A DNA stretch of 64,000 nucleotides from positions 1,376,001 to 1,440,000 of the forward strand of contig OZ245015.1 of the NCBI GenBank assembly GCA_965223705.1. Reading direction: 5' to 3'. Origin of the DNA: Myxococcota bacterium (lineage in GTDB: Bacteria; Myxococcota_A; UBA9160; UBA6930). Below are positions 1 to 64,000 of the stretch, in pieces. Position numbers and translations under genes: made by a program. Every line of letters starts with the position of its first letter. Positions within the stretch are counted from its first letter, which is position 1. The notes under the pieces are model-generated. The model was not told where the DNA came from and did not search any database. It saw only the letters and a list, made by a program, of their open reading frames with translations.

Positions 1-531
1 GACGCCGACCTGGCGATTGTCCTCCTCGGCGAAACCCGAGAAGAGCTCGGTGGCTCGAGTTGGCTTGCGATTCGACGAGGCCTCGAGGCCGGCACGCCGC
101 CGCGCGTCGATCTCGCCCACGAGCGCAGGCTCCACGCGCTGCTCGCCGAAGGCGCGCACACCGGTGTCGTGGCCTCGGCGCATGATCTCTCCGATGGTGG
201 CTTTGCCGTCGCCCTGGCCGAGGCGTGCTTCGGCGGAAGCGAGTCCATCGGGGCGACGGCGACCTTATCGGGAGCGATGCGACCCGAGGCGCTGCTGTTC
301 GGCGAGTCGACGGGCCGCGTGCTCACTGCCACGGCGGATGCCGAAGCGTGGCTCGCGATGGCGGACCGACGCGGTGTCCCGGCACAGGAAATCGGTCGGA
401 CCGGCGGTCGCGCGTTGACGATCCGGTCCGCCGACGGCGAGGTCTGGATCGAGAGCGACCTCGCCCGCTTGCGCGAGATATGGGCTACCTCTCTCGCGTG
501 TCAGCTCGACGGCAAGGAATCGACCTCGTGA
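1..531 (+). CDS. purL: Phosphoribosylformylglycinamidine synthase PurL, C-terminal part (5'-truncated by window)
   Basis: Frame open from base 1; SAHDLSDGGFAVALAE and LFGES motifs; stop overlaps purF start (GTGA). Confidence 0.9.
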   Translation, partial: DADLAIVLLGETREELGGSSWLAIRRGLEAGTPPRVDLAHERRLHALLAEGAHTGVVASAHDLSDGGFAVALAEACFGGSESIGATATLSGAMRPEALLFGESTGRVLTATADAEAWLAMADRRGVPAQEIGRTGGRALTIRSADGEVWIESDLARLREIWATSLACQLDGKESTS

Positions 532-1979
532 GCTCCGACTTGCACCACGTCGCCCGCGCGCGCGAAGCCGAGCGCCCGCGCGACGAATGCGGCGTCGTCG
601 GCGTCCACGGCCACCCCGAAGCGGCGAAAATCACGTATCTCGGGCTCTACGCCCTGCAGCACCGGGGCCAGGAGAGTGCGGGGATCTGCAGCGCTCAGGG
701 CGGCGAACAATTCGCCCACCGCGCCATGGGGTTGGTTTCGGAGATCTTCGACGAGCAGATTCTCAGCAAGCTCCCTGGACGCCATGCGATCGGCCACGTC
801 CGCTACTCGACGACCGGCGAGTCGCAGCTCCGCAACGCGCACCCGATTTGTGTGAACACCGACGGTGGGCCTGTCGCCGTCGCGCACAACGGCAACATCG
901 TCAATGCAGCAGCGATTCGCCGGGAGCTCGAGGGGCGGGGCGCCATCTTCAGCACGACTTCGGACAGCGAGGTGGTGCTCCACCTACTGGCGCGGTCGCG
1001 CGAGAACACGATCGAAGAGCGGCTTGTCGATGCGCTGTCGAGGCTCCGCGGCGCGTTCAGTTTGCTCGCGCTGACGCAAGACGGTTTCGTGGCCGCACGC
1101 GATCCCCACGGCTTCCGCCCGCTGACCCTCGGGCGACTCGGAGGTGCTTGGGTCGCGGCGAGCGAAACCTGCGCGCTCGATCTGATCGGGGCCGAAGCTT
1201 TGCGAGACGTCGATCCCGGCGAAGTCGTGATCGTGCGGCGAGGGCGGTTGCGCTCGCTGCGACCATTTCCCCGGGTGCCCGCGGCGTTCTGCATCTTCGA
1301 ATACATCTATTTCGCGCGACCGGACTCGAATCTCGCCGGGGGCAACGTCTACCATTTCCGCAAAGAGCTGGGGCGCACGTTGGCGCGGGAGCACGGCGTC
1401 GACGCGGACATGGTGGTTCCGTTGCTCGATTCGGGGAGCGCCGCGGCCCTGGGTTTCGCCGAAGAGTCCGGTATCCCCTACGAAACGGCACTCATTCGCA
1501 ATCACTTCGTGCACCGAACGTTTATTCAGCCGGCACAATCGATTCGCCACTTCGGCGTCAAGGTGAAACACAACGCGATCGGAGACGTCTTGCGCGGCAA
1601 GCGCGTCGTACTGGTCGACGATTCGATCATCCGCGGCACCACGCTCACGACGATCGCGAAAGTGTTACGCGGCGCCGGCGCACGAGAAGTGCATGTGCGC
1701 ATTTCCGCGCCCCCGACCATCGGCCCCTGCCACTACGGCATCGACATGCCGACCCGTGAGGAGCTGATCGCCCACGAACTCGAGGTCGATGAAATCCGCG
1801 AGCGGGTCGGCGCCGATTCCCTGGCGTATCTCTCCGTCGACGCCCTTCGCCGGGTCTCCCAGCGCCTCAAGCACGGGATCTGCGATGCCTGCTTCTCCGA
1901 CGAGTACCCCGTCGCGGTCGATCCCGAGGCGCCTCCGCCGCAGCTGTCCCTGTTCCGACCCGTCGAAGAAAATACGTAG
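528..1979 (+). CDS. purF: Amidophosphoribosyltransferase
   Basis: ECGVVG N-terminal nucleophile after propeptide, LQHRGQE, GHVRYST, VDDSIIRGTT PRPP loop, CDACF; GTG start 528. Confidence 0.97.
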   Translation: MSSDLHHVARAREAERPRDECGVVGVHGHPEAAKITYLGLYALQHRGQESAGICSAQGGEQFAHRAMGLVSEIFDEQILSKLPGRHAIGHVRYSTTGESQLRNAHPICVNTDGGPVAVAHNGNIVNAAAIRRELEGRGAIFSTTSDSEVVLHLLARSRENTIEERLVDALSRLRGAFSLLALTQDGFVAARDPHGFRPLTLGRLGGAWVAASETCALDLIGAEALRDVDPGEVVIVRRGRLRSLRPFPRVPAAFCIFEYIYFARPDSNLAGGNVYHFRKELGRTLAREHGVDADMVVPLLDSGSAAALGFAEESGIPYETALIRNHFVHRTFIQPAQSIRHFGVKVKHNAIGDVLRGKRVVLVDDSIIRGTTLTTIAKVLRGAGAREVHVRISAPPTIGPCHYGIDMPTREELIAHELEVDEIRERVGADSLAYLSVDALRRVSQRLKHGICDACFSDEYPVAVDPEAPPPQLSLFRPVEENT

Positions 1980-2109
1980 GCTTCCGCCCTCGCTCGTCCC
2001 CCGACTGAGACTCCACGTAAACCCGCAGCGATGTCGCGCCGATGAGAAGGCGTCGCCCCGGCGTTTCGAGCGAGCGATTCCCGGGCGATGGGTGGAGTAC
2101 GCCTCGTCG

Positions 2110-3873
2110 ATGAAGCGCAGCCTGCAGCTCACCTTCGACCAGCCGACGGATTTTCTCCGCGAATGGGAGACGAACCTGTCGGTGGGCGGTGCCGTCGTCC
2201 CGAGCGGCGACACCTGGGAAGTGCGCGAGTTGGTGAGTCTCGAGCTCTCTTTCTCGTTTATGGATGGAAGAGAGACATTCGACGCCGAGGTGGTGTTCGC
2301 GGATCCGTCGGGCAAAGTGATGGTGCAGCTCAACGTCCCGGCGATGGAAGTGCGCGGCCGAATCGAACCCTTGGTCGAAGCCGCGAAGCAGCAATCGGCG
2401 GGCGGCGGTGCCGCACCTGCCCCCGCGCCATCTGCGCCGCTCCCCGAGCCGATCCTCGAGACGGAACCGCTCGACGCGTTCGATATTTCTTCCTCGGCGG
2501 ACGAGCCCGCCCTCGATTTCTCACTCGAGGCTTCCGACGACCCGTTCGATCGGTCCGCGGTAGATCTCGGCGAAGCTGAAGACTCGGAGCTCGCCGGCCT
2601 CGATCTCGACAGCATCGATATCGAATCACTGAGTAGCGAGCCCGAGCTCGAGAGCGACGCGTTCGACGCTGCGGCGCTCGACGCGGCGAGCGAGGCGCCA
2701 CTCGAAGACGCGGGCGCCGTGTCGGACCCCGGCGAGTTTCTGGCCGAAGATCTCGAGACCGGGATCGAGGAGGATTCCGGGGCGCTTCTCGGTGATGATT
2801 CGCCCCAAGCGTTCGCAGAGATGCGCGACCTCGACGCGTTCGAAGGCGAGGAGCTCGCCCACGGATTCGACGGGCAGGAGCTCGAAGCCGAGGCGTATGA
2901 AACCGGTGAGTTCGAGGTGTTGTCGGACGCGGGTGATTCCGTCTCCGAAGAAGGCCAGGCGAGTGAGCCGGACATCGAAATCGTTTCCGGGGACGATTTC
3001 ACGGATCGTCGCGGCGCGATCCGCGAGCAAGCGCGCGTTCCCGTGCGCGTCGACGCGAACAACGTCTCCTTCGAGGGCCGCACCCGCGACTTGAGCGATA
3101 CGGGTGTGCTGATTTCCGTCGATGGCAGCGAGTTGCCGGTGGGTAAGCAGGTGATGATCTCGCTCACGCACCCCGACACCGGCGAAGCGATCGAGGTCCC
3201 GGGAACCGTGAAGAGGCATATCGACACGGAAGGGACCGTCGCGGCCGTCGGGGTCGAGATCGAGGGTTCCGAAGGGGAGATGCGCCGCTTCGAATCACTC
3301 GTGCAGAATATCCAGCAGGTCGAACACGAGCGTCGCGCCTCGGGAATCAGCGGTGTCATCGAAGAGCTCGGCATGCCGAACTTGCTGCAGATGCTGGCTC
3401 AGAGCTCCCCTCAAGGCACGCTCACTGTCACCAACGGCACGGAAGAGGGCGTCATCGCTTTCGAGGGCGGTGTTCTCCGCTATTCGCGCCTCGGCACCCT
3501 CGGCGGTTCCAAGGCCTTCGGGCGAATGCTCGGCTGGGAATCCGGCCACTTCCAGTTCGTCGGGCAGGTCGACCCGCTTCCGAACGAAGATCCGCCGGTC
3601 TCTCTCGAGGCGGCGCTGCTCGACGCGATCCGACTGCGCGACGAAGAGGCACGCGAGCCGCGCGCCGAAATCGAGCCGAGCGTCGTCCTCTCCGTCGACA
3701 TGGAAGCTCTCGCGCGCGATGGGGCGAACCTCGACAAGACCCAAGAAGCGGTCGTCGATCTCGCGGCCGCGGGCTTTACCGTGCGACGCGTGCTCGACAT
3801 CATCCCCGAGTCCGACGGCACGATTCTCCGCTCCATCGAAGAGCTCCGCGAGCTCGGCATCGTCAAGCTCTAG
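2110..3873 (+). CDS. PilZ-like / acidic linker / PilZ / DUF4388-like multidomain protein
   Basis: NLSVGG near N-terminus, long D/E-rich linker, REQAR...DLSDTG PilZ motifs, then GVIEELGMPNLLQML...G.L...EEGVIAF DUF4388-like pattern. Confidence 0.7.
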   Translation: MKRSLQLTFDQPTDFLREWETNLSVGGAVVPSGDTWEVRELVSLELSFSFMDGRETFDAEVVFADPSGKVMVQLNVPAMEVRGRIEPLVEAAKQQSAGGGAAPAPAPSAPLPEPILETEPLDAFDISSSADEPALDFSLEASDDPFDRSAVDLGEAEDSELAGLDLDSIDIESLSSEPELESDAFDAAALDAASEAPLEDAGAVSDPGEFLAEDLETGIEEDSGALLGDDSPQAFAEMRDLDAFEGEELAHGFDGQELEAEAYETGEFEVLSDAGDSVSEEGQASEPDIEIVSGDDFTDRRGAIREQARVPVRVDANNVSFEGRTRDLSDTGVLISVDGSELPVGKQVMISLTHPDTGEAIEVPGTVKRHIDTEGTVAAVGVEIEGSEGEMRRFESLVQNIQQVEHERRASGISGVIEELGMPNLLQMLAQSSPQGTLTVTNGTEEGVIAFEGGVLRYSRLGTLGGSKAFGRMLGWESGHFQFVGQVDPLPNEDPPVSLEAALLDAIRLRDEEAREPRAEIEPSVVLSVDMEALARDGANLDKTQEAVVDLAAAGFTVRRVLDIIPESDGTILRSIEELRELGIVKL

Positions 3874-3875
3874 TT

Positions 3876-5477
3876 CTAGGGCCGGGAATACGCGTTGATC
3901 ACCGTGTCGCGGCGGAAACGTTCGTCGTCGCGGTTCGGGTAGTCGATGTTGTAGTGCAGGCCGCGGCTTTCCTTGCGGCTGCGCGCGCAATCGATCACGA
4001 GCTCTGCGACGCAGGACAAGTTGCGCAGCTCGATCAGATCCGTCGTCAACCGGAAGTTCCAGTAGTACTCGGTGATCTCTTCGCGCAGGAGCTCGATACG
4101 GCGTTTCGCTCGGGCGAGCCGTTTGTCGCTGCGCACGATTCCCACGTAGTTCCACATGAACTGCCGGATCTCGTCCCAGTTCTGCTTGATGACGACGGCT
4201 TCCGAGCTTTCCGTCGCCGAGCCCTCTTCCCATTCCGGAATGCTCGATTCGGGCGGGGGGAGATCGCTCACCCGTTCGAGCAGGGCGTCGGCCGCAGCGT
4301 TCGCAAAGACGACGCCTTCGAGCAACGAGTTGGAAGCCAAGCGGTTCGCGCCGTGGAGTCCGGTGCAAGTGACTTCGCCGGCCGCGAACAAGTTTGCGAC
4401 GTCCGTTTCCCCCGCGAGGTCGGTTCGCACGCCGCCACAACAGTAGTGCGCAGCCGGAACCACCGGGATCGGTTCCCGTGTCAGGTCGATGCCGAAATCG
4501 AGGCAGCGCGCGTAGACCGTCGGAAAGCGCTCCTTCAGAAATGAGGCGTCTTGGTGGGTGATGTCGAGGTTGACGTGGTCGTCGCCGCGTCGCTTGAGCT
4601 CGGTGTCGATCGCGCGGGCCACGATGTCGCGCGGCGCCAGGTCGCGCATCGGGTGGTGATCGGCCATGAACGCTTCGCCGTCCAAATTGCGCAACACACC
4701 GCCCTCGCCCCGCACCGCCTCGGTGATCAGGAAAGACTTCGCCTGCGGATGATAGAGGCAGGTCGGGTGGAACTGGAAGAACTCCATATTCGCGAGCGTC
4801 GCGCCGGCTCGGTAGGCCATCGCCATGCCGTCGCCCGACGCGATATCGGGATTGCTCGTGAACTCGTAGACCTTGCCCGCGCCGCCTGTCGCGAGGAGCA
4901 CGGCCGAGCTTGCGAACACATCCACCTCGCCCCGCTCGACGTCGAGGACGTAGGCGCCGACCACTCGGTTCGCGCCCGACTGCCCGAGCTTGGCCGTGGT
5001 GACCAAGTCGACCACGCAGTGGTTCTCGAGGAGGCTGATGTTCGGGTGGGAACGGGCCCGCGCGAGGAGTGCGCGCTCGATTTCGCGACCGGTCGCGTCG
5101 CGGTGGTGAAGCACCCGCCGAATGCGATGTCCGCCTTCGCGGCCCAGGGCGAACGCGTCCTCCGCCGCAGCGCGATCGAATTCGACGCCCAGCTTCAAGA
5201 GAGCTTCGATCGCGTTCGGCCCTCGGCTCACCACATAATCGACGACCTCGGGGTCGCACAGGCCGTCCCCCGCATCCGAGGTATCCCGCGCGTGATCGGC
5301 AAAGGAATCCTCTTCGGCGACGACAGCGGCGATGCCCCCTTGGGCCCAGTTCGTAGCGGAATCCGCCGCCTCTTTTTTCGTGAGGACGACCACGCGACCC
5401 ACCTCGGCGGCGCGAACCGCGAAGAACAGGCCGGCGATTCCGCTGCCCAAGACGAGGGTGTCGCACCGATGATTCAC
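3876..5477 (-). CDS. nadB: L-aspartate oxidase
   Basis: [52 protein letters not shown] start inferred. Confidence 0.95.
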
Positions 5478-5649
5478 GAGCTCTTGACCCCATGGGGAAA
5501 AATCTTGCCGCCTAGCTGCCGATTTTTGGGGGTGTTCAACCTCGAGATGCCTAAGGGACCCGGGGTCACACTCCGATACATCATGGAACGACTCTACCGC
5601 CGCGGTCTCAGCCCTTTCAAGGCTGGGCGTGGAAACGGAGCTTTGCGTC

Positions 5650-6255
5650 ATGGGTCACGGTTTGAACCGCCGAATCACGATCGTCCGAAGTGCGATCGCT
5701 TCGTTCGCGCTCTTCCTGGCGTCGGCGGTCGGCGCGGACGCGGAGGCCCAGGTCTACCGATACGTCGACGCCTCGGGTGTGACGCACTTCACGAATGCGC
5801 CGAGCGGGCGGCACTTCGCCGCCGTCACCCGGCGTGCGCGGCCCGGTCGCGCGCCGAGGGTCGAAAAATACGACGCGCTGATCGAGAGCGCGGCGCGCAA
5901 ACACGGCCTGCCGCCGGCATTGGTCAAGGCCGTTGTCGCGGCGGAGTCGGCATTTCGCGTCGACGCGGTTTCCCACAAGGGTGCGATGGGGCTGATGCAA
6001 CTGATGCCGGCCACCGCGAAATCTCTCGGCGTCGAGGCGCCCTTCGAAGCGGCCGACAACATCCACGGTGGTTCGCTCTACCTCCGCAAAATGCACGATC
6101 GCTACGGGAGCTGGAGCCACGCGTTGGCGGCGTACAACGCCGGTCCTCGGGCGGTCGATCGGTATCGCGGCATTCCGCCCTACCGAGAGACGCGAACGTA
6201 TGTGAAACGCGTTCTAACCTACTATCGTCAATTCCATGGCGACTTCGCTCGATGA
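5650..6255 (+). CDS. Lytic transglycosylase (SLT) with N-terminal DUF4124-like domain, exported
   Basis: Signal peptide, [42 protein letters not shown]. Confidence 0.9.
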
Positions 6256-6289
6256 CCATGAGCGTGAATCCAGCCAGAACGCCGACCCG

Positions 6290-6862
6290 ATGGACGAGCA
6301 ACTAGGGCCCGAGCGCTTCTGGAATCTCCCAAACTCGATCACCATGCTGCGCCTCATCGTGGTTCCCGTGATGTTGGCGTTTCCGTATTTCGAGAACCCG
6401 GCCTCGAGTCGGTTCGTCGCTTGGCTCTTTATCGCCGCCGCCGTGACCGATGTGCTCGACGGCTGGCTCGCCCGGCGCGGCCAGCAAGTGACTCGGATCG
6501 GCAAGCTCCTGGATCCCCTGGCGGACAAGCTGGTGGTGACGGTTTGCCTCGTCGTGCTGCTTGCGATGGGTCGCATCCCGATGTGGGCCTCGGTCTTCGT
6601 GGTCGTCATCATCGGCCGAGAGCTCGCCGTCACCGGCCTCCGGGGGCTCGCTTCGGTCGGGGGGCAGGTGATGGCGGCCGATTGGCGGGGCAAGGCCAAG
6701 GCCTTGGCGCAGAACATCGCCATCGGAGCGTTGCTGTTTCCCGATCCGACCTTGGGGCTGCCGTCACATCGAATCGGTATGTTGCTCCTCACGGTAGCCA
6801 CGATCCTGACCCTGTGGTCGGGATACGTGTATTTCGCGAGTTATTTCAGACGGCTTCCCTAG
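6290..6862 (+). CDS. pgsA: CDP-diacylglycerol--glycerol-3-phosphate 3-phosphatidyltransferase
   Basis: NLPNSITMLR, DVLDGWLARR...GKLLDPLADK CDP-alcohol phosphotransferase motif. Confidence 0.92.
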   Translation: MDEQLGPERFWNLPNSITMLRLIVVPVMLAFPYFENPASSRFVAWLFIAAAVTDVLDGWLARRGQQVTRIGKLLDPLADKLVVTVCLVVLLAMGRIPMWASVFVVVIIGRELAVTGLRGLASVGGQVMAADWRGKAKALAQNIAIGALLFPDPTLGLPSHRIGMLLLTVATILTLWSGYVYFASYFRRLP

Positions 6863-6896
6863 ACTTTCGAGGGACCGGCCAATTGGGGGAACGGAC

Positions 6897-8210
6897 GTGA
6901 AACGGCTCGATGAACTCGGAGAGCGAATCGATTCGCGCGATGCGGTGATCGGCGTCGTCGGACTCGGCTATGTCGGTCTCCCTCTCGTGGTGGCGTTCGC
7001 CGAGGCCGGTTTCCCGGTCGTGGGGTTCGATCTCGATTCGGAGAAGGTGTCCCTCTTGAACGAGGGGCAGTCCTACATCGAGGACGTTCCGAGCGAGGCG
7101 ATCGCCCGGGCGCGCAAGGCGGGCCAGCTCAAGGCCAGCACGTCCTTCGAGGACCTGGCCGGTGCAGACGTGATCAACGTGTGCGTACCGACGCCTCTCA
7201 CGAAAACGCGCGATCCAGACGTCTCGTACATCCTCCGAGCCGTCGAGGAGATTCGCAAACGCATGCACAGCGGCCAGCTCGTCATCCTGGGGAGCACGAC
7301 GTATCCGGGGACGACCCACGATCTGTTCGTGCCGATCCTCGAGGAGTCGGGTCTCAAGGTCGGTTCCGACATCGCGGTCGCGTTCGCACCCGAGCGGATC
7401 GACCCGGCGAATCGGCAGTTCGACGTCCGACAAGTCCCGAAGGTCGTCGGAGGCGAGACACCTCGCTGCACAGAGCTCGCGGTCAAGGTGTTCGAAGCGA
7501 TCTTTGACGACGTCGTGCCGGTGAGTTCCTCGCAGAGCGCCGAGATGGTGAAGCTTCTCGAGAACACGTTTCGCGCCATCAACATCGGCCTGGCGAATGA
7601 AGTGGCTCTCATGTGCGACAAGCTCGGCCTCGACGTGTGGGAAGTCATCGATGCCGCGGCCACGAAACCCTACGGCTTCATGAAATTCACGCCGGGCCCG
7701 GGCCTCGGCGGACACTGCATTCCCGTCGACCCCGCGTATCTGGCCTGGAAGATGAAAGCGCTGAATTTTCCGGCGCGCTTCATCGAGGTGGCCACCGAGA
7801 TCAACAGTCAGATGCCTCACCACGTGACCGATGTCGTGACGTCGCTGTTGAACGAAGACCGCCTGGCGGTGAACGGAGCGCGCATTCTCATCATGGGCGT
7901 CGCGTACAAGCCCGACGTCGCGGACATGCGTGAATCTCCCGCCATCGAAATCATCGAACGGCTTCGCGAGAAGGGCGCGGAGATTTCGTATCACGATCCT
8001 CACGTGCCGGAGCTCACCATCGGCGAGTTCCACGCGAAGAGTGTTCCATTGACCGAAGAAGCCGTCGCCGGGAGCGATCTCCTCGTGATCGTGACCGACC
8101 ACCACTCGATCGACTACGAGAACGTGGTGCGCATGGCGCCGCGCGTCTTCGACACGCGCAACGCGACCCGCGACGTCCGCGGAAACCGCGAGAAGATCCG
8201 CAAGCTCTGA
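6897..8210 (+). CDS. Nucleotide-sugar dehydrogenase (UDP-GlcNAc 6-dehydrogenase, WbpA/WecC-like)
   Basis: GLGYVG, CVPTP, STTYPGTT, PERIDP, KLLEN, GGHCIPVDP. Confidence 0.9.
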   Translation: MKRLDELGERIDSRDAVIGVVGLGYVGLPLVVAFAEAGFPVVGFDLDSEKVSLLNEGQSYIEDVPSEAIARARKAGQLKASTSFEDLAGADVINVCVPTPLTKTRDPDVSYILRAVEEIRKRMHSGQLVILGSTTYPGTTHDLFVPILEESGLKVGSDIAVAFAPERIDPANRQFDVRQVPKVVGGETPRCTELAVKVFEAIFDDVVPVSSSQSAEMVKLLENTFRAINIGLANEVALMCDKLGLDVWEVIDAAATKPYGFMKFTPGPGLGGHCIPVDPAYLAWKMKALNFPARFIEVATEINSQMPHHVTDVVTSLLNEDRLAVNGARILIMGVAYKPDVADMRESPAIEIIERLREKGAEISYHDPHVPELTIGEFHAKSVPLTEEAVAGSDLLVIVTDHHSIDYENVVRMAPRVFDTRNATRDVRGNREKIRKL

Positions 8211-8232
8211 GCCGTTCCACCCCGTGGCGGTG

Positions 8233-8238
8233 TACGCT
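8233..8238 (+). promoter_or_regulatory. -10-like hexamer TACGCT 6 nt before the amidase ATG (candidate leaderless promoter)
   Basis: TAnnnT pattern with 6-nt spacer; same geometry recurs at many genes in this window. Confidence 0.5.
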
Positions 8239-8244
8239 ACCGCC

Positions 8245-9639
8245 ATGTTCCACGACTGGACCCTCCGAGAAATCGCGACTCGGGTTCGAACCGGCGAGGT
8301 GTCGGCTCGGGCCGTACAGGAAGCGACCTGGGCGAGAATCGAACGATTCGACCCGGACCTAAAGAGCTTCGCGACACCCACCCCGGAGCTCGCCATGCGC
8401 CAGGCGGAAGCCGTCGATGCGGCGATTGCGGCCGGTCGGACGAACCTGCCGCTCGCCGGAGTGCCCGTGGGCGTCAAGGATCTGTGCGCAACCCGCGACG
8501 CCCCGACCCACGCCGGAACGATCGCTTGTATGGACTGGAACCCCGGAGTCGACGCGACCGTCGTCGAGCGGCTTCGGGACGCCGGCGCTGTGCTCGTCGG
8601 AAAGCTCGTGACGACCGAAGCGGCGAGTGGCGTCCATCATCCGGAGATCAAGCCGCCGAAGAATCCGTGGCACGAGGGGTATTGGACGGGTGCGTCGTCG
8701 AGCGGATCCGGCGCAGCGACCGCGGCGGGTCTGTGCTCGGTCTCCCTCGGCTCCGACACCGGAGGATCGATTCGCTACCCGAGCGCTTGCTGCGGGCTCG
8801 TCGGGCTCAAGCCCACGTGGGGGCGTGTCAGCCGCTTCGGCGTGTTTCCACTCGCGGGTTCTCTCGACCACGTGGGGCCCATGGCGCGATCGGTGGACGA
8901 CGCGGCGGTCGTCCTCGACGTGCTTTCCGGTCGCGACGAGCGCGACCCGACGACTCTCACAGCGGTACCGCCGGTGGCCGTCGCGGAAACACGCGACTGG
9001 CCATCGCTTCGTGTCGGCTATGACGAGCGCTACTGCAGCGAGGGTGTCGCGCCCGAAGTTGCCGCCGCGATCGAGCGAGCGGTTTCAGTTCTCCGCGACG
9101 TGGGCGCGTCGATCCGACCGGTTCGCGTGCCGGAACGAGACGAAACGATCCCCGCGTGGCTCGTCTTATGCGCGGTTGAAGCCGTGGCGGCTCACGAGGG
9201 GTCCTACCCCGAGCGAGCGGAGCAGTACGGGCCGGGCCTCACCGCACTGCTCGAGTACGGTCGCAAGCAGACCCACGCCGAGGTGGCGCGCGCGTCAGAG
9301 GATCGCGTAGCGGCGCGGCGAGATTGGGAAGCGCTTTTCCGCGACGTCGATCTCATCATCACTCCCAGCATGTTTTACACGACGCCGACGCTCGAGCAGG
9401 GGAGGCAGCAGATGCGCGGGGAGGGGATGCGTCGTCTAGTCCGCTTTACCGCCCCTGCAAACCTGACGGGCTTACCGACCTTGTCGCTGCCGGCGGGCCT
9501 CGATGGGGAAGGCGTTCCCTACGGCTACCAGCTCGTCGGTCGCCCCCTCGGCGAGTCGGAACTCTGTCGGGTGGGCACTGCGCTCGAGGCGGTGATCGAG
9601 TTCCCAAAGCTGTGGGATCGTCGCCCTTCTTTTAGCTAG
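8245..9639 (+). CDS. Amidase-signature family protein
   Basis: GVPVGVKD, GASSSGS, LGSDTGGSIRYPS, GLKPT. Confidence 0.92.
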   Translation: MFHDWTLREIATRVRTGEVSARAVQEATWARIERFDPDLKSFATPTPELAMRQAEAVDAAIAAGRTNLPLAGVPVGVKDLCATRDAPTHAGTIACMDWNPGVDATVVERLRDAGAVLVGKLVTTEAASGVHHPEIKPPKNPWHEGYWTGASSSGSGAATAAGLCSVSLGSDTGGSIRYPSACCGLVGLKPTWGRVSRFGVFPLAGSLDHVGPMARSVDDAAVVLDVLSGRDERDPTTLTAVPPVAVAETRDWPSLRVGYDERYCSEGVAPEVAAAIERAVSVLRDVGASIRPVRVPERDETIPAWLVLCAVEAVAAHEGSYPERAEQYGPGLTALLEYGRKQTHAEVARASEDRVAARRDWEALFRDVDLIITPSMFYTTPTLEQGRQQMRGEGMRRLVRFTAPANLTGLPTLSLPAGLDGEGVPYGYQLVGRPLGESELCRVGTALEAVIEFPKLWDRRPSFS

Positions 9640-10688
9640 GAACCCAGCGCCCGCAGCCGCGGAACGACGTCGCGTCCGAAGCTCACCGTGTCTTCGTAGT
9701 AATCGGAGTAGCTCATCAACACGCCGTCGATGCCCTCGCTGTGTAGCCGATGGAGTTGTTCGGCGACCTGTTCCGGGTTTCCGATCACCGGAAGAGCGCC
9801 CGCGCCGAGCGCGAGCATCTCCAAGGTGTGATCATCGAACGATCCGCTCTGAATACCGAGCTCTTTCGCCCAGTTGTTGACCGCCGTCCAGTCGATGTGC
9901 CGGATGATGCGATCACGCTCGCGCAGGGCTTCGTCTTCGGTCTCGCGGCAGATGACGATCACCGCCGCGACGCAGCGCACTTCGCGGCCAAAGTGCTTGG
10001 CGCGACGCTTGAAGTCGGCGGCGACTTCTTCACAACCTTCAAGGGTAGGAGGGCTCACGAACGCCCAATCGCACAGCTCTGCGACGGTGTTGCGGGCGTC
10101 CTCGGAGGAGCCGGCGTTGACGATCGGGGGAACGTGCTCCGGTTGGGGGCGAACGTAACCACCGCGGATGTTGTACCACTCGCATTCGTAATCGAAGGTT
10201 CCCGGCTCTTCGGTCCAGAGACCCTTGAGGATGCGAATAAAGTCGGAGGTCCTCTGGTAGCGGGCGCCGTGTTCGAGGACGTCCACCCCCATCATGCGGA
10301 ACTCTGAGGTGTTCCAGCCCGACACGATGTTGATGCCCCAACGTCCGCCGCTCATGTGGTCGAGCGTCGCACCCATCTTGGCAGCGACGACCGGGTTGAA
10401 CACCGGCACGTGAACGGTCGAAAAAATTTGGATGCGTTCGGTCCCGACCAAGAGGCCCGACGCCCAAGTCATGGTTTCGAGCGAGGTGCCCAAGAAGTTG
10501 GTCTCGCCGCCGAATCCCCACCAACGGCTCACTGGAAAGAGAAAATCGAAGCCAGCCGCTTCTGCCGCACGCGCGACGCGCAAGTTCTCGTCGAAGGTCC
10601 AGTCGTCGGGGTTCGGCTTGTGGGTGCTGATGCTCGGCATATTGCTGCAGTTGGGCATAAAGATGCCGAGCTTCAAACGGTCGGGCAT
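9636..10688 (-). CDS. LLM-class (luciferase-like) flavin-dependent monooxygenase
   Basis: KLGIFMP, AEAAGFDF, RWWGFGG, ATLDHMSGGRWGINIVSGW, NAGSS. Confidence 0.88.
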   Translation of the reverse strand: MPDRLKLGIFMPNCSNMPSISTHKPNPDDWTFDENLRVARAAEAAGFDFLFPVSRWWGFGGETNFLGTSLETMTWASGLLVGTERIQIFSTVHVPVFNPVVAAKMGATLDHMSGGRWGINIVSGWNTSEFRMMGVDVLEHGARYQRTSDFIRILKGLWTEEPGTFDYECEWYNIRGGYVRPQPEHVPPIVNAGSSEDARNTVAELCDWAFVSPPTLEGCEEVAADFKRRAKHFGREVRCVAAVIVICRETEDEALRERDRIIRHIDWTAVNNWAKELGIQSGSFDDHTLEMLALGAGALPVIGNPEQVAEQLHRLHSEGIDGVLMSYSDYYEDTVSFGRDVVPRLRALGS

Positions 10689-10713
10689 GGGCGAAAGCTT
10701 TCGACTCTGACGG

Positions 10714-11289
10714 TCAGGCGAGATCGGCCGCCAGCGCGTCGCGCGTGGCTCCTTCGATTGCTTGATCCCGCCGGTAGTTCGGGTGCTCGACGACGAGTCT
10801 GACCGGCACGCTGGGATCGGCGAACCGCGCGGCGCGTTCCGGTCCCAAGGGAAAACGCACGAACTGGACCGCGGAAATGCGGTCTTCTTCGAACTGTTTT
10901 TCATCGAATGTGGCGCGTACGCGATCATCACCGATCAGCATCGAGACGTGTTCGTCGATCCCCACCAGGCGATCGAGCTCGCTGCGAATCTCCGAACCGT
11001 CCGTGATCTCGATCATCATCGTCGCCGAAAGCTCGTGGTCGCCGGGGATGAGTTCGTTGTAGACCCGGACTTCGTGAGCGATGGCTTCTTCGTCGACGGT
11101 TCGCTCCGCGCGCGTCATTTCCTGAATCTGAAACATCACGGTGTCTCGATTCTCGAAGATGAAGGTCAGGCGATCGCCGACGAACACGCGCCGGTGTGCC
11201 TTCTCGGCAATCACGCGCTTGAGATATTCGGGACGCACTTTTTCGTAGGCGACCAGGTCGAGAATCTCGTCGGGGGACACTTTCCTCAC
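10714..11289 (-). CDS. DUF3501 family protein
   Basis: FENRDTVMFQIQEMTRAER, YNELIP, ISAVQFVRF; position downstream of rubrerythrin/Fe-S genes. Confidence 0.85.
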   Translation of the reverse strand: MRKVSPDEILDLVAYEKVRPEYLKRVIAEKAHRRVFVGDRLTFIFENRDTVMFQIQEMTRAERTVDEEAIAHEVRVYNELIPGDHELSATMMIEITDGSEIRSELDRLVGIDEHVSMLIGDDRVRATFDEKQFEEDRISAVQFVRFPLGPERAARFADPSVPVRLVVEHPNYRRDQAIEGATRDALAADLA

Positions 11290-12551
11290 GACGCATCTCC
11301 GAGTCCGTAGGCATCCCGCAAGAGCACCACGGGGTGGACGGCGCGGTGCCCCGTGCCCTCCTCAATGCGCAGCGCGGCCAACGGACAGTCGGTTGCCACA
11401 TGGTCCGGGTCGAGGTTTCGAACGCCCTCGAGGAGTTTCGCCGCCACCTTGTGGCTCTGGTCGTACCAACGGGCTTTCATTCCCCAGGTCCCGTCGACGC
11501 CCGAGCAGTTGTCGAGCATTTCGATTTCTTCAGCGCCGGCGAACTTGAGCAGCTGACGCGACCGGAAGCCGATGTTCTGGGATTTCAAATGACAGGGCAG
11601 GTGATATGCGACCTTGCCCAAGCGGGTCGGAAACTCCCGCTTGAGTTTCTTCTCCCGTCCGAGTCCGTACAAGAATTCCCCGATGTCGAACGTGTTCTCC
11701 GCGACGAGGCGCGCATCGTCCGTGCCGAGAAGCTCGGGGTACTCCTGCTTCATTTGGAGCGAGCAGGTCGGCCCCGGGACGACGACGGGGTAACCCTCGC
11801 GAACCCGTGGCACGAGCGAGGCTACGACTTTCTCGGCGTTCTTCTTCGCCTGGCCGAGGTCACCGCCGTGCAAGAAGGGGGCTCCGCAACAGCGATCATA
11901 CGCCGGTTCCACAGAAACCCCGTTGTGTTCGAGAACTTCCACCGCGGCGCGCGCGGTTTCGGCTTCCGCATATTCGACGAAGCAGGTTTGAAAAAGCAGA
12001 ACGTGGCCGTTCTCTCCGGGCACCGCTTGGGTCGGGCGAAGCTCTTTCGATGCGGGCTTCGATCCGTAGCGCGGCATCAGCCAGCGGCGATCGATCCCGG
12101 TGCCTTTCTCCATCAGCGTTCGCACGGCGCGGTTCTTGAACGCGGCGTTCGTCATCGACGATGTGAGACATGACACGCGGCCCATCATGTCCTGCCGCAT
12201 CCCGACGCGCTCCGCGAGCGGAATGCCTTCCTCCTGCGCCTGAACCACTTTCGCTCGGTTCATGAGCTTCGGGAAATCGATCTGCCACTCGTGCGGAGGA
12301 TGGTAGGGGCAGTGGTTGTAGCAGAGCTTGCACTGGTAGCAGAGGTCGATGACCTCGCGGGTTTCTGCCGCGGTGAGGTCGCTCGCTTTTTGCTCGTGGC
12401 GATCGATGGCCTCGAACAGCGACGGGAACGACGGACAGAGCGGCAGGCACCGCCGGCAGTCGTGACAGTGCTCGAACACCCGCGTCAGCTCACCGTCGAG
12501 GGACGCGCGCTCGAGAAAGTCCGGGTCGGAGAATTCGGGGTTCTTGCCCAT
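11286..12551 (-). CDS. Fe-S oxidoreductase (GlpC/HdrD-like; two CxxCxxC motifs plus CCG domains)
   Basis: [41 protein letters not shown]. Confidence 0.88.
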
Positions 12552-12605
12552 GGATGCACCGGGAAGGCTGAGACGCCGGGGAAACCATCCCCGACGTCTC
12601 GCAAA

Positions 12606-13031
<426 letters not shown>

Positions 13032-13038
13032 CGGTCCG

Positions 13039-13509
13039 TTACTCCTCCTGATGAGACCGGGTTGGGGAGGCCGAAGCACGGGGCTCCGACCCGACAGGGT
13101 CGTTCCGACAAGCGGAACAGATCCCGAAGAAATCGACGGCGACCCGCGTAACCGCGACGCCGCGAGCGCGCTCGAGGCGACGCGCAATTCGCGAGCGGTG
13201 CTGCCTCGGGATATCGATGATCGAGCGGCAACGCTCGCAGATGAAATGATCGTGGGGCGCGACATTGCCGTCATAACGCGTTCCGCCGGGAGCGCCCCGC
13301 ACGGTGCGCACCGAGCCGTCGGCCACCAAGATCTCGAGGTTTCGGTACACGGTGCCGAGGGAGAGCTTCGGAAGTTCGCGCTGAAGCGCACCGTGGAGCT
13401 CGGCCGCCGTGGGGTGGCTCGGATCCGAGCGCAAATGCGCGAGAATCTCTTCGCGTTGTCGCGAGTGGTTCCGACGACGGGGTTCGGTACGCGCGGGGGG
13501 GAGCGGCAC
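13039..13509 (-). CDS. Fur-family regulator, PerR-like
   Basis: HPTA, SLGTVYRNL, RYD, HDHFICERC, IIDI, CSAC. Confidence 0.88.
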   Translation of the reverse strand: MPLPPARTEPRRRNHSRQREEILAHLRSDPSHPTAAELHGALQRELPKLSLGTVYRNLEILVADGSVRTVRGAPGGTRYDGNVAPHDHFICERCRSIIDIPRQHRSRIARRLERARGVAVTRVAVDFFGICSACRNDPVGSEPRASASPTRSHQEE

Positions 13510-13619
13510 GCTTCCGAGCCTAGCTCGGGGAGCCCGAAGCAGAAACCGAAAGAAGGATCTTTTCCTGTTTTTAGCCGAAGTCCGGGGGGCGGGTCCCCCA
13601 GTCTTGCTAGCCTGTCGCG

Positions 13620-14009
13620 ATGGCTCGGAGAACCGCCGTGTGCCTTGCTCTCGGATGGGTCGCAGGGGTGCTTTTCGGCTGTGCGGGAGGCGCCTCGACG
13701 CCGCGGATCGGGCAAGTGGGCGCGCCGCCGCCGTGCGCGCACGCCGGGGATTGGGATGCGGCCAAGGCCTACGCCAACGATGTCCTCGTCGAGGCCCGAA
13801 CCCGGCGCAAGATGCTCGAGCTCGGGGTAAATGACGCGATGGCTCCCATGGCGAAGAAACGCTGGGAGAGCTGCGGCCTCTCGAGGGCGTCGGACACGAT
13901 TTATCAGAATCTGGAGATGATCTGCCCCGACCGCGACGTGCCCATCTCGGAGCTCCGGGCGATGGCCTTCACCGAGTTCGTGGCCTGTGACACGCGCATG
14001 CCTGGATGA
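13620..14009 (+). CDS. Hypothetical lipoprotein
   Basis: Hydrophobic N-terminus with LFGC lipobox, four further Cys; TGnTAGCCT 6 nt upstream of ATG. Confidence 0.6.
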   Translation: MARRTAVCLALGWVAGVLFGCAGGASTPRIGQVGAPPPCAHAGDWDAAKAYANDVLVEARTRRKMLELGVNDAMAPMAKKRWESCGLSRASDTIYQNLEMICPDRDVPISELRAMAFTEFVACDTRMPG

Positions 14010-14069
14010 GCCTGGCGCTCGGTCCGGTCTCGACGACCCCCCATCGGTCGCGTAAGTTCACCTCGCTCT

Positions 14070-14145
14070 GCACGAGTAGCTCAGCTGGTAGAGCATCACG
14101 TTGCCAACGTGAGGGTCGCCGGTTCGAATCCGGTCTCGTGCTCCA
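14070..14145 (+). tRNA. tRNA-Gly (GCC)
   Basis: Acceptor GCACGAG/CTCGTGC, anticodon loop TTGCCAA, GGTTCGAATCC, CCA end. Confidence 0.97.
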
Positions 14146-14154
14146 GATTTCAAA

Positions 14155-14188
14155 GAACGCCCTCGGTCGTCGTTACCGAGGGCGTTCT
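14155..14188. terminator. Strong hairpin after tRNA-Gly (probable terminator)
   Basis: GAACGCCCTCGGT-7 nt loop-ACCGAGGGCGTTC perfect 13-bp stem; U-tract weak. Confidence 0.6.
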
Positions 14189-14536
14189 CGATCTCAGCTC
14201 AGCTAAGAACTTCGGCTTGGCTAGAACCTCTCGTTCGGCGTCTTCGACCGGTCCCGCGGCCTCTCGGGTTTCGGGCATCGAGTCTTCCCCTGGTTCCGAG
14301 AATGCCCCGTCCGACACAGAACTGTGATCTAGGGACGGGTCATCGACGCGGGCCGTTTCGATTCGATGGGTGTTACTCTCGTCCGGAGGCGAGGAGAGTC
14401 CTATGGCGTCGGCTTCATGCACCGGAGGGTGCGCCTGCAGAGCGATTCGCTTCGAGAGCGCGACGGGAGGGCGGTTCGCTGCGAACGTCTCCGCGAACGT
14501 CTGGTTGGACGGCCCGTCGTGGGAGCAGGTATCTCC

Positions 14537-15391
14537 ATGAGTGTCGTCGGCCGGCTCCAGACCATTTGGCGTTACCCGGTGAAATCCATGATGGGCGAGG
14601 AGCTTCCGTCGTGTCGCGTGGAGGAGGACGGGATTCCGGGCGACCGAGGATTCGCGTTGCACGACGCCGTCCAGGTCCGCGGCGCGAAGAAGTTCCCCGT
14701 CTTGATGCAGTGCCGTGCGCGCTACGACGGTGAGCCGTCCGATGGGACGACGCCGCCGGTTGTGGTCGAGCTGCCCGACGGAAACCGCGTGCGCAGCGAC
14801 GCCGCGGGGATCGATGTGGCCCTCGCCGACCTGGTCGGCAAAGACGTGAAGCTCTACCCGCGGCTCCCGGCCGATGCGGAGGACCACTACCGGCGCAACG
14901 AGCGCCTCGACGCCGCCGGGGCGCGGGAAGTGTTCGGGCGCAAGCCCGACGAGCCTCTGCCGGACCTCTCGATCATGCCGGGGGATGTCCTCGCCGAGCT
15001 GCGCGACTTCGCGACGCCGCGGGGCACGTACTTCGATGCGTTTCCGATCCACTTCCTGACGACGAGTTGGCTTGCAGCGCTTTCGGAAGCGAACCCCGAC
15101 GGGCGCTTCGAGGCGCCGCGTTTTCGCCCGAACTTCCTCATCGACGGCGCGGAGCCCGGGTTCGCCGAAGAGGGCTGGTGCGGGAAGCGCTTGCGCATCG
15201 GAAGTGTCGTCCTCTCGTGCGACACACCGACGATTCGTTGCTCGATGACGGCACAGCAGACGGAGGATCTGCCGAAGGACGCGAAAGTACTTCGCACCAT
15301 CGTCGAAGCGTCGAACCAGAACGTCGGCGCGTACGCACGCGTCGTTTCCTCCGGTAGCTGCCGCGTCGGCGACGACGTCGAGCTCCTCTAG
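14537..15391 (+). CDS. MOSC domain protein
   Basis: WRYPVKSM, GDRGFA, YFDAFPIH, RFRPN, RC. Confidence 0.9.
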   Translation: MSVVGRLQTIWRYPVKSMMGEELPSCRVEEDGIPGDRGFALHDAVQVRGAKKFPVLMQCRARYDGEPSDGTTPPVVVELPDGNRVRSDAAGIDVALADLVGKDVKLYPRLPADAEDHYRRNERLDAAGAREVFGRKPDEPLPDLSIMPGDVLAELRDFATPRGTYFDAFPIHFLTTSWLAALSEANPDGRFEAPRFRPNFLIDGAEPGFAEEGWCGKRLRIGSVVLSCDTPTIRCSMTAQQTEDLPKDAKVLRTIVEASNQNVGAYARVVSSGSCRVGDDVELL

Positions 15392-15399
15392 TCGGACGC

Positions 15400-15789
15400 A
15401 TGCAGGAATCCGAAGCCACGACGCGCGGCGTCCGCGTTCATGTCCGTTCCTTCTTTCTCCCGGATCGCTCCGATCCCGCAAATGGCCAGTGGCTCTTCGC
15501 CTACCGCGTCACCGTTGCGAATGAAGGACACGACACGGTGCAGCTCATCAGTCGGCACTGGACGATCGTCGACGGCAACGGTGAGCGAGAAGAAGTGCGC
15601 GGGCCCGGTGTCGTGGGCGAGCAACCGGTGCTAGCGCCGGGAGAACGTTTCGAATACACCTCTGGATGTCCTCTCGGCACACCCGTCGGGACCATGACTG
15701 GCTCGTACCAGATGCGGCTGCCGGACGGCACGATGTTCGACGCGGAGATCGCCACGTTCACGCTCGCGGAAAATCGAGCACTTCACTAG
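15400..15789 (+). CDS. apaG: ApaG protein
   Basis: FAYRVTV, QLISRHWTI, GPGVVGEQP, YTSGCPL, G.M.GSY. Confidence 0.95.
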   Translation: MQESEATTRGVRVHVRSFFLPDRSDPANGQWLFAYRVTVANEGHDTVQLISRHWTIVDGNGEREEVRGPGVVGEQPVLAPGERFEYTSGCPLGTPVGTMTGSYQMRLPDGTMFDAEIATFTLAENRALH

Positions 15790-15796
15790 AGGCGCC

Positions 15797-16012
15797 ATGG
15801 CAGCAGGAGAACTGATCGCTTTCGGGTGGATGGCGAGCGCACTGGGGACTGCCGTCGTTGCGCAATCGAAGAACCGCGGCGGGTGCGCGTGGTTCTTCGC
15901 GGGCCTTGTCGGAGGTCCCGTGGGCCTCCTGGCAGCGATCTTGATGCCGAAGGCACCGGAGCCGGGGAGCGGCGAGGCGACCGCGGACGCGAACCGCGAT
16001 CCACCGGACTAG
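15797..16012 (+). CDS. Small membrane protein
   Basis: Two hydrophobic segments, AQSKNR..WFFAGLV.GP.GLL pattern; GAGG SD; fills gap between apaG and next gene. Confidence 0.65.
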   Translation: MAAGELIAFGWMASALGTAVVAQSKNRGGCAWFFAGLVGGPVGLLAAILMPKAPEPGSGEATADANRDPPD

Positions 16013-17193
16013 CCGAGGACGCCTTCCTCCCGGAGGCGTCCCAGCTCGGCGTCTCCGAGACCCAAATCACGCAGGACCTCGTCGGTATGCTCGCCGAGGC
16101 TCGGCGCCTGCCGTCGCAAACGGGTCGGTGTCTCGGAGAAACGCGCCGCTGCCCGCGTGTGTCGGATGGTGCCCGCCACGGGATGCTCGGTTTCGACGAT
16201 GAGTTCGTTCTGCTCGATCTGGGGATGATCGATGACCTCGCGCCGCCGCAACACCGGGGCACAGGGAACCGACTCCGCTTCGAGCCGCTCGAGCCAGTAG
16301 TCCGTCGTGTTGGTAGCGAAAACCTCCGCCATCGCCTGCAAGCGGTCTTCGACGTTCGCCATACGGTCCGACGCGGTCTTGAAGCGAGGATCGTCGAGCC
16401 ACTGCGGTTGGTTCAAGGCGCGGGTCATGCCGAGCCATTCGGCATCGGAGACCGCGCCCGCGGTCACGTAGCCGTCCCGGGTTTCGAAGATGAGATCTTG
16501 AGACAACGAGATCCGTTCGCCGTGGGCGCCCTCACCGACGAACGTGAAACCCGTCATGCCCTCGGTCCACAAGAACGAGACCATCGCGTCGAGCATGGCG
16601 AGACGAACGTGTTGCCCCTTGCCGGTGCGCTCGCGCGAAAGGAGGGCGGCCGTGATGGCCTGGGCGGAAGTCATCGCCGTGAGCTTGTCCGGAACGATGA
16701 GGCGCACCATCTGCGGTCGCCCGGTCTCCCGGTTGCGTTGGATGTCTGCCAGGCCCGACAGCGATTGGATGATGGGGTCGTACACGCGCTTGTTCGCGTA
16801 CGGCCCGCTTTCGCCAAAACCGCTGATCGAGACGTAGATCAGGTTCGGGTTGACCGTCCGCAACGCGTCTTCTCCGATGCCCATGCGCTCGGCGGCTCCG
16901 GGGCGGAAGTTCTGCACGAAGACGTCGGCCGTCGCCACGAGTTGCTTCAGCAGGGCGACTCCGCTCTCTTGCTTGAGGTCGAGCACGACCGAACGCTTGT
17001 TGCGGTTCGCGGTCAAGAACGCCGCCGAGAGCCCGCCCCGTTTTGCGCCGAGAAACCGCACGAGATCGCCCGTGCCCGGCATTTCGATCTTGATGACGTC
17101 GGCGCCTTGGTCGCCGAGAAGCATCGTGCCGAGGGGCCCCGAGATCATGGTGGTTGCGTCGATCACGCGATAGCCGTCGAGCGGTCCGGTCAT
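16009..17193 (-). CDS. CoA-transferase family III (CaiB/BaiF)
   Basis: GPLDGYRVID, GADVIKIE, NRNKRS, DVFVQNFRPG, ISGFG, APSLGEHT. Confidence 0.93.
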   Translation of the reverse strand: MTGPLDGYRVIDATTMISGPLGTMLLGDQGADVIKIEMPGTGDLVRFLGAKRGGLSAAFLTANRNKRSVVLDLKQESGVALLKQLVATADVFVQNFRPGAAERMGIGEDALRTVNPNLIYVSISGFGESGPYANKRVYDPIIQSLSGLADIQRNRETGRPQMVRLIVPDKLTAMTSAQAITAALLSRERTGKGQHVRLAMLDAMVSFLWTEGMTGFTFVGEGAHGERISLSQDLIFETRDGYVTAGAVSDAEWLGMTRALNQPQWLDDPRFKTASDRMANVEDRLQAMAEVFATNTTDYWLERLEAESVPCAPVLRRREVIDHPQIEQNELIVETEHPVAGTIRHTRAAARFSETPTRLRRQAPSLGEHTDEVLRDLGLGDAELGRLREEGVLG

Positions 17194-17196
17194 GGT

Positions 17197-17901
17197 TCAC
17201 TCCGAGGCGACGGCGCTCGCGGAATCGAGACGCCATCGACTCCGAAGGGTCGGCTGCGTGAGCGCCTCGCGCAAGGTCGCCAAGTAGCGGCTGCGCGACC
17301 ATTCCGAAACGCCAAAGCGGCGGAGGTGGGGGTTGTCGATTTGGCAGTCAAAGAGCGTGAAGTCCCAGCGCACGAGCTGGCGCACGAGGGTGACCCAAGC
17401 GGCCTTCGATGCATCGCGCTCGCGGTGAAACATCGATTCGCCGAAGAACGCCCGGCCCAGTGAGACTCCGTAGATTCCGCCGACGAGCTCCCCGTCTCGC
17501 CACGCTTCGCAAGAATGGGCGAAGCCCAAGGCGAACAACGCCTCGTAGGCGCGGATCATGTCCCGGTTGATCCACGTGCCGTCTTGCCCACGACGAGGCG
17601 TCTTTGCGCACGCGCGGATGACCTCGTCGAAGGCTCTGTCGAGCGTGACCTCGAATGCGCCTTGTCGCAGGGTTCGATCCAGCCGCCGCGGCACGTGGAG
17701 TTCGGCGGGAACGACGACCGCTCGCGGATCGGGGGAGAACCACAGGATCGGCGGCTCATCGAACCAGGGGAAGATTCCGTTCGCGTAGGCGAGGATCAGG
17801 CGCTCGGGCGCGAGATCGCCCCCGACGGCGAGCAGGCCGCTGTCGTCGGCTTCTTCGGGGTCCGGGAAGACGATCTCGGTGCCCAGCTGATACACCGTCA
17901 T
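17197..17901 (-). CDS. aat: Leucyl/phenylalanyl-tRNA--protein transferase
   Basis: GLLAVGGDL, AY.NGIFPW, WFSPDPR, LVGG.YG, FFGESMF, DASK, DCQ. Confidence 0.96.
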   Translation of the reverse strand: MTVYQLGTEIVFPDPEEADDSGLLAVGGDLAPERLILAYANGIFPWFDEPPILWFSPDPRAVVVPAELHVPRRLDRTLRQGAFEVTLDRAFDEVIRACAKTPRRGQDGTWINRDMIRAYEALFALGFAHSCEAWRDGELVGGIYGVSLGRAFFGESMFHRERDASKAAWVTLVRQLVRWDFTLFDCQIDNPHLRRFGVSEWSRSRYLATLREALTQPTLRSRWRLDSASAVASE

Positions 17902-17997
17902 TTCGCGATGGTACCGGCTGACCGGGAGTCAGCTCGGCGCTCCGGTTCGTCGCGTCGGGCTGCTATTCTCGACGCCACTGATTCACGAGGCAAAAGC

Positions 17998-19107
17998 TTG
18001 AATTTCGAATTCTCTGAAGACCAAAAGTTCGTGCAGCACACGGCGCGCGATTATCTCGACGAGCACGCGAGCCTAGACGTGTGCCGCGCCGCACTCGAAT
18101 CACCGCGTCCCTTTGACGAAGAACTCTGGAAAGGCGTCGCCGAGATGGGTTGGCTCGGGGCAGCGGTTCCCGAGAACTACGGCGGGGCTGGCCTCGGTCG
18201 CCTCGAGCTCGCACTCATCGCCGAGGAAATCGGTCGAGCGCTCGCGCCGATCCCGTTCGCCGGGTCGGTGTATCTCGCGACGGAAGCGCTGCTACTCGCC
18301 GGGACCGACGCCCAGAAAGAGCGCTACCTGCCACGGCTCGTGTCCGGCGACCTCGTGGGTTCTTTTGCGGTGAGCGAAGGTGTCGGGGAACCGAACCTCG
18401 CATCCCCTTCCGTGAGCTTCGACGGCGCGTCACTCAATGGAACGAAACAACCCGTTCTCGACGGTGTGGCGTCGAACGTGGCCATCGTCGTGGCTCGAGA
18501 AGGCTCCGGCACGTCGCTGGCCATCGTCGAGCTCGACGCCGACGGGGTCACGCGAACGCCTCTCGACAGCTTCGACCCCAGCCGACCGCTCGCGCGCTTC
18601 GATTTCTCCGGAGCTCCGGCGGAACGGCTCGGCGAAGCGGGGCAGGGCGACGCGCTGGCGAGCGCGGTGATGGACCGCGCCGCGGTGCTCCTCGGCTTCG
18701 AGCAGGTCGGTGGCGCGCACCGCGCCCTCGAGATGACGAAAGAGTTCACCCTCGGGCGCTACGCCTTCGGTCGCCCCGTCGCTTCGTTCCAAGCGCTCAA
18801 GCACCGGATGGCGGAGTGGTACGGCGCCGTGGAGCTCGCCCGTTCGAACTCCTACTACGGGGCCTGGGCCCTGCATCACGAGAATGACGAACTCCCCATC
18901 GGCGCCTGCATCGCCCGCGTCGCCGCGTGCGAGGCGTTCGACCTCGCGGGCGAAGAAATGATCCAGATGCACGGCGGCGTGGGGTTCACCTGGGAATACG
19001 ACTGCCATTTGTTCTACAAGCGCAGCAAACTCCTCTCCCTCAGTCTGGGTAGCGCCACGTATTGGCGCGAGCTTTTGATGCAGCGCCTCGAAGGGCGCTC
19101 TCTGTAG
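17998..19107 (+). CDS. Acyl-CoA dehydrogenase family, probable beta (non-catalytic) subunit of a heteromeric ACAD
   Basis: FSEDQ, LW..AEMGW, R.AFGRPVASFQALKH, IQMHGGVGFTWE; TTG start inferred. Confidence 0.88.
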   Translation: MNFEFSEDQKFVQHTARDYLDEHASLDVCRAALESPRPFDEELWKGVAEMGWLGAAVPENYGGAGLGRLELALIAEEIGRALAPIPFAGSVYLATEALLLAGTDAQKERYLPRLVSGDLVGSFAVSEGVGEPNLASPSVSFDGASLNGTKQPVLDGVASNVAIVVAREGSGTSLAIVELDADGVTRTPLDSFDPSRPLARFDFSGAPAERLGEAGQGDALASAVMDRAAVLLGFEQVGGAHRALEMTKEFTLGRYAFGRPVASFQALKHRMAEWYGAVELARSNSYYGAWALHHENDELPIGACIARVAACEAFDLAGEEMIQMHGGVGFTWEYDCHLFYKRSKLLSLSLGSATYWRELLMQRLEGRSL

Positions 19108-19126
19108 CGAACCGCAGGAGCGAACC

Positions 19127-20374
19127 ATGGATTTCGACGACACACCGGAAGAAGCGGCGTTTCGCCAGAAGGCACACGATTGGCTGGCGAGCAACGCCAA
19201 GCCGCTCCCGCCGGACGCGACCGGCCCCGTCATGCTCGGCGAACGCGAAGACGCCGCCGCAATCGATGAATGCAAAAAATGGCAGGCGACGAAGGCCGAC
19301 GCGGGATGGGCGTGCCTCACCTGGCCGAAGGAATACGGCGGGCAAGGCCTGACTTCGATGCACAACGTGATCTTCAAGCAGGAAGAAGCGAAGTTCGAGG
19401 TGCCCGCCGATGTCTACACCATCGGCCTCGGCATGTTGGGTCCGACGCTGATGGCCCACGGGACCGACGAGCAGAAGAAGAAATACATCCCCCAGATGAT
19501 CCGCGGTCAGGAAATCTGGTGCCAGCTCTTCAGCGAACCGGCCGCTGGGTCCGATCTCGCGGGCCTGCGGACTACGGCGACTCGCGACGGGGATGACTGG
19601 ATCATCAACGGGCAAAAGATCTGGAGCACCGGTGCGCACTTCTGCGACTGGGGCATGATCGTGACGCGCAGCGATTCCGAAGCTGCGAAGCACGCCGGGC
19701 TCACCTATTTCATCGTCGACATGAACGCGCCCGGCGTCGAAGTGCGCCCCATCAAGCAGATCAACGGCTCGAGCGGGTTCAACGAGGTCTTCTTCACCGA
19801 CGTGCGCGTTCCGGACGAAAACCGGGTCGGCGCCGAAGGCGACGGCTGGCGCGTCGCGCTCACCACGCTGATGAACGAACGCGTCGCGATCGGCGCCGGG
19901 AGCTCTTCCGGCCGGTTGCGCGATCTCTTCACACTGGCGCGCGAGACCCAGCGCGGCGGTCGGCCCGCCATCGAGGACAGCGCGGTACGCCAGCGCCTCG
20001 CCGACTTCTACGTGAAATCGAAAGGTCTCGTGAACACCGGCTACCGGACGCTCTCCGCGGTCTCACGCGGCGCGACCCCGGGGCCCGAGGGCTCGATTGG
20101 CAAGGCGATCGGCGCGCCGATGGGCCAGGATATGGCGGCGTTTGCCCTCGAGCTCCAAGGCGCGATGGGGGCCGCGATGGATGCGGACATCGTCCCCCAG
20201 GACGCGTTCTGGCAGGAGACGTACCTGGGAATGCCGGGCATGCGGATCGCTGGAGGCACCGACGAGATCCTCAAGAACATCATCGCCGAGAGGGTGTTGG
20301 GTCTTCCCCCCGAAATTCGCGTCGACAAGGATAAACCGTTCCGCGAGATTCCGACTGGCCCTCCCAGCAAATAG
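19127..20374 (+). CDS. Acyl-CoA dehydrogenase family, alpha subunit
   Basis: WCQLFSEP.AGSDLA, NGQKIW, FNEVFF, IAGGTDEILKNIIAERVLGLP. Confidence 0.93.
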   Translation: MDFDDTPEEAAFRQKAHDWLASNAKPLPPDATGPVMLGEREDAAAIDECKKWQATKADAGWACLTWPKEYGGQGLTSMHNVIFKQEEAKFEVPADVYTIGLGMLGPTLMAHGTDEQKKKYIPQMIRGQEIWCQLFSEPAAGSDLAGLRTTATRDGDDWIINGQKIWSTGAHFCDWGMIVTRSDSEAAKHAGLTYFIVDMNAPGVEVRPIKQINGSSGFNEVFFTDVRVPDENRVGAEGDGWRVALTTLMNERVAIGAGSSSGRLRDLFTLARETQRGGRPAIEDSAVRQRLADFYVKSKGLVNTGYRTLSAVSRGATPGPEGSIGKAIGAPMGQDMAAFALELQGAMGAAMDADIVPQDAFWQETYLGMPGMRIAGGTDEILKNIIAERVLGLPPEIRVDKDKPFREIPTGPPSK

Positions 20375-20422
20375 TCGCGCTGCCGATAAGCAGGAGCGTC
20401 GGAGGTCAATTCTGGGACCGTT

Positions 20423-21697
20423 ATGGACTTGCTGACGCTGATTGTCGTCGTGGTCGTGTGTCTCGCGTTCTCGGCTTTCTTTTCCGGGAGCGAGACAGCG
20501 CTGCTTCGGCTCGACAGCCACGAGGCCGAGGAGGAGGCGCGCGCCATGCGCGGGCCGGGAGCGATCGCGGTCCGCGATCTGTTGTCTTCGACTTCTCGCT
20601 TGCTCGTCACGATTCTGCTGGGCAACAACCTGGTCAATATCCTGGGCGCTGCCGCCGCGTCGGTCGTCGCGATCCGTTACCTCGGCGAGGGAACGGGCGT
20701 TCTCGTTTCGACCCTCACGATGACGGCCGTCGTCCTCATCTTTTGCGAGGTGCTTCCCAAGGCGGTGGCGGCGAGGCATCCCCGGTTGATCGCCTCGTGG
20801 GTCGGCCTGCCCATCTACGTCCTGCACCAACTGCTGCGACCCTTGCATTACTTGTTCGACCGTCTCGTCGAACCGGTGGTGCGGCGCGTGGGAGGCAGCA
20901 GCAGCGAAGCGGAGGATCCGCTCAGCACCGAGATGGTGCTGCGGGTCGCTCGCAGCACGCGCGCGGGTGCGCCCGACGGGACGCCGCTGGCCATCATGGG
21001 CAAGACAGCCGGCGCGGCGGAAATGACCGTCGACGAGATCATGGTGCCGCGGACGGAAATCTTCGCCTGCGACATCGCGGTCGAGCCCGCTGAGCTCCTC
21101 GAGCGCGTCCTGGAAGAACGCTACACGCGGGTTCCGATCTTCCAGGAGTCCATCGATCACGTGCTCGGCGTTGTGCACTTGAAAGACTTGATCGAGTTGG
21201 TGCGCAGCGGGACCGGTGAACTCAAGGACGTGATCAAGCCTGTCCTGCGCGTGCCCGCGCGGAAGAAGATCCTGCGTCTCCTGACCGAGATGCAGCGCGC
21301 CTTCGTTCACTTGGCCGTTGTGAAAGACGAATTCGGGGTGACCCAGGGCATCGTGACCCAGGAGGACATCCTGGAAGAGATCGTCGGAGAAATTCGCGAC
21401 GAGTTCGACCGCGAAGAGCTCCAGAGCATCCGCAAGATGCCCGACGGTTCCTACTTGGCGCTCGGTCGCGTCAAGGTCCTCGATTTCGATCGCGCCACGG
21501 GCTGGACGATTCCGTCCGAGCGGGGGGACTCCCTCGCGGGACTCGTCTTCAACACCTTGGGCCACGCGCCCTACAAGGGTGAAGTCGCGAATCTCGACGG
21601 TTTCTCACTCACGGTCGAAGACCTTTCGGGAAGCCGCATCACGCGGGTGCGTGTGCGCCAGCGCGTCGAAAACGCAGAAGGCACCGCGCTTGACTGA
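20423..21697 (+). CDS. CNNM(DUF21)-CBS-CorC family protein (hemolysin-like / Mg2+ transport)
   Basis: SAFFSGSETA, TILLGNNLVN, EVLPK, IMVPR, YTRVP, DEFG, EEIVGEIRDEFD. Confidence 0.92.
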   Translation: MDLLTLIVVVVVCLAFSAFFSGSETALLRLDSHEAEEEARAMRGPGAIAVRDLLSSTSRLLVTILLGNNLVNILGAAAASVVAIRYLGEGTGVLVSTLTMTAVVLIFCEVLPKAVAARHPRLIASWVGLPIYVLHQLLRPLHYLFDRLVEPVVRRVGGSSSEAEDPLSTEMVLRVARSTRAGAPDGTPLAIMGKTAGAAEMTVDEIMVPRTEIFACDIAVEPAELLERVLEERYTRVPIFQESIDHVLGVVHLKDLIELVRSGTGELKDVIKPVLRVPARKKILRLLTEMQRAFVHLAVVKDEFGVTQGIVTQEDILEEIVGEIRDEFDREELQSIRKMPDGSYLALGRVKVLDFDRATGWTIPSERGDSLAGLVFNTLGHAPYKGEVANLDGFSLTVEDLSGSRITRVRVRQRVENAEGTALD

Positions 21698-22127
21698 CGC
21701 GGGGAGCCCCGCCTCGAGTGGCGCCCCTTTAGCGCGCCGTTTCGAGCGACAGCGCACCATCGAAGATCGAGACATCGATGCCCTCGGGCACGTCAACAAC
21801 GTCGTCTGGATCCGGTTCGTCGTGCAGCTCGCGTCGGCACACGCCGCGAGCGTCGGTTGGGACGAGTCGGCCCTGCGACGCGCGGGGGCATGGTGGGTCG
21901 TCCACCGCCAGGACGTGACGTACCACCGGCCGGCCTTCGCCGGCGAGAGAATTCTCGAGCGCACCGAGATCGCGGAGATGCGCGGCGCTCGCTGCGTTCG
22001 CGAATCCTCTTTCTCCCGCGGAGAGGAGCTGCTGCTCGCCGCGCGTACGACGTGGGTGTGGACCGACGCGACGACCGGGCGGCCGCGCCGTGTGCCGGCC
22101 GCAGTCGTCGCAGCCTTCGGCTGTTAG
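21690..22127 (+). CDS. Acyl-CoA thioesterase (hotdog fold)
   Basis: DIDALGHVNN motif, GRPRRVP; TTG start uncertain. Confidence 0.85.
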   Translation: MTDAGSPASSGAPLARRFERQRTIEDRDIDALGHVNNVVWIRFVVQLASAHAASVGWDESALRRAGAWWVVHRQDVTYHRPAFAGERILERTEIAEMRGARCVRESSFSRGEELLLAARTTWVWTDATTGRPRRVPAAVVAAFGC

Positions 22128-22687
22128 TGGCCGTCGCTCGCCGGCGGGGCGATTCGAAGCTTGCCGTCCACCGCGAACGTGATGCTCTCCTCGAAAGAAA
22201 GCTCCGGGGATTGGAACGCGACTTCCAGCGCGTAGACCCCCGTCTCGGCATCGGTCGGCAACTCGATGAACGCGTCGATGACCCAGCGCCCCGGTTTGAG
22301 CTCGTACCCGGTGATCCGATCGATGACGAACGCTTCGCCTTTATGCCGAATTCGGGTCTCGAGATTGCCGCGCACCACCTCGGTGGGCTCCGTCGGGCAG
22401 AGCGCGTAGATCAGGCGATGGTTGAGCTCTTCTCCGGGCCGCAGGCGTTCCGGAAGGAGTTCGCTGCCTTCGATTTCCAGGTGGGGGAGCACCTTGTCGG
22501 CACAGTCGTATTCCGCGGCGACAGCTTCCGGAAGCTCCCGCAGCTGCTCTCCCGGTGCGCGGAGCGACTTGCGCGCTTCGGCGACGACACCCGCGCAGCC
22601 CGAGGCCAACGCCAGCATGGCGCAGGCCCACACGGCGGTGAGCCAACCCGTTTCCCCGTGGCGCTTCCTTAGCGGCGAACACTCCAT
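22124..22687 (-). CDS. Hypothetical lipoprotein
   Basis: LASGC lipobox after hydrophobic stretch; beta-rich C-terminus; overlaps kinase stop. Confidence 0.6.
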   Translation of the reverse strand: MECSPLRKRHGETGWLTAVWACAMLALASGCAGVVAEARKSLRAPGEQLRELPEAVAAEYDCADKVLPHLEIEGSELLPERLRPGEELNHRLIYALCPTEPTEVVRGNLETRIRHKGEAFVIDRITGYELKPGRWVIDAFIELPTDAETGVYALEVAFQSPELSFEESITFAVDGKLRIAPPASDGH

Positions 22688-24018
22688 CCCCCAGCCTTAT
22701 CGGCCTCGGAGGAGGGTGCCTTACGAACTGCCGCGGGCTTGCGCGGCCGCTGCCGTTCGGCTGCCACCGGAGGTTGGGTTGGTGCGGGTTCGGGTTGTTC
22801 GGCGATCGTGGCGGCGGAAAACGGCACCACCGTGACCTCCGAAGCGTCCTGGATCCAGGTGTATGCAGCGTCGCGAGATCCATTCGTGCTCGGCGGTGGA
22901 AGTGCCGCGCGCTCGTCGGAGACGGTCGCGATTCGATTCGTCGCGACCGCGAGGGTGAGCAAAGCGAAGAGTGATGCGCCCGCGATCCAGGTGCTTTTGC
23001 GCACGTCCGAGAAGCGATGTTTCTCAGCCGCGATGCGTTCCCAAGCTTCACCCAGTCGCCGCTTCAGCCCGTCCGGAATGACTTGCGTGGCCTCGGCTTG
23101 GGCCGGTTCAGCGCCGGGGACTGCGGTCGGCGCTTCAGTGTCGACCGGAGCGAGCCCGCGCGGCGCGGCCATCCGCCGGGTCTCGTTCCAGTTCCGTTCC
23201 CTTCCCGCGAGGGCGTACGCTTCGCGCAGCGCCGCGGCGAAATCCTGCGTGCTCTCGAAGCGGTCGTCGGGGTTCTTGGCGAGCGCGCGCAGCACGACTT
23301 CTTCGATGGCGACCGGAAGCTCGGGCGTAAACTCGCGCAACCGCGGCGGCGGGTCGTCGACCTGCGAACGCATCGTTTCAAAGTCGCCCTGTGCGCGGAA
23401 CGGAACTCGGCCGCACAACATGTGGTAGAGGAGGATTCCGGTCGAGTAGATGTCCGACCGCGTGGTCGCGTCGCCACCCCGAATCTGTTCCGGGGCCATG
23501 TACTCGGGCGTGCCTACGAGGTTTCCGACGCGCGTCATGTGCGCTGAACCGACGACGCGCGCGATCCCGAAATCCATGATCTTGATGCGGAAGCCCGCAT
23601 CGACCATCAGGTTCGAACCCTTCACATCGCGATGGATGACACCGAGGTCGTGGGCGTAGCCGAGTCCGTCGAGTGCCTGGGAAAAGAGCGCGAGGGCGCT
23701 TTCCGGTTGCATCTTGCCGGCCGTCCGGATGACCGACGAGAGCGTTCGGCCTTTGACGTACTCCATCACCATGAAGAGGCCGTCCTCTTCGATGAAGGCG
23801 TAGAGCATGGCGATGTTCGGATGGGTGAGCCGGGCCAAGGTCTTCGCTTCCGCCCGGAACCGCTTCAGCAACTGCTCACGGGCCGACAACTCCGGTCGAA
23901 GCGCCTTGATCGCGACCGTTCGCCCGAGGGCCAGGTCCGTCGCTCGAAACACTTCTCCGACACCGCCGGTACCGATCTTCTTTTCGATCCGATAGTTGCC
24001 GATCGTGCGGCCGATCAT
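22669..24018 (-). CDS. Hanks-type Ser/Thr protein kinase with C-terminal TM helix
   Basis: GTGGVG, VAIK, HRDVKGSN, DFGIA, GTPEYMAPE, SDIYS; TM WIAGASLFALLTLAVA. Confidence 0.93.
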   Translation of the reverse strand: MIGRTIGNYRIEKKIGTGGVGEVFRATDLALGRTVAIKALRPELSAREQLLKRFRAEAKTLARLTHPNIAMLYAFIEEDGLFMVMEYVKGRTLSSVIRTAGKMQPESALALFSQALDGLGYAHDLGVIHRDVKGSNLMVDAGFRIKIMDFGIARVVGSAHMTRVGNLVGTPEYMAPEQIRGGDATTRSDIYSTGILLYHMLCGRVPFRAQGDFETMRSQVDDPPPRLREFTPELPVAIEEVVLRALAKNPDDRFESTQDFAAALREAYALAGRERNWNETRRMAAPRGLAPVDTEAPTAVPGAEPAQAEATQVIPDGLKRRLGEAWERIAAEKHRFSDVRKSTWIAGASLFALLTLAVATNRIATVSDERAALPPPSTNGSRDAAYTWIQDASEVTVVPFSAATIAEQPEPAPTQPPVAAERQRPRKPAAVRKAPSSEADKAGGWSVRR

Positions 24019-24119
24019 CGTCCACCTGCACCCCGCCTTCCGGCAGTGACCGGAGCGGGACGTCCTCACTTCCCTGTATCGGCCTACCCGGGGGGGGTCT
24101 TGACTCGGTCAGCGTCGAC

Positions 24120-25283
24120 TCAGTCGGTGGAGTCGAGCGCGAGCGGGCGATCTCGTCGATGGGCGGTGTGCTCTTCGTACCACGCCAGGACGTGTTCGGA
24201 TTCCGCCCGCTCGGCTTCGAGGAACTGCCGGACCCCTCGGGCCAGTCGCTCGTCGGAGAGCCAGTGCAAGCTCCTCGTTCGAACGGGATCGAACCCGCGG
24301 AGTTGCTTGTAGTGCCCGCCGGCACCGGGCTCGAACCGCTCGAGGCCCCGGGCGATGCACGCTTCGATGGCCGCGTAGTAACACACGGCGAAATGGAGGT
24401 GCTTGACTTCCTCGAAGCAACCCCAGTAGCGGCCGTAGAGCGCATCGCCTTTCACGATGTTGACCGTGCCTGCGATGATCTCGCCGCCGCGTCGCGCGAC
24501 GATGAAGCAAACCCGAGAGCGGAACCGATCGCGCAACAGCTCGAAGAACGCCTCGTTCAAGTAGTGGCGACCCCAAGGGTTCTTCTCGATCGTGGCTCGG
24601 TAGATCCGGTACATCACCGGGAACAACGCGTCGGGAATCTCGTCGCCGACCAGGCACTCGATTTCGACGCCGGCTTCGGCGACCCCACGAAGTTCGCGCC
24701 GCACCTGATTGCGCCGCTTGCTGCGAAGGCTCGCGAGGTAGTCCTCGAAATCTTCGTACCCGTCATTCTTCCAGTGGTATTGGAACGCTAAGCGGGGCTG
24801 GAACTCGTCGCCGGCGAGGGCGTCGAATTCGTCCGTCCGGCAGAAGTTGATGTGGATGCTCGAAAGATCGTTTTGTCGGGCGAGCGCCAACAACCCCCCG
24901 CCGAGTTGACGGATCCACTCGTCGCGATTCTCTCCGGGGGCGACGAGGAAACGAGCCCCGGTCACCGGCGTGAACGGAACGCCGACCAGCAACTTGGGGT
25001 AGTAGGTGATTCCCGCCCGTTCGGCTGCGTCCGCCCAGCCCCAGTCGAATACGAACTCCCCCTCGCTGTGTCCTTTGAGGTAGAGCGGGCAGGCCGCCAC
25101 AAGCCGGCCTTCTTCCCGAGCGATGAGGGGTTGCGGACCCCACCCGGCGCGCGGCGAGGCCGCTTCGCTGTCCTCCAAGGCGGCGAGCCACGACCATTCG
25201 AGAAAAGGGGATTCTCCGCCGACCAGGGCGTCCCATTCCGCTTGCGGCACACTCCGCACCCCGGCGACGACTTCGAGCTCCAC
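24120..25283 (-). CDS. FemAB-like GNAT protein (DUF482 / COG3146-like)
   Basis: PLYLKGHSEGEFVFDWGWA, YYPKL..VPFTP, LYGRYWG, LHF.VCYY, FEPGA.G. Confidence 0.9.
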   Translation of the reverse strand: MELEVVAGVRSVPQAEWDALVGGESPFLEWSWLAALEDSEAASPRAGWGPQPLIAREEGRLVAACPLYLKGHSEGEFVFDWGWADAAERAGITYYPKLLVGVPFTPVTGARFLVAPGENRDEWIRQLGGGLLALARQNDLSSIHINFCRTDEFDALAGDEFQPRLAFQYHWKNDGYEDFEDYLASLRSKRRNQVRRELRGVAEAGVEIECLVGDEIPDALFPVMYRIYRATIEKNPWGRHYLNEAFFELLRDRFRSRVCFIVARRGGEIIAGTVNIVKGDALYGRYWGCFEEVKHLHFAVCYYAAIEACIARGLERFEPGAGGHYKQLRGFDPVRTRSLHWLSDERLARGVRQFLEAERAESEHVLAWYEEHTAHRRDRPLALDSTD

Positions 25284-25290
25284 CCGGCCG

Positions 25291-25320
25291 AGTGTAGCGG
25301 CCGCAGTCAGTAGCTATCCT
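25291..25320. promoter_or_regulatory. Divergent pair of -10-like hexamers (TACACT on -, TATCCT on +)
   Basis: Each lies 6-7 nt before a GTG start (GNAT gene 25283; clpS 25327). Confidence 0.55.
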
Positions 25321-25326
25321 CCGGTC

Positions 25327-25652
25327 GTGTCGTCGAAAACGCCCAAGCGAGCTGATCCGCGCCGCGAGGGAGACGTCGCCACCAAGACGCGGGAGCGGGT
25401 GGCGAAGCCGCCCCGGTACAAGGTGGTGTTATTCAACGACGATTACACGCCGATGGAGTTCGTGGTCTGGCTTCTCGAGACCGAGTTCGAGAAGAGCCCG
25501 GCCGAGGCCACTCAGCTGATGCTGACGATCCATCGCAGCGGACACGGCGTCGCCGGGGCCTACGTCCTCGAGGTGGCGGAAACGAAAGTCGCCAAGGTGC
25601 ACAAATTGGCGGAGGAACGCGGCTACCCGCTGCGAGCAGGCGTAAAAGACGA

Positions 25653-25656
<4 letters not shown>
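25327..25656 (+). CDS. clpS: Clp protease adaptor ClpS
   Basis: YKVVLFNDDYTPMEFVV, ML.IH..G, AETK, YPL. Confidence 0.96.
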
Positions 25657-27917
<2,261 letters not shown>

Positions 27918-27918
27918 G

Positions 27919-29397
27919 TCAAGCCGCCCTCGCCGAAGCCATCCAGCGACCGTGATAGAACGTGAGCGTCAGCCAGATCGCTCGCGACAAGTGGTCGAGG
28001 AAGAGCGCGGTCCAGATCCACACGAGCGGCAAACCCCGCGCCGCGAACACGGATGCCAGCAACACGCGAAGCCCCCACGTGCCGACCAGGGAGGACACGA
28101 GCGGTGTCCACGTGTCACCCGCGCCCCGGTGAGCGCCTGCCAACGTAAAGTGCAGCTGGAGCGTAGGCTGACAAAGGCACATCGCGAGCATGAAGGGCAC
28201 CAGAGTCGCGATCGTCGCCGGATCCTGGCTGAACAGCTCGGCCAGCGGCGTGCGCAGCCAAGCGCCCACGATGCCCATGATGACGGCGGTACCCACGGCG
28301 AGACGCGCCGCACGCCAACCGGCGCGCCGGGCAGCCGCGAAATCCTCTCTGCCCAAGGCTTGTCCCACCAGGGTCGCGACGGCCTGCGCGTAACCGACGC
28401 CCGGAATCCAAGAAAAAGACAGCAGCCGGATTCCCACGGTGTAGGCGGCGATCGCGACCGTCCCGTACCCCGACAAGACGGAAAAGAAGAACAAGAGGGC
28501 CAGGTTCATGCCGACCCGTTCGATGATGCTCGGGTAAGCGATGCGCGCCAATCGGCGGAACTCATCCCCCATTGTCCGGAAATCGCCGAGCTGCAGGGCT
28601 AGCGGGCCGTCGCGTCTCGCCCGGCGGACGACCCAAGCGAACAGAGCGATAGCGATCACTTGAGAGACCAGCGTGGCGACGCCGGCACCGACGAGTTCGA
28701 GGCGCGGAAAGCCTCCCAACCCGAAGATGAGAAGCGCGTTCAATCCGATCTTCGCCGCGGTGACGAAGACCGCGATCCGCATGGGAGTGCGCGTGTCACG
28801 GTCGGCGCGCAGGCCACTCTCGACCGTCAACGCGATCGAGAGCAGGAGCGAAGAGACCATGATGAGTCGCAAATACGGGGCACAGAGCTGCGCCACGTTG
28901 TCGGAAGCGCCGAGCCACCCGAGGATCGTCGTGGGGAAGAAGCCGATCGCACCCGCAAACACCAGCGACGCCGCGAAAGCGAGAACCAACGAAGCTGCCA
29001 GGGCCTGACGGGCGCGCTCGGGTTCACGCGCGCCGATCGCGTGCGCCATGCGCGCGACGCACCCGAAGCCGATCGCGAAAAACACCGATTGCGTCAGAAA
29101 GTGAAATTGTGTCGCGTAGCCGACCGCCGCCTGTTCATCGGTTCCGAGTCGGCCGACCATGGCGATATCGACCAAGCTCACGGCGCTGATCAAGAGCTGC
29201 GAGAGCATGACCGGCCAGGCGATGGACCAGATCTCGCGCGTGGTCCCGGTGCGCCGACGTCCCGAGGATACGGTGTCCTCTGTGGGAACCGCCCCGGCCG
29301 CCAGCGAACCCGAAGGCGTCGCGGGCGAAACCTCGGGATCTCGGGTGCTTTCGGCGTGTTCGTCGACTCGGGGAGGCGTATCGTCGTTCTGCGAGAC
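27919..29397 (-). CDS. MATE family efflux transporter (start uncertain; first ATG at 29208 lies inside TM1)
   Basis: IAWPVMLSQ...DIAMVGRLG, DTRTPM, GAGVAT, GQALG, GAGDT; frame is open upstream to the ispH stop. Confidence 0.85.
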   Translation of the reverse strand, partial: VSQNDDTPPRVDEHAESTRDPEVSPATPSGSLAAGAVPTEDTVSSGRRRTGTTREIWSIAWPVMLSQLLISAVSLVDIAMVGRLGTDEQAAVGYATQFHFLTQSVFFAIGFGCVARMAHAIGAREPERARQALAASLVLAFAASLVFAGAIGFFPTTILGWLGASDNVAQLCAPYLRLIMVSSLLLSIALTVESGLRADRDTRTPMRIAVFVTAAKIGLNALLIFGLGGFPRLELVGAGVATLVSQVIAIALFAWVVRRARRDGPLALQLGDFRTMGDEFRRLARIAYPSIIERVGMNLALLFFFSVLSGYGTVAIAAYTVGIRLLSFSWIPGVGYAQAVATLVGQALGREDFAAARRAGWRAARLAVGTAVIMGIVGAWLRTPLAELFSQDPATIATLVPFMLAMCLCQPTLQLHFTLAGAHRGAGDTWTPLVSSLVGTWGLRVLLASVFAARGLPLVWIWTALFLDHLSRAIWLTLTFYHGRWMASARAA

Positions 29398-29406
29398 GGG
29401 AGTCTC

Positions 29407-30339
29407 CTAGCCCGATGACCGGAGTGCCGCGGGAAGCTGGAATACGACGCCCTCGTCGACTCGGGGCCGGGGTTCGATCTCCACGTCGTCGGCGAGTTCG
29501 CCGAGGCGAGCGACAACTTCTTGCACGAGCACCTCGGGAGCCGAGGCGCCGGCCGTGACTCCTGTGCACGAGACGCCGTGTAGCCAACTCGGATCGATGT
29601 CCTTCGCACTCTGCACGAGGTGGGCGGCCACGCCGGCCTTGCGGGCGATTTCGACCAACCGGTTGCTGTTCGAAGATTCCGGCGCGCCCACGACGAGAAC
29701 GAGATCCGCCTCGCGGATCAGATCTTTTACGGCGTTTTGTCGGTTTTGCGTCGCGTAACAGATGTCGTCTTTGCGCGGAAGCTTGACCTTCGGAAAGCGG
29801 CTGCGGAGAGCCGCGAGGACTTCACGCGTATCGTCCACGGAAAGCGTCGTCTGGGTCAGCACCGCCAACCGCGAAGGTTCACGCACCTTCAGGCCAGCGA
29901 CGTCTTCGACGGTCTCCACCAGCTGGATGCGCTCCGGAGCATGGCCCATGGTGCCTTCGACTTCGACGTGACCGGCATGCCCGATCAGCACAATTTCGAA
30001 ATCATCATTAGCGAAACGCTGGGCTTCGACGTGGACTTTCGTGACCAGTGGGCACGTCGCATCGATGCAGCGGAGCTCCTGACGATCGGCGAGCTCTCGA
30101 ATTTCGGGGGACACGCCGTGGGCGCTGAAAATGAGCAGAGATCCTTTGGGTACTTCGCGGGGGTCTTCTACAAAGATCGCGCCTTTGCGACGCAGATCAT
30201 CCACGACGTGTCGGTTGTGGACGATTTCGTGACGGACGTACACCGGGGGGCCGAAGCGGGAGAGCGCCAGCTCGACGATTTCGATCGCTCGATCGACCCC
30301 GGCACAAAACCCGCGCGGGCTGGCCAGGAGAATTCGCAC
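29407..30339 (-). CDS. ispH: 4-hydroxy-3-methylbut-2-enyl diphosphate reductase
   Basis: [43 protein letters not shown]. Confidence 0.97.
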
Positions 30340-30346
30340 GCGGCGC

Positions 30347-30360
30347 AGGGTAGCTACAAT
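30347..30360. promoter_or_regulatory. Back-to-back -10-like hexamers AGGGTA-GC-TACAAT (candidate bidirectional promoter)
   Basis: TACCCT on - is 7 nt before the ispH GTG; TACAAT on + precedes the ACAD gene with SD GAGGAG. Confidence 0.55.
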
Positions 30361-30403
30361 GACCGGCCGCGTCTCCCGACGCGTGAGCCGTTTGAGGAGC
30401 AGG

Positions 30404-31609
30404 ATGAGCGACGAGAGTACGGAGAACGACGAATTTCGAGCCGAGCTGCGCGACTGGTTGGAATCGAACGCGCCGGATTCGCTCAAAGGGATGGGCAACA
30501 GTGTCCTCGAGGGTGTCTGGGGCGGCCGAACCCCGCACTTCCCGCATCCCGACCAGGAAGCATGGCTCGAGCGCGCCGTATCTCGCGGGCTCACCGCGCC
30601 GACTTGGCCGAAGGCCTACGGCGGTGCCGAATTCACGCCAGCGGAGAACAAGATCCTTCGCGAGGAGATCGCGCGCTTGGAAGTTCCGGCGCCCCTGATC
30701 GGCTTCGGGCTGACCATGATCGGCCCGACGCTGCTTCGATTCGGGACGGAAGCGCAAAAAGCCGAGCATCTGCCCAAGATCGTCCAGGGAAAGATCCGTT
30801 GGTGCCAGGGCTACTCGGAGCCCGGAGCGGGCTCGGATCTCGCCGCTCTGCAGACCCGCGCCGAAGACGACGGGGACCATTACATCATCAACGGGACGAA
30901 GGTGTGGACTTCGTATGCGGACAAATCCGATTGGATCTTCGCCTTGGTGCGCACGGACCCCGATGTCAAGAAACAAGAGGGGATCACGTTCCTCCTGATC
31001 GACATGCAGACCGAGGGCGTTTCCGTTTCGCCGATTCTCCTGATCAGCGGTGCATCGCCGTTCTGCGAGACGCATTTTCGGGACGTGCGCGTTCCGAAGG
31101 CGAACGTGATCACCGAGGAAAACAACGGTTGGACCGTCGCAAAAGCGTTGCTGCAGCACGAACGAACGATGATCGCCGACGCCTTCGGGCCCGCACAGGG
31201 ATCGTCGAAGTCCGCGACGTTACCCGACCTTGCGAGTCACTACGCGGCGGCGGGGCAGAAGGCAATGGATCCCGTCTTGCGCGATCAGATCGCCCAAAAC
31301 GGTATGGATACGCTCGCGTTCAAATACACGGTGCAACGCACGCGAGACGCGGCGCGAGCCGGTCATCAACCGGGGCCCGAGAGCTCGCTCTTCAAGGTTT
31401 ACGGGACAGAGCTCAACCAGCGCCGCTACGACCTCCTGATGCGAATCGCCGGACCACAGGCCCTGGGTTGGGAGGGGCCGGGCTTCGACGACGGTGAACT
31501 TTCCCGAACGCGCGAGTGGCTTCGATCTCGGGGTAATTCCATCGAGGGCGGAACTTCCGAAATTCAGCGCAACATCATCGCGAAACACGTCCTCGGACTT
31601 CCGGACTGA
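30404..31609 (+). CDS. Acyl-CoA dehydrogenase family, alpha subunit (PimC-like)
   Basis: [44 protein letters not shown]. Confidence 0.93.
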
Positions 31610-31612
31610 AGC

Positions 31613-32755
31613 ATGCAACTCGTACTGACTGAAGACCAGGAACTGATCGCGAAGACCGCAGTCGACTTTGTCGCCGAACGCTCTCCCGTCTCCCGCATCC
31701 GCGAGCTGCGGGACACCGAGGACCCGTTGGGCTTTTCGCGTCCACTCTGGAAGGAGATGGCCGAACTCGGTTGGGTCGGCATCCCCATCGGCGAAGAGTT
31801 CGGCGGAGCGGGGATGGGCTTGTCGGAGCTCTCGATCGTGCTGGAAGCGCTCGGGCGGAACCTGGCGCCAGAGCCGTTTCTCGCAACGGTGCTGCTCGGA
31901 GCCGCAACCCTTTCCCGAGCGGGTACCGATAGCCAGCGTCGCCAGTGGTTGCCCGGAATTGCCGCGGGAGAGAAGATCGTGACGCTCGCGTTTCAAGAGG
32001 CCGACAGCCGCTACGAGGTTCTTCATTCCGCAACGCGCGCAGAGCCGGCCGAGACTGGCATAACCCTCCGCGGAGAAAAAGTGCAGGTGCTCGATGCAGC
32101 GGCTGCCGACGCGTTCCTCGTCACCGCACGGACCGAAGGACAGGTCGCCAGCCGGGAAGGGCTTTCGTTGTTTCTCGTGCCCGCCGGCGCGCCCGGAGTG
32201 CAGATGACTCCGCAGAAGCGAGTCGACGGCCGGTCCGCCGCCATCGTGCGCTTCGACGGTGTTCCGGTTTCGTCCGAAGCGTGCGTCGGGCCTCTCGGTC
32301 GAGCCGCGACTTTGCTCGAGGAGACCATCGACTACGCCACCGCAGGTCTCTGCGCCGAGATGCTCGGAGGCATGCAGCAGGTGTTTGACGACACGCTGCA
32401 GCACCTTCGCGAGCGAAAGCAGTTCGATGCACCGGTGGGGTCGTTTCAAGCGCTCAAGCACCGCGCCGCCGACGTCTTTATCGAAATCGAGCTGGCGAAG
32501 AGCGTGACGATGGCTGCGGCGCGCGCCATCGATGAAGGCCGCGAAGACGCTTCCGCCATCGTTTCCGCGGCGAAGGCGCGTTGCTCCGATGCCTTCATGC
32601 TCGCCGCAAACGAGGCCGTGCAGATGTTCGGCGGCGTCGGCATGACCGATGAGTACGACGTCGGTTTCTACCTGAAACGAGCTCGGGCGGCCGAGCTCAC
32701 GTTCGGAGATGCGGCGTTTCATCGGGACCGCTGGGCCCGCCTCAAGGGCTACTGA
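31613..32755 (+). CDS. Acyl-CoA dehydrogenase family, beta subunit (PimD-like)
   Basis: LWKEMAELGW, RKQF..PVGSFQALKH, VQMFGGVGMTDE, FGD. Confidence 0.9.
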   Translation: MQLVLTEDQELIAKTAVDFVAERSPVSRIRELRDTEDPLGFSRPLWKEMAELGWVGIPIGEEFGGAGMGLSELSIVLEALGRNLAPEPFLATVLLGAATLSRAGTDSQRRQWLPGIAAGEKIVTLAFQEADSRYEVLHSATRAEPAETGITLRGEKVQVLDAAAADAFLVTARTEGQVASREGLSLFLVPAGAPGVQMTPQKRVDGRSAAIVRFDGVPVSSEACVGPLGRAATLLEETIDYATAGLCAEMLGGMQQVFDDTLQHLRERKQFDAPVGSFQALKHRAADVFIEIELAKSVTMAAARAIDEGREDASAIVSAAKARCSDAFMLAANEAVQMFGGVGMTDEYDVGFYLKRARAAELTFGDAAFHRDRWARLKGY

Positions 32756-32756
32756 C

Positions 32757-33788
32757 TTGATCGACGCCGAAGAGCGTTTCCTGCGGGCCGCGACCGGTCG
32801 GCCGGTTGATCGCCCGCCGGTTTGGCTGATGCGACAGGCGGGCCGTTACCTGCCCGAATACCGCGCGCTGCGCGAAGGCGTGACGTTTCTCGAAATGTGC
32901 GCGGACGTCGATCGCGCGGTCGCCGTTTCGCTCCAACCCATCGACCTCGTCGGGAGCGAGGCGGTCATCCTGTTCTCGGACATCTTCGTGCCCGTCCTCG
33001 GCATGGACGTCGCGCTCGATTTTTCGCCCGGGCCGGTGATCGGCGAGCCCATCCGACAACGCGCCCAGGTCGAGGCGCTCACGATGACGGATCCCCGCGA
33101 AACGGTTCCCTACGTGTTCGAGATCCTGCGGCGCCTGCGAAGCGAGTTGGTTGCTCGAAAGATCCCGCTTCTCGGGTTTGCGGGCGCGCCGTTCACGCTC
33201 GCGTGTTATCTGGTGCGCGGTCGCGGAGATCCCGACCGACGTTTTCCCGAAATGCACGAGCTCTTGGCGCGCGAGCCCGAAACTGCGGTGGCGCTCCTCG
33301 ATCGGCTCGGCGACGTCATGGCGCGCTACCTCGCGGCCCAGATCGAGGCCGGCGCGCAAGCGGTCCAACTGTTCGACACATGGGCCGGGATTCTCGATGA
33401 GTCGACCTACCGCCGCTTCGCCTTGCCCGTCGTGTCTCGGGTCGTCCGCGCGTTGCGCGGACGCGCGCCGGTGATTCTCTTCGGCGGCGAGTCGCCTCAT
33501 CTGGTCGACGCCATGCTCGAATCGGGCTGCGATGTGCTGTCCGTGGGGGAGAGCGTCGATCTCGAGACGGCGGCGCAGAAGGCCGGCGGCGCGACCAGCT
33601 TGCAGGGCAATTTGCCGCCCTCGTTCTTGAAGCGTTCCCGCGAAGAAATCGTCGCCGCGGTCGCTGCGATGGCGCGTCACGCGAGGCCGGCGCGCGGCTA
33701 CATCGCGAACCTCGGTCACGGTTGCACGCCCGATACGCCGGTCGCGGGCGTGCGGGCGTTCACCGACGCCGCACGCGCGCTTTCTTGA
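32757..33788 (+). CDS. hemE: Uroporphyrinogen decarboxylase
   Basis: PVWLMRQAGRYLPEY, ILFSDI, GFAGAPFTLA, QLFDTW, NLGHG. Confidence 0.95.
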   Translation: MIDAEERFLRAATGRPVDRPPVWLMRQAGRYLPEYRALREGVTFLEMCADVDRAVAVSLQPIDLVGSEAVILFSDIFVPVLGMDVALDFSPGPVIGEPIRQRAQVEALTMTDPRETVPYVFEILRRLRSELVARKIPLLGFAGAPFTLACYLVRGRGDPDRRFPEMHELLAREPETAVALLDRLGDVMARYLAAQIEAGAQAVQLFDTWAGILDESTYRRFALPVVSRVVRALRGRAPVILFGGESPHLVDAMLESGCDVLSVGESVDLETAAQKAGGATSLQGNLPPSFLKRSREEIVAAVAAMARHARPARGYIANLGHGCTPDTPVAGVRAFTDAARALS

Positions 33789-35158
33789 GCGTCGAACACG
33801 TCGACGCCGTGGTGATCGGCGCCGGGGTTTCCGGGCTCGCTTCCGCAATCGAACTTCGCGCCGCGGGGCGCGATGTCTGCCTGCTCGAGGCCGAGAGCCG
33901 GCCCGGCGGGGTGATACAAACCGACCGCTTGGAGGGCTTCCTCGTCGAACGCGGGCCCAACGCGTTCCGGGTGTCGGCGCCTCTTCTCGCGTGGTTGCTC
34001 GAGCACAAACTCGGGAATGTATTGTTGCGCGCCGGCCCGGAATCGCGGCAGCGAGCACTTTTCCTCGACGGCCGCTTGCTGTGGCTTCCAGAATCACTTC
34101 CGGGCGCGGTCACCACCCCGCTCCTGTCGCTCGGCGCCAAGTTCCGCGCGTTGTCCGAGGTCTTTTACGCACGGGGCCCGGGGCGCGCGGAAACCGTGGC
34201 GGAGTTCGTCGGCCGCCGTTTCGGAGACGAGCTCCTCGAGCGCGCCATCGCGCCGTTCCTCGTCGGCGTCTACGCCGGAGATGAGCGCGCCCTCGGTGCG
34301 GAAGCTGTTTTCCCGCAACTCGTGGCCTGGGAACAGGAACACGGTTCCGTGTTGCGAGGTGCTCTCGTCGCGAGCCTGCGTCGCGGTCGGCCTCGGGGTT
34401 GGCCGGGGTCGTACAGCACGGCGACCGGTGTGGAAGGCTTCGCCGAAGCCCTCGCGAAGCGCCTTGGAGACGCGATCCGCTGCGAGTCGGCAGTCGAGGA
34501 GATCGTATCCGAGGAGGGACGGCTCATCGTCCGGTGTGGGGAAAGCGAATGGCATGCCCGCGAAGTCGTGTGCGCCTTACCCGCTGCCGAGGCGGCTTCT
34601 CTCCTCGCGGTGCGAGACGAAGCGCTCAGGCACTTGTTCGAAGGGATTTCCTACGCCCCGATGGCGAGCGTCGCGCTTCCGGTGGACCCCTCTGACTCGC
34701 GCGAGCGAATTCACGGATTCGGGTTTCTCGTGCCCCGAGGCGCCGGCCTGCGGCTCTTGGGGGCGCTCTTCCCTGCACGCGTGTTTCCCGACCGCGCGCC
34801 CGAGGGCCGCGAGCTCGTCATGGCCATGCTCGGCGGGACGCGCTGGCCCGGCGTGGTCGATGCGACGGACGACGCGCTCCTCGAAAGCGCGACGATCGGG
34901 CTCAAGCGCACCCTCGGCGCCGGGGTGAAGCACGCCCCGCTCGCCGTTCATCGTTGGCCCCGTGCGGTTCCGCAACCCGGTCCCGACCACCGTCGGCGAA
35001 TCGAGGCGCTGCGCAAGGCGACCACCGCGCGTTGGCCCGGCTTACGCCTCGCTGGGTCCTACCTCGACGGCGTCAGCGTCGGCGACACGCTCCTTTCCGG
35101 CGTGCGCGCCGCGCGCTCACTGATCGCCGCGAGTGAACCAACCTCCGAGCCACGCTGA
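33785..35158 (+). CDS. hemG: Proto/coproporphyrinogen oxidase, HemY-type
   Basis: GAGVSGL, GG.I.T, ERGPN, GVYAG, GFGFL, RWPRAVPQ; coupled to hemE. Confidence 0.88.
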   Translation: MSVEHVDAVVIGAGVSGLASAIELRAAGRDVCLLEAESRPGGVIQTDRLEGFLVERGPNAFRVSAPLLAWLLEHKLGNVLLRAGPESRQRALFLDGRLLWLPESLPGAVTTPLLSLGAKFRALSEVFYARGPGRAETVAEFVGRRFGDELLERAIAPFLVGVYAGDERALGAEAVFPQLVAWEQEHGSVLRGALVASLRRGRPRGWPGSYSTATGVEGFAEALAKRLGDAIRCESAVEEIVSEEGRLIVRCGESEWHAREVVCALPAAEAASLLAVRDEALRHLFEGISYAPMASVALPVDPSDSRERIHGFGFLVPRGAGLRLLGALFPARVFPDRAPEGRELVMAMLGGTRWPGVVDATDDALLESATIGLKRTLGAGVKHAPLAVHRWPRAVPQPGPDHRRRIEALRKATTARWPGLRLAGSYLDGVSVGDTLLSGVRAARSLIAASEPTSEPR

Positions 35159-35839
35159 AACGACGAAGTAGTACGCCGGGTAGGCGAGTGAGACGGACAT
35201 GCAAAGCGCCGCGAGGCGGTGCCCCGCGGTCAAGAGTGCCCCAGTCACCAGCAGGAACCAGACCCCTCCGAGTACGCAACTGATCGTCCGGAGACGCGTC
35301 ATCCGGCTCGGGTAGATGAAGGGAAGCCGGGGGAAGGTCGCGACCGCGAGGAGAAGGACGAGCGCCGAAGCCACGCCAGCAGGAACGTCGTACCACCACA
35401 AGTAGATCGCCACGACGTTCCAGTACGACGGAAAACCGAGAAAGAAGTGGTCCGCGGTCTTCGCGTCGCTTCGGCAGAAACCGTACGCGCTAGCGAGGAC
35501 GACGACCGCGGCGATTCCGAGATGCGGGACCGCGCCGCTCCCGAGCATGAAGAACGCCGGAATCACCGTGTAGTTCAGGAAATCGACGATATCGTCGAGG
35601 CGGCGTCCGTCGATATTCGGGAGCCATCGGCTCACCTCCGCCCGGCGGGCGAGGGCGCCGTCGACCGAATCGATGGCCATCGCCAGAAGCGACCACAACG
35701 CGGCCGCGCGAAAGTCGCCCGCGGCGATCGCCAACAGGCTCGCGACGCCGACGACGGCGCCGCTGGCGGTCAACGCGTGAACCGCTCCGGCGGCGATCCG
35801 GCGCGCGAAGCGTGTCGTATTGGAGTCGCTATCTTTCAC
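35117..35839 (-). CDS. Phosphatidylcholine synthase-like CDP-alcohol phosphatidyltransferase
   Basis: VHALTASG, DSVDGALARR, DGRRLDDIVDFLNY, FLGFPSYWN. Confidence 0.82.
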   Translation of the reverse strand: MKDSDSNTTRFARRIAAGAVHALTASGAVVGVASLLAIAAGDFRAAALWSLLAMAIDSVDGALARRAEVSRWLPNIDGRRLDDIVDFLNYTVIPAFFMLGSGAVPHLGIAAVVVLASAYGFCRSDAKTADHFFLGFPSYWNVVAIYLWWYDVPAGVASALVLLLAVATFPRLPFIYPSRMTRLRTISCVLGGVWFLLVTGALLTAGHRLAALCMSVSLAYPAYYFVVSAWLGGWFTRGDQ

Positions 35840-35844
35840 TCGCC

Positions 35845-36462
35845 ATGCGTTCCTGGAAGCGCCAGACCCCCGAGCGGGCAGCCTACACCGAACGAGCTTC
35901 GCAGGTCTTAACGCGCAGACTTCGAGAGCGCCAAGGGCCGGAATCGTTCATCACCAGCCGGATGGATCGCGCCGTCGCCTGGGCGCGCAAGTATTCGCTC
36001 ACCTCGACGCGCTTCTCCGGCTCGTGTTGCGCGCTCGAACTCGACGCGGCGATGGGCCCGCGTTTCGACATGCCGCGCTTCGGGTGCACCGTGCCGCGGT
36101 CGCCGGTGGATGCGGCGGACCTGCTCTTCGTCACCGGCACCGTGACGCAACGCCAGGCGCCGCTGCTCAAGCAAGCCTACGACGCGATGCCGGAACCGAA
36201 ATGGGTCATGGCGATCGGAGCGTGCGGCTGCTCGGGCGGCATGTATGACAACTACGCGGTGGTGCAGGGGGTCGACACGATTCTTCCGGTCGACGTCTAC
36301 GTCGCGGGTTGTCCGCCGACGCCCGAGGCGATTCTCGACGGCCTGCGAAAACTGCAGGCTCGCATCCAGAGCGAGCGCGTGCCTCGGCACGGGCGCCATG
36401 CGGAAGCGGAAGATTTGCCGACACTCGAAGGTCCACGGCCCGGTCCGGGACCCGGCATGTAG
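35845..36462 (+). CDS. nuoB: NuoB-like subunit, divergent
   Basis: WARKYSL, tandem CC (SCCALE), RFG, MPEPKWV, GAC, VDVYVAGCPP; start uncertain. Confidence 0.85.
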   Translation: MRSWKRQTPERAAYTERASQVLTRRLRERQGPESFITSRMDRAVAWARKYSLTSTRFSGSCCALELDAAMGPRFDMPRFGCTVPRSPVDAADLLFVTGTVTQRQAPLLKQAYDAMPEPKWVMAIGACGCSGGMYDNYAVVQGVDTILPVDVYVAGCPPTPEAILDGLRKLQARIQSERVPRHGRHAEAEDLPTLEGPRPGPGPGM

Positions 36463-36559
36463 TCGCCCTAAGCCCGGGGAACACCGCGATGAATCGACCA
36501 TCAAGCCCGGCGGGCTTCCAGCCGATTTGGAAGGGTATGACAGCGCTAGGAGGGCCTCT

Positions 36560-37963
36560 GTGAGTTCGGCTGTTCGGGCAGATCTCGCCGTTCTCGGCGC
36601 CGGACCGGGCGGCTACGTCGCCGCGATCCGCGCCGCACAACTCGGACAGAAGGTCGTGATCATCGATCGCGATCGCCCGGGGGGTGTCTGCCTCAATTGG
36701 GGCTGTATTCCTACCAAAGCGTTGCTCACGGGGGCCGAATGGGTGGAGAATCTCCGTAAACACGGGGAGACCTTCGGCATCGGTGCTTCCGGAATCACGC
36801 TCGATTACGCGAAGGCCTTGGCGCACAGTCGAAAAACCTCCGACCGCCTCTGCAAAGGCGTTCAGTCGCTGTTCAAGAAGAATCAAATCGAGTGGGTGCA
36901 GGGCGACGCGAGGCTCCGAGGTCCCCACGAGATCGACGTCGAAGGCGGCGCGACCTCATCCGTCGAGGCGGCTCAGATCATCCTCGCGACCGGTTCCGAG
37001 GAGTTTGTCCCACCCGGGGTCGAAGTCGATGGGAGTCGGGTTTTGACGTCGCGCGAGGCCCTCGAATCGCCCGTGATCCCGGACCGCCTGGTCATCATCG
37101 GCGCCGGCGCCGTCGGGGTCGAGTTCGCCTATATCTACGCGACCTACGGCGCGCACGTCACGGTGATCGAGATGGCGGACCAGGTCTTGCCGGGGGCGGA
37201 CGTCGAGGTCGGCGCAGCGCTGCAACGAGAATTCCGACGCAAGAACATCGAAGTGCGGTTGGGGACGCGATTTGAGGGCGTCAAGACGGGGAACGGTTCG
37301 GTGCAAGTCGCGGTGAGTCGCGAGGGTGTCGGCGAAGAAATCGAAGCGAACCAGCTGCTGCTCGCTATCGGTCGCCGTCCTCTCGCGGCCGATCTCGGTC
37401 TCGAAGCGGCGGGGGTCGCGACTGACGCCCGTGGCTTCATCGAAGTCGACGCCCAACTAAAGACCAGCGTGCCCAGCATCGCCGCGGTGGGGGATGTCGC
37501 CGGGCCGCCGCTCCTGGCGCACAAAGCCTCCGAGGAAGGGATTGCTGCCGTCGAGTTCGCGGCGGGCCACGACCGCGCGGCCCTCGACCACCGCAAGATT
37601 CCGGGCTGTATCTACGCGCAACCGCAAGTGGCCTGGGTCGGTCTGACCGAAGCGGAGGCGCGCGCGGAATACGGCGACGACATCCGCATCGGAAAATTTC
37701 CCTTCACCGCGTCCGGCAAGGCGATCGCATCGACACACACCGCCGGCTTCACGAAAGTCATCGCCGAGCCGCGCTATGGCGAGATCGTCGGAGCTCACAT
37801 CATCGGTCACGGCGCGACCGAGCTCATCGCCGAGATCGGTCTCGCGATGACGCTCGAAGCGACGACCGCCGAGATCATCGGAACCTGTCACGCCCACCCG
37901 ACCCTGGCGGAAGCGATCCTCGAAGCCACGCTCGCCGCCGAAGGTCGGAGTATTAACTTTTAA
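36560..37963 (+). CDS. lpdA: Dihydrolipoamide dehydrogenase (E3)
   Basis: GAGPGGY, GGVCLNWGCIPTK, GAGAVG, LAHKA, HAHPTLAE; SD AGGAGG. Confidence 0.96.
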   Translation: MSSAVRADLAVLGAGPGGYVAAIRAAQLGQKVVIIDRDRPGGVCLNWGCIPTKALLTGAEWVENLRKHGETFGIGASGITLDYAKALAHSRKTSDRLCKGVQSLFKKNQIEWVQGDARLRGPHEIDVEGGATSSVEAAQIILATGSEEFVPPGVEVDGSRVLTSREALESPVIPDRLVIIGAGAVGVEFAYIYATYGAHVTVIEMADQVLPGADVEVGAALQREFRRKNIEVRLGTRFEGVKTGNGSVQVAVSREGVGEEIEANQLLLAIGRRPLAADLGLEAAGVATDARGFIEVDAQLKTSVPSIAAVGDVAGPPLLAHKASEEGIAAVEFAAGHDRAALDHRKIPGCIYAQPQVAWVGLTEAEARAEYGDDIRIGKFPFTASGKAIASTHTAGFTKVIAEPRYGEIVGAHIIGHGATELIAEIGLAMTLEATTAEIIGTCHAHPTLAEAILEATLAAEGRSINF

Positions 37964-37982
37964 GCCCTAAAGGGAGCCGTCC

Positions 37983-39311
37983 ATGTCTATCCCCGTGGAG
38001 TTACCGGAACTCGGTGAAAGTGTCGTCGAAGGCACCATCGCCCGTTGGTTGGTGAAGGAAGGCGATCGGGTCGAACTCGATCAACCGGTCGTCGAAGTCA
38101 CCACCGACAAGGTCGATGCGGAAATTCCCGCGCCGAGCGGCGGAGTGATCGAAGCCATCCTCGTGGCGGAGGGAGAGACCGTGGCCGTGGGTACGGTCCT
38201 CGCTCGGATCGACCCCGCTGCCGAGGCGGCCATCGCGAACACCGACGCGGTCGCGCAACCGGTGGCCGCACAAGCGCCCGATGCCGCACCGAGTGCGCGG
38301 CCCACGCCTGCGGCGGCGCGTATGGCTGCCGAGCAGGGCACCGATCTCACCGGCGTCTCCGGAAGTGGCGTCGGCGGGCGCATTACGAAAGACGATGTCG
38401 CAGCCCGCGCGGCGATGGAGACTCGCCAACCACCTGCTCCGGCTCCGCCCCCGGTTCAAGCGCAATCCGCACCGGTCGCGCCGCCGGCTGCGGCGGAAGA
38501 ACGCCCCGCGCCGCAGGCCGCGTCGAACCAGGCGGACCGTCGTGTCGCCGCCGCCTCGGTGCCCGAACGCGAGCAAAAGCGCATGCCCTACGCGTCGGTC
38601 GATCTCGAAGAGGGGGATCGCGTGATTCCCATGACGCCGATCCGGCGTCTCGTCGCCGAGCACATGGTGTACTCGAAGCGCACCAGCCCGCACGTCGGAA
38701 CGGTTGCGGAGATCGATCTCGGCGGTGTCGTCGCCGTACGCGCCGCGAGCAAGGCGAAGTTTGAGGAGACCCACGGCGTCTCGTTGACGTACCTCCCGTT
38801 CATCGTGCACGCGACCGTGCGCGCGTTGCGCGAACACCCCCGGTTGAACGCTTCCGTGATTGAGGACGCGATTGTCGAGAAGAGAGATTTGAACATCGGC
38901 ATCGCCGTCGAGACGGAGAAAGGCCTGGTGGTTCCCGTCGTGCGGAACGCCGACCGCTTGTCGCTCGCAGGCCTCGCCGCTGCGATCGAAGATCTCTCGA
39001 CGCGGGCTCGAACGAAAAAGCTCACGGCGGATGATCTCAAGGGTGGGACGTTCACCGTTTCGAACCCGGGCCGGCACGGGAACCTCTACGGGTTCGCGAT
39101 CATCAATCAGCCCCAGGTCGGCATCCTTCGCATGGGAGAGATCGTGAAGCGGCCGGTGGTCCGGACCGTCGACGGTTCCGACGCGATCGTCATCCGGCCG
39201 ATGATGCATCTCGCCCTGTCGTACGATCACCGCGCAGTCGACGGCGCTCCGGCAAACGGATTCCTGTACCGGGTGCGCGAGATCCTCGAGGAAGCCGATT
39301 TCGACCTCTAG
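37983..39311 (+). CDS. Dihydrolipoamide acyltransferase (E2), single lipoyl domain
   Basis: TTDKV lipoyl-Lys, PSBD GSGVGGRITKDD, GGTFTVSN, DHRAVDG. Confidence 0.93.
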   Translation: MSIPVELPELGESVVEGTIARWLVKEGDRVELDQPVVEVTTDKVDAEIPAPSGGVIEAILVAEGETVAVGTVLARIDPAAEAAIANTDAVAQPVAAQAPDAAPSARPTPAAARMAAEQGTDLTGVSGSGVGGRITKDDVAARAAMETRQPPAPAPPPVQAQSAPVAPPAAAEERPAPQAASNQADRRVAAASVPEREQKRMPYASVDLEEGDRVIPMTPIRRLVAEHMVYSKRTSPHVGTVAEIDLGGVVAVRAASKAKFEETHGVSLTYLPFIVHATVRALREHPRLNASVIEDAIVEKRDLNIGIAVETEKGLVVPVVRNADRLSLAGLAAAIEDLSTRARTKKLTADDLKGGTFTVSNPGRHGNLYGFAIINQPQVGILRMGEIVKRPVVRTVDGSDAIVIRPMMHLALSYDHRAVDGAPANGFLYRVREILEEADFDL

Positions 39312-39963
39312 GCTCTCCGTCGATTGGCTCGGCGAAGTCGCGTACGACGCCGCGCTGGCCCGACAAGAAGCGGCTGTGGCGCAGCGAAGGGCCGGGGGAG
39401 GGCGCGATCGCCTGTTGCTCTTGACCCATCCGCCGGTCATCACGCTGGGGCGCGCTGCGAAACCGGAGAACCTTCTGACGCCTCGGGACGAGCTCGCGCG
39501 CCGCGGCATCGCGGTACACGAAGTCGCGCGGGGAGGCGACGTCACGTTCCACGGGCCGGGCCAGCTGGTTGGCTATCCCATCTTCGACTTGAAGTCCCGC
39601 GGCGCGGCCGATGTCTACGAGTTCTTGCGCTCCCTGGAGGGGTGCCTCATCGAAGCGCTGGGCGCGATCGGCGTCTCCGGGGCACGGTGTGAGGGCCGCA
39701 CCGGGGTGTTCGTCGAGAGCAGCGCGCCGCTGCGGAAGATCGCCTCCATCGGGATCGGAGTCCGTCGCTGGGTCACGTTTCACGGATTCGCGCTGAACGT
39801 GACCCTCGACCCCGACGCGTTTCGCGACATCGTTCCCTGCGGCCTTCACGACGTCGAAATGACATCGGTGGCACGGGAGCTCGGGTGTGAGCCGGACGAA
39901 AGGCTCTTTACCGCGGTTCGAGACGAGGTCACCGAGGCGTTCCGCCGAGCCTTCGACTCGTAG
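39298..39963 (+). CDS. lipB: Octanoyltransferase LipB (probable non-canonical ATT start)
   Basis: WLGEVAY..A..Q, HPPVITLG, RGGDVTFHGPGQLVGYPI, KIASIG, HGFALN, IVPCG. Confidence 0.92.
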   Translation: MSTSRLSVDWLGEVAYDAALARQEAAVAQRRAGGGRDRLLLLTHPPVITLGRAAKPENLLTPRDELARRGIAVHEVARGGDVTFHGPGQLVGYPIFDLKSRGAADVYEFLRSLEGCLIEALGAIGVSGARCEGRTGVFVESSAPLRKIASIGIGVRRWVTFHGFALNVTLDPDAFRDIVPCGLHDVEMTSVARELGCEPDERLFTAVRDEVTEAFRRAFDS

Positions 39964-40017
39964 CGCGCGGCGCCAGACGCCGGGTCTCTGTCCCAGCCGT
40001 TCGTTACTCTGCAGCGC

Positions 40018-40560
40018 GTGGGGGGGCAGGTGATATCGGTAGGCGACCGCGCGAAGCGTCGCGAACCCTCGCTCGTCGGTTCCTTCCTTCGAGCGCTGTT
40101 CGTGGCGCTGCGTCGGGGTTGGCGGGCCCGTGCGAGCGGGCGCGGCGATCGGGGCCAAGCCGGTCTCGACTATCCCGATGAATCCCGCACCGGTGCTTGT
40201 CTCGCGCGTGGAGTTCCCGTCCTCGTCGCCGGGCCGGCGGGCGCGCCCCGCTGCGTTCCCTGCTCGGCGTGCACCAGCGCGTGCCCGACCGATTGCATCG
40301 TGGTATGGCCCCAGGGTGGGGGCGTCGAAGCACCCGAGCGCTTCGAGATCGACATGTCGCGTTGTATCTACTGCGGCCTCTGCGAAGCGGTGTGTCCCGA
40401 AGAGGCCATCGTGCTGAGCAGCGAAGTCGCCATCGCCGACTACGAGCGGAGGTCGCTGCGTTTCGACCTGGCGAATCTTCTCGTACCCGAGGAGCTTCTG
40501 GACGACTCGCTGTCTCGCGCTCGCGCAACGCGATCCCAGGTCCGGGATCCCGCCGCATGA
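40018..40560 (+). CDS. nuoI: NuoI-like 2x[4Fe-4S] subunit, divergent
   Basis: YPDE, CVPCSACTSACP, FEIDMSRCIYCGLCEAVCPEEAI. Confidence 0.82.
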   Translation: MGGQVISVGDRAKRREPSLVGSFLRALFVALRRGWRARASGRGDRGQAGLDYPDESRTGACLARGVPVLVAGPAGAPRCVPCSACTSACPTDCIVVWPQGGGVEAPERFEIDMSRCIYCGLCEAVCPEEAIVLSSEVAIADYERRSLRFDLANLLVPEELLDDSLSRARATRSQVRDPAA

Positions 40561-41036
40561 GAGCGACGCTTGAGGCGCTACAAGCCGCGTTGCCCTCCGC
40601 GGTCCTCGAGCGCCGCGACGCCCTCGATTGTGTGGAGCTTCGGGTCGCATCGCCGTTCATCGTCCCGCTGACGCGCTTTCTCCGCGATCGCGCGACTCCG
40701 CCCTTCTCAGTCCTCATCGACCTCACGGCCGTGGACTACCCCGAGAGAACGCCGCGGTTCGATCTCATCTATCAGCTCCTTGCCGTGGAGCCCGGCGTCC
40801 GCATTCGGCTCGTGTGTGAAGTCTCCGAGCGACCCGCCGAAGTGGATTCCATCCACGCGGTCTTCCCCGCGGCAAACTGGTTGGAGCGTGAAGTGTTCGA
40901 TTTGTACGGCGTGCGCTTCCTGGGTCACCCCGACCTTCGACGGATCCTCCTCGACGCGTCTTTCGACGGTCATCCACTGCGGAAGGACTACGACAAACGG
41001 CGTCGCCAGCCCGTGCGTTCAGGGACGACGCGTTGA
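40557..41036 (+). CDS. nuoC: NuoC-like subunit
   Basis: DLTAVDY, RF.L.Y.L, ANWLEREVFDLYG..F.GHPDLRRIL, GHPLRKDY; ATGA overlap with nuoI. Confidence 0.9.
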   Translation: MRATLEALQAALPSAVLERRDALDCVELRVASPFIVPLTRFLRDRATPPFSVLIDLTAVDYPERTPRFDLIYQLLAVEPGVRIRLVCEVSERPAEVDSIHAVFPAANWLEREVFDLYGVRFLGHPDLRRILLDASFDGHPLRKDYDKRRRQPVRSGTTR

Positions 41037-42133
41037 CCGCGCCTCGTGACGAACTCGTTCTCGACCCGACACATCCCGCGACGCACGGCGCTGTCTCTTT
41101 TCGCGTCGAGGTCGAAGACGAACACATCGCCGTCCTCGATCTCTCCGTCGGTTTCCTGCATCGCGGCTTTGAAAAAGAATGCGAAAGTCGTCGCTTCTCC
41201 GAGGCGATCCCCTACGCCGATCGCCTGAACTACCAATCTTCGGTGTTGTCGAGTCTCGCCTATTGCCTCGCGGTCGAGCGATTGTTCGAAACACCGGTCA
41301 GTGAGCGCGCGGTTTGGCTGCGCACGTTCGCGGGTGAGCTCGCCCGAATCGCGGACCACTTGACGCGCCTCGCTGCGACGGCGGACGCGCTGGGTCTCGC
41401 CGCGGCGGTCGCTTACACGACGTCGGCGCGGGAGCTCATCTGGGACGCACTCGAGCTGCTGACGGGCGCGCGGGTGACCCATCACTATCTTCGCATCGGC
41501 GGCGTCCGTGGGGACCTTACGCAAGCGGCCGACGCGTGCGCGCGATCCGCGCTCGATCGACTCGACGACTTCGTCGGAGATTTCGAGCGCCTGACCAGTC
41601 GAAATCGCGCTGTGCTCGCTCGCCTGCGAGGGGTGGCTTCGATCGATCGGGACGTCTGCCTTCGCTACGGCGTGACGGGCCCGATTCTGCGAGCGAGCGG
41701 TTGTCCGCGAGATATCCGCAAGGACGAACCGTACCTCGCCTACCGCGACGTCGACTTCGACGTTCCCGTGGGCACGAACGGTGACAATGCGGACCGACTG
41801 CTCGTATGCATCGAAGAAGTGCGCCAGAGTGCCCGGATCGCGCTGCAGTGCCTCGACCGACTAGCCGACCTCGCTCCCGTCGACGAGAGGCGCCTCGACG
41901 AAACGCGAGCGCTACCCGCGGGCCAATGCTACGTCCCGACGGAATCCGCGAACGGTGAGCTCGGTTTCTTTATCGTCTCGAACGGCGACGAGATGCCACA
42001 TCGCGTTCGCTGTCGGGCACCGAGCTTCTTTCATGCGGCGGCGCTCTCGGAGATCCTCCGAGGAGAAGCAATTTCCGAACTGTCTCCGACGTTCGAGTTG
42101 TTGAACGTCGTAAGCGGCGAATGCGATCGATAA
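41033..42133 (+). CDS. nuoD: NuoD-like subunit, divergent and shortened (366 aa)
   Basis: HPATHG, GFLHRGFEK, DRLNY, ELARIADHL, GPILRASG, GELG, RAPSF, GECDR; no NiFe CxxC motifs. Confidence 0.88.
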   Translation: MTAPRDELVLDPTHPATHGAVSFRVEVEDEHIAVLDLSVGFLHRGFEKECESRRFSEAIPYADRLNYQSSVLSSLAYCLAVERLFETPVSERAVWLRTFAGELARIADHLTRLAATADALGLAAAVAYTTSARELIWDALELLTGARVTHHYLRIGGVRGDLTQAADACARSALDRLDDFVGDFERLTSRNRAVLARLRGVASIDRDVCLRYGVTGPILRASGCPRDIRKDEPYLAYRDVDFDVPVGTNGDNADRLLVCIEEVRQSARIALQCLDRLADLAPVDERRLDETRALPAGQCYVPTESANGELGFFIVSNGDEMPHRVRCRAPSFFHAAALSEILRGEAISELSPTFELLNVVSGECDR

Positions 42134-42624
42134 TCCCACCGCTACGTCCTTTCGGACTCCGCTTGCATCACGACGGTCGTTGGACCCACGAGGGCCATCC
42201 GATCTTGAACCGCAAGCTTCGCGAAGCGTTCGATCGCGGCGTCGCTTACGCACCGGACGAGGACGTATTCGTCGTCACGTTGGGGCACTACCGCGGCCAA
42301 ATCGAGGTCGAAGAAGCTGCGTTCTTCGTGCGCAGCATCGACCTCGAACGCGGAACGGTCACGCTTTCCGACGGAAGTGAAGAAGCGCTCGACCCGGGGA
42401 CGCTCGGGTTGTCGGAGCGCGACGGAGCCTTACTCGCCAGTGTCGCGAGACCCGGGACGGACCGTCGCGTCCTCGCGCGCTTTGACGCCGGAGCGCACGC
42501 CGAACTCTTGCTGGCGGTGGAGCCAACCGGCGAGGGATTCGAAATCGCGCTGGGCGGCCGTCGCTACTCGCTCCCCGACGCGCTCACGCGCGAGGCTTCC
42601 GAGAGTCCCAGCGGCCGATTGTGA
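42121..42624 (+). CDS. Hypothetical protein (DUF1285-like N-terminus), overlapping nuoD end
   Basis: DGRWTHEG.PI...L...F, I.VEEA.F.V pattern; 13-nt overlap with nuoD. Confidence 0.6.
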   Translation: MRSIIPPLRPFGLRLHHDGRWTHEGHPILNRKLREAFDRGVAYAPDEDVFVVTLGHYRGQIEVEEAAFFVRSIDLERGTVTLSDGSEEALDPGTLGLSERDGALLASVARPGTDRRVLARFDAGAHAELLLAVEPTGEGFEIALGGRRYSLPDALTREASESPSGRL

Positions 42625-44576
42625 TAGCGCATGTACTTGACGGTCTCGTACGTGGCGAAGGTCTGGGCGGATAGCTCCGCCGCCACTTCGGGCTCGGCGG
42701 CGACTAGGTTGTCGCGCGCGTTCTCACTGTAGATGCGATGCAGCGAAGGCTTCGTTCCGTCGTGCTGGACGGTGAAGTAATACTCGTCCGTCACGAGACC
42801 GAGCAGCGGACCGTGCCCTTGGCCGGTGATGGTGAACGCGTACCGCGGCCCCCTCTCGGGCTCGAGCAAGCTCTGACCGAGTGTTGTCGCGATACCTCCC
42901 ACGCCGGCCAAGTCGACCAGCGTCGGCATGAGGTCGACCGTGCTTCCGATGCGGTCGCTTTCGCCGGGCGCGATCCATTTGGGCCCGTATAAAACGAGGG
43001 GCACGTGGTAGCGCGTGAGTCGAAGCTGATCTTCTCCCGCCGGCCGATGTCGTGTCGACGCCGGCGATCCGTGATCGCCAAAGAACGCAAAGATCGTGTC
43101 GTCGAAATACCCTTCACGGCGCGCGGCTTCGAAGAACCAGCCCAGGCTGTGGTCCATCAGTCGCATCCCGTCGTACTCCGCGACGGTGTCGAAACCGTGG
43201 GGAACGACTTCGGAATCCGTCAGGTTCGAAGGTTCGAAACCTCGGCTGTCTTCGGGGATCGTAAACGGCTTGTGGTTTCCCGCGGTGTGGATGAAGGCGA
43301 CGAAAGGTTCTTCGGTTTCGCGCAGGACGCGATTCGCCTCTTCGAACAAGTGGAGGTCGCTGATCCCCCACACATCGACGCGGGGCGAGCTGTAATCGCC
43401 TTCTTCGTAGATACGGGCGCCCGGGATGTTGTGTTGGAGGAGCGCCCGAATGTTCGCCCAGCTCGCGCTCCCGCCCAAGAAATAGAATTTCTCGTACCCG
43501 CGAAACGCGTTGTAGAGGGTGTGTTGCTCGACGATCAAGGGGTTTCGGGTGGAGGTCTTCGAGGGTTCGACGTCCGGTAGCCCGGTGAACGCTGCGAACA
43601 CAGCTCGCGCCGTCCCACCGTGGGGCGCGTAGAATCGTCGGAACAGCATGCCGTCTCGCGCGATGGCATCGAGGTTCGGCGAGGGATCGAGTGCGTTGCC
43701 GGAGAAGCCGGTCTTGTAGTACGCGAGGGATTCGAGCAACACGATGACGACGTTCGGCTTGCCTTCGCGCTGCCCGCTCGATTCGACTGGACGCCGGTAG
43801 TTGAGCTCGGAAGCGTCGCGGCCGGGAACCTCCAGGTAGCCCGACATCCGCGGGTACATCGCTCGTGCGGTGTCGACGTCGAATTCGACGGTTCGATTCT
43901 TCACCGTGTCGAGGAAATAGAGCGCGGGGTTCAGGGCGACGGCGGAAGCGAACTCGTGCGTTGAGAAGAACGCGTCGCTCCAACGCAGCGGATAGTAGGA
44001 GAGCTTGCCGTAGATCCCGCCGGCGAAGATGAGCACGCCCAGAGCGGCCGCTGTGAGCTGCGCATTGCGGCTCGCTCGCGCCGCACCGGCCACGGGAAGG
44101 GTTCGCTTGAGGAGGACGACGTAGAGACCCGTGAGAGCTGCGACGCCCAGCAGTGCAGGCACTACGGGGTAGCTCTCCCAAAGCACGCCGAAGCTCTCGC
44201 GCGGGTTGTGGAGAAAGCGGAGTGAGGACGCATCGAGGCGCGCAGCGAGATAGCCGTAGTGACCCAGGTCGAAACCGTGGACAAGGGTGAGCAGCACCGT
44301 CGCCACCGCGAGATAAGCGATCGACCAAGTTCGCGGTCGTCCCGGGTGCGCGGGGTTCCAGCGCGGAACTGCGCCGATGAGCGCCAACGGAACGTGGATG
44401 CACAACAACAAGCGGAGGTCGAATTTCGCCCCGATGTAGAACGCCTCGAGGATGGAACGGCCGGGTGCGGGATCGAGCGGGTCGCGGAAGATCCACCAGA
44501 ACGCCGCGCGGAAGAGGCCGAGCAGGATCCACTGGATCAAGAGGCTCGTCGCGAGAAAGCGGAGGAGGGATGTCAC
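42564..44576 (-). CDS. LTA synthase (LtaS)-family membrane sulfatase-fold protein
   Basis: About five N-terminal TM helices, PNVVIVLLES, GGT (catalytic Thr), NHKPF, FGDHG, STVDLMPT. Confidence 0.88.
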   Translation of the reverse strand: MTSLLRFLATSLLIQWILLGLFRAAFWWIFRDPLDPAPGRSILEAFYIGAKFDLRLLLCIHVPLALIGAVPRWNPAHPGRPRTWSIAYLAVATVLLTLVHGFDLGHYGYLAARLDASSLRFLHNPRESFGVLWESYPVVPALLGVAALTGLYVVLLKRTLPVAGAARASRNAQLTAAALGVLIFAGGIYGKLSYYPLRWSDAFFSTHEFASAVALNPALYFLDTVKNRTVEFDVDTARAMYPRMSGYLEVPGRDASELNYRRPVESSGQREGKPNVVIVLLESLAYYKTGFSGNALDPSPNLDAIARDGMLFRRFYAPHGGTARAVFAAFTGLPDVEPSKTSTRNPLIVEQHTLYNAFRGYEKFYFLGGSASWANIRALLQHNIPGARIYEEGDYSSPRVDVWGISDLHLFEEANRVLRETEEPFVAFIHTAGNHKPFTIPEDSRGFEPSNLTDSEVVPHGFDTVAEYDGMRLMDHSLGWFFEAARREGYFDDTIFAFFGDHGSPASTRHRPAGEDQLRLTRYHVPLVLYGPKWIAPGESDRIGSTVDLMPTLVDLAGVGGIATTLGQSLLEPERGPRYAFTITGQGHGPLLGLVTDEYYFTVQHDGTKPSLHRIYSENARDNLVAAEPEVAAELSAQTFATYETVKYMRYHNRPLGLSEASRVSASGSE

Positions 44577-44595
44577 GATGTGAGGACGCGGAACG

Positions 44596-45198
44596 CTAGG
44601 GAAGCGCCTCGGCGCTGGCGTAGCGCCGCTCGTAGTCGAGGACCATGCGTCCACGCTCATCGTTCCTGCCGAAGCTTCCGAGTCCCGAACGCCAGAACGC
44701 GGATTGGCGCGCATCTTCCGGGGACCAGCCTTCGAACTCGATGCGATAGAACGCCTCGAACAGGGACGAGCGTCCGACCCCGTGCTTGCAGTGGATCAGG
44801 ACCGGCCAGTTGTCCTCGTCCCGCAGTTCGGCCATCACTTCGTCGACGATTTCCGGTTCCGGCGTGATGCCCGACGGGATGCTCAAGTGGCGGATTCCCG
44901 CGCCTTCCAGCGCTTCGCGTTCGCGCCGGACGTCGTCTCGCGGCGTCCGGAGATCGATTACCGTCCGGATCCCGTATTCGCGGGCCTTCGAAACGACCCG
45001 GTCCGGAGACATCGACGCGGAGCGGTAGAGCCGACCTTCGGCAACAGTGAGGAAGCGCTGCTCGACCTGGACCCAGTACTGATAGGGTGCCGCGATGAGG
45101 GCCAAGGCCAAGCCGGCCCACTTGAGGCGCCGGAACCAGGGTGAGCGGCGGGCGACCTGCCATCGGTCCGAAAGAGATCGGGGGGGTGTTTCCGTCAC
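44596..45198 (-). CDS. Cys-based (PTP/dual-specificity) phosphatase with N-terminal TM/signal
   Basis: LYRSA, IRTVIDLR, P-loop IHCKHGVGRS. Confidence 0.85.
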   Translation of the reverse strand: MTETPPRSLSDRWQVARRSPWFRRLKWAGLALALIAAPYQYWVQVEQRFLTVAEGRLYRSASMSPDRVVSKAREYGIRTVIDLRTPRDDVRREREALEGAGIRHLSIPSGITPEPEIVDEVMAELRDEDNWPVLIHCKHGVGRSSLFEAFYRIEFEGWSPEDARQSAFWRSGLGSFGRNDERGRMVLDYERRYASAEALP

Positions 45199-45262
45199 GT
45201 TTTGCCTCTTCTTCGCAGGTTCGAGGGGTCGGAGCTTTCTAGCATCTCACAGGGGCAGAGGG

Positions 45263-45637
45263 CTACGCGAAGCTTCGGCCGAGCGCTGCGCCGGCGAAGA
45301 CCGCCAAAAGGCCCAAGCCGAGATTGCCCACACCGTTGGCGGCCGCCAAACCGGGGTAGCCCGCTTCGAGCAGTCGGAAGGTGTCGAGTCCAAAAGCCGA
45401 GAACGTAGTGAGACCCCCAAGCAACCCGCCCTGGAGGGCCGCTCGCGTCGCCGGAGCCAGAGCGAACCGCGCGTCGGCGGTCGCCGCGAGCACCCCGATC
45501 GCGAAGCAACCCACGGTGTTCACCACGAGCACTCCCCAGGGGAAGGTGCCTTGCGCCCGAAATGCGAGCCCTTCGATCACTGCGATGCGAGCCACCGCGC
45601 CGATTCCGCCCGCCAGAAAGATCCACCACCAAGTCAC
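45263..45637 (-). CDS. crcB: Fluoride channel FluC/CrcB
   Basis: GG.GA..R, FPWG.L.VN..G, G.LGGLTTFSAF. Confidence 0.93.
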   Translation of the reverse strand: MTWWWIFLAGGIGAVARIAVIEGLAFRAQGTFPWGVLVVNTVGCFAIGVLAATADARFALAPATRAALQGGLLGGLTTFSAFGLDTFRLLEAGYPGLAAANGVGNLGLGLLAVFAGAALGRSFA

Positions 45638-45655
45638 CGCCCGAACCTAGCCCGA

Positions 45656-45684
45656 TTGACGGGGACGTTCCCCCGCGTTAACCA
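45656..45684 (+). promoter_or_regulatory. Putative sigma70-type promoter of tRNA-Cys
   Basis: TTGACG-N17-TAACCA, 11 nt before the tRNA; -10 is imperfect. Confidence 0.4.
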
Positions 45685-45695
45685 CGCCCATCTTC

Positions 45696-45769
45696 GGCGC
45701 CGTAGCCAAGTGGTAAGGCACGGGACTGCAAATCCCTGATCCCCGGTTCAAATCCGGGCGGCGCCTCCA
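45696..45769 (+). tRNA. tRNA-Cys (GCA)
   Basis: GGCGCCG/CGGCGCC acceptor, CTGCAAA anticodon loop, GGTTCAAATCC, TCCA end. Confidence 0.97.
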
Positions 45770-46218
45770 ACCGCGCTCCCACGAACATGTTCTGCAACGA
45801 ATCCGAGAGCGTCGGAGCGAACGCCTGCGCCCCGGCTCGCGTTGCGTAGCTGTGTAGAGGGCTAAACGCTACGAACGCTTGCCGGGGTGAGAGGAAGGGG
45901 AGTGGCTGGTGGTCTTCGAGGCGAGCGGCCTGACGATCGATTCGTTCGAGACCGTCACGCCGGGCGGGGCAGACTGCGACGGTCTCAGTACGGCACTTGG
46001 GTTCGACGCTCAGTGCGCGTTAATGCCGCTCGTGTCGAGTGCCGTCGTGGCTCGGGTGACGCTGACGGCGACGAACGTCGGCGGGACGCTGTCGCCTGCG
46101 GGTGGCGACGTGACCGACTTCGACACGCTCGAAGTCCTCGCGTTCGGCCGGAGCCTCCGCGTTTTCCGCCTCCGCGGTGCCGCGCTAGCGTCGGCTCCTG
46201 ACACGAGGGAGCACCGCT

Positions 46219-46584
46219 ATGGGCACGCGACGCCACTACCGCTGGGAAGACCTTCCGAAAGAGGAGCTCAGCCCCGAGATCGATCGTCGGCTGATCACGG
46301 GCGACGACCTGATGCTGGCCCACGTCTATCTCAAGAAAGGAGCGCTGGTTCCCCAGCATCAGCACGAGAACGAGCAGGTGACCTACATCCTCGAGGGAGC
46401 GCTCCAGTTCTTCCTCGGCGCCGACGAGTCCGAGGTCGTGACCGTTTCCGCGGGTGAGGTGCTGCACATTCCGAGCAACCAGCCGCACAAAGCGATCGCT
46501 CTCGAAGACACGCTCGACGTCGATATTTTTACACCGCCGCGCCAGGACTGGCTGGACGGCACCGACGACTATCTCCGGCGTTAG
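46219..46584 (+). CDS. Cupin domain protein
   Basis: PQHQHENEQ..Y...G, GE...IP...PH, DIFTPPR. Confidence 0.9.
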   Translation: MGTRRHYRWEDLPKEELSPEIDRRLITGDDLMLAHVYLKKGALVPQHQHENEQVTYILEGALQFFLGADESEVVTVSAGEVLHIPSNQPHKAIALEDTLDVDIFTPPRQDWLDGTDDYLRR

Positions 46585-46596
46585 GGAGGGCTCGCA

Positions 46597-47583
46597 GTGA
46601 TGATGTCTCTCGCGCGATGGTTGACGATCTTGGCGGCTTTGTTTGCGACGGGTTCACTTGCCGACGAAGTGGAAGCTCCGTGGAAGTGGACCGAAGACGA
46701 GATGCGGGAGCGCATCGGTCGCGTACGGGCCGGGCGCGACTTGACGCCACCGTCTTGGCCCGGTGGAGCACGCGTCGCGGTGGGCCTCTCGTTCGACGTC
46801 GATACCGAGCCGGTATGGATCGGGATGGTCGGCCAACTGACGCCTTCCTATATGTCGCGCGGCGAGTACGGTTCCCGCGCCGGCTTCCGCAGGGTGATGG
46901 AGCTCCTCGACGAGGAGAAGATCGACGCGACGTTCTTCATTCCGGCCGCGACCTACATGCTGCACCAAAACGTGGCGGACGCGCTCAAAGCGCGAACCCG
47001 GCACGAAGTGGGGTTTCACTCATTCATTCACGAGAACCCGCTGAAGCTCGACGCCGCAGAAGAGCGCGCCGTCTACGAGAAAGCCATCGATTACGTAACG
47101 AAGGCCGTGGGCCGCCGGCCGGTGGGTTTCCGGTCCGCGGCGTGGGACTTGTCCGGAGCGACGGTCGATATCGTTCGCGATCTGGGGTTCCTATACGACA
47201 GCAGCTTGATGGCGGACGACTCGCCCTACGAGCTCATCGTCGACGGGAAAGAAACTTCCTTGGTCGAGCTCCCGGTGGAGTGGATACTCGACGACTGGCC
47301 CTATTTTCAGTTGGCGTGGTCGGCGAACCTCCACGGACTGCGCAATCCGGACGATGTCTATGCGATCTGGAAGTCCGAGTTCGATGAGGCCTACAAAGAG
47401 GGCGGGACGTTCATCCTGACGATGCACCCACAGGTGATCGGCCATCGGCACCGGATGGCAATGCTGCGACGCTTGGTTACTTATATGAAGGGCCGCGAAG
47501 GCGTGTGGTTCGCGACCCATGAAGCCATCGTGCGACACGCGCTCGCGGAAGATGCGAAAAAGACGGCTGGGGGAGGAGATTGA
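46597..47583 (+). CDS. Exported polysaccharide deacetylase family (CE4, PuuE/PgdA-like) protein
   Basis: Signal peptide, SFDVD, GEYG, ATFFIP, HSFIH, GFRS, YDSS, DDWPYF, TMHP. Confidence 0.88.
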   Translation: MMMSLARWLTILAALFATGSLADEVEAPWKWTEDEMRERIGRVRAGRDLTPPSWPGGARVAVGLSFDVDTEPVWIGMVGQLTPSYMSRGEYGSRAGFRRVMELLDEEKIDATFFIPAATYMLHQNVADALKARTRHEVGFHSFIHENPLKLDAAEERAVYEKAIDYVTKAVGRRPVGFRSAAWDLSGATVDIVRDLGFLYDSSLMADDSPYELIVDGKETSLVELPVEWILDDWPYFQLAWSANLHGLRNPDDVYAIWKSEFDEAYKEGGTFILTMHPQVIGHRHRMAMLRRLVTYMKGREGVWFATHEAIVRHALAEDAKKTAGGGD

Positions 47584-47585
47584 TC

Positions 47586-48449
47586 ATGGGCTCTTATCGA
47601 CACGTCGCCGCGTTGGGGCTCGCGTTCGTCGTTCTGGTGTTCGCCGGTGCGACACGTGCGGAGTCTCCGGCGGGGATGAAGCTCTATCAAGTGAAGAGCG
47701 GCAACCTCGAGCTCGACAAAGGCCTCCTCACGGCGAATCGCGACCCGGGCAAGCGGATCAAAGTGCCCGTCGCGATGTACATCATCGAGCATCCACGGGG
47801 CGTCGTCGTGTTCGATACGGGGAACGCCGACGACGTTTCCGACGGAAACTGCGCCTCCTACTGGGGTGCCAGCATTTGCAACGGCTTGATTCCCGACCAA
47901 ACCCGCGATCAGGTCATCGATCGTTGGCTCGCCAAGTTCGGATACAAGGTCGAGCAAGTGACTCACGTCGTGTACTCGCACTTTCATCTCGATCACGCCG
48001 GCAACATCGAGCTCTTCCCGAACGCCACCCATGTCGTGCAGAAAGAAGAACTCAAGGCGGCCTGGTGGCCGGAGAAGTGGCAAGCCGGCGCTTTCGTGAT
48101 GAAGGATTACGACGAGAGTCGGGACTTCAACTTTCTCGAGCTGAGCGGAGATTTCGATCTCTTCGCCGACGGCTCGATCGTGGTGCTCGATACGAAGGGG
48201 CACACCCAGGGTCATCAGTCACTCTTGGTACGACTTCCCAAGACGGGGAGTCTCGTTCTCGCCGCGGACGCCGTCTACACCCCGGAGAACGAAGCGGGTG
48301 TCATCCCGGGAATCTCGTGGAACACGTTCGAATCGATGGAATCGATCAATCGGTTGAAGCGAATCCGCGACGCAGAGGGCGGGGAGCTCTGGTACAGCCA
48401 TCACATGCCCCAGTACGACGCCCACAAGCACGACGCGCCGTACGAATAG
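47586..48449 (+). CDS. Exported MBL-fold hydrolase, N-acyl homoserine lactonase (AiiA/AttM)-like
   Basis: Signal peptide, FDTG, SHFHLDHAG, DLF.DG, GHTQGHQSL, AADAVY. Confidence 0.85.
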   Translation: MGSYRHVAALGLAFVVLVFAGATRAESPAGMKLYQVKSGNLELDKGLLTANRDPGKRIKVPVAMYIIEHPRGVVVFDTGNADDVSDGNCASYWGASICNGLIPDQTRDQVIDRWLAKFGYKVEQVTHVVYSHFHLDHAGNIELFPNATHVVQKEELKAAWWPEKWQAGAFVMKDYDESRDFNFLELSGDFDLFADGSIVVLDTKGHTQGHQSLLVRLPKTGSLVLAADAVYTPENEAGVIPGISWNTFESMESINRLKRIRDAEGGELWYSHHMPQYDAHKHDAPYE

Positions 48450-48479
48450 TCACGCGCTGACGCGCGCCGCAGACCCCCG

Positions 48480-49391
48480 ATGTCCCTCGAGCTAACCGGC
48501 GTCGAGAAAAACTTCGGCGCCGAGCCGGTGCTGCGGGGCGTGTCGTTGCGTGTCGAAGCCGGCGAACTGACGGCGCTACTCGGCGCAAACGGCAGCGGAA
48601 AAACGACGACGCTCCGAATCGCGGCGGGTTTCCTGCACCCCGATACCGGCACGGTGCGCATCGACGGAGAGGAGCTCGCTTCACATCCCGAGCTTGCGGC
48701 ACGGATCGGCTACTTGCCCGAGCGCCCGCCTCTCTACGACGCGTTGACGGTGAAGGCGTTTCTGCGCTTCGTCGCGCGGGCAAAGTCCGTCCCCGCCGCC
48801 AAGCAGCGCAGCGCGATCTCCAAGGTCGCTGAGGCTTGCGCGCTCGGTCCCCTGCTGGCGAAACGCATCGGACGCTTGTCGAAAGGGCAGCGACAGCGGG
48901 TCGGGCTGGCCCAAGCACTCCTCGCAGATCCGGCGGTGCTGCTTCTCGACGAAGCGACCAGCGGGCTCGATCCGCTCCAGGTTCACGAAGCGCGCGCCAC
49001 GATTCGCGACGACAGTGAAAAGCGCGCGACACTCTTTAGCACCCACCTCCTCGGTGAGGCCGCGGCACTTTGCTCGCGCGTCCTGGTGCTCGACAGAGGT
49101 CGCATCGCGGCTTCCCACGAGATCGGCAGCGATCGGCCATCATGGTTCGTTGCGCTGCGCGGCGTGACGCCGGAGCGCGCCGAGGCGCTGTTGCGGGAAG
49201 TTCCGGGCGTCACGGGGGTCGAATCGGTCGAGGCCGCCGCACTCGCTTTCCGTTGTGAGGCGAGGCCAGGAGAGGACGTCGCGGCGGCGCTGGCAACGGC
49301 CGTCACGGCACGAGCCGAGCTGCTCGAGTTGCGGCCGGCTCGCATCAACCTGGAGGAGGTCTTCGAACGCGCCACCGCGGGCTCCCCATGA
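48480..49391 (+). CDS. ABC transporter ATP-binding protein (GldA-like)
   Basis: GANGSGKT, GYLPE.PPLY, LSKGQRQR, LLLDE. Confidence 0.92.
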   Translation: MSLELTGVEKNFGAEPVLRGVSLRVEAGELTALLGANGSGKTTTLRIAAGFLHPDTGTVRIDGEELASHPELAARIGYLPERPPLYDALTVKAFLRFVARAKSVPAAKQRSAISKVAEACALGPLLAKRIGRLSKGQRQRVGLAQALLADPAVLLLDEATSGLDPLQVHEARATIRDDSEKRATLFSTHLLGEAAALCSRVLVLDRGRIAASHEIGSDRPSWFVALRGVTPERAEALLREVPGVTGVESVEAAALAFRCEARPGEDVAAALATAVTARAELLELRPARINLEEVFERATAGSP

Positions 49392-50101
49392 GGCGCGTTG
49401 CTGCGCTCCTCGGCAAGGAGCTCCTCCACGTCTTCGCGACGCCCATCGCATACGTCGTCGTCGCCACGTTCTGGGTCGCGGCCGGCTATTTCTTCAGCTT
49501 CGGCGTCTTCTTCGTCCGGACGCCGCACATGGTCGGGAGCTTTCACAACATGAGCATCTTGTTGTTGCTCATGGCACCGCTCCTGACCATGCGCGCTTTC
49601 GCCGAGGAGCGACGCAACGGGACCCTCGAACTCCTCTTGACCCTTCCGCTCGGCGAGGCGCGTCTCGTGTTGGCGAAGTTTCTCGCCGCCGAGGCGCTCC
49701 TCTTCCTCATGATCGCGGGGACCGGTGCCGCGGTCGTTCCTCTTGTCGCCTTCGGTAAACCCGATCTGGGCCCGATCTTGGGCGGGTACCTCGGTGTGTT
49801 CGGTCTCGGAACGTGTTTCGTGGCGATCGGTGTCGCCGCTTCGAGCTTGACGGCAAATCAAGTCGTCGCCGCCGTCGCGTCCTGGGGCGTGTTGCTCTCA
49901 CTCTGGTTCGTCGACTACGTGGCGCAGCTCGGTCTCGAGGGACCGGTGACAACCCTTGCGCGCCACCTGTCTCTGTCGCTCCACTACCGCGACCTCATCC
50001 GGGGCGTGCTTCCACTGGCGACTTTCGTCTACCTCGCGACGCTCACTGTCGGCGCGTTGCTACTCGCGACCCAGGTCCTTCGCGTGAGGAGGCTCTCGTG
50101 A
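49388..50101 (+). CDS. ABC-2 permease (GldF-like)
   Basis: KEL...F.TPIAY, TMR.FAEERRNGTLELL.T.P, LAKF, S.LT.NQ. Confidence 0.9.
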   Translation: MRRVAALLGKELLHVFATPIAYVVVATFWVAAGYFFSFGVFFVRTPHMVGSFHNMSILLLLMAPLLTMRAFAEERRNGTLELLLTLPLGEARLVLAKFLAAEALLFLMIAGTGAAVVPLVAFGKPDLGPILGGYLGVFGLGTCFVAIGVAASSLTANQVVAAVASWGVLLSLWFVDYVAQLGLEGPVTTLARHLSLSLHYRDLIRGVLPLATFVYLATLTVGALLLATQVLRVRRLS

Positions 50102-51447
50102 AAGTCCGCTTCGGGCTGTTCCTCCCCATCGCCGCATGGTTGCTGGCGAGCATCGCCGCAAGCTTGTGGGCCACGCGTTACCCAGCGCGCCTCGATCTCA
50201 CACGTCACAACGTCTACTCGCTTTCCGAAGCGTCTCGGGAGATCGCGGCGGCCGTTCCACGGCCGGTCGAGATCACGTTCTTTCACGACGCGCGAAGTCA
50301 GGCGATGCGCGACGCGCGGCATCTGCTCGAACAACTCGCCGCCGCGTCTTCCAAGATCACCCTACGGGTGTCCGATCCGGTCAAGCACCCCGCGCTCGCC
50401 GAAGCCTTCGACGTTCGCTTCGCCGGCACGACCGTTCTCGATTCAGGGGGGCGCCGTGTCACGGTATACGGCGCGACGGAAACGGAGTTCGTCAACGGGC
50501 TCATCCGCGCAACGCGCTCCGGTGCGGTCCGGCTTTGTGCGACGACGGGTCACGTTGAAAGCGATCCCTATAGTCTCGAATCGCACGATCACAGCGAGGC
50601 CGGGGGCCACGCGCATCACGACCACTCTAGCGGGGGTCGCGCGCTCCGAATTCACGAACGACACGGGCTCGGTATGGCTCGACGCGCCCTCGAAACGCTG
50701 GGCTACACGGTCGAAGACCGGCGACTCACGGAAGGGGAGGAGCCCCTGCGAGGCTGCTCCATCGCGCTCGTGGCGTCGCCCCAAGTGCGGTTCTTGCCCG
50801 AGGAAGTCGCCCACCTGGAGCGTTTTCTCGCGGCAGGCCACGGCGCGCTGTTGTTGCTCGAGCCCGGAATCGAGTCCGGGCTCGAGTCGATCTTGGCGAA
50901 CTACGGGCTCGAGCTGTCGACAACGCCGGTTCGCGATCCCGCGCGCCACTACGGAACCGACCCCGCGACCCCGGCGGTGTCGGATTACCCCCGGCACCGA
51001 ATCACCCGGAACTTGCCGCTCACGTTCTTTCCCGGTGTCGCGGCGCTCGCGCCCACCGACAACTATCGGGAGCAACGGGTGTCGGTGGCACCCTTGCTCG
51101 AGTCGAGCCCAGAATCGCGTCTCGCCGGAGACCCTGCGCCGGCGGCGCGTACCCTTGGCGTCTCGGTCCGAACAAACGACGGACGCGGCCCGATCGTCGT
51201 AACCGGAGACGGGGACTTCGCGACGAACACCTACTTCCATGTTCTCGGAAACGGTCAGCTGTTCTTGAACGCGGTCAACGCGTTAGCGGAAAACGAGGAC
51301 CTCATCGATCTCGTCCCGCGTCACTACCAGGACGCCACGATCGAACTGACGAACCGCCAAATGCTCGCCACGTTTCTGGTGGCCACCGTGGCGTTGCCCA
51401 GCGTTCTGCTTCTCATCGGCGGCTTCGTCTGGTGGCGAGGCCGGTGA
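50098..51447 (+). CDS. GldG-like ABC auxiliary component with His-rich insert
   Basis: DLT....YSLS, GHVE, VTGDGDF, GN..LFLN.VN, C-terminal TM then WWR. Confidence 0.85.
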   Translation: MKVRFGLFLPIAAWLLASIAASLWATRYPARLDLTRHNVYSLSEASREIAAAVPRPVEITFFHDARSQAMRDARHLLEQLAAASSKITLRVSDPVKHPALAEAFDVRFAGTTVLDSGGRRVTVYGATETEFVNGLIRATRSGAVRLCATTGHVESDPYSLESHDHSEAGGHAHHDHSSGGRALRIHERHGLGMARRALETLGYTVEDRRLTEGEEPLRGCSIALVASPQVRFLPEEVAHLERFLAAGHGALLLLEPGIESGLESILANYGLELSTTPVRDPARHYGTDPATPAVSDYPRHRITRNLPLTFFPGVAALAPTDNYREQRVSVAPLLESSPESRLAGDPAPAARTLGVSVRTNDGRGPIVVTGDGDFATNTYFHVLGNGQLFLNAVNALAENEDLIDLVPRHYQDATIELTNRQMLATFLVATVALPSVLLLIGGFVWWRGR

Positions 51448-51959
51448 GCGCGCGGGGCGCATCGCTCGCTTGGACGATCGTCGCTCTCGCGTCGGGGGTC
51501 GCGATCGTCGCCTGGTTTCAAACGGAGGATCGCGTTCGCGTCGAGCACGCCGCCGAAACCGAGTTGCCGCTGGTGTTTCGGATGTCGCCCTCGGAGATTT
51601 TCGCGTTCGAAGTCGAGAGCCAAACCGCGACGGAGCGCTTCGAAAGAGCCGAAAGCGGAGCGTTCGCGTCAATAGAAGTCGAAAGCGCCCTCTCGACGCT
51701 ACTGCGGGCGCGGGTCGAGAGAAGGTTTCCGCTCGATGCGGAGGCGTTGCAGCGGTTTGGGCTCGACGAGCCGGTCCTCACGGTGAGGCTCTACCGCGTC
51801 ATCGCGGAAAACGCGCTCGCGTTCACCATGGGTGATCGTTCCCCCGACGGTTTCAGCCGCTACGCGACGGTCGACGGGAGCCCCGAGATCATCACGGTCC
51901 CGGACTATCACCGAGAAAACCTCGAGCACCTACTCCACGGTGAGGAGGCGCACCACTAG
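51444..51959 (+). CDS. DUF4340-like protein
   Basis: N-terminal TM, FGL..P, G...P....Y pattern; usual position after GldG-like genes. Confidence 0.65.
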   Translation: MSARGASLAWTIVALASGVAIVAWFQTEDRVRVEHAAETELPLVFRMSPSEIFAFEVESQTATERFERAESGAFASIEVESALSTLLRARVERRFPLDAEALQRFGLDEPVLTVRLYRVIAENALAFTMGDRSPDGFSRYATVDGSPEIITVPDYHRENLEHLLHGEEAHH

Positions 51960-52855
51960 GGCGACAGGACGATGTTGTCGAAACACACGATGGTTGGGCT
52001 CGGGGGGCGCGGTACGAACAAGATCAACTCGTGGACGCGGTCGAGCGCGAGTTCGCGCTCTCGGGGGCCGGTCCGAATCGCGTCCATCGGAATCGACACG
52101 CGCGCGGGGCCCGCGTCGAGCTTCAGCGTGCGGTTGAAACGGTCGGCGTGTCGGCCGTCGTGATCGAGGTCGTGGATGCGGATGACGACCTCGGTGGGAG
52201 TCGACGCCACGAGATCGAGGTCGAGTCGCGCGTAGCCCCGCCAGTCTGAGGGAACCCTTCGCGCGACACCGGGATAGTTTCCGCGTGAGAACTCGCCGCA
52301 GAGCTCGGTGCCGTCGGCGCCCGGCTGAAAATCGAAGTCGGCGCCGGTGCTGCGCCACAGCGGGCGTTGCAAGCGATTCTCGAACGAATCGAGGACGGGG
52401 AAATGCTCGTCGGCGCTCCACCAAGCGAGGGATTCGGTGATCGAGGGGAGGCACCCCCCGACCAACAGCCCAGCCGCGACACCCGTGAGCAGCAGCCGAT
52501 CGCGATGGCTGGCCACGGCGAGTACCGCCGCAACGGCTATGCCGGCACCGGTACCGACCAGGTCTCGCCCGATGTCGCCCCAGTCGGCGTCGCGAGACGT
52601 CGCGATCTGCGCCGCCTCTCCCAGGAGTCCCAGACCCAGGCTGATGGCGAGTGTCAGCAGAGCGGCGGGCCACCACCCGAGGCCGCGGCGCGCCCGCAAA
52701 CTACGGACGACGAAAAAGCCGATCAGCGCGAAAGCGAACACGTGAAATACGTCGGTGCCGAGACGCGGGCGCGTCCAACCCGACACATCGATGACGTGAG
52801 CGAGAATCACCGCGATGACGCACAGGATGACGAGCCGTAGCTCACGCCCCGTCAC
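51956..52855 (-). CDS. VanZ-like membrane domain fused to a beta-sandwich domain
   Basis: H...F, EAAQ....R.A...D...D..G VanZ-like pattern; C-terminal DW.GY..L...FDNI.L. Confidence 0.65.
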   Translation of the reverse strand: MTGRELRLVILCVIAVILAHVIDVSGWTRPRLGTDVFHVFAFALIGFFVVRSLRARRGLGWWPAALLTLAISLGLGLLGEAAQIATSRDADWGDIGRDLVGTGAGIAVAAVLAVASHRDRLLLTGVAAGLLVGGCLPSITESLAWWSADEHFPVLDSFENRLQRPLWRSTGADFDFQPGADGTELCGEFSRGNYPGVARRVPSDWRGYARLDLDLVASTPTEVVIRIHDLDHDGRHADRFNRTLKLDAGPARVSIPMDAIRTGPRERELALDRVHELILFVPRPPSPTIVCFDNIVLSP

Positions 52856-54192
52856 GAAGGACTCTTCGTCTCTTGGAAGCGCACCGCTCGTCCGCTCGGC
52901 TTCCCCACCAGCTCTCCGTCCCGCATGACGAACCGACCGCGCACGATGGTTGCGGTCGGCCGCCCGACGAACCAGCGCCCGTGGAAGGGCGACCAACGAC
53001 AATGGCTCGCGATCAGTTCGTCCCGCACTTGGTGGCGCGCACCGAGGTCGACGACCGCGAGATCCGCGTCGAACCCGGGCGCGAGTTCGCCTTTGCCGAT
53101 GGTGCCGTAGACGCGCGCCGGGCCGCGCGCCAGAAGCTCGACAACGCGCGGAAGCGAGAGCTCGCCGCGGTTCACGTGGTCGAGCATCACCGGAAGCATG
53201 GTCTGGACGCCCGGCATTCCGGATGGACTCTCGGGGTAACGCAGCGACTTCTCCGCCAGGGTGTGGGGAGCATGATCGGATCCCAGCGCATCGAGATGTC
53301 CGCGATGGAGCGCCCGCCAAAGCGCCGTTCGATGCCTCGCGGATCGTATCGGCGGATTCATTTGAGCGCGCGTTCCCAGTTCGCTGTAGCAGCGCGGCGC
53401 AGCGAGCGTCAGGTGCTGCGGAGTGCATTCGAAAGTGGCGATATCGCGGTTTTTCGAGAGGAGTTCGGTTTCTTCTTCAGTCGTTACGTGAAGGACATGC
53501 ACCCGACGGCCAGCCTTCCGCGCCAATGCCAGCAGGCGTTCCGTCGCGAGTCGTGCGGTCTCTGCGTCCCGCCATGTGGCATGCGTCGCGACGTCTCCCG
53601 CGCGAATCCTGTCCGCTCGACTCGCGAGGCGATCCTCGTCCTCAGCGTGCACCGCGACCCGTCGTGTCCCGCTCCGCAGGACCCGTGCCAGGTCTTCGTC
53701 GCGGTGGACGAGGAGATTCCCCGTGCTCTTGCCCATGAAGATCTTGACGCCCGCGCAGCCGGGACGCGCCTCCAAGTGGCCGAGCTCGTCCGCGTTCTCC
53801 GGGGTCGCGCCGACGAAGAAGGCCACGTCGCACCAGACGCGATCCTTGGTGCGCCGCCACTTATCTTGAAAGGCTTCCGCCGAAGTGGTCGGCGGAAGTG
53901 TGTTCGGCATCTCGAAGACGCTGGTCACGCCCCCCAGCACAGCGGCTCGTGTTCCGGATTCGAGGTCTTCCTTGTCCGGGAAGCCCGGCTCGCGGAAGTG
54001 GACTTGCGGGTCGATCGCGCCGGGGAGGATGTAGAGACCGCGCGCATCGACGGAATGTTCGGCCTCGTGAGCGCGCAGGTCGCCGAGCGCGGCGATGCGC
54101 TCCCCGACGATCCCCACGTCGGCGTCCACGACCCCTTCCGGAGTCACGCAGCGCCCGCCGCGAAGGGCGAGGCTGAAACGGTCTGCGGCCAT
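52852..54192 (-). CDS. pyrC: Dihydroorotase-like amidohydrolase
   Basis: PG.IDPQVHFREPG, EMPNT, K.FMG, HAED, QMNPP.R, SDHAPH. Confidence 0.85.
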   Translation of the reverse strand: MAADRFSLALRGGRCVTPEGVVDADVGIVGERIAALGDLRAHEAEHSVDARGLYILPGAIDPQVHFREPGFPDKEDLESGTRAAVLGGVTSVFEMPNTLPPTTSAEAFQDKWRRTKDRVWCDVAFFVGATPENADELGHLEARPGCAGVKIFMGKSTGNLLVHRDEDLARVLRSGTRRVAVHAEDEDRLASRADRIRAGDVATHATWRDAETARLATERLLALARKAGRRVHVLHVTTEEETELLSKNRDIATFECTPQHLTLAAPRCYSELGTRAQMNPPIRSARHRTALWRALHRGHLDALGSDHAPHTLAEKSLRYPESPSGMPGVQTMLPVMLDHVNRGELSLPRVVELLARGPARVYGTIGKGELAPGFDADLAVVDLGARHQVRDELIASHCRWSPFHGRWFVGRPTATIVRGRFVMRDGELVGKPSGRAVRFQETKSPS

Positions 54193-54263
54193 CGGCCGAG
54201 GCTAGGCCGTAACGCGACCCTCGGCGAGAACCCCCTCGGAACCCCTCGGGACCTTTCGCTCGC

Positions 54264-54291
54264 TTGACCCGGTTCTTTCGGTGCTTACGGT
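54264..54291 (+). promoter_or_regulatory. Putative promoter of hsp20
   Basis: TTGACC-N16-TACGGT, followed by GAGGAGG SD. Confidence 0.45.
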
Positions 54292-54307
54292 TCTTTGTGA
54301 GGAGGTC

Positions 54308-54736
54308 ATGATGATGAGAACCACCATCCACCCGATGCTACGTCACCGTTCCCCGCTGTGGGCTTTCGCAGCCAACGAATTGAACGCGAACCGAGGAGAG
54401 GCACAGACCGCTCCGCGGCTTGGCGTGGACGCCTACGAAACCGACGATCGCTACGAGTTGCACATCGATGTGCCGGGCGTAGCGAAAGAGAACGTCGAAG
54501 TGGAGTACACGGACGGTTGGCTGTCGGTGAAGGGCACCCGCAGTGTCGACGTGCCCGAGGGGGCTCGCGTCTTGCGATCGGGTCGGCGATCGGGCGATTT
54601 TCACACCCGAATCTCCGTCGGCGAAGACGTCGATGTCCCCGGCATCACGGCGGAAGTTCGGGAAGGTGTCCTGTACGTCACAGTCCCGAAGAGCGACCGC
54701 GTGAAGCCGCGGCAGATTCCGATCACGGTCAACTAG
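54308..54736 (+). CDS. Hsp20/alpha-crystallin family protein
   Basis: DVPGV, L.VKG, A....GVL.VTVPK, PRQI.I; strong SD (start is one of three tandem ATGs). Confidence 0.92.
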   Translation: MMMRTTIHPMLRHRSPLWAFAANELNANRGEAQTAPRLGVDAYETDDRYELHIDVPGVAKENVEVEYTDGWLSVKGTRSVDVPEGARVLRSGRRSGDFHTRISVGEDVDVPGITAEVREGVLYVTVPKSDRVKPRQIPITVN

Positions 54737-54775
54737 CCGAGTGGAACAGCTATCCTGGGCCGTCGGTTACCGACG

Positions 54776-54857
54776 GCCCGGGTGGCGAAACTGGTAAACG
54801 CGGGCGACTTAAAATCGCCTGGCTTCGGCCGTGCGGGTTCGAATCCCGCCCCGGGCA
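54776..54857 (+). tRNA. tRNA-Leu (TAA); CCA not fully encoded (CCG follows)
   Basis: GCCCGGG/CCCGGGC acceptor, CTTAAAA anticodon loop, variable arm GGC-TTCG-GCC, GGTTCGAATCC. Confidence 0.95.
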
Positions 54858-54865
54858 CCGCCCCC

Positions 54866-55183
54866 TCAGCTGAGGTGCGATGATCCCGAAAAGCGCGCCC
54901 GCACGTCGTCGTAGGCGAGTAGCTCTTCCAAAATGTCGCGTTCGAGCAGCGTGACGCGCTGATAGCCGAGTTCGGGAAGTTCGATTTCGACGCGGTAGAC
55001 CTCGCGCGGTTCGGAGAGAATCTTGCGGACACGAAGCGTGTCGGGGCCGTCGCCTTGCAGGATTTGGTCTCGGAGCGATTCGATGATCCGCTGCACCCGT
55101 CGCTCGCTCCGCATGTGGGGCTGAACGTACGGCTCGAGAGAGCGGGAGCGGTTCGCGATCTTGTACGTGCCGTGTCGCTTCAT
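54866..55183 (-). CDS. Hypothetical protein
   Basis: 105-aa ORF with protein-like composition; TATCAT 7 nt before ATG 55183. Confidence 0.65.
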   Translation of the reverse strand: MKRHGTYKIANRSRSLEPYVQPHMRSERRVQRIIESLRDQILQGDGPDTLRVRKILSEPREVYRVEIELPELGYQRVTLLERDILEELLAYDDVRARFSGSSHLS

Positions 55184-55356
55184 CAACCCGATGATAGTTG
55201 CGTGTTGCTCCGAGCGGCAACTTGCCCCTGCTTCACTCACGCGTTTTTCGTCCTCCACACCCCCATCGATCGGCCACCAAGAGGGCCAATCTTGAGGCCT
55301 GCATCGCGCTCAAGGCGACGCGCTGAGACGTCGAAGTACGCTTCGCGAGGGGGGCC

Positions 55357-56517
55357 ATGTCCGACGAGCACGACGCGAAATCCCAGGGCTTTTCCGCCGA
55401 CGGTGCGACGGGAGCTCCTCACCTCTCCGTCGATCTCGCGGCCTTCGGTCTGACCGAGACGTTCGAATGGCTTCAAAGACGAAAGAAATCCGGCCGCGTC
55501 GAGTTTCTGTGCGAAAACTCGGAGAAGCAGGCTTACTTGCACGACGGCGAAATCGTCTTCGCCGCCTCGAACCAATCGATCGACCGTCTGGGTGAATGCT
55601 TGTTGCGCGCGGGCGTGATCGGGCTCGAGCAATTGCGCGAGGCCGAGCGCTGCTACCGACCGCCGGCGCGTTTCGGACGGGTTCTCGTGGAGCGGGGGTT
55701 CCTGACCCCACGCGAGTTGTGGAACGGCGTGAAGTACCAGGTCGAGGAAATCGTCCGCTCCCTGTTTACCTACGACGCTGGCCGAGTCGATTTTTTCGAG
55801 GGGGCCGCACAGCCCGACAACGTCGTCCGACTGGCTCTCAGTGCGTCGCGACTGGCCCAAGAGGGCACGATGCGCCGGGAGGAGATTTCGAAGTTTCGCG
55901 AGTTGCTCGCACGAGAGGAAGTCTCCCTTTCCCCCGACACCGCCGTTCGCTCGCGACTTTCGCCAGCGGAAAAAGAGATCACCGACCGAATCGGAGACGG
56001 TGTTCGGCTCGCTGAGCTGGTCGCCGAGTTGCCCTTCGCAGAGAACGAGCTGCTCCGTCAACTGCAGCTTCTGCGACTCGTAGGCGCCATCGACGTGACG
56101 CGCACCGAGACCGCCAGCCAGGTCGTGGGCGTCGCCGACATCGAGGCGTTCGAACGGGACGAACTCGAGCGCACGGCGGCGAGCGGCGGCAAGCTGATCG
56201 CCGCGTTGGCGAGCGAGATCGCGGAAGTCGAGGGAGAAGACGCGGTTCGCGAACGCCTCGAGCGCACGCTGGAGGACGCGGCAGCGCAGTGCCCCGAAAT
56301 TCTTGGAGGCCTCGCGTTGACGGCCGAATTGTCCGTCGACGCCGGGGAACTGGTGTCGCGCGCGCTGCGCGGTGCCGCCGATCCCGAGGAGCAGCTCCGC
56401 GCCGCACTCGGCGAAGTCATCGCGTACCTCGAGTTCGAGCTCAAAAACCATCCCGGGATCGACGACCCGGATCAGGTCCTTTCGAGGGCACGCTCGAGCT
56501 GTCCCTGGGAAGCGTGA
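55357..56517 (+). CDS. DUF4388-like domain protein
   Basis: DL....L...F.WL...KSG...G.I.FA.S....RLG..L pattern. Confidence 0.75.
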   Translation: MSDEHDAKSQGFSADGATGAPHLSVDLAAFGLTETFEWLQRRKKSGRVEFLCENSEKQAYLHDGEIVFAASNQSIDRLGECLLRAGVIGLEQLREAERCYRPPARFGRVLVERGFLTPRELWNGVKYQVEEIVRSLFTYDAGRVDFFEGAAQPDNVVRLALSASRLAQEGTMRREEISKFRELLAREEVSLSPDTAVRSRLSPAEKEITDRIGDGVRLAELVAELPFAENELLRQLQLLRLVGAIDVTRTETASQVVGVADIEAFERDELERTAASGGKLIAALASEIAEVEGEDAVRERLERTLEDAAAQCPEILGGLALTAELSVDAGELVSRALRGAADPEEQLRAALGEVIAYLEFELKNHPGIDDPDQVLSRARSSCPWEA

Positions 56518-56568
56518 CGCCAGGGCTCCACAACCGAAGCGTTGCCCGTCCGGGCTACGCTGCACAGG

Positions 56569-57303
56569 ATGTCCCGAGAATATTTGGCCGGCTCCCATGC
56601 GGTGCGCGAGGCCCTTCGGGCGGGTCGCCGCGAACACGTCGCGCTCCTGCTGGCCGAGCGTTCCGGCGGACAGGCCGAGATCGAAACCCTGGCCCGCGAG
56701 GCTCGGATCCCCGTGCGCCACGTCGCGGCGGAGGAATTGAACCGCCGCCTTCCCGGAGTCCGGCATCAGGGCGCGATTCTCGAAACCGGCCCGCTTCCGA
56801 TCGCCTCGCTCGATTCACTCCTCGCCGCGGAGGCGCCCAATCTGCTCGTCGCGCTGGACGGGATCGAGGATCCGCAGAATTTGGGGGCCTTGCTCCGGGT
56901 CGCCGATGGAGCAGGTGTCAATGGGGTGATCTTGCCCCAGCGACGCTCGGCTCCTCTCGGGGTGGGTGTCGCCAGGGCCAGTGCGGGGGCCCTTGAGCAT
57001 GTTCCTCTGGCCCGGCCGACCAACCTCGCGAGGGCGCTCCAAGAAGCGCGGCGGGAGGGGTGCTGGCTGGTCGGAGCCGATGCGGGTGCCGAGATGGGCG
57101 TCTACGACGCGGCCGCGACCCGGATCTTCCGCGAGTCGATGGTTCTCGTGCTCGGCAGCGAAGAGAGGGGAATTCGACCCGGGGTCCGGAAGCATCTCGA
57201 CACCACGGTTGCCTTGCCCGGCCGCGGGCGGGTGGCGTCGCTCAATGTCGCGGCGGCTGGGGCGGCCATCCTGTACGAGGTGCTGCGAGTTCGGATGAGT
57301 TGA
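56569..57303 (+). CDS. rlmB: 23S rRNA 2'-O-methyltransferase RlmB (SpoU/TrmH family)
   Basis: G.HAV.E, HQG, DG.EDPQNLGA..R, ASAGA, LGSE..G, SLNV. Confidence 0.9.
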   Translation: MSREYLAGSHAVREALRAGRREHVALLLAERSGGQAEIETLAREARIPVRHVAAEELNRRLPGVRHQGAILETGPLPIASLDSLLAAEAPNLLVALDGIEDPQNLGALLRVADGAGVNGVILPQRRSAPLGVGVARASAGALEHVPLARPTNLARALQEARREGCWLVGADAGAEMGVYDAAATRIFRESMVLVLGSEERGIRPGVRKHLDTTVALPGRGRVASLNVAAAGAAILYEVLRVRMS

Positions 57304-57365
57304 TTATCACCCATTTCGCGACCTTGCCCTGGCTTCGGCTCTGTGGGTATCGTCCCCGGCCAGGT

Positions 57366-57441
57366 GCTGGCGTAGCTCAATTGGTAGAGCAGCGGTTTTG
57401 TAAACCGCAGGTTGCGGGTTCGAGTCCCATCGCCAGCTCCA
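57366..57441 (+). tRNA. tRNA-Thr (TGT)
   Basis: GCTGGCG/CGCCAGC acceptor, TTTGTAA anticodon loop, CCA end. Confidence 0.95.
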
Positions 57442-57775
57442 GCGACCCGCACAAACCCTAGTATTTTCGGGCAGATTCGGTAATCTCCCGCGCCTGAGTC
57501 AAGAGCTTGATCGGTTGGCGTGACGGAGCAGTTTTGCTGCGTATAGCGAGTCACCCGAAGGCACGTCGAAAGCGTTGTCCGACAATTTCGATGCCCCGGG
57601 GAAGGCCCGCCGTGCGCTCGTGTTTAGTTTCAGGTGGAGCTTTTCAATCGACGCGACGCTCATCGGTGTCGGTTGCAGGTCGTAACACAGTCTGGTGTCC
57701 AGTCGAGCATCGGGCAGGAGGACATGATGAGTGCGACGAACCGTTCGCGGTTCGAGCGCATTCGGTGAATCGAGC

Positions 57776-57861
57776 GGAGAGGTACCGAAGCGGCCAAACG
57801 GGGCAGACTGTAAATCTGCTGGAGTATTCCTTCGGAGGTTCGAATCCTCCCCTCTCCACCA
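57776..57861 (+). tRNA. tRNA-Tyr (GTA)
   Basis: GGAGAGG/CCTCTCC acceptor, CTGTAAA loop, long variable arm, ACCA end. Confidence 0.97.
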
Positions 57862-57913
57862 CGGACGCGAAGAAAGCGTGCCGTGAATTCGCGTATAGAG
57901 CGCTCACGGTCGA

Positions 57914-57990
57914 GCGGGAGTAGCTCAGTTGGCTAGAGCACGAGCCTTCCAAGCTCGGGGTCGCGGGTTCGAATCCCGTCTCCCGCTCCA
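57914..57990 (+). tRNA. tRNA-Gly (TCC)
   Basis: GCGGGAG/CTCCCGC acceptor, CTTCCAA loop, TCCA end. Confidence 0.97.
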
Positions 57991-58042
57991 CGTTCGCGAG
58001 TTCGGCGCGCTGCGCGCAAGAGCAGAAGGACAGAAGCGTTAG

Positions 58043-58118
58043 GCCCACGTAGCTCAGTTGGTAGAGCACGTCCTTGGTAAGGACGAGGTCAGCGGTTCAA
58101 TCCCGCTCGTGGGCTCCA
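58043..58118 (+). tRNA. tRNA-Thr (GGT)
   Basis: GCCCACG/CGTGGGC acceptor, TTGGTAA loop, TCCA end. Confidence 0.97.
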
Positions 58119-58186
58119 GATCGAGAAAACCGGAGTCGGCCCAGAAAGGCCGCCTCGAGTGAAAGACACGGGACAGAGAGGAAGGC

Positions 58187-59377
58187 ATGGCGAAGGAGAA
58201 GTTCGAGCGGACGAAGCCTCACGTAAACGTGGGGACGATTGGTCACGTAGACCATGGGAAGACGACGTTGACGGCGGCGATCACGTCGCGCCAGGCGCAC
58301 AAGAACCTGGCGGAGAAGGTGGACTTCGCAAACATCGACAAGGCTCCGGAGGAGCGCGAGCGCGGGATCACGATCGCGACGGCCCACGTGGAGTACCAGA
58401 CGGACAGCCGTCACTACGCGCACGTGGATTGCCCGGGCCACGCGGACTACGTGAAGAACATGATCACGGGCGCGGCTCAGATGGACGGAGCGATCCTGGT
58501 GGTGTCGGCGGCCGACGGCCCGATGCCTCAGACACGCGAGCACGTGTTGCTGGCTCGCCAGGTGAACGTTCCCCACATCGTGGTGTTCATGAACAAAGTG
58601 GACCAGGTGGATGACGAGGAGTTGCTGGAGCTTGTGGAGCTCGAGGTACGTGAGCTGTTGTCGAACTACGAGTTCCCTGGGGACGACATCCCGATCATCA
58701 AGGGGTCGGCGCTGAAGGCTGGCGAGGACCCGAGCAACGATGAGGCGAACCAGTGCATCGACGAGTTGATGGATGCGCTGGACGCGACGATCCCGGAGCC
58801 TGAGCGGGCGCTCGACAAGGACTTCCTGATGCCGATCGAGGACGTGTTCTCGATTACGGGCCGCGGGACGGTTGTGACGGGTCGCGTGGAGCAGGGGATC
58901 ATCCACACGGGCGACGAAGTGGAGATCGTTGGGATCCGAGACACGACGAAGACGGTGTGCACGGGCGTGGAGATGTTCCGCAAGATTCTCGACGAGGGTC
59001 AGGCGGGGGACAACGTGGGCTGCCTGTTGCGCGGGACGGACAAAGAGGACGTGGAGCGTGGTCAGGTGCTGGCGAAGCCGGGTTCGATTACGCCTCACAC
59101 GAAGTTCAAGGGTCAGGCGTATGTGCTGACGAAGGAAGAGGGGGGTCGTCATACGCCCTTCTTCACGGGCTATCGGCCTCAGTTCTACTTCCGGACGACG
59201 GATGTGACGGGTGTCGCGAACCTTCCGGACGGAACGGAGATGGTGATGCCCGGAGACAACATCGAGATGACGATCGAGCTGATCACGCCGATCGCGATGG
59301 ACCCGGAGCTTCGCTTCGCGATCCGCGAGGGCGGTCGCACGGTGGGTGCCGGCGTCGTCTCGGAGATTATCGAGTAG
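58187..59377 (+). CDS. tuf: Elongation factor Tu
   Basis: [43 protein letters not shown]. Confidence 0.99.
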
Positions 59378-59414
59378 CGCGCGAGCTGAGAGAGAAACGG
59401 CAACGCAAACGAGA

Positions 59415-59499
59415 GGGCGTCAGAGGTAAACCGAAGGTTTGCCGCGGAATGCTCAAAAGAAACTTAGGGGCGACAGAGGCAGACCGAAGGTCTGCCGTG
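59415..59499 (+). repeat. Two ~30-nt direct repeats, each a hairpin
   Basis: GGGCGTCAGAGGTAAACCGAAGGTTTGCCG and GGGCGACAGAGGCAGACCGAAGGTCTGCCG, 53-nt period. Confidence 0.8.
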
Positions 59500-59537
59500 C
59501 GAGCAGCCGGGCTTAGCCCGGCGATAACTCGCGATGA

Positions 59538-59614
59538 AGGCGCGTAGCACAATTGGCTAGTGCACCGGACTCCAAATCCGGAGGTTGGGGGTTCGAGTCC
59601 CTCCGCGCCTGCCA
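59538..59614 (+). tRNA. tRNA-Trp (CCA)
   Basis: AGGCGCG/CGCGCCT acceptor, CTCCAAA loop, GCCA end. Confidence 0.97.
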
Positions 59615-59635
59615 CTGCAGCAAGGTTGGAATTCA

Positions 59636-59821
59636 GTGCTTGGCAGTACACGACAGTATCTCTCGGAAGTCCGGGGCGAGTTCAACAAGATCACGTGGCC
59701 GGCGCAAAAAGAGTACGTGGGTGGAACCACGGGAGTGCTCGTCATCATCGGAATTGTCGCGGTCGTGCTCGGACTGATCGATCTGGGCCTGGCGCAAGTC
59801 ATGAAATTGATCGTTTCCTGA
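59636..59821 (+). CDS. secE: Preprotein translocase subunit SecE
   Basis: EV..E..K.TWP motif plus one TM; between tRNA-Trp and nusG. Confidence 0.9.
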   Translation: MLGSTRQYLSEVRGEFNKITWPAQKEYVGGTTGVLVIIGIVAVVLGLIDLGLAQVMKLIVS

Positions 59822-59828
59822 GAGGTGA

Positions 59829-60380
59829 ATGATGGAGGCAGCCCCCGTGTCGAAGCATCATTGGTACATCGTTCATACGTACTCGGGTCACGAGTCACGA
59901 GCGAAACAATCTCTTCTCGAACGGGCCAAGGCGTTCGGGCATCAGGACAAGTTCGAAGAAATCCTGATCCCGGAAGAACAGGTCGTCGAGATGGTGAAGG
60001 GCGAAAAGCGCACGTCGAAGCGGAAGTTCTTCCCGGGCTACATCCTGGTTCGCATGGAGTTGACCGACGAGACCTGGCACATCGTGAAAGACACGCCGAA
60101 GGTCACGGGCTTCGTCGGCGGCGGCGAACGCCCGACGCCCATCGACGACGACGAAGTCGCTCGGATGACGCAGCAGATCAAAGAGGGCGCGTCGAAGCCG
60201 AAACCGAAGATTCACTTCGAGGAAGGTGAGAGCGTGCGCGTGATCAGCGGGCCCTTCGCGAATTTCTCCGGCTTCGTTGACGAAGTGCTTCCCGACAAAG
60301 AGAAGGTCCGTGTGATGGTGCAAGTGTTCGGACGCGCCACGCCGGTGATGGTCGACTACTCGAACTTGGAAAAGGCGTAG
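59829..60380 (+). CDS. nusG: Transcription factor NusG
   Basis: WYIVHTYSG.E, FFPGY, TPKVTGFVG, KOW GPF..F.G, FGR.TP. Confidence 0.97.
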   Translation: MMEAAPVSKHHWYIVHTYSGHESRAKQSLLERAKAFGHQDKFEEILIPEEQVVEMVKGEKRTSKRKFFPGYILVRMELTDETWHIVKDTPKVTGFVGGGERPTPIDDDEVARMTQQIKEGASKPKPKIHFEEGESVRVISGPFANFSGFVDEVLPDKEKVRVMVQVFGRATPVMVDYSNLEKA

Positions 60381-60386
60381 CGGCAG

Positions 60387-60815
60387 ATGGCCAAGAAGGT
60401 AATCGCGCAAATCAAGTTGCAGTGCCCTGCAGGCCAGGCGAATCCGTCGCCGCCGGTCGGCCCCGCGCTCGGTCAGCACGGCCTCAACATCATGGAGTTC
60501 TGCAAAGCGTTCAACGCACGAACGCAGGATCAGCAGGGCTTGATCATTCCGGCCATCATCACGGTCTACGCGGATCGCACGTTTACGTTCGATCTCAAGA
60601 CACCGCCGGCGGCCGTGTTGCTGAAGCGCGCCGTGAAGATCGACAAGGGTTCGGGCGAACCGAACCGCAACAAGGTCGGGACGGTGACCTCCGCCCAGCT
60701 GCGCGAGATCGCCGAAATCAAGATGCCGGATCTAAACGCCTACGACATCGAGGCCGCGATGAAAATCGTCGCGGGGACGGCTCGGTCGATGGGTCTCGAC
60801 GTCGAGGGGAAGTGA
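60387..60815 (+). CDS. rplK: 50S ribosomal protein L11
   Basis: [27 protein letters not shown]. Confidence 0.98.
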
Positions 60816-60816
60816 C

Positions 60817-61521
60817 ATGCCGAAGCGCGGTAAACGCTACAACAGTGGTTCTGGAGCCATCGATCAGAACAAGTCCTATCCGCTCGCTGAAGCCGTGGAA
60901 CTCTTGAAGGGGCTCGACGGCGCGAAGTTCGACGAGACCGTCGACCTCGCGATGAACCTGGGAGTCGATCCTCGTCACGCAGACCAAATGGTTCGCGGTG
61001 CACTCGTTCTGCCGCACGGGTTGGGAAAGAGCGTTCGCGTCGTGGTGTTTGCCAAAGGCGACAAGGAGACCGAGGCGCGCGAGGCGGGCGCGGACTTTGT
61101 CGGCGCGGACGACCTCGCGAAAAAAATCCAGGATGAAGGTTGGCTCGAGTTTGATCAGGTCGTCGCGACGCCCGACATGATGAGCGTCGTCGGGCGCTTG
61201 GGTAAGGTGCTCGGCCCGCGCGGCCTGATGCCGAACCCGAAACTCGGGACCGTCACGATGGACGTCGGACGCGCCGTGTCCGAGAGCAAGTCGGGCAAGG
61301 TCGAATATCGCGTCGACAAAGCGGGCAACATCCACGCTTCGATCGGCAAGCGATCGTTCGAGGCTTCCCAGCTTGTCGAAAACGCCGCGGCGTTGATCGA
61401 CGCGGTCGTGAAAGCCAAGCCCGCCGCGGCGAAGGGCACGTACTTAAAGAAGCTGTCCATGTCGACGACCATGGGCCCCGGCATTCGCATCGATCCCGCT
61501 GCGACGGATCGAGCGGCTTAG
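60817..61521 (+). CDS. rplA: 50S ribosomal protein L1
   Basis: [35 protein letters not shown]. Confidence 0.98.
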
Positions 61522-61530
61522 GAGAAGAGC

Positions 61531-62067
61531 GTGTTAACGCGAGCGCAAAAAGAAGAAGCCGTCGCCTCGCTCCGCGACAAGTTCGAACGCGCGTCGAGTG
61601 TGTTCGTCGCGGACTACCGGGGCCTCAGTGTTTCGGACGTGAACACCCTGCGCGGAAAGCTGCGGGAAGCTGGCGACGGTTACGAATACCAGGTCGCCAA
61701 GAACACGCTGCTTCGTCGGGCCGTCGACGGAACCGATGCCGCCGAACTCAAGGGCCATTTCGAAGGGCCGACGGCCGTGGCGTTTTCCTTCACCGACCCG
61801 GTGGGGATCGCGAAGGCTCTCGTCGGTTACGCGAAAGAAAACGAAGCCCTCGAGCTGCGCGGCGGAATGGTTGACGGGAAGCCCGTCGACACCGGCGAGA
61901 TCGCGACGCTGGCGACGCTCCCCGGACTCGACGAACTCCGCGGAAAACTGATCGGGCTCCTGCAAGCGCCCGCTCAGCAGCTGGCTTCTATCGTGCAGGC
62001 GCCGGGCGGGCAGCTCGCACGGTTGATCGAGGCTCGCCGAGCACAACTCGGCGAGGCGGGCGAGTAG
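61531..62067 (+). CDS. rplJ: 50S ribosomal protein L10
   Basis: DYRGL, V.KNTL, GPTA, LA.LP...EL. Confidence 0.96.
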   Translation: MLTRAQKEEAVASLRDKFERASSVFVADYRGLSVSDVNTLRGKLREAGDGYEYQVAKNTLLRRAVDGTDAAELKGHFEGPTAVAFSFTDPVGIAKALVGYAKENEALELRGGMVDGKPVDTGEIATLATLPGLDELRGKLIGLLQAPAQQLASIVQAPGGQLARLIEARRAQLGEAGE

Positions 62068-62194
62068 CCGCCCGCGAAAACCGGCGCCGAGCCGGAAAGT
62101 GACACGCGGCGTGGAAGCGCCGCGAGATTGAGAACACTGTGCGGGTCGCCTGGCACCCGCCGCGACTGCCCCGAAATGGGGAAAAGGAAAAGAC

Positions 62195-62572
62195 ATGGCC
62201 GACTTGAACGCAATCGTCGAACAGCTCTCTGGACTCACCGTGATGGAGGCCGCAGAACTCGCGAAGCTGCTCGAGGAAAGTTGGGGCGTCTCAGCCGCTG
62301 CACCGGTCGCCGTGGCCGCGGCAGCGCCGGGCGCTGGCGGCGAGGCGGCCGCGGAGGCGAAGGACGAATTCGACGTCATCCTCGTCGCCGCGGGTGACAA
62401 GAAGATCCAGGTGATTAAGGAAGTTCGTGCGATTACCGGCTTGGGCCTGAAAGAGGCCAAGGAGTTGGTCGAAGGTGCACCGAAGCCGATCAAGGAAGGC
62501 GTTGCGAAGGACGAGGCCGACAAGCTCAAAGAGCAGATCGAGGGTGCCGGGGGTCAAGTGGACGTGAAGTAG
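62195..62572 (+). CDS. rplL: 50S ribosomal protein L7/L12
   Basis: [31 protein letters not shown]. Confidence 0.98.
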
Positions 62573-62659
62573 ACACCGCGCCGGTGTCTCTGCTGGGCTG
62601 GCCGAGAGGCCCCGTAGCAAGCCCAGCCGATCGTTCATACCCCCAACCCGGAGGCTCTC

Positions 62660-64000
62660 TTGGCCGACATTCAGTTTTGTGAAAACGCTCCGCGCTTGCG
62701 CAAAGAGTTCTCGAAGATTCCTCGAATCCTCGAGATCCCGAACCTGATCGAGATTCAGAAAGAATCCTTCGAAGGATTTCTGCAGACCCGCATCGAGCCC
62801 GAAAAACGCGAGAGCGTGGGGCTTCAGGCGGTGTTCAACTCCGTGTTCCCGATCAAGGATTTCAACGACACCGCTTCGCTCGAGTTCGTTGGCTACACCT
62901 TGGAGGAACCGAAGTACGACGTCGAAGAATGTCTCCAGCGGGGGATGACATACGCAGCGCCGTTCAAGGTCACGATTCGGCTCGTGGCTTGGGACGACGC
63001 GGGTGGTTCTCAGACGATTCGCGACGTCAAGGAACAAGAGGTCTACTTCGGCGAAATCCCGATCATGACGGACAACGGAACGTTCATCGTGAACGGAACC
63101 GAACGCGTGATCGTCTCCCAGCTACACCGATCGCCCGGCATCTTTTTCGACACGACGCGTTCGACAACGGTCAGCGCCGCGGGCAAGAAGATCTTTTCCT
63201 GCCGAATCATTCCCTATCGCGGTTCCTGGCTCGACCTCGAGTTCGATCACAAGGATCTCCTGCACGCGCGCATCGACCGCCGGCGGAAGATTCTGGTCAC
63301 GGTGCTTCTGAAGGCGCTCGGCTACACGGCCGAGGACATGCTGTCCTACTTCTATACCCCGGAGAAGATTCGCCTCGACGGGAAGAAGATCATGAAGGCC
63401 GTGGTCCCCGAGATCCTCGTGGGCCAGCGCTGCACGAAGGAGGTCAAGTCCGACGACGGAACGGTGCTGGTTCGCAAGGACCGGAAATTCACCGCCGCAG
63501 CGGTACGCCGCATCGGTGAGGCCGGCATCGAATGGATCCAGGTCGGCGAAGACGACGTGATTCGAGACGACTCCATCAAGCGCGCCGTGCCGGTCGATAT
63601 CGTCGACGAGAGCACAGGCGAAGTCGTGATCGAGTGCAACGAAGAGTTCACGGCAGAGCACCTCGAGGAGCTCCGTGCGCGGGGAATCAGCGAGATTCCG
63701 CTCCTTTACCTCGACCCGCTGACAAGCGGCGCGGCGTTGCGGGATACCTTGCTCGCCGACAAGACGGTGACGCGCGAAGAAGCGATCATCGATATCTATC
63801 GCCGTCTACGCCCGGGAGACCCGCCGACCCTCGATACGGCGACGAACCTCTTCCACAACTTGTTCTTCAACCCGGAGCGCTACGACCTCTCGCGGGTCGG
63901 TCGGCTGAAGCTCAATCACAAGCTGGCGTTCGATCCCGAAGAGCGTGTGCTGATCAAACCGCAGAGCGACGAGGGGCAGGCGGAAGAAGTGCCCCTGGGT
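62660..64000 (+). CDS. rpoB: RNA polymerase beta subunit (3'-truncated by window; absent from the ORF track because no stop in window)
   Basis: TTG start after GGAGG; translates to EIPNLIEIQ, VFPI.DF, GTFIVNGTERVIVSQLHRSPG, IPYRGSWL, YRRLRPGDPPT, RYDLSRVGR. Confidence 0.97.
   Translation, partial: MADIQFCENAPRLRKEFSKIPRILEIPNLIEIQKESFEGFLQTRIEPEKRESVGLQAVFNSVFPIKDFNDTASLEFVGYTLEEPKYDVEECLQRGMTYAAPFKVTIRLVAWDDAGGSQTIRDVKEQEVYFGEIPIMTDNGTFIVNGTERVIVSQLHRSPGIFFDTTRSTTVSAAGKKIFSCRIIPYRGSWLDLEFDHKDLLHARIDRRRKILVTVLLKALGYTAEDMLSYFYTPEKIRLDGKKIMKAVVPEILVGQRCTKEVKSDDGTVLVRKDRKFTAAAVRRIGEAGIEWIQVGEDDVIRDDSIKRAVPVDIVDESTGEVVIECNEEFTAEHLEELRARGISEIPLLYLDPLTSGAALRDTLLADKTVTREEAIIDIYRRLRPGDPPTLDTATNLFHNLFFNPERYDLSRVGRLKLNHKLAFDPEERVLIKPQSDEGQAEEVPLG

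Follow-up and report, generated by a model that had tools for sequence, protein, structure and literature searches.

Introduction

Headless complex I, the form without NuoEFG, is usually taken to be ancestral, a working redox pump of which the electron donor is unknown. PMC3144371 presents the 11-subunit enzymes as the ancestral form, with a function like that of the 14-subunit core, and proposes varied donors for them. In Bacteroides fragilis and Prevotella, NADH oxidation is described as being performed by Nqr (PMC7002350, PMC6560451, PMC3144371), and Na+/H+ exchange has been put forward as an idea for the headless Nuo of Prevotella (PMC6560451). Related observations are the occurrence of stand-alone nuoAHJKLMN in marine actinomycetes, as described in PMC3314556 and PMC6676996, and the antiporter activity described for deactive mammalian complex I (PMC3464577).

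Here we describe a locus of a Myxococcota bacterium (genome G000) in which the nuo genes are half of the genome's only respiratory complex I, a complex that has lost NuoEFG and most of its pumping residues. The locus lies in a stretch of 64,000 nucleotides, which is referred to as the window. In a search of the openly accessible literature no report of such an eroded complex I was found.

The locus and the remainder of the complex

The eight co-oriented open reading frames that a sequence-only reading had listed are all present (Table 1), as are the motifs it quoted: CCALEL, SPVDAAD and all N2 cysteines in NuoB, two CxxCxxCxxxCP motifs in NuoI, and HPATHG and DRLNY in NuoD. No lipA or E1 gene was found within the 64-kb window, in agreement with the same reading. 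Homology of lipB extends from the beginning of the listed frame, and the earliest in-frame common start codon is a GTG at 39376. ORF8 is a conserved neighbour that remains where nuo genes have been deleted, which argues that it is not part of the complex. A -10 element suggested for nuoI could not be confirmed, as a sigma-70 consensus scan of 35500-42800 returned 0 promoter-like sites (0.7 expected). Positions 34500-43500 are covered by one short-read contig with 0 differences, which is possibly the source of this DNA.

Table 1. Genes of the locus and its divergent neighbour (positions in the window)
Gene	Position	Strand	Features
CDP-alcohol phosphatidyltransferase gene	35117..35839	-	conserved divergent neighbour; synteny marker only
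nuoB	35845..36462	+	eroded; N2 ligands intact; PF01058; single genomic copy
lpd	36560..37963	+	ordinary dihydrolipoyl dehydrogenase (E3), uneroded; TIGR01350 above cut-off
E2	37983..39311	+	PF00198, PF00364 and PF02817; DHRxxDG motif intact; likely SucB
lipB	39313..39963	+	TIGR00214
nuoI	40018..40560	+	eroded; both CxxCxxCxxxCP motifs present; TIGR01971 below cut-off
nuoC	40557..41036	+	eroded; TIGR01961
nuoD	41033..42133	+	eroded; NF004739
ORF8, DUF1285-like	42121..42624	+	weak DUF1285_N match (E 6e-4), below cut-off

The four nuo genes had been taken for a stand-alone, paralogous Q module. Within the 64 kb they do stand alone, but genome-wide they do not: a membrane arm, nuoA-H-J-K-L-M-N, is located at G000:C1:27591-34631, 1.38 Mb from the window Q module. 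Nor are they paralogs, since nuoB, nuoI, nuoC and nuoD are the sole copies in the genome and a genome-wide search for a second canonical nuoBCDI set found none. Together the two loci hold a complete 11-subunit gene set (NuoA, B, C, D, H, I, J, K, L, M, N), all as open frames; Pfam did not detect nuoA, which was recognised by position and alignment. The predicted absence of NuoEFG from the enzyme was borne out. In relatives with a normal complex I, nuoA-E-F-G-H-J-K-L-M-N is found at the same gpsA/feoB site, whereas in G000 nuoA directly abuts nuoH and nuoEFG is missing between them. No canonical NuoF was found in G000; NuoE/F/G-like matches are confined to a formate-dehydrogenase-like locus, where the sole NuoF-like gene adjoins a formate-dehydrogenase-like gene.

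Erosion of the remaining subunits

Strong erosion affects each of the 11 remaining subunits, with 25-54% identity to canonical relatives versus 54-80% among those relatives. For the Q module, of which the divergence had been noticed from the window, the values are 54% versus 80% (NuoB), 42% versus 72% (NuoI), 46% versus 68% (NuoC) and 50% versus 79% (NuoD), and NuoD has in addition an internal deletion of ~26 residues. The erosion is specific for the nuo genes: the identities of lpd, E2 and lipB match controls, Lpd and E2 retain 165/172 and 164/169 invariant columns, respectively, and GC2 is up by 0.06-0.25 in the nuo genes only.

The Fe-S ligands of N2, N6a and N6b are all retained in the window NuoB and NuoI. 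Alignment of the quinone-site residues upheld the suspected drift of the quinone cavity. In NuoD the equivalents of H34, H38 and Y87 are kept, D139 has become Ala with an Asp one residue earlier, and the TPF motif is lost; H38, Y87 and D139 (T. thermophilus numbering) are what we take to be quinone-site residues. The D139 equivalent is lost in 22/22 eroded rows, and H38 and Y87 are lost in the eroded rows except for the three-protein clade of the window (G110 retains the Tyr). The derived features of the window NuoD are shared by only two proteins, P0002 (65%) and P0003 (62%). In five genomes NuoI has either lost its clusters by deletion or no longer has the Cys ligands for them.

The charged central axis of NuoH/A/K/N/M/L, of which the residues are called essential in PMC10212512 and PMC9271201, is mostly not retained in G000. 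Changed, in E. coli names presumed from the motif, are the equivalents of E144, K399, H254 and K342 in NuoL, of K234, K265 and E407 in NuoM and of K247 and K395 in NuoN; NuoK E36 and the NuoA acids are lost, and the equivalents of NuoM E144, NuoN E133/K217 and NuoK E72 are kept. The same trend was found over the eroded copies, for which invariant pumping residues are given with the G014 number first and the E. coli name, presumed from the motif, second. In NuoL both E160/E144 and K430/K399 are kept in 0/19 copies. NuoM keeps K282/K265 in 3/18, E152/E144 in 4/18 and K251/K234 in 2/18 (mostly Arg), and NuoN keeps K257/K247 in 1/18. In the acidic loop of NuoH, E236 is kept in 0/21 and E246 in 2/21 copies, and none of the 13 eroded rows shown retains NuoK E36. 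Retained in 18/18 eroded copies are the helix-end Arg/Asp and the NuoN E133-K/R217 pair.

Distribution and selection

The eroded headless state was found in about 50 of the 193 genomes of the order, with at least five origins. A full NqrB is present in 49 of the 50 eroded genomes, a partial one in the remaining genome and a canonical NuoF in none, counts that include kin and so are not independent. Nqr and canonical NuoF occur together in 25 genomes, indicating that Nqr does not force erosion. The nqr operon of G000 is intact. For the c subunit of ATP synthase we observed Gln, Glu, Ser and Tyr, and not Thr, of what we take to be the sodium signature.

Genus g71 retains the eroded complex in nearly all of its 31 genomes, over a dS near 1. 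In G006, G008 and G015, and by NuoD search also in G108, G111 and G112, the membrane arm outlasts the Q module. Both relatives from the genus of G000 itself (75-87% complete) have no nuo genes at the lpd locus and no arm matches, which indicates that the complex is dispensable. A quick NuoD tree, in which long branches meet, was kept out of the claims on origins.

As the sequence-only reading had implied, the genes are not a neutral set of pseudogenes. There are 0 stops in the 3256 codons of the G000 nuo genes, versus ~21 expected, by a rough estimate, on 782 excess changes. Decaying duplicates with a dN/dS near 1 were not seen in pairs from g71, an eroded genus independent of the window's own branch, where dN/dS is 0.22-0.28 for the Q module and 0.13-0.23 for the arm (upper bounds at most 0.34), so that the eroded genes there are not pseudogenes. 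In canonical pairs the Q module has 0.12-0.15. The nuoL and feoB of G147 and the nuoM and nuoN of G019 and G022 (frameshifted assemblies or paralogs) were left out of the pooled values. The long branch of G111 is likely a feoB paralog. For the window lineage no DNA of close relatives suited to dN/dS was found, the best match being 48% among the metagenome matches listed and 55% order-wide.

A proposed structural role for the eroded complex

The genes stay intact though the head and the pumping residues are lost, repeatedly so in Nqr-bearing relatives, and this points to a non-pumping, structural role. Our preferred reading, to which we give an even chance, is that the window nuoB, nuoI, nuoC and nuoD form the quinone module of the only complex I, which probably persists as a structural membrane complex, assembled yet uncoupled from redox chemistry, after a likely takeover by Na+-NQR. 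The sole complex I has lost nuoEFG and most pumping residues, with the other genes kept intact. Na+-NQR would have taken over NADH oxidation, and the 11 remaining subunits would still assemble into a complex without proton pumping or NADH oxidation. Selection would now act on fold and assembly, for instance of a scaffold for other membrane complexes. As to assembly, predicted docking of NuoH on NuoD plus NuoB scored 0.67 versus 0.47 for the best control, exactly at the margin, a mark reached by 116/157 solved pairs and 2/215 mismatched pairs; contacts agreed in at least 89% between runs and partner pLDDT was at least 74. Since like complexes have been solved already, this score may reflect memory. 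The retained H38, Y87 and Fe-S ligands speak against a scaffold, as they fit a still-active quinone reductase, and no shared new motif pointing to a partner was found. More broadly, and with a chance just short of even, Nqr-bearing Myxococcota-like lineages may have turned complex I, on several independent occasions, into a pseudo-enzyme without catalytic activity, the membrane arm of which has a second essential job (scaffold or ion exchange); they would then make up a natural series of complex I variants that are uncoupled.

Alternative explanations

The arm could instead work as a redox-independent, Mrp-like Na+/H+ exchanger that interconverts the sodium gradient made by Nqr and the proton gradient, with the Q module as a cap only. 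The arms that outlast their Q module and the near-universal Nqr of the eroded genomes fit such an exchanger, as does the lack in G000 of Mrp-type subunits beyond nuoL/M/N. We nevertheless consider it unlikely: titratable central residues, which Mrp requires as well, are largely lost or changed to Arg, G000 already has three PF00999 exchanger genes, and a further set of three antiporter-subunit genes, likely Mrp, is present in many eroded genomes.

We consider it quite unlikely that the complex acts as a ferredoxin- or flavodoxin:quinone oxidoreductase that does not pump, in which electrons would enter at NuoI, reach quinone via N2 and leave the arm uncoupled. The cluster ligands and the H34, H38 and Y87 equivalents kept in the window proteins would suit this, and G000 has two PF01558 2-oxoacid:ferredoxin oxidoreductase genes, but NuoD no longer has D139 or the TPF motif and NuoH no longer has its acids, and independent eroded lineages have dropped H38 and Y87, and the NuoI clusters as well, yet remain under selection.

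We regard as distinctly improbable that the complex brings no benefit and decays slowly, selection only purging misfolded or orphan subunits until the whole module is deleted. The stepwise series (EFG lost, then BCDI lost, then everything lost), the drift toward GC-rich codons and the roughly twofold higher dN/dS of the Q module relative to canonical pairs are what slow decay would give, and the account of the B. fragilis nuo deletion in PMC7002350, in which a colonisation defect was not seen, may be counted in its favour. However, retention in nearly all g71 genomes over such a distance, with dN/dS far below 1, argues against it, and a useless operon should be easy to silence and then delete.

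The sequence-only reading itself had proposed that Lpd or lipoyl-E2 hands NADH electrons to the Q module. An E1-less Lpd/lipoyl-E2 relay is known as the mycobacterial Lpd/DlaT/AhpD type. The order nuoB-lpd-E2-lipB-nuoICD, with nuoB displaced, had been called non-standard; it is the ancestral layout in relatives with a normal complex I, and the synteny is conserved beside a canonical 14-subunit complex I in 16/20 of the relatives' loci. In another set of 20 loci (19 eroded, 1 canonical) lpd is absent throughout and nuoB is directly followed by E2 in 19, the contig ending earlier in the other. After deletion of the nuo genes lpd-E2-lipB persist in G001, G002, G006 and G008. Among the gene calls of G000 the catalytic DHRxxDG motif occurs in only two E2s, that of the window and one in an aceE-aceF-lpd cluster, and sucA (G000:C1:809843-812815) has no E2 beside it. 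The window E2 is the only candidate partner of the orphan SucA and likely SucB, and lpd-E2-lipB are ordinary neighbours that likely serve 2-oxoglutarate dehydrogenase. A mycobacterial-type relay was rejected, given the orphan sucA, the lack of another free E2 and the independence of lpd-E2 from the nuo genes. Although the genes are interleaved and co-oriented with nuo, and most informative loci have E2-lipB flanked by nuoB and nuoI/C, electron transfer from Lpd or E2 is very improbable, as the layout predates the loss of nuoEFG, lpd is absent beside 19/19 other eroded Q modules examined and outlives nuo deletion together with E2-lipB, Lpd and E2 show no rate change, and the window E2 is probably required by SucA.

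Comparison with known systems

In these genomes the headless state has arisen secondarily and repeatedly, shedding the coupling chemistry while under selection, which suggests a pumping-independent function of the membrane arm. The natural variants they offer could be used to tell residues needed for structure from those needed for pumping, and annotation would wrongly assign complex I respiration to such genomes.

The NUO of B. fragilis and the NDH-I of Prevotella likewise consist of NuoABCDHIJKLMN without NuoEFG, alongside Na+-NQR, a likeness that refers to gene content. Unlike the 11-subunit enzymes as usually viewed, the complex described here is headless through secondary, repeated loss, and its coupling residues are largely gone. 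The nuoAHJKLMN of Salinispora and marine Streptomyces resembles the arms of G006, G008 and G015 in having no redox module. In PMC3314556 and PMC6676996 that arm is described as an extra copy, acquired by genomes that have a full NDH-1 and lack Nqr, whereas the arm here is vertically inherited, the sole copy and eroded, and G000 still has its Q module. The Mrp Na+/H+ antiporter shares homologous L/M/N-type subunits (PF00361), but membership of Mrp, with its MrpA-G set and titratable residues, was rejected: the arm has nuoA/H/J/K rather than mrpE/F/G, and the titratable central residues are mostly absent. The canonical 14-subunit complex I (NDH-1) found elsewhere in the order has orthologous genes in the same gene order at the same two loci, and the system of G000 differs from it in its lack of nuoEFG, its low subunit identity and the loss of central-axis and quinone-site residues.

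A single, split complex I

The genome of this bacterium (G000; 4.56 Mb in two contigs, 95% complete) holds one complex I, made up of 11 subunits and split between two loci. The nuoB, nuoC, nuoD and nuoI genes of the window are the sole copies in tblastn and PF00346 searches of the whole genome, the membrane arm lies elsewhere, and NuoE/F/G-like matches were found in G000 only at a formate-dehydrogenase-like locus. Contrary to a sequence-only reading, the Q module (NuoB, C, D and I) is thus neither paralogous nor stand-alone. The arm occupies the gpsA/feoB site at which canonical relatives (those with the normal 14-subunit enzyme) carry nuoA-E-F-G-H-J-K-L-M-N; in G000 nuoA, diverged past Pfam detection and recognised from position and alignment, adjoins nuoH directly.

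Locations of features outside the window
Feature	Location	Strand	Context or basis
Membrane arm nuoA, H, J, K, L, M, N	G000 C1:27591-34631	-	profile matches, position, alignment
lipA	G000 C1:2900851-2901702		in aceE-aceF-lpd cluster
Cluster (L007) of fused NuoE/NuoF-like, molybdenum cofactor guanylyltransferase-like, aldehyde:ferredoxin oxidoreductase-like and formate dehydrogenase alpha-like genes	G000 C1:482977-489907		names assigned through sequence inspection
80-85 aa gene of unassigned family, canonical G014	L038:5857-6114		between nuoD and DUF1285-like gene

The eight window genes, their family assignments and the motifs quoted earlier were all present as described, and a separate short-read contig, which may itself be the source of this DNA, matched window positions 34500-43500 with no differences. 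A sigma-70 consensus scan across the eight-gene stretch gave no promoter-like sites. The first start codons of nuoB and of a phosphatidyltransferase ORF on the minus strand are 6 bases apart (35839-35845), leaving no room for a promoter, and one of the two probably has its true start further downstream. LipB homology begins at 39313, directly 3' of the E2 stop, and the earliest in-frame ATG, GTG or TTG occurs at 39376. In congeners a 55-nt spacer precedes lipB, which starts normally. The window LipB may be shorter by about 21 residues at its N terminus, or be translated from an unusual start codon; short-read contigs confirm the sequence here. The small gene between nuoD and the DUF1285-like gene of canonical G014, G028 and G013 is missing in the window, as is lipA (39963-40018), which many relatives carry in the lipB-nuoI interval.

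Erosion without neutral decay

Judged by identity to canonical relatives (first figure) and of these among themselves (second figure), erosion affects all 11 remaining subunits: NuoB 54/80%, NuoI 42/72%, NuoC 46/68%, NuoD 50/79%, NuoA 25/73%, NuoH 31/72%, NuoJ 27/63%, NuoK 32/75%, NuoL 28/65%, NuoM 33/55% and NuoN 37/54%. GC at codon position 2 is higher in the nuo genes alone. Aligned with Nqo4 of T. thermophilus, NuoD retains H34, H38 and Y87 and has lost D139 and the TPF motif, all of which we take, in that numbering, to be quinone-site positions. In the arm most central-axis residues (E. coli names, given by motif), described as the core of pumping (PMC10212512, PMC9271201), are substituted. 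The eroded NuoD state is old, since two database proteins at 62-65% identity (P0002, and P0003, which its source assigns to Myxococcales) have the same deletion and substitutions.

These genes are not in neutral decay. Among eroded relatives of genus g71, dN/dS (Nei-Gojobori, rough at high GC) was 0.22-0.28 in four pairs compared over the Q module and 0.13-0.23 in three compared over the arm, and no upper bound from bootstrapping exceeded 0.34; neighbouring control genes gave 0.09-0.20 and canonical Q modules 0.12-0.15. For G000 itself an indirect test found no stop codon despite an excess of 782 amino-acid differences and 59 gaps that keep the frame; about 21 stops are expected if that excess is neutral.

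Recurrence across the order

Matches to NuoD and NuoH occur in 163 and 173 of the 193 genomes of the order, canonical NuoF in 113 and full NqrB in 90. We classed by hand 50 genomes as having an eroded NuoH (best E above 1e-70), omitting G043, G060, G093, G098 and G191 (weak matches, taken as fragments), the intermediates G117 and G118, and G138, G140, G152-154 and G162, where the best match is a stronger extra NuoH. This extra NuoH (E 1e-109 to 1e-127), found in eroded genera, perhaps belongs to a reacquired complex I-like operon. None of the 50 has canonical NuoF; NqrB is full in 49 and partial, at a contig end, in one. Nqr is also present in 25 of the 113 genomes with NuoF, and 15 genomes, many incomplete, lack both; related genomes among these are not independent cases. 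In a gpsA+feoB tree of 30 genomes, eroded genomes fall at no fewer than five separate points among canonical ones (e.g. G008 with canonical G017, support 1.0), and the arms of eroded G006, G008 and G015 are 25-38% identical to that of G000, no closer than to canonical arms.

The losses, with the arm locus inspected in 23 of the 50, are graded: NuoEFG alone (G000, genera g67 and g71, G101, G109); NuoI clusters deleted or without Cys ligands (G147, G156, G162, G149, G110); and an arm without Q module (G006, G008, G015), with the arm alone likely retained in G108, G111 and G112. No nuo genes were found in the incomplete or fragmented assemblies of G001, G002, G007 and G033. Between lipB and nuoD of G162, G156 and G147 (L213, L216, L217) the NuoI N-terminal part is apparently fused to NuoC, the entire ferredoxin domain being deleted. 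The N2 cysteines are intact in all 16 eroded NuoB rows, and Arg/Asp at helix ends are retained together with the Glu-Lys/Arg pair of NuoN; titratable Lys/Glu are mostly lost, Lys to Arg being frequent.

Role of the remnant

With its nqr operon intact, G000 would oxidise NADH through Nqr, as in B. fragilis, where Nqr NADH oxidation was measured and headless NUO is reported without NADH:quinone activity or colonisation phenotype (PMC7002350). The 11-subunit remnant would assemble yet not pump. Because fold-keeping residues persist while chemistry is lost, we favour a structural role over four rivals, at about even chances. NuoH was predicted on NuoD+NuoB from alignments of eroded copies only (score 0.67, best control 0.47; contact agreement between runs at least 89%, partner pLDDT at least 74), a level that 116/157 solved and 2/215 mismatched pairs reached; as similar complexes are already solved, the score may reflect the predictor's prior knowledge of them. 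Counting against a structural role, the window lineage retains all Fe-S ligands, H38 and Y87, and congeners lack the complex altogether.

A sodium/proton exchanger made of the arm remnant, in line with the antiport suggested for headless Nuo (PMC6560451), is unlikely, and an uncoupled ferredoxin:quinone reductase somewhat more so. Slow decay, rated slightly lower again, is opposed by the dN/dS of 0.13-0.28 in the g71 pairs.

Feeding of the Q module by Lpd and lipoyl-E2, as first proposed, is very improbable, gene adjacency being its sole remaining support. That order is ancestral and predates the loss of nuoEFG: nuoB adjoins lpd in 16 of 20 loci of relatives with canonical NuoD (the others being one nuoB-E2, one rearranged and two interrupted at contig ends), and in some canonical relatives the cluster also includes genes for E1, an additional E2, or lipA. 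Twenty further loci, 19 eroded and one canonical, lack lpd. At this locus G001, G002, G006 and G008 have lost nuo and keep lpd-E2-lipB-ORF8, where ORF8 is the DUF1285-like gene. Identity comparison with relatives indicates no rate change in Lpd, E2 or LipB. The window E2 is most likely SucB, because sucA stands alone in G000 and the only other E2 with the catalytic motif among the gene calls lies in the pyruvate dehydrogenase cluster.

Comparison with known systems

The gene set of G000 matches the 11-subunit complex I (PMC3144371), but its central-axis residues do not, and we therefore do not count it among the working enzymes of that kind. Marine actinomycetes are known to carry nuoAHJKLMN as a stand-alone set (PMC3314556, PMC6676996). 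Searches of the open-access literature gave no report of repeated secondary erosion tied to Nqr.
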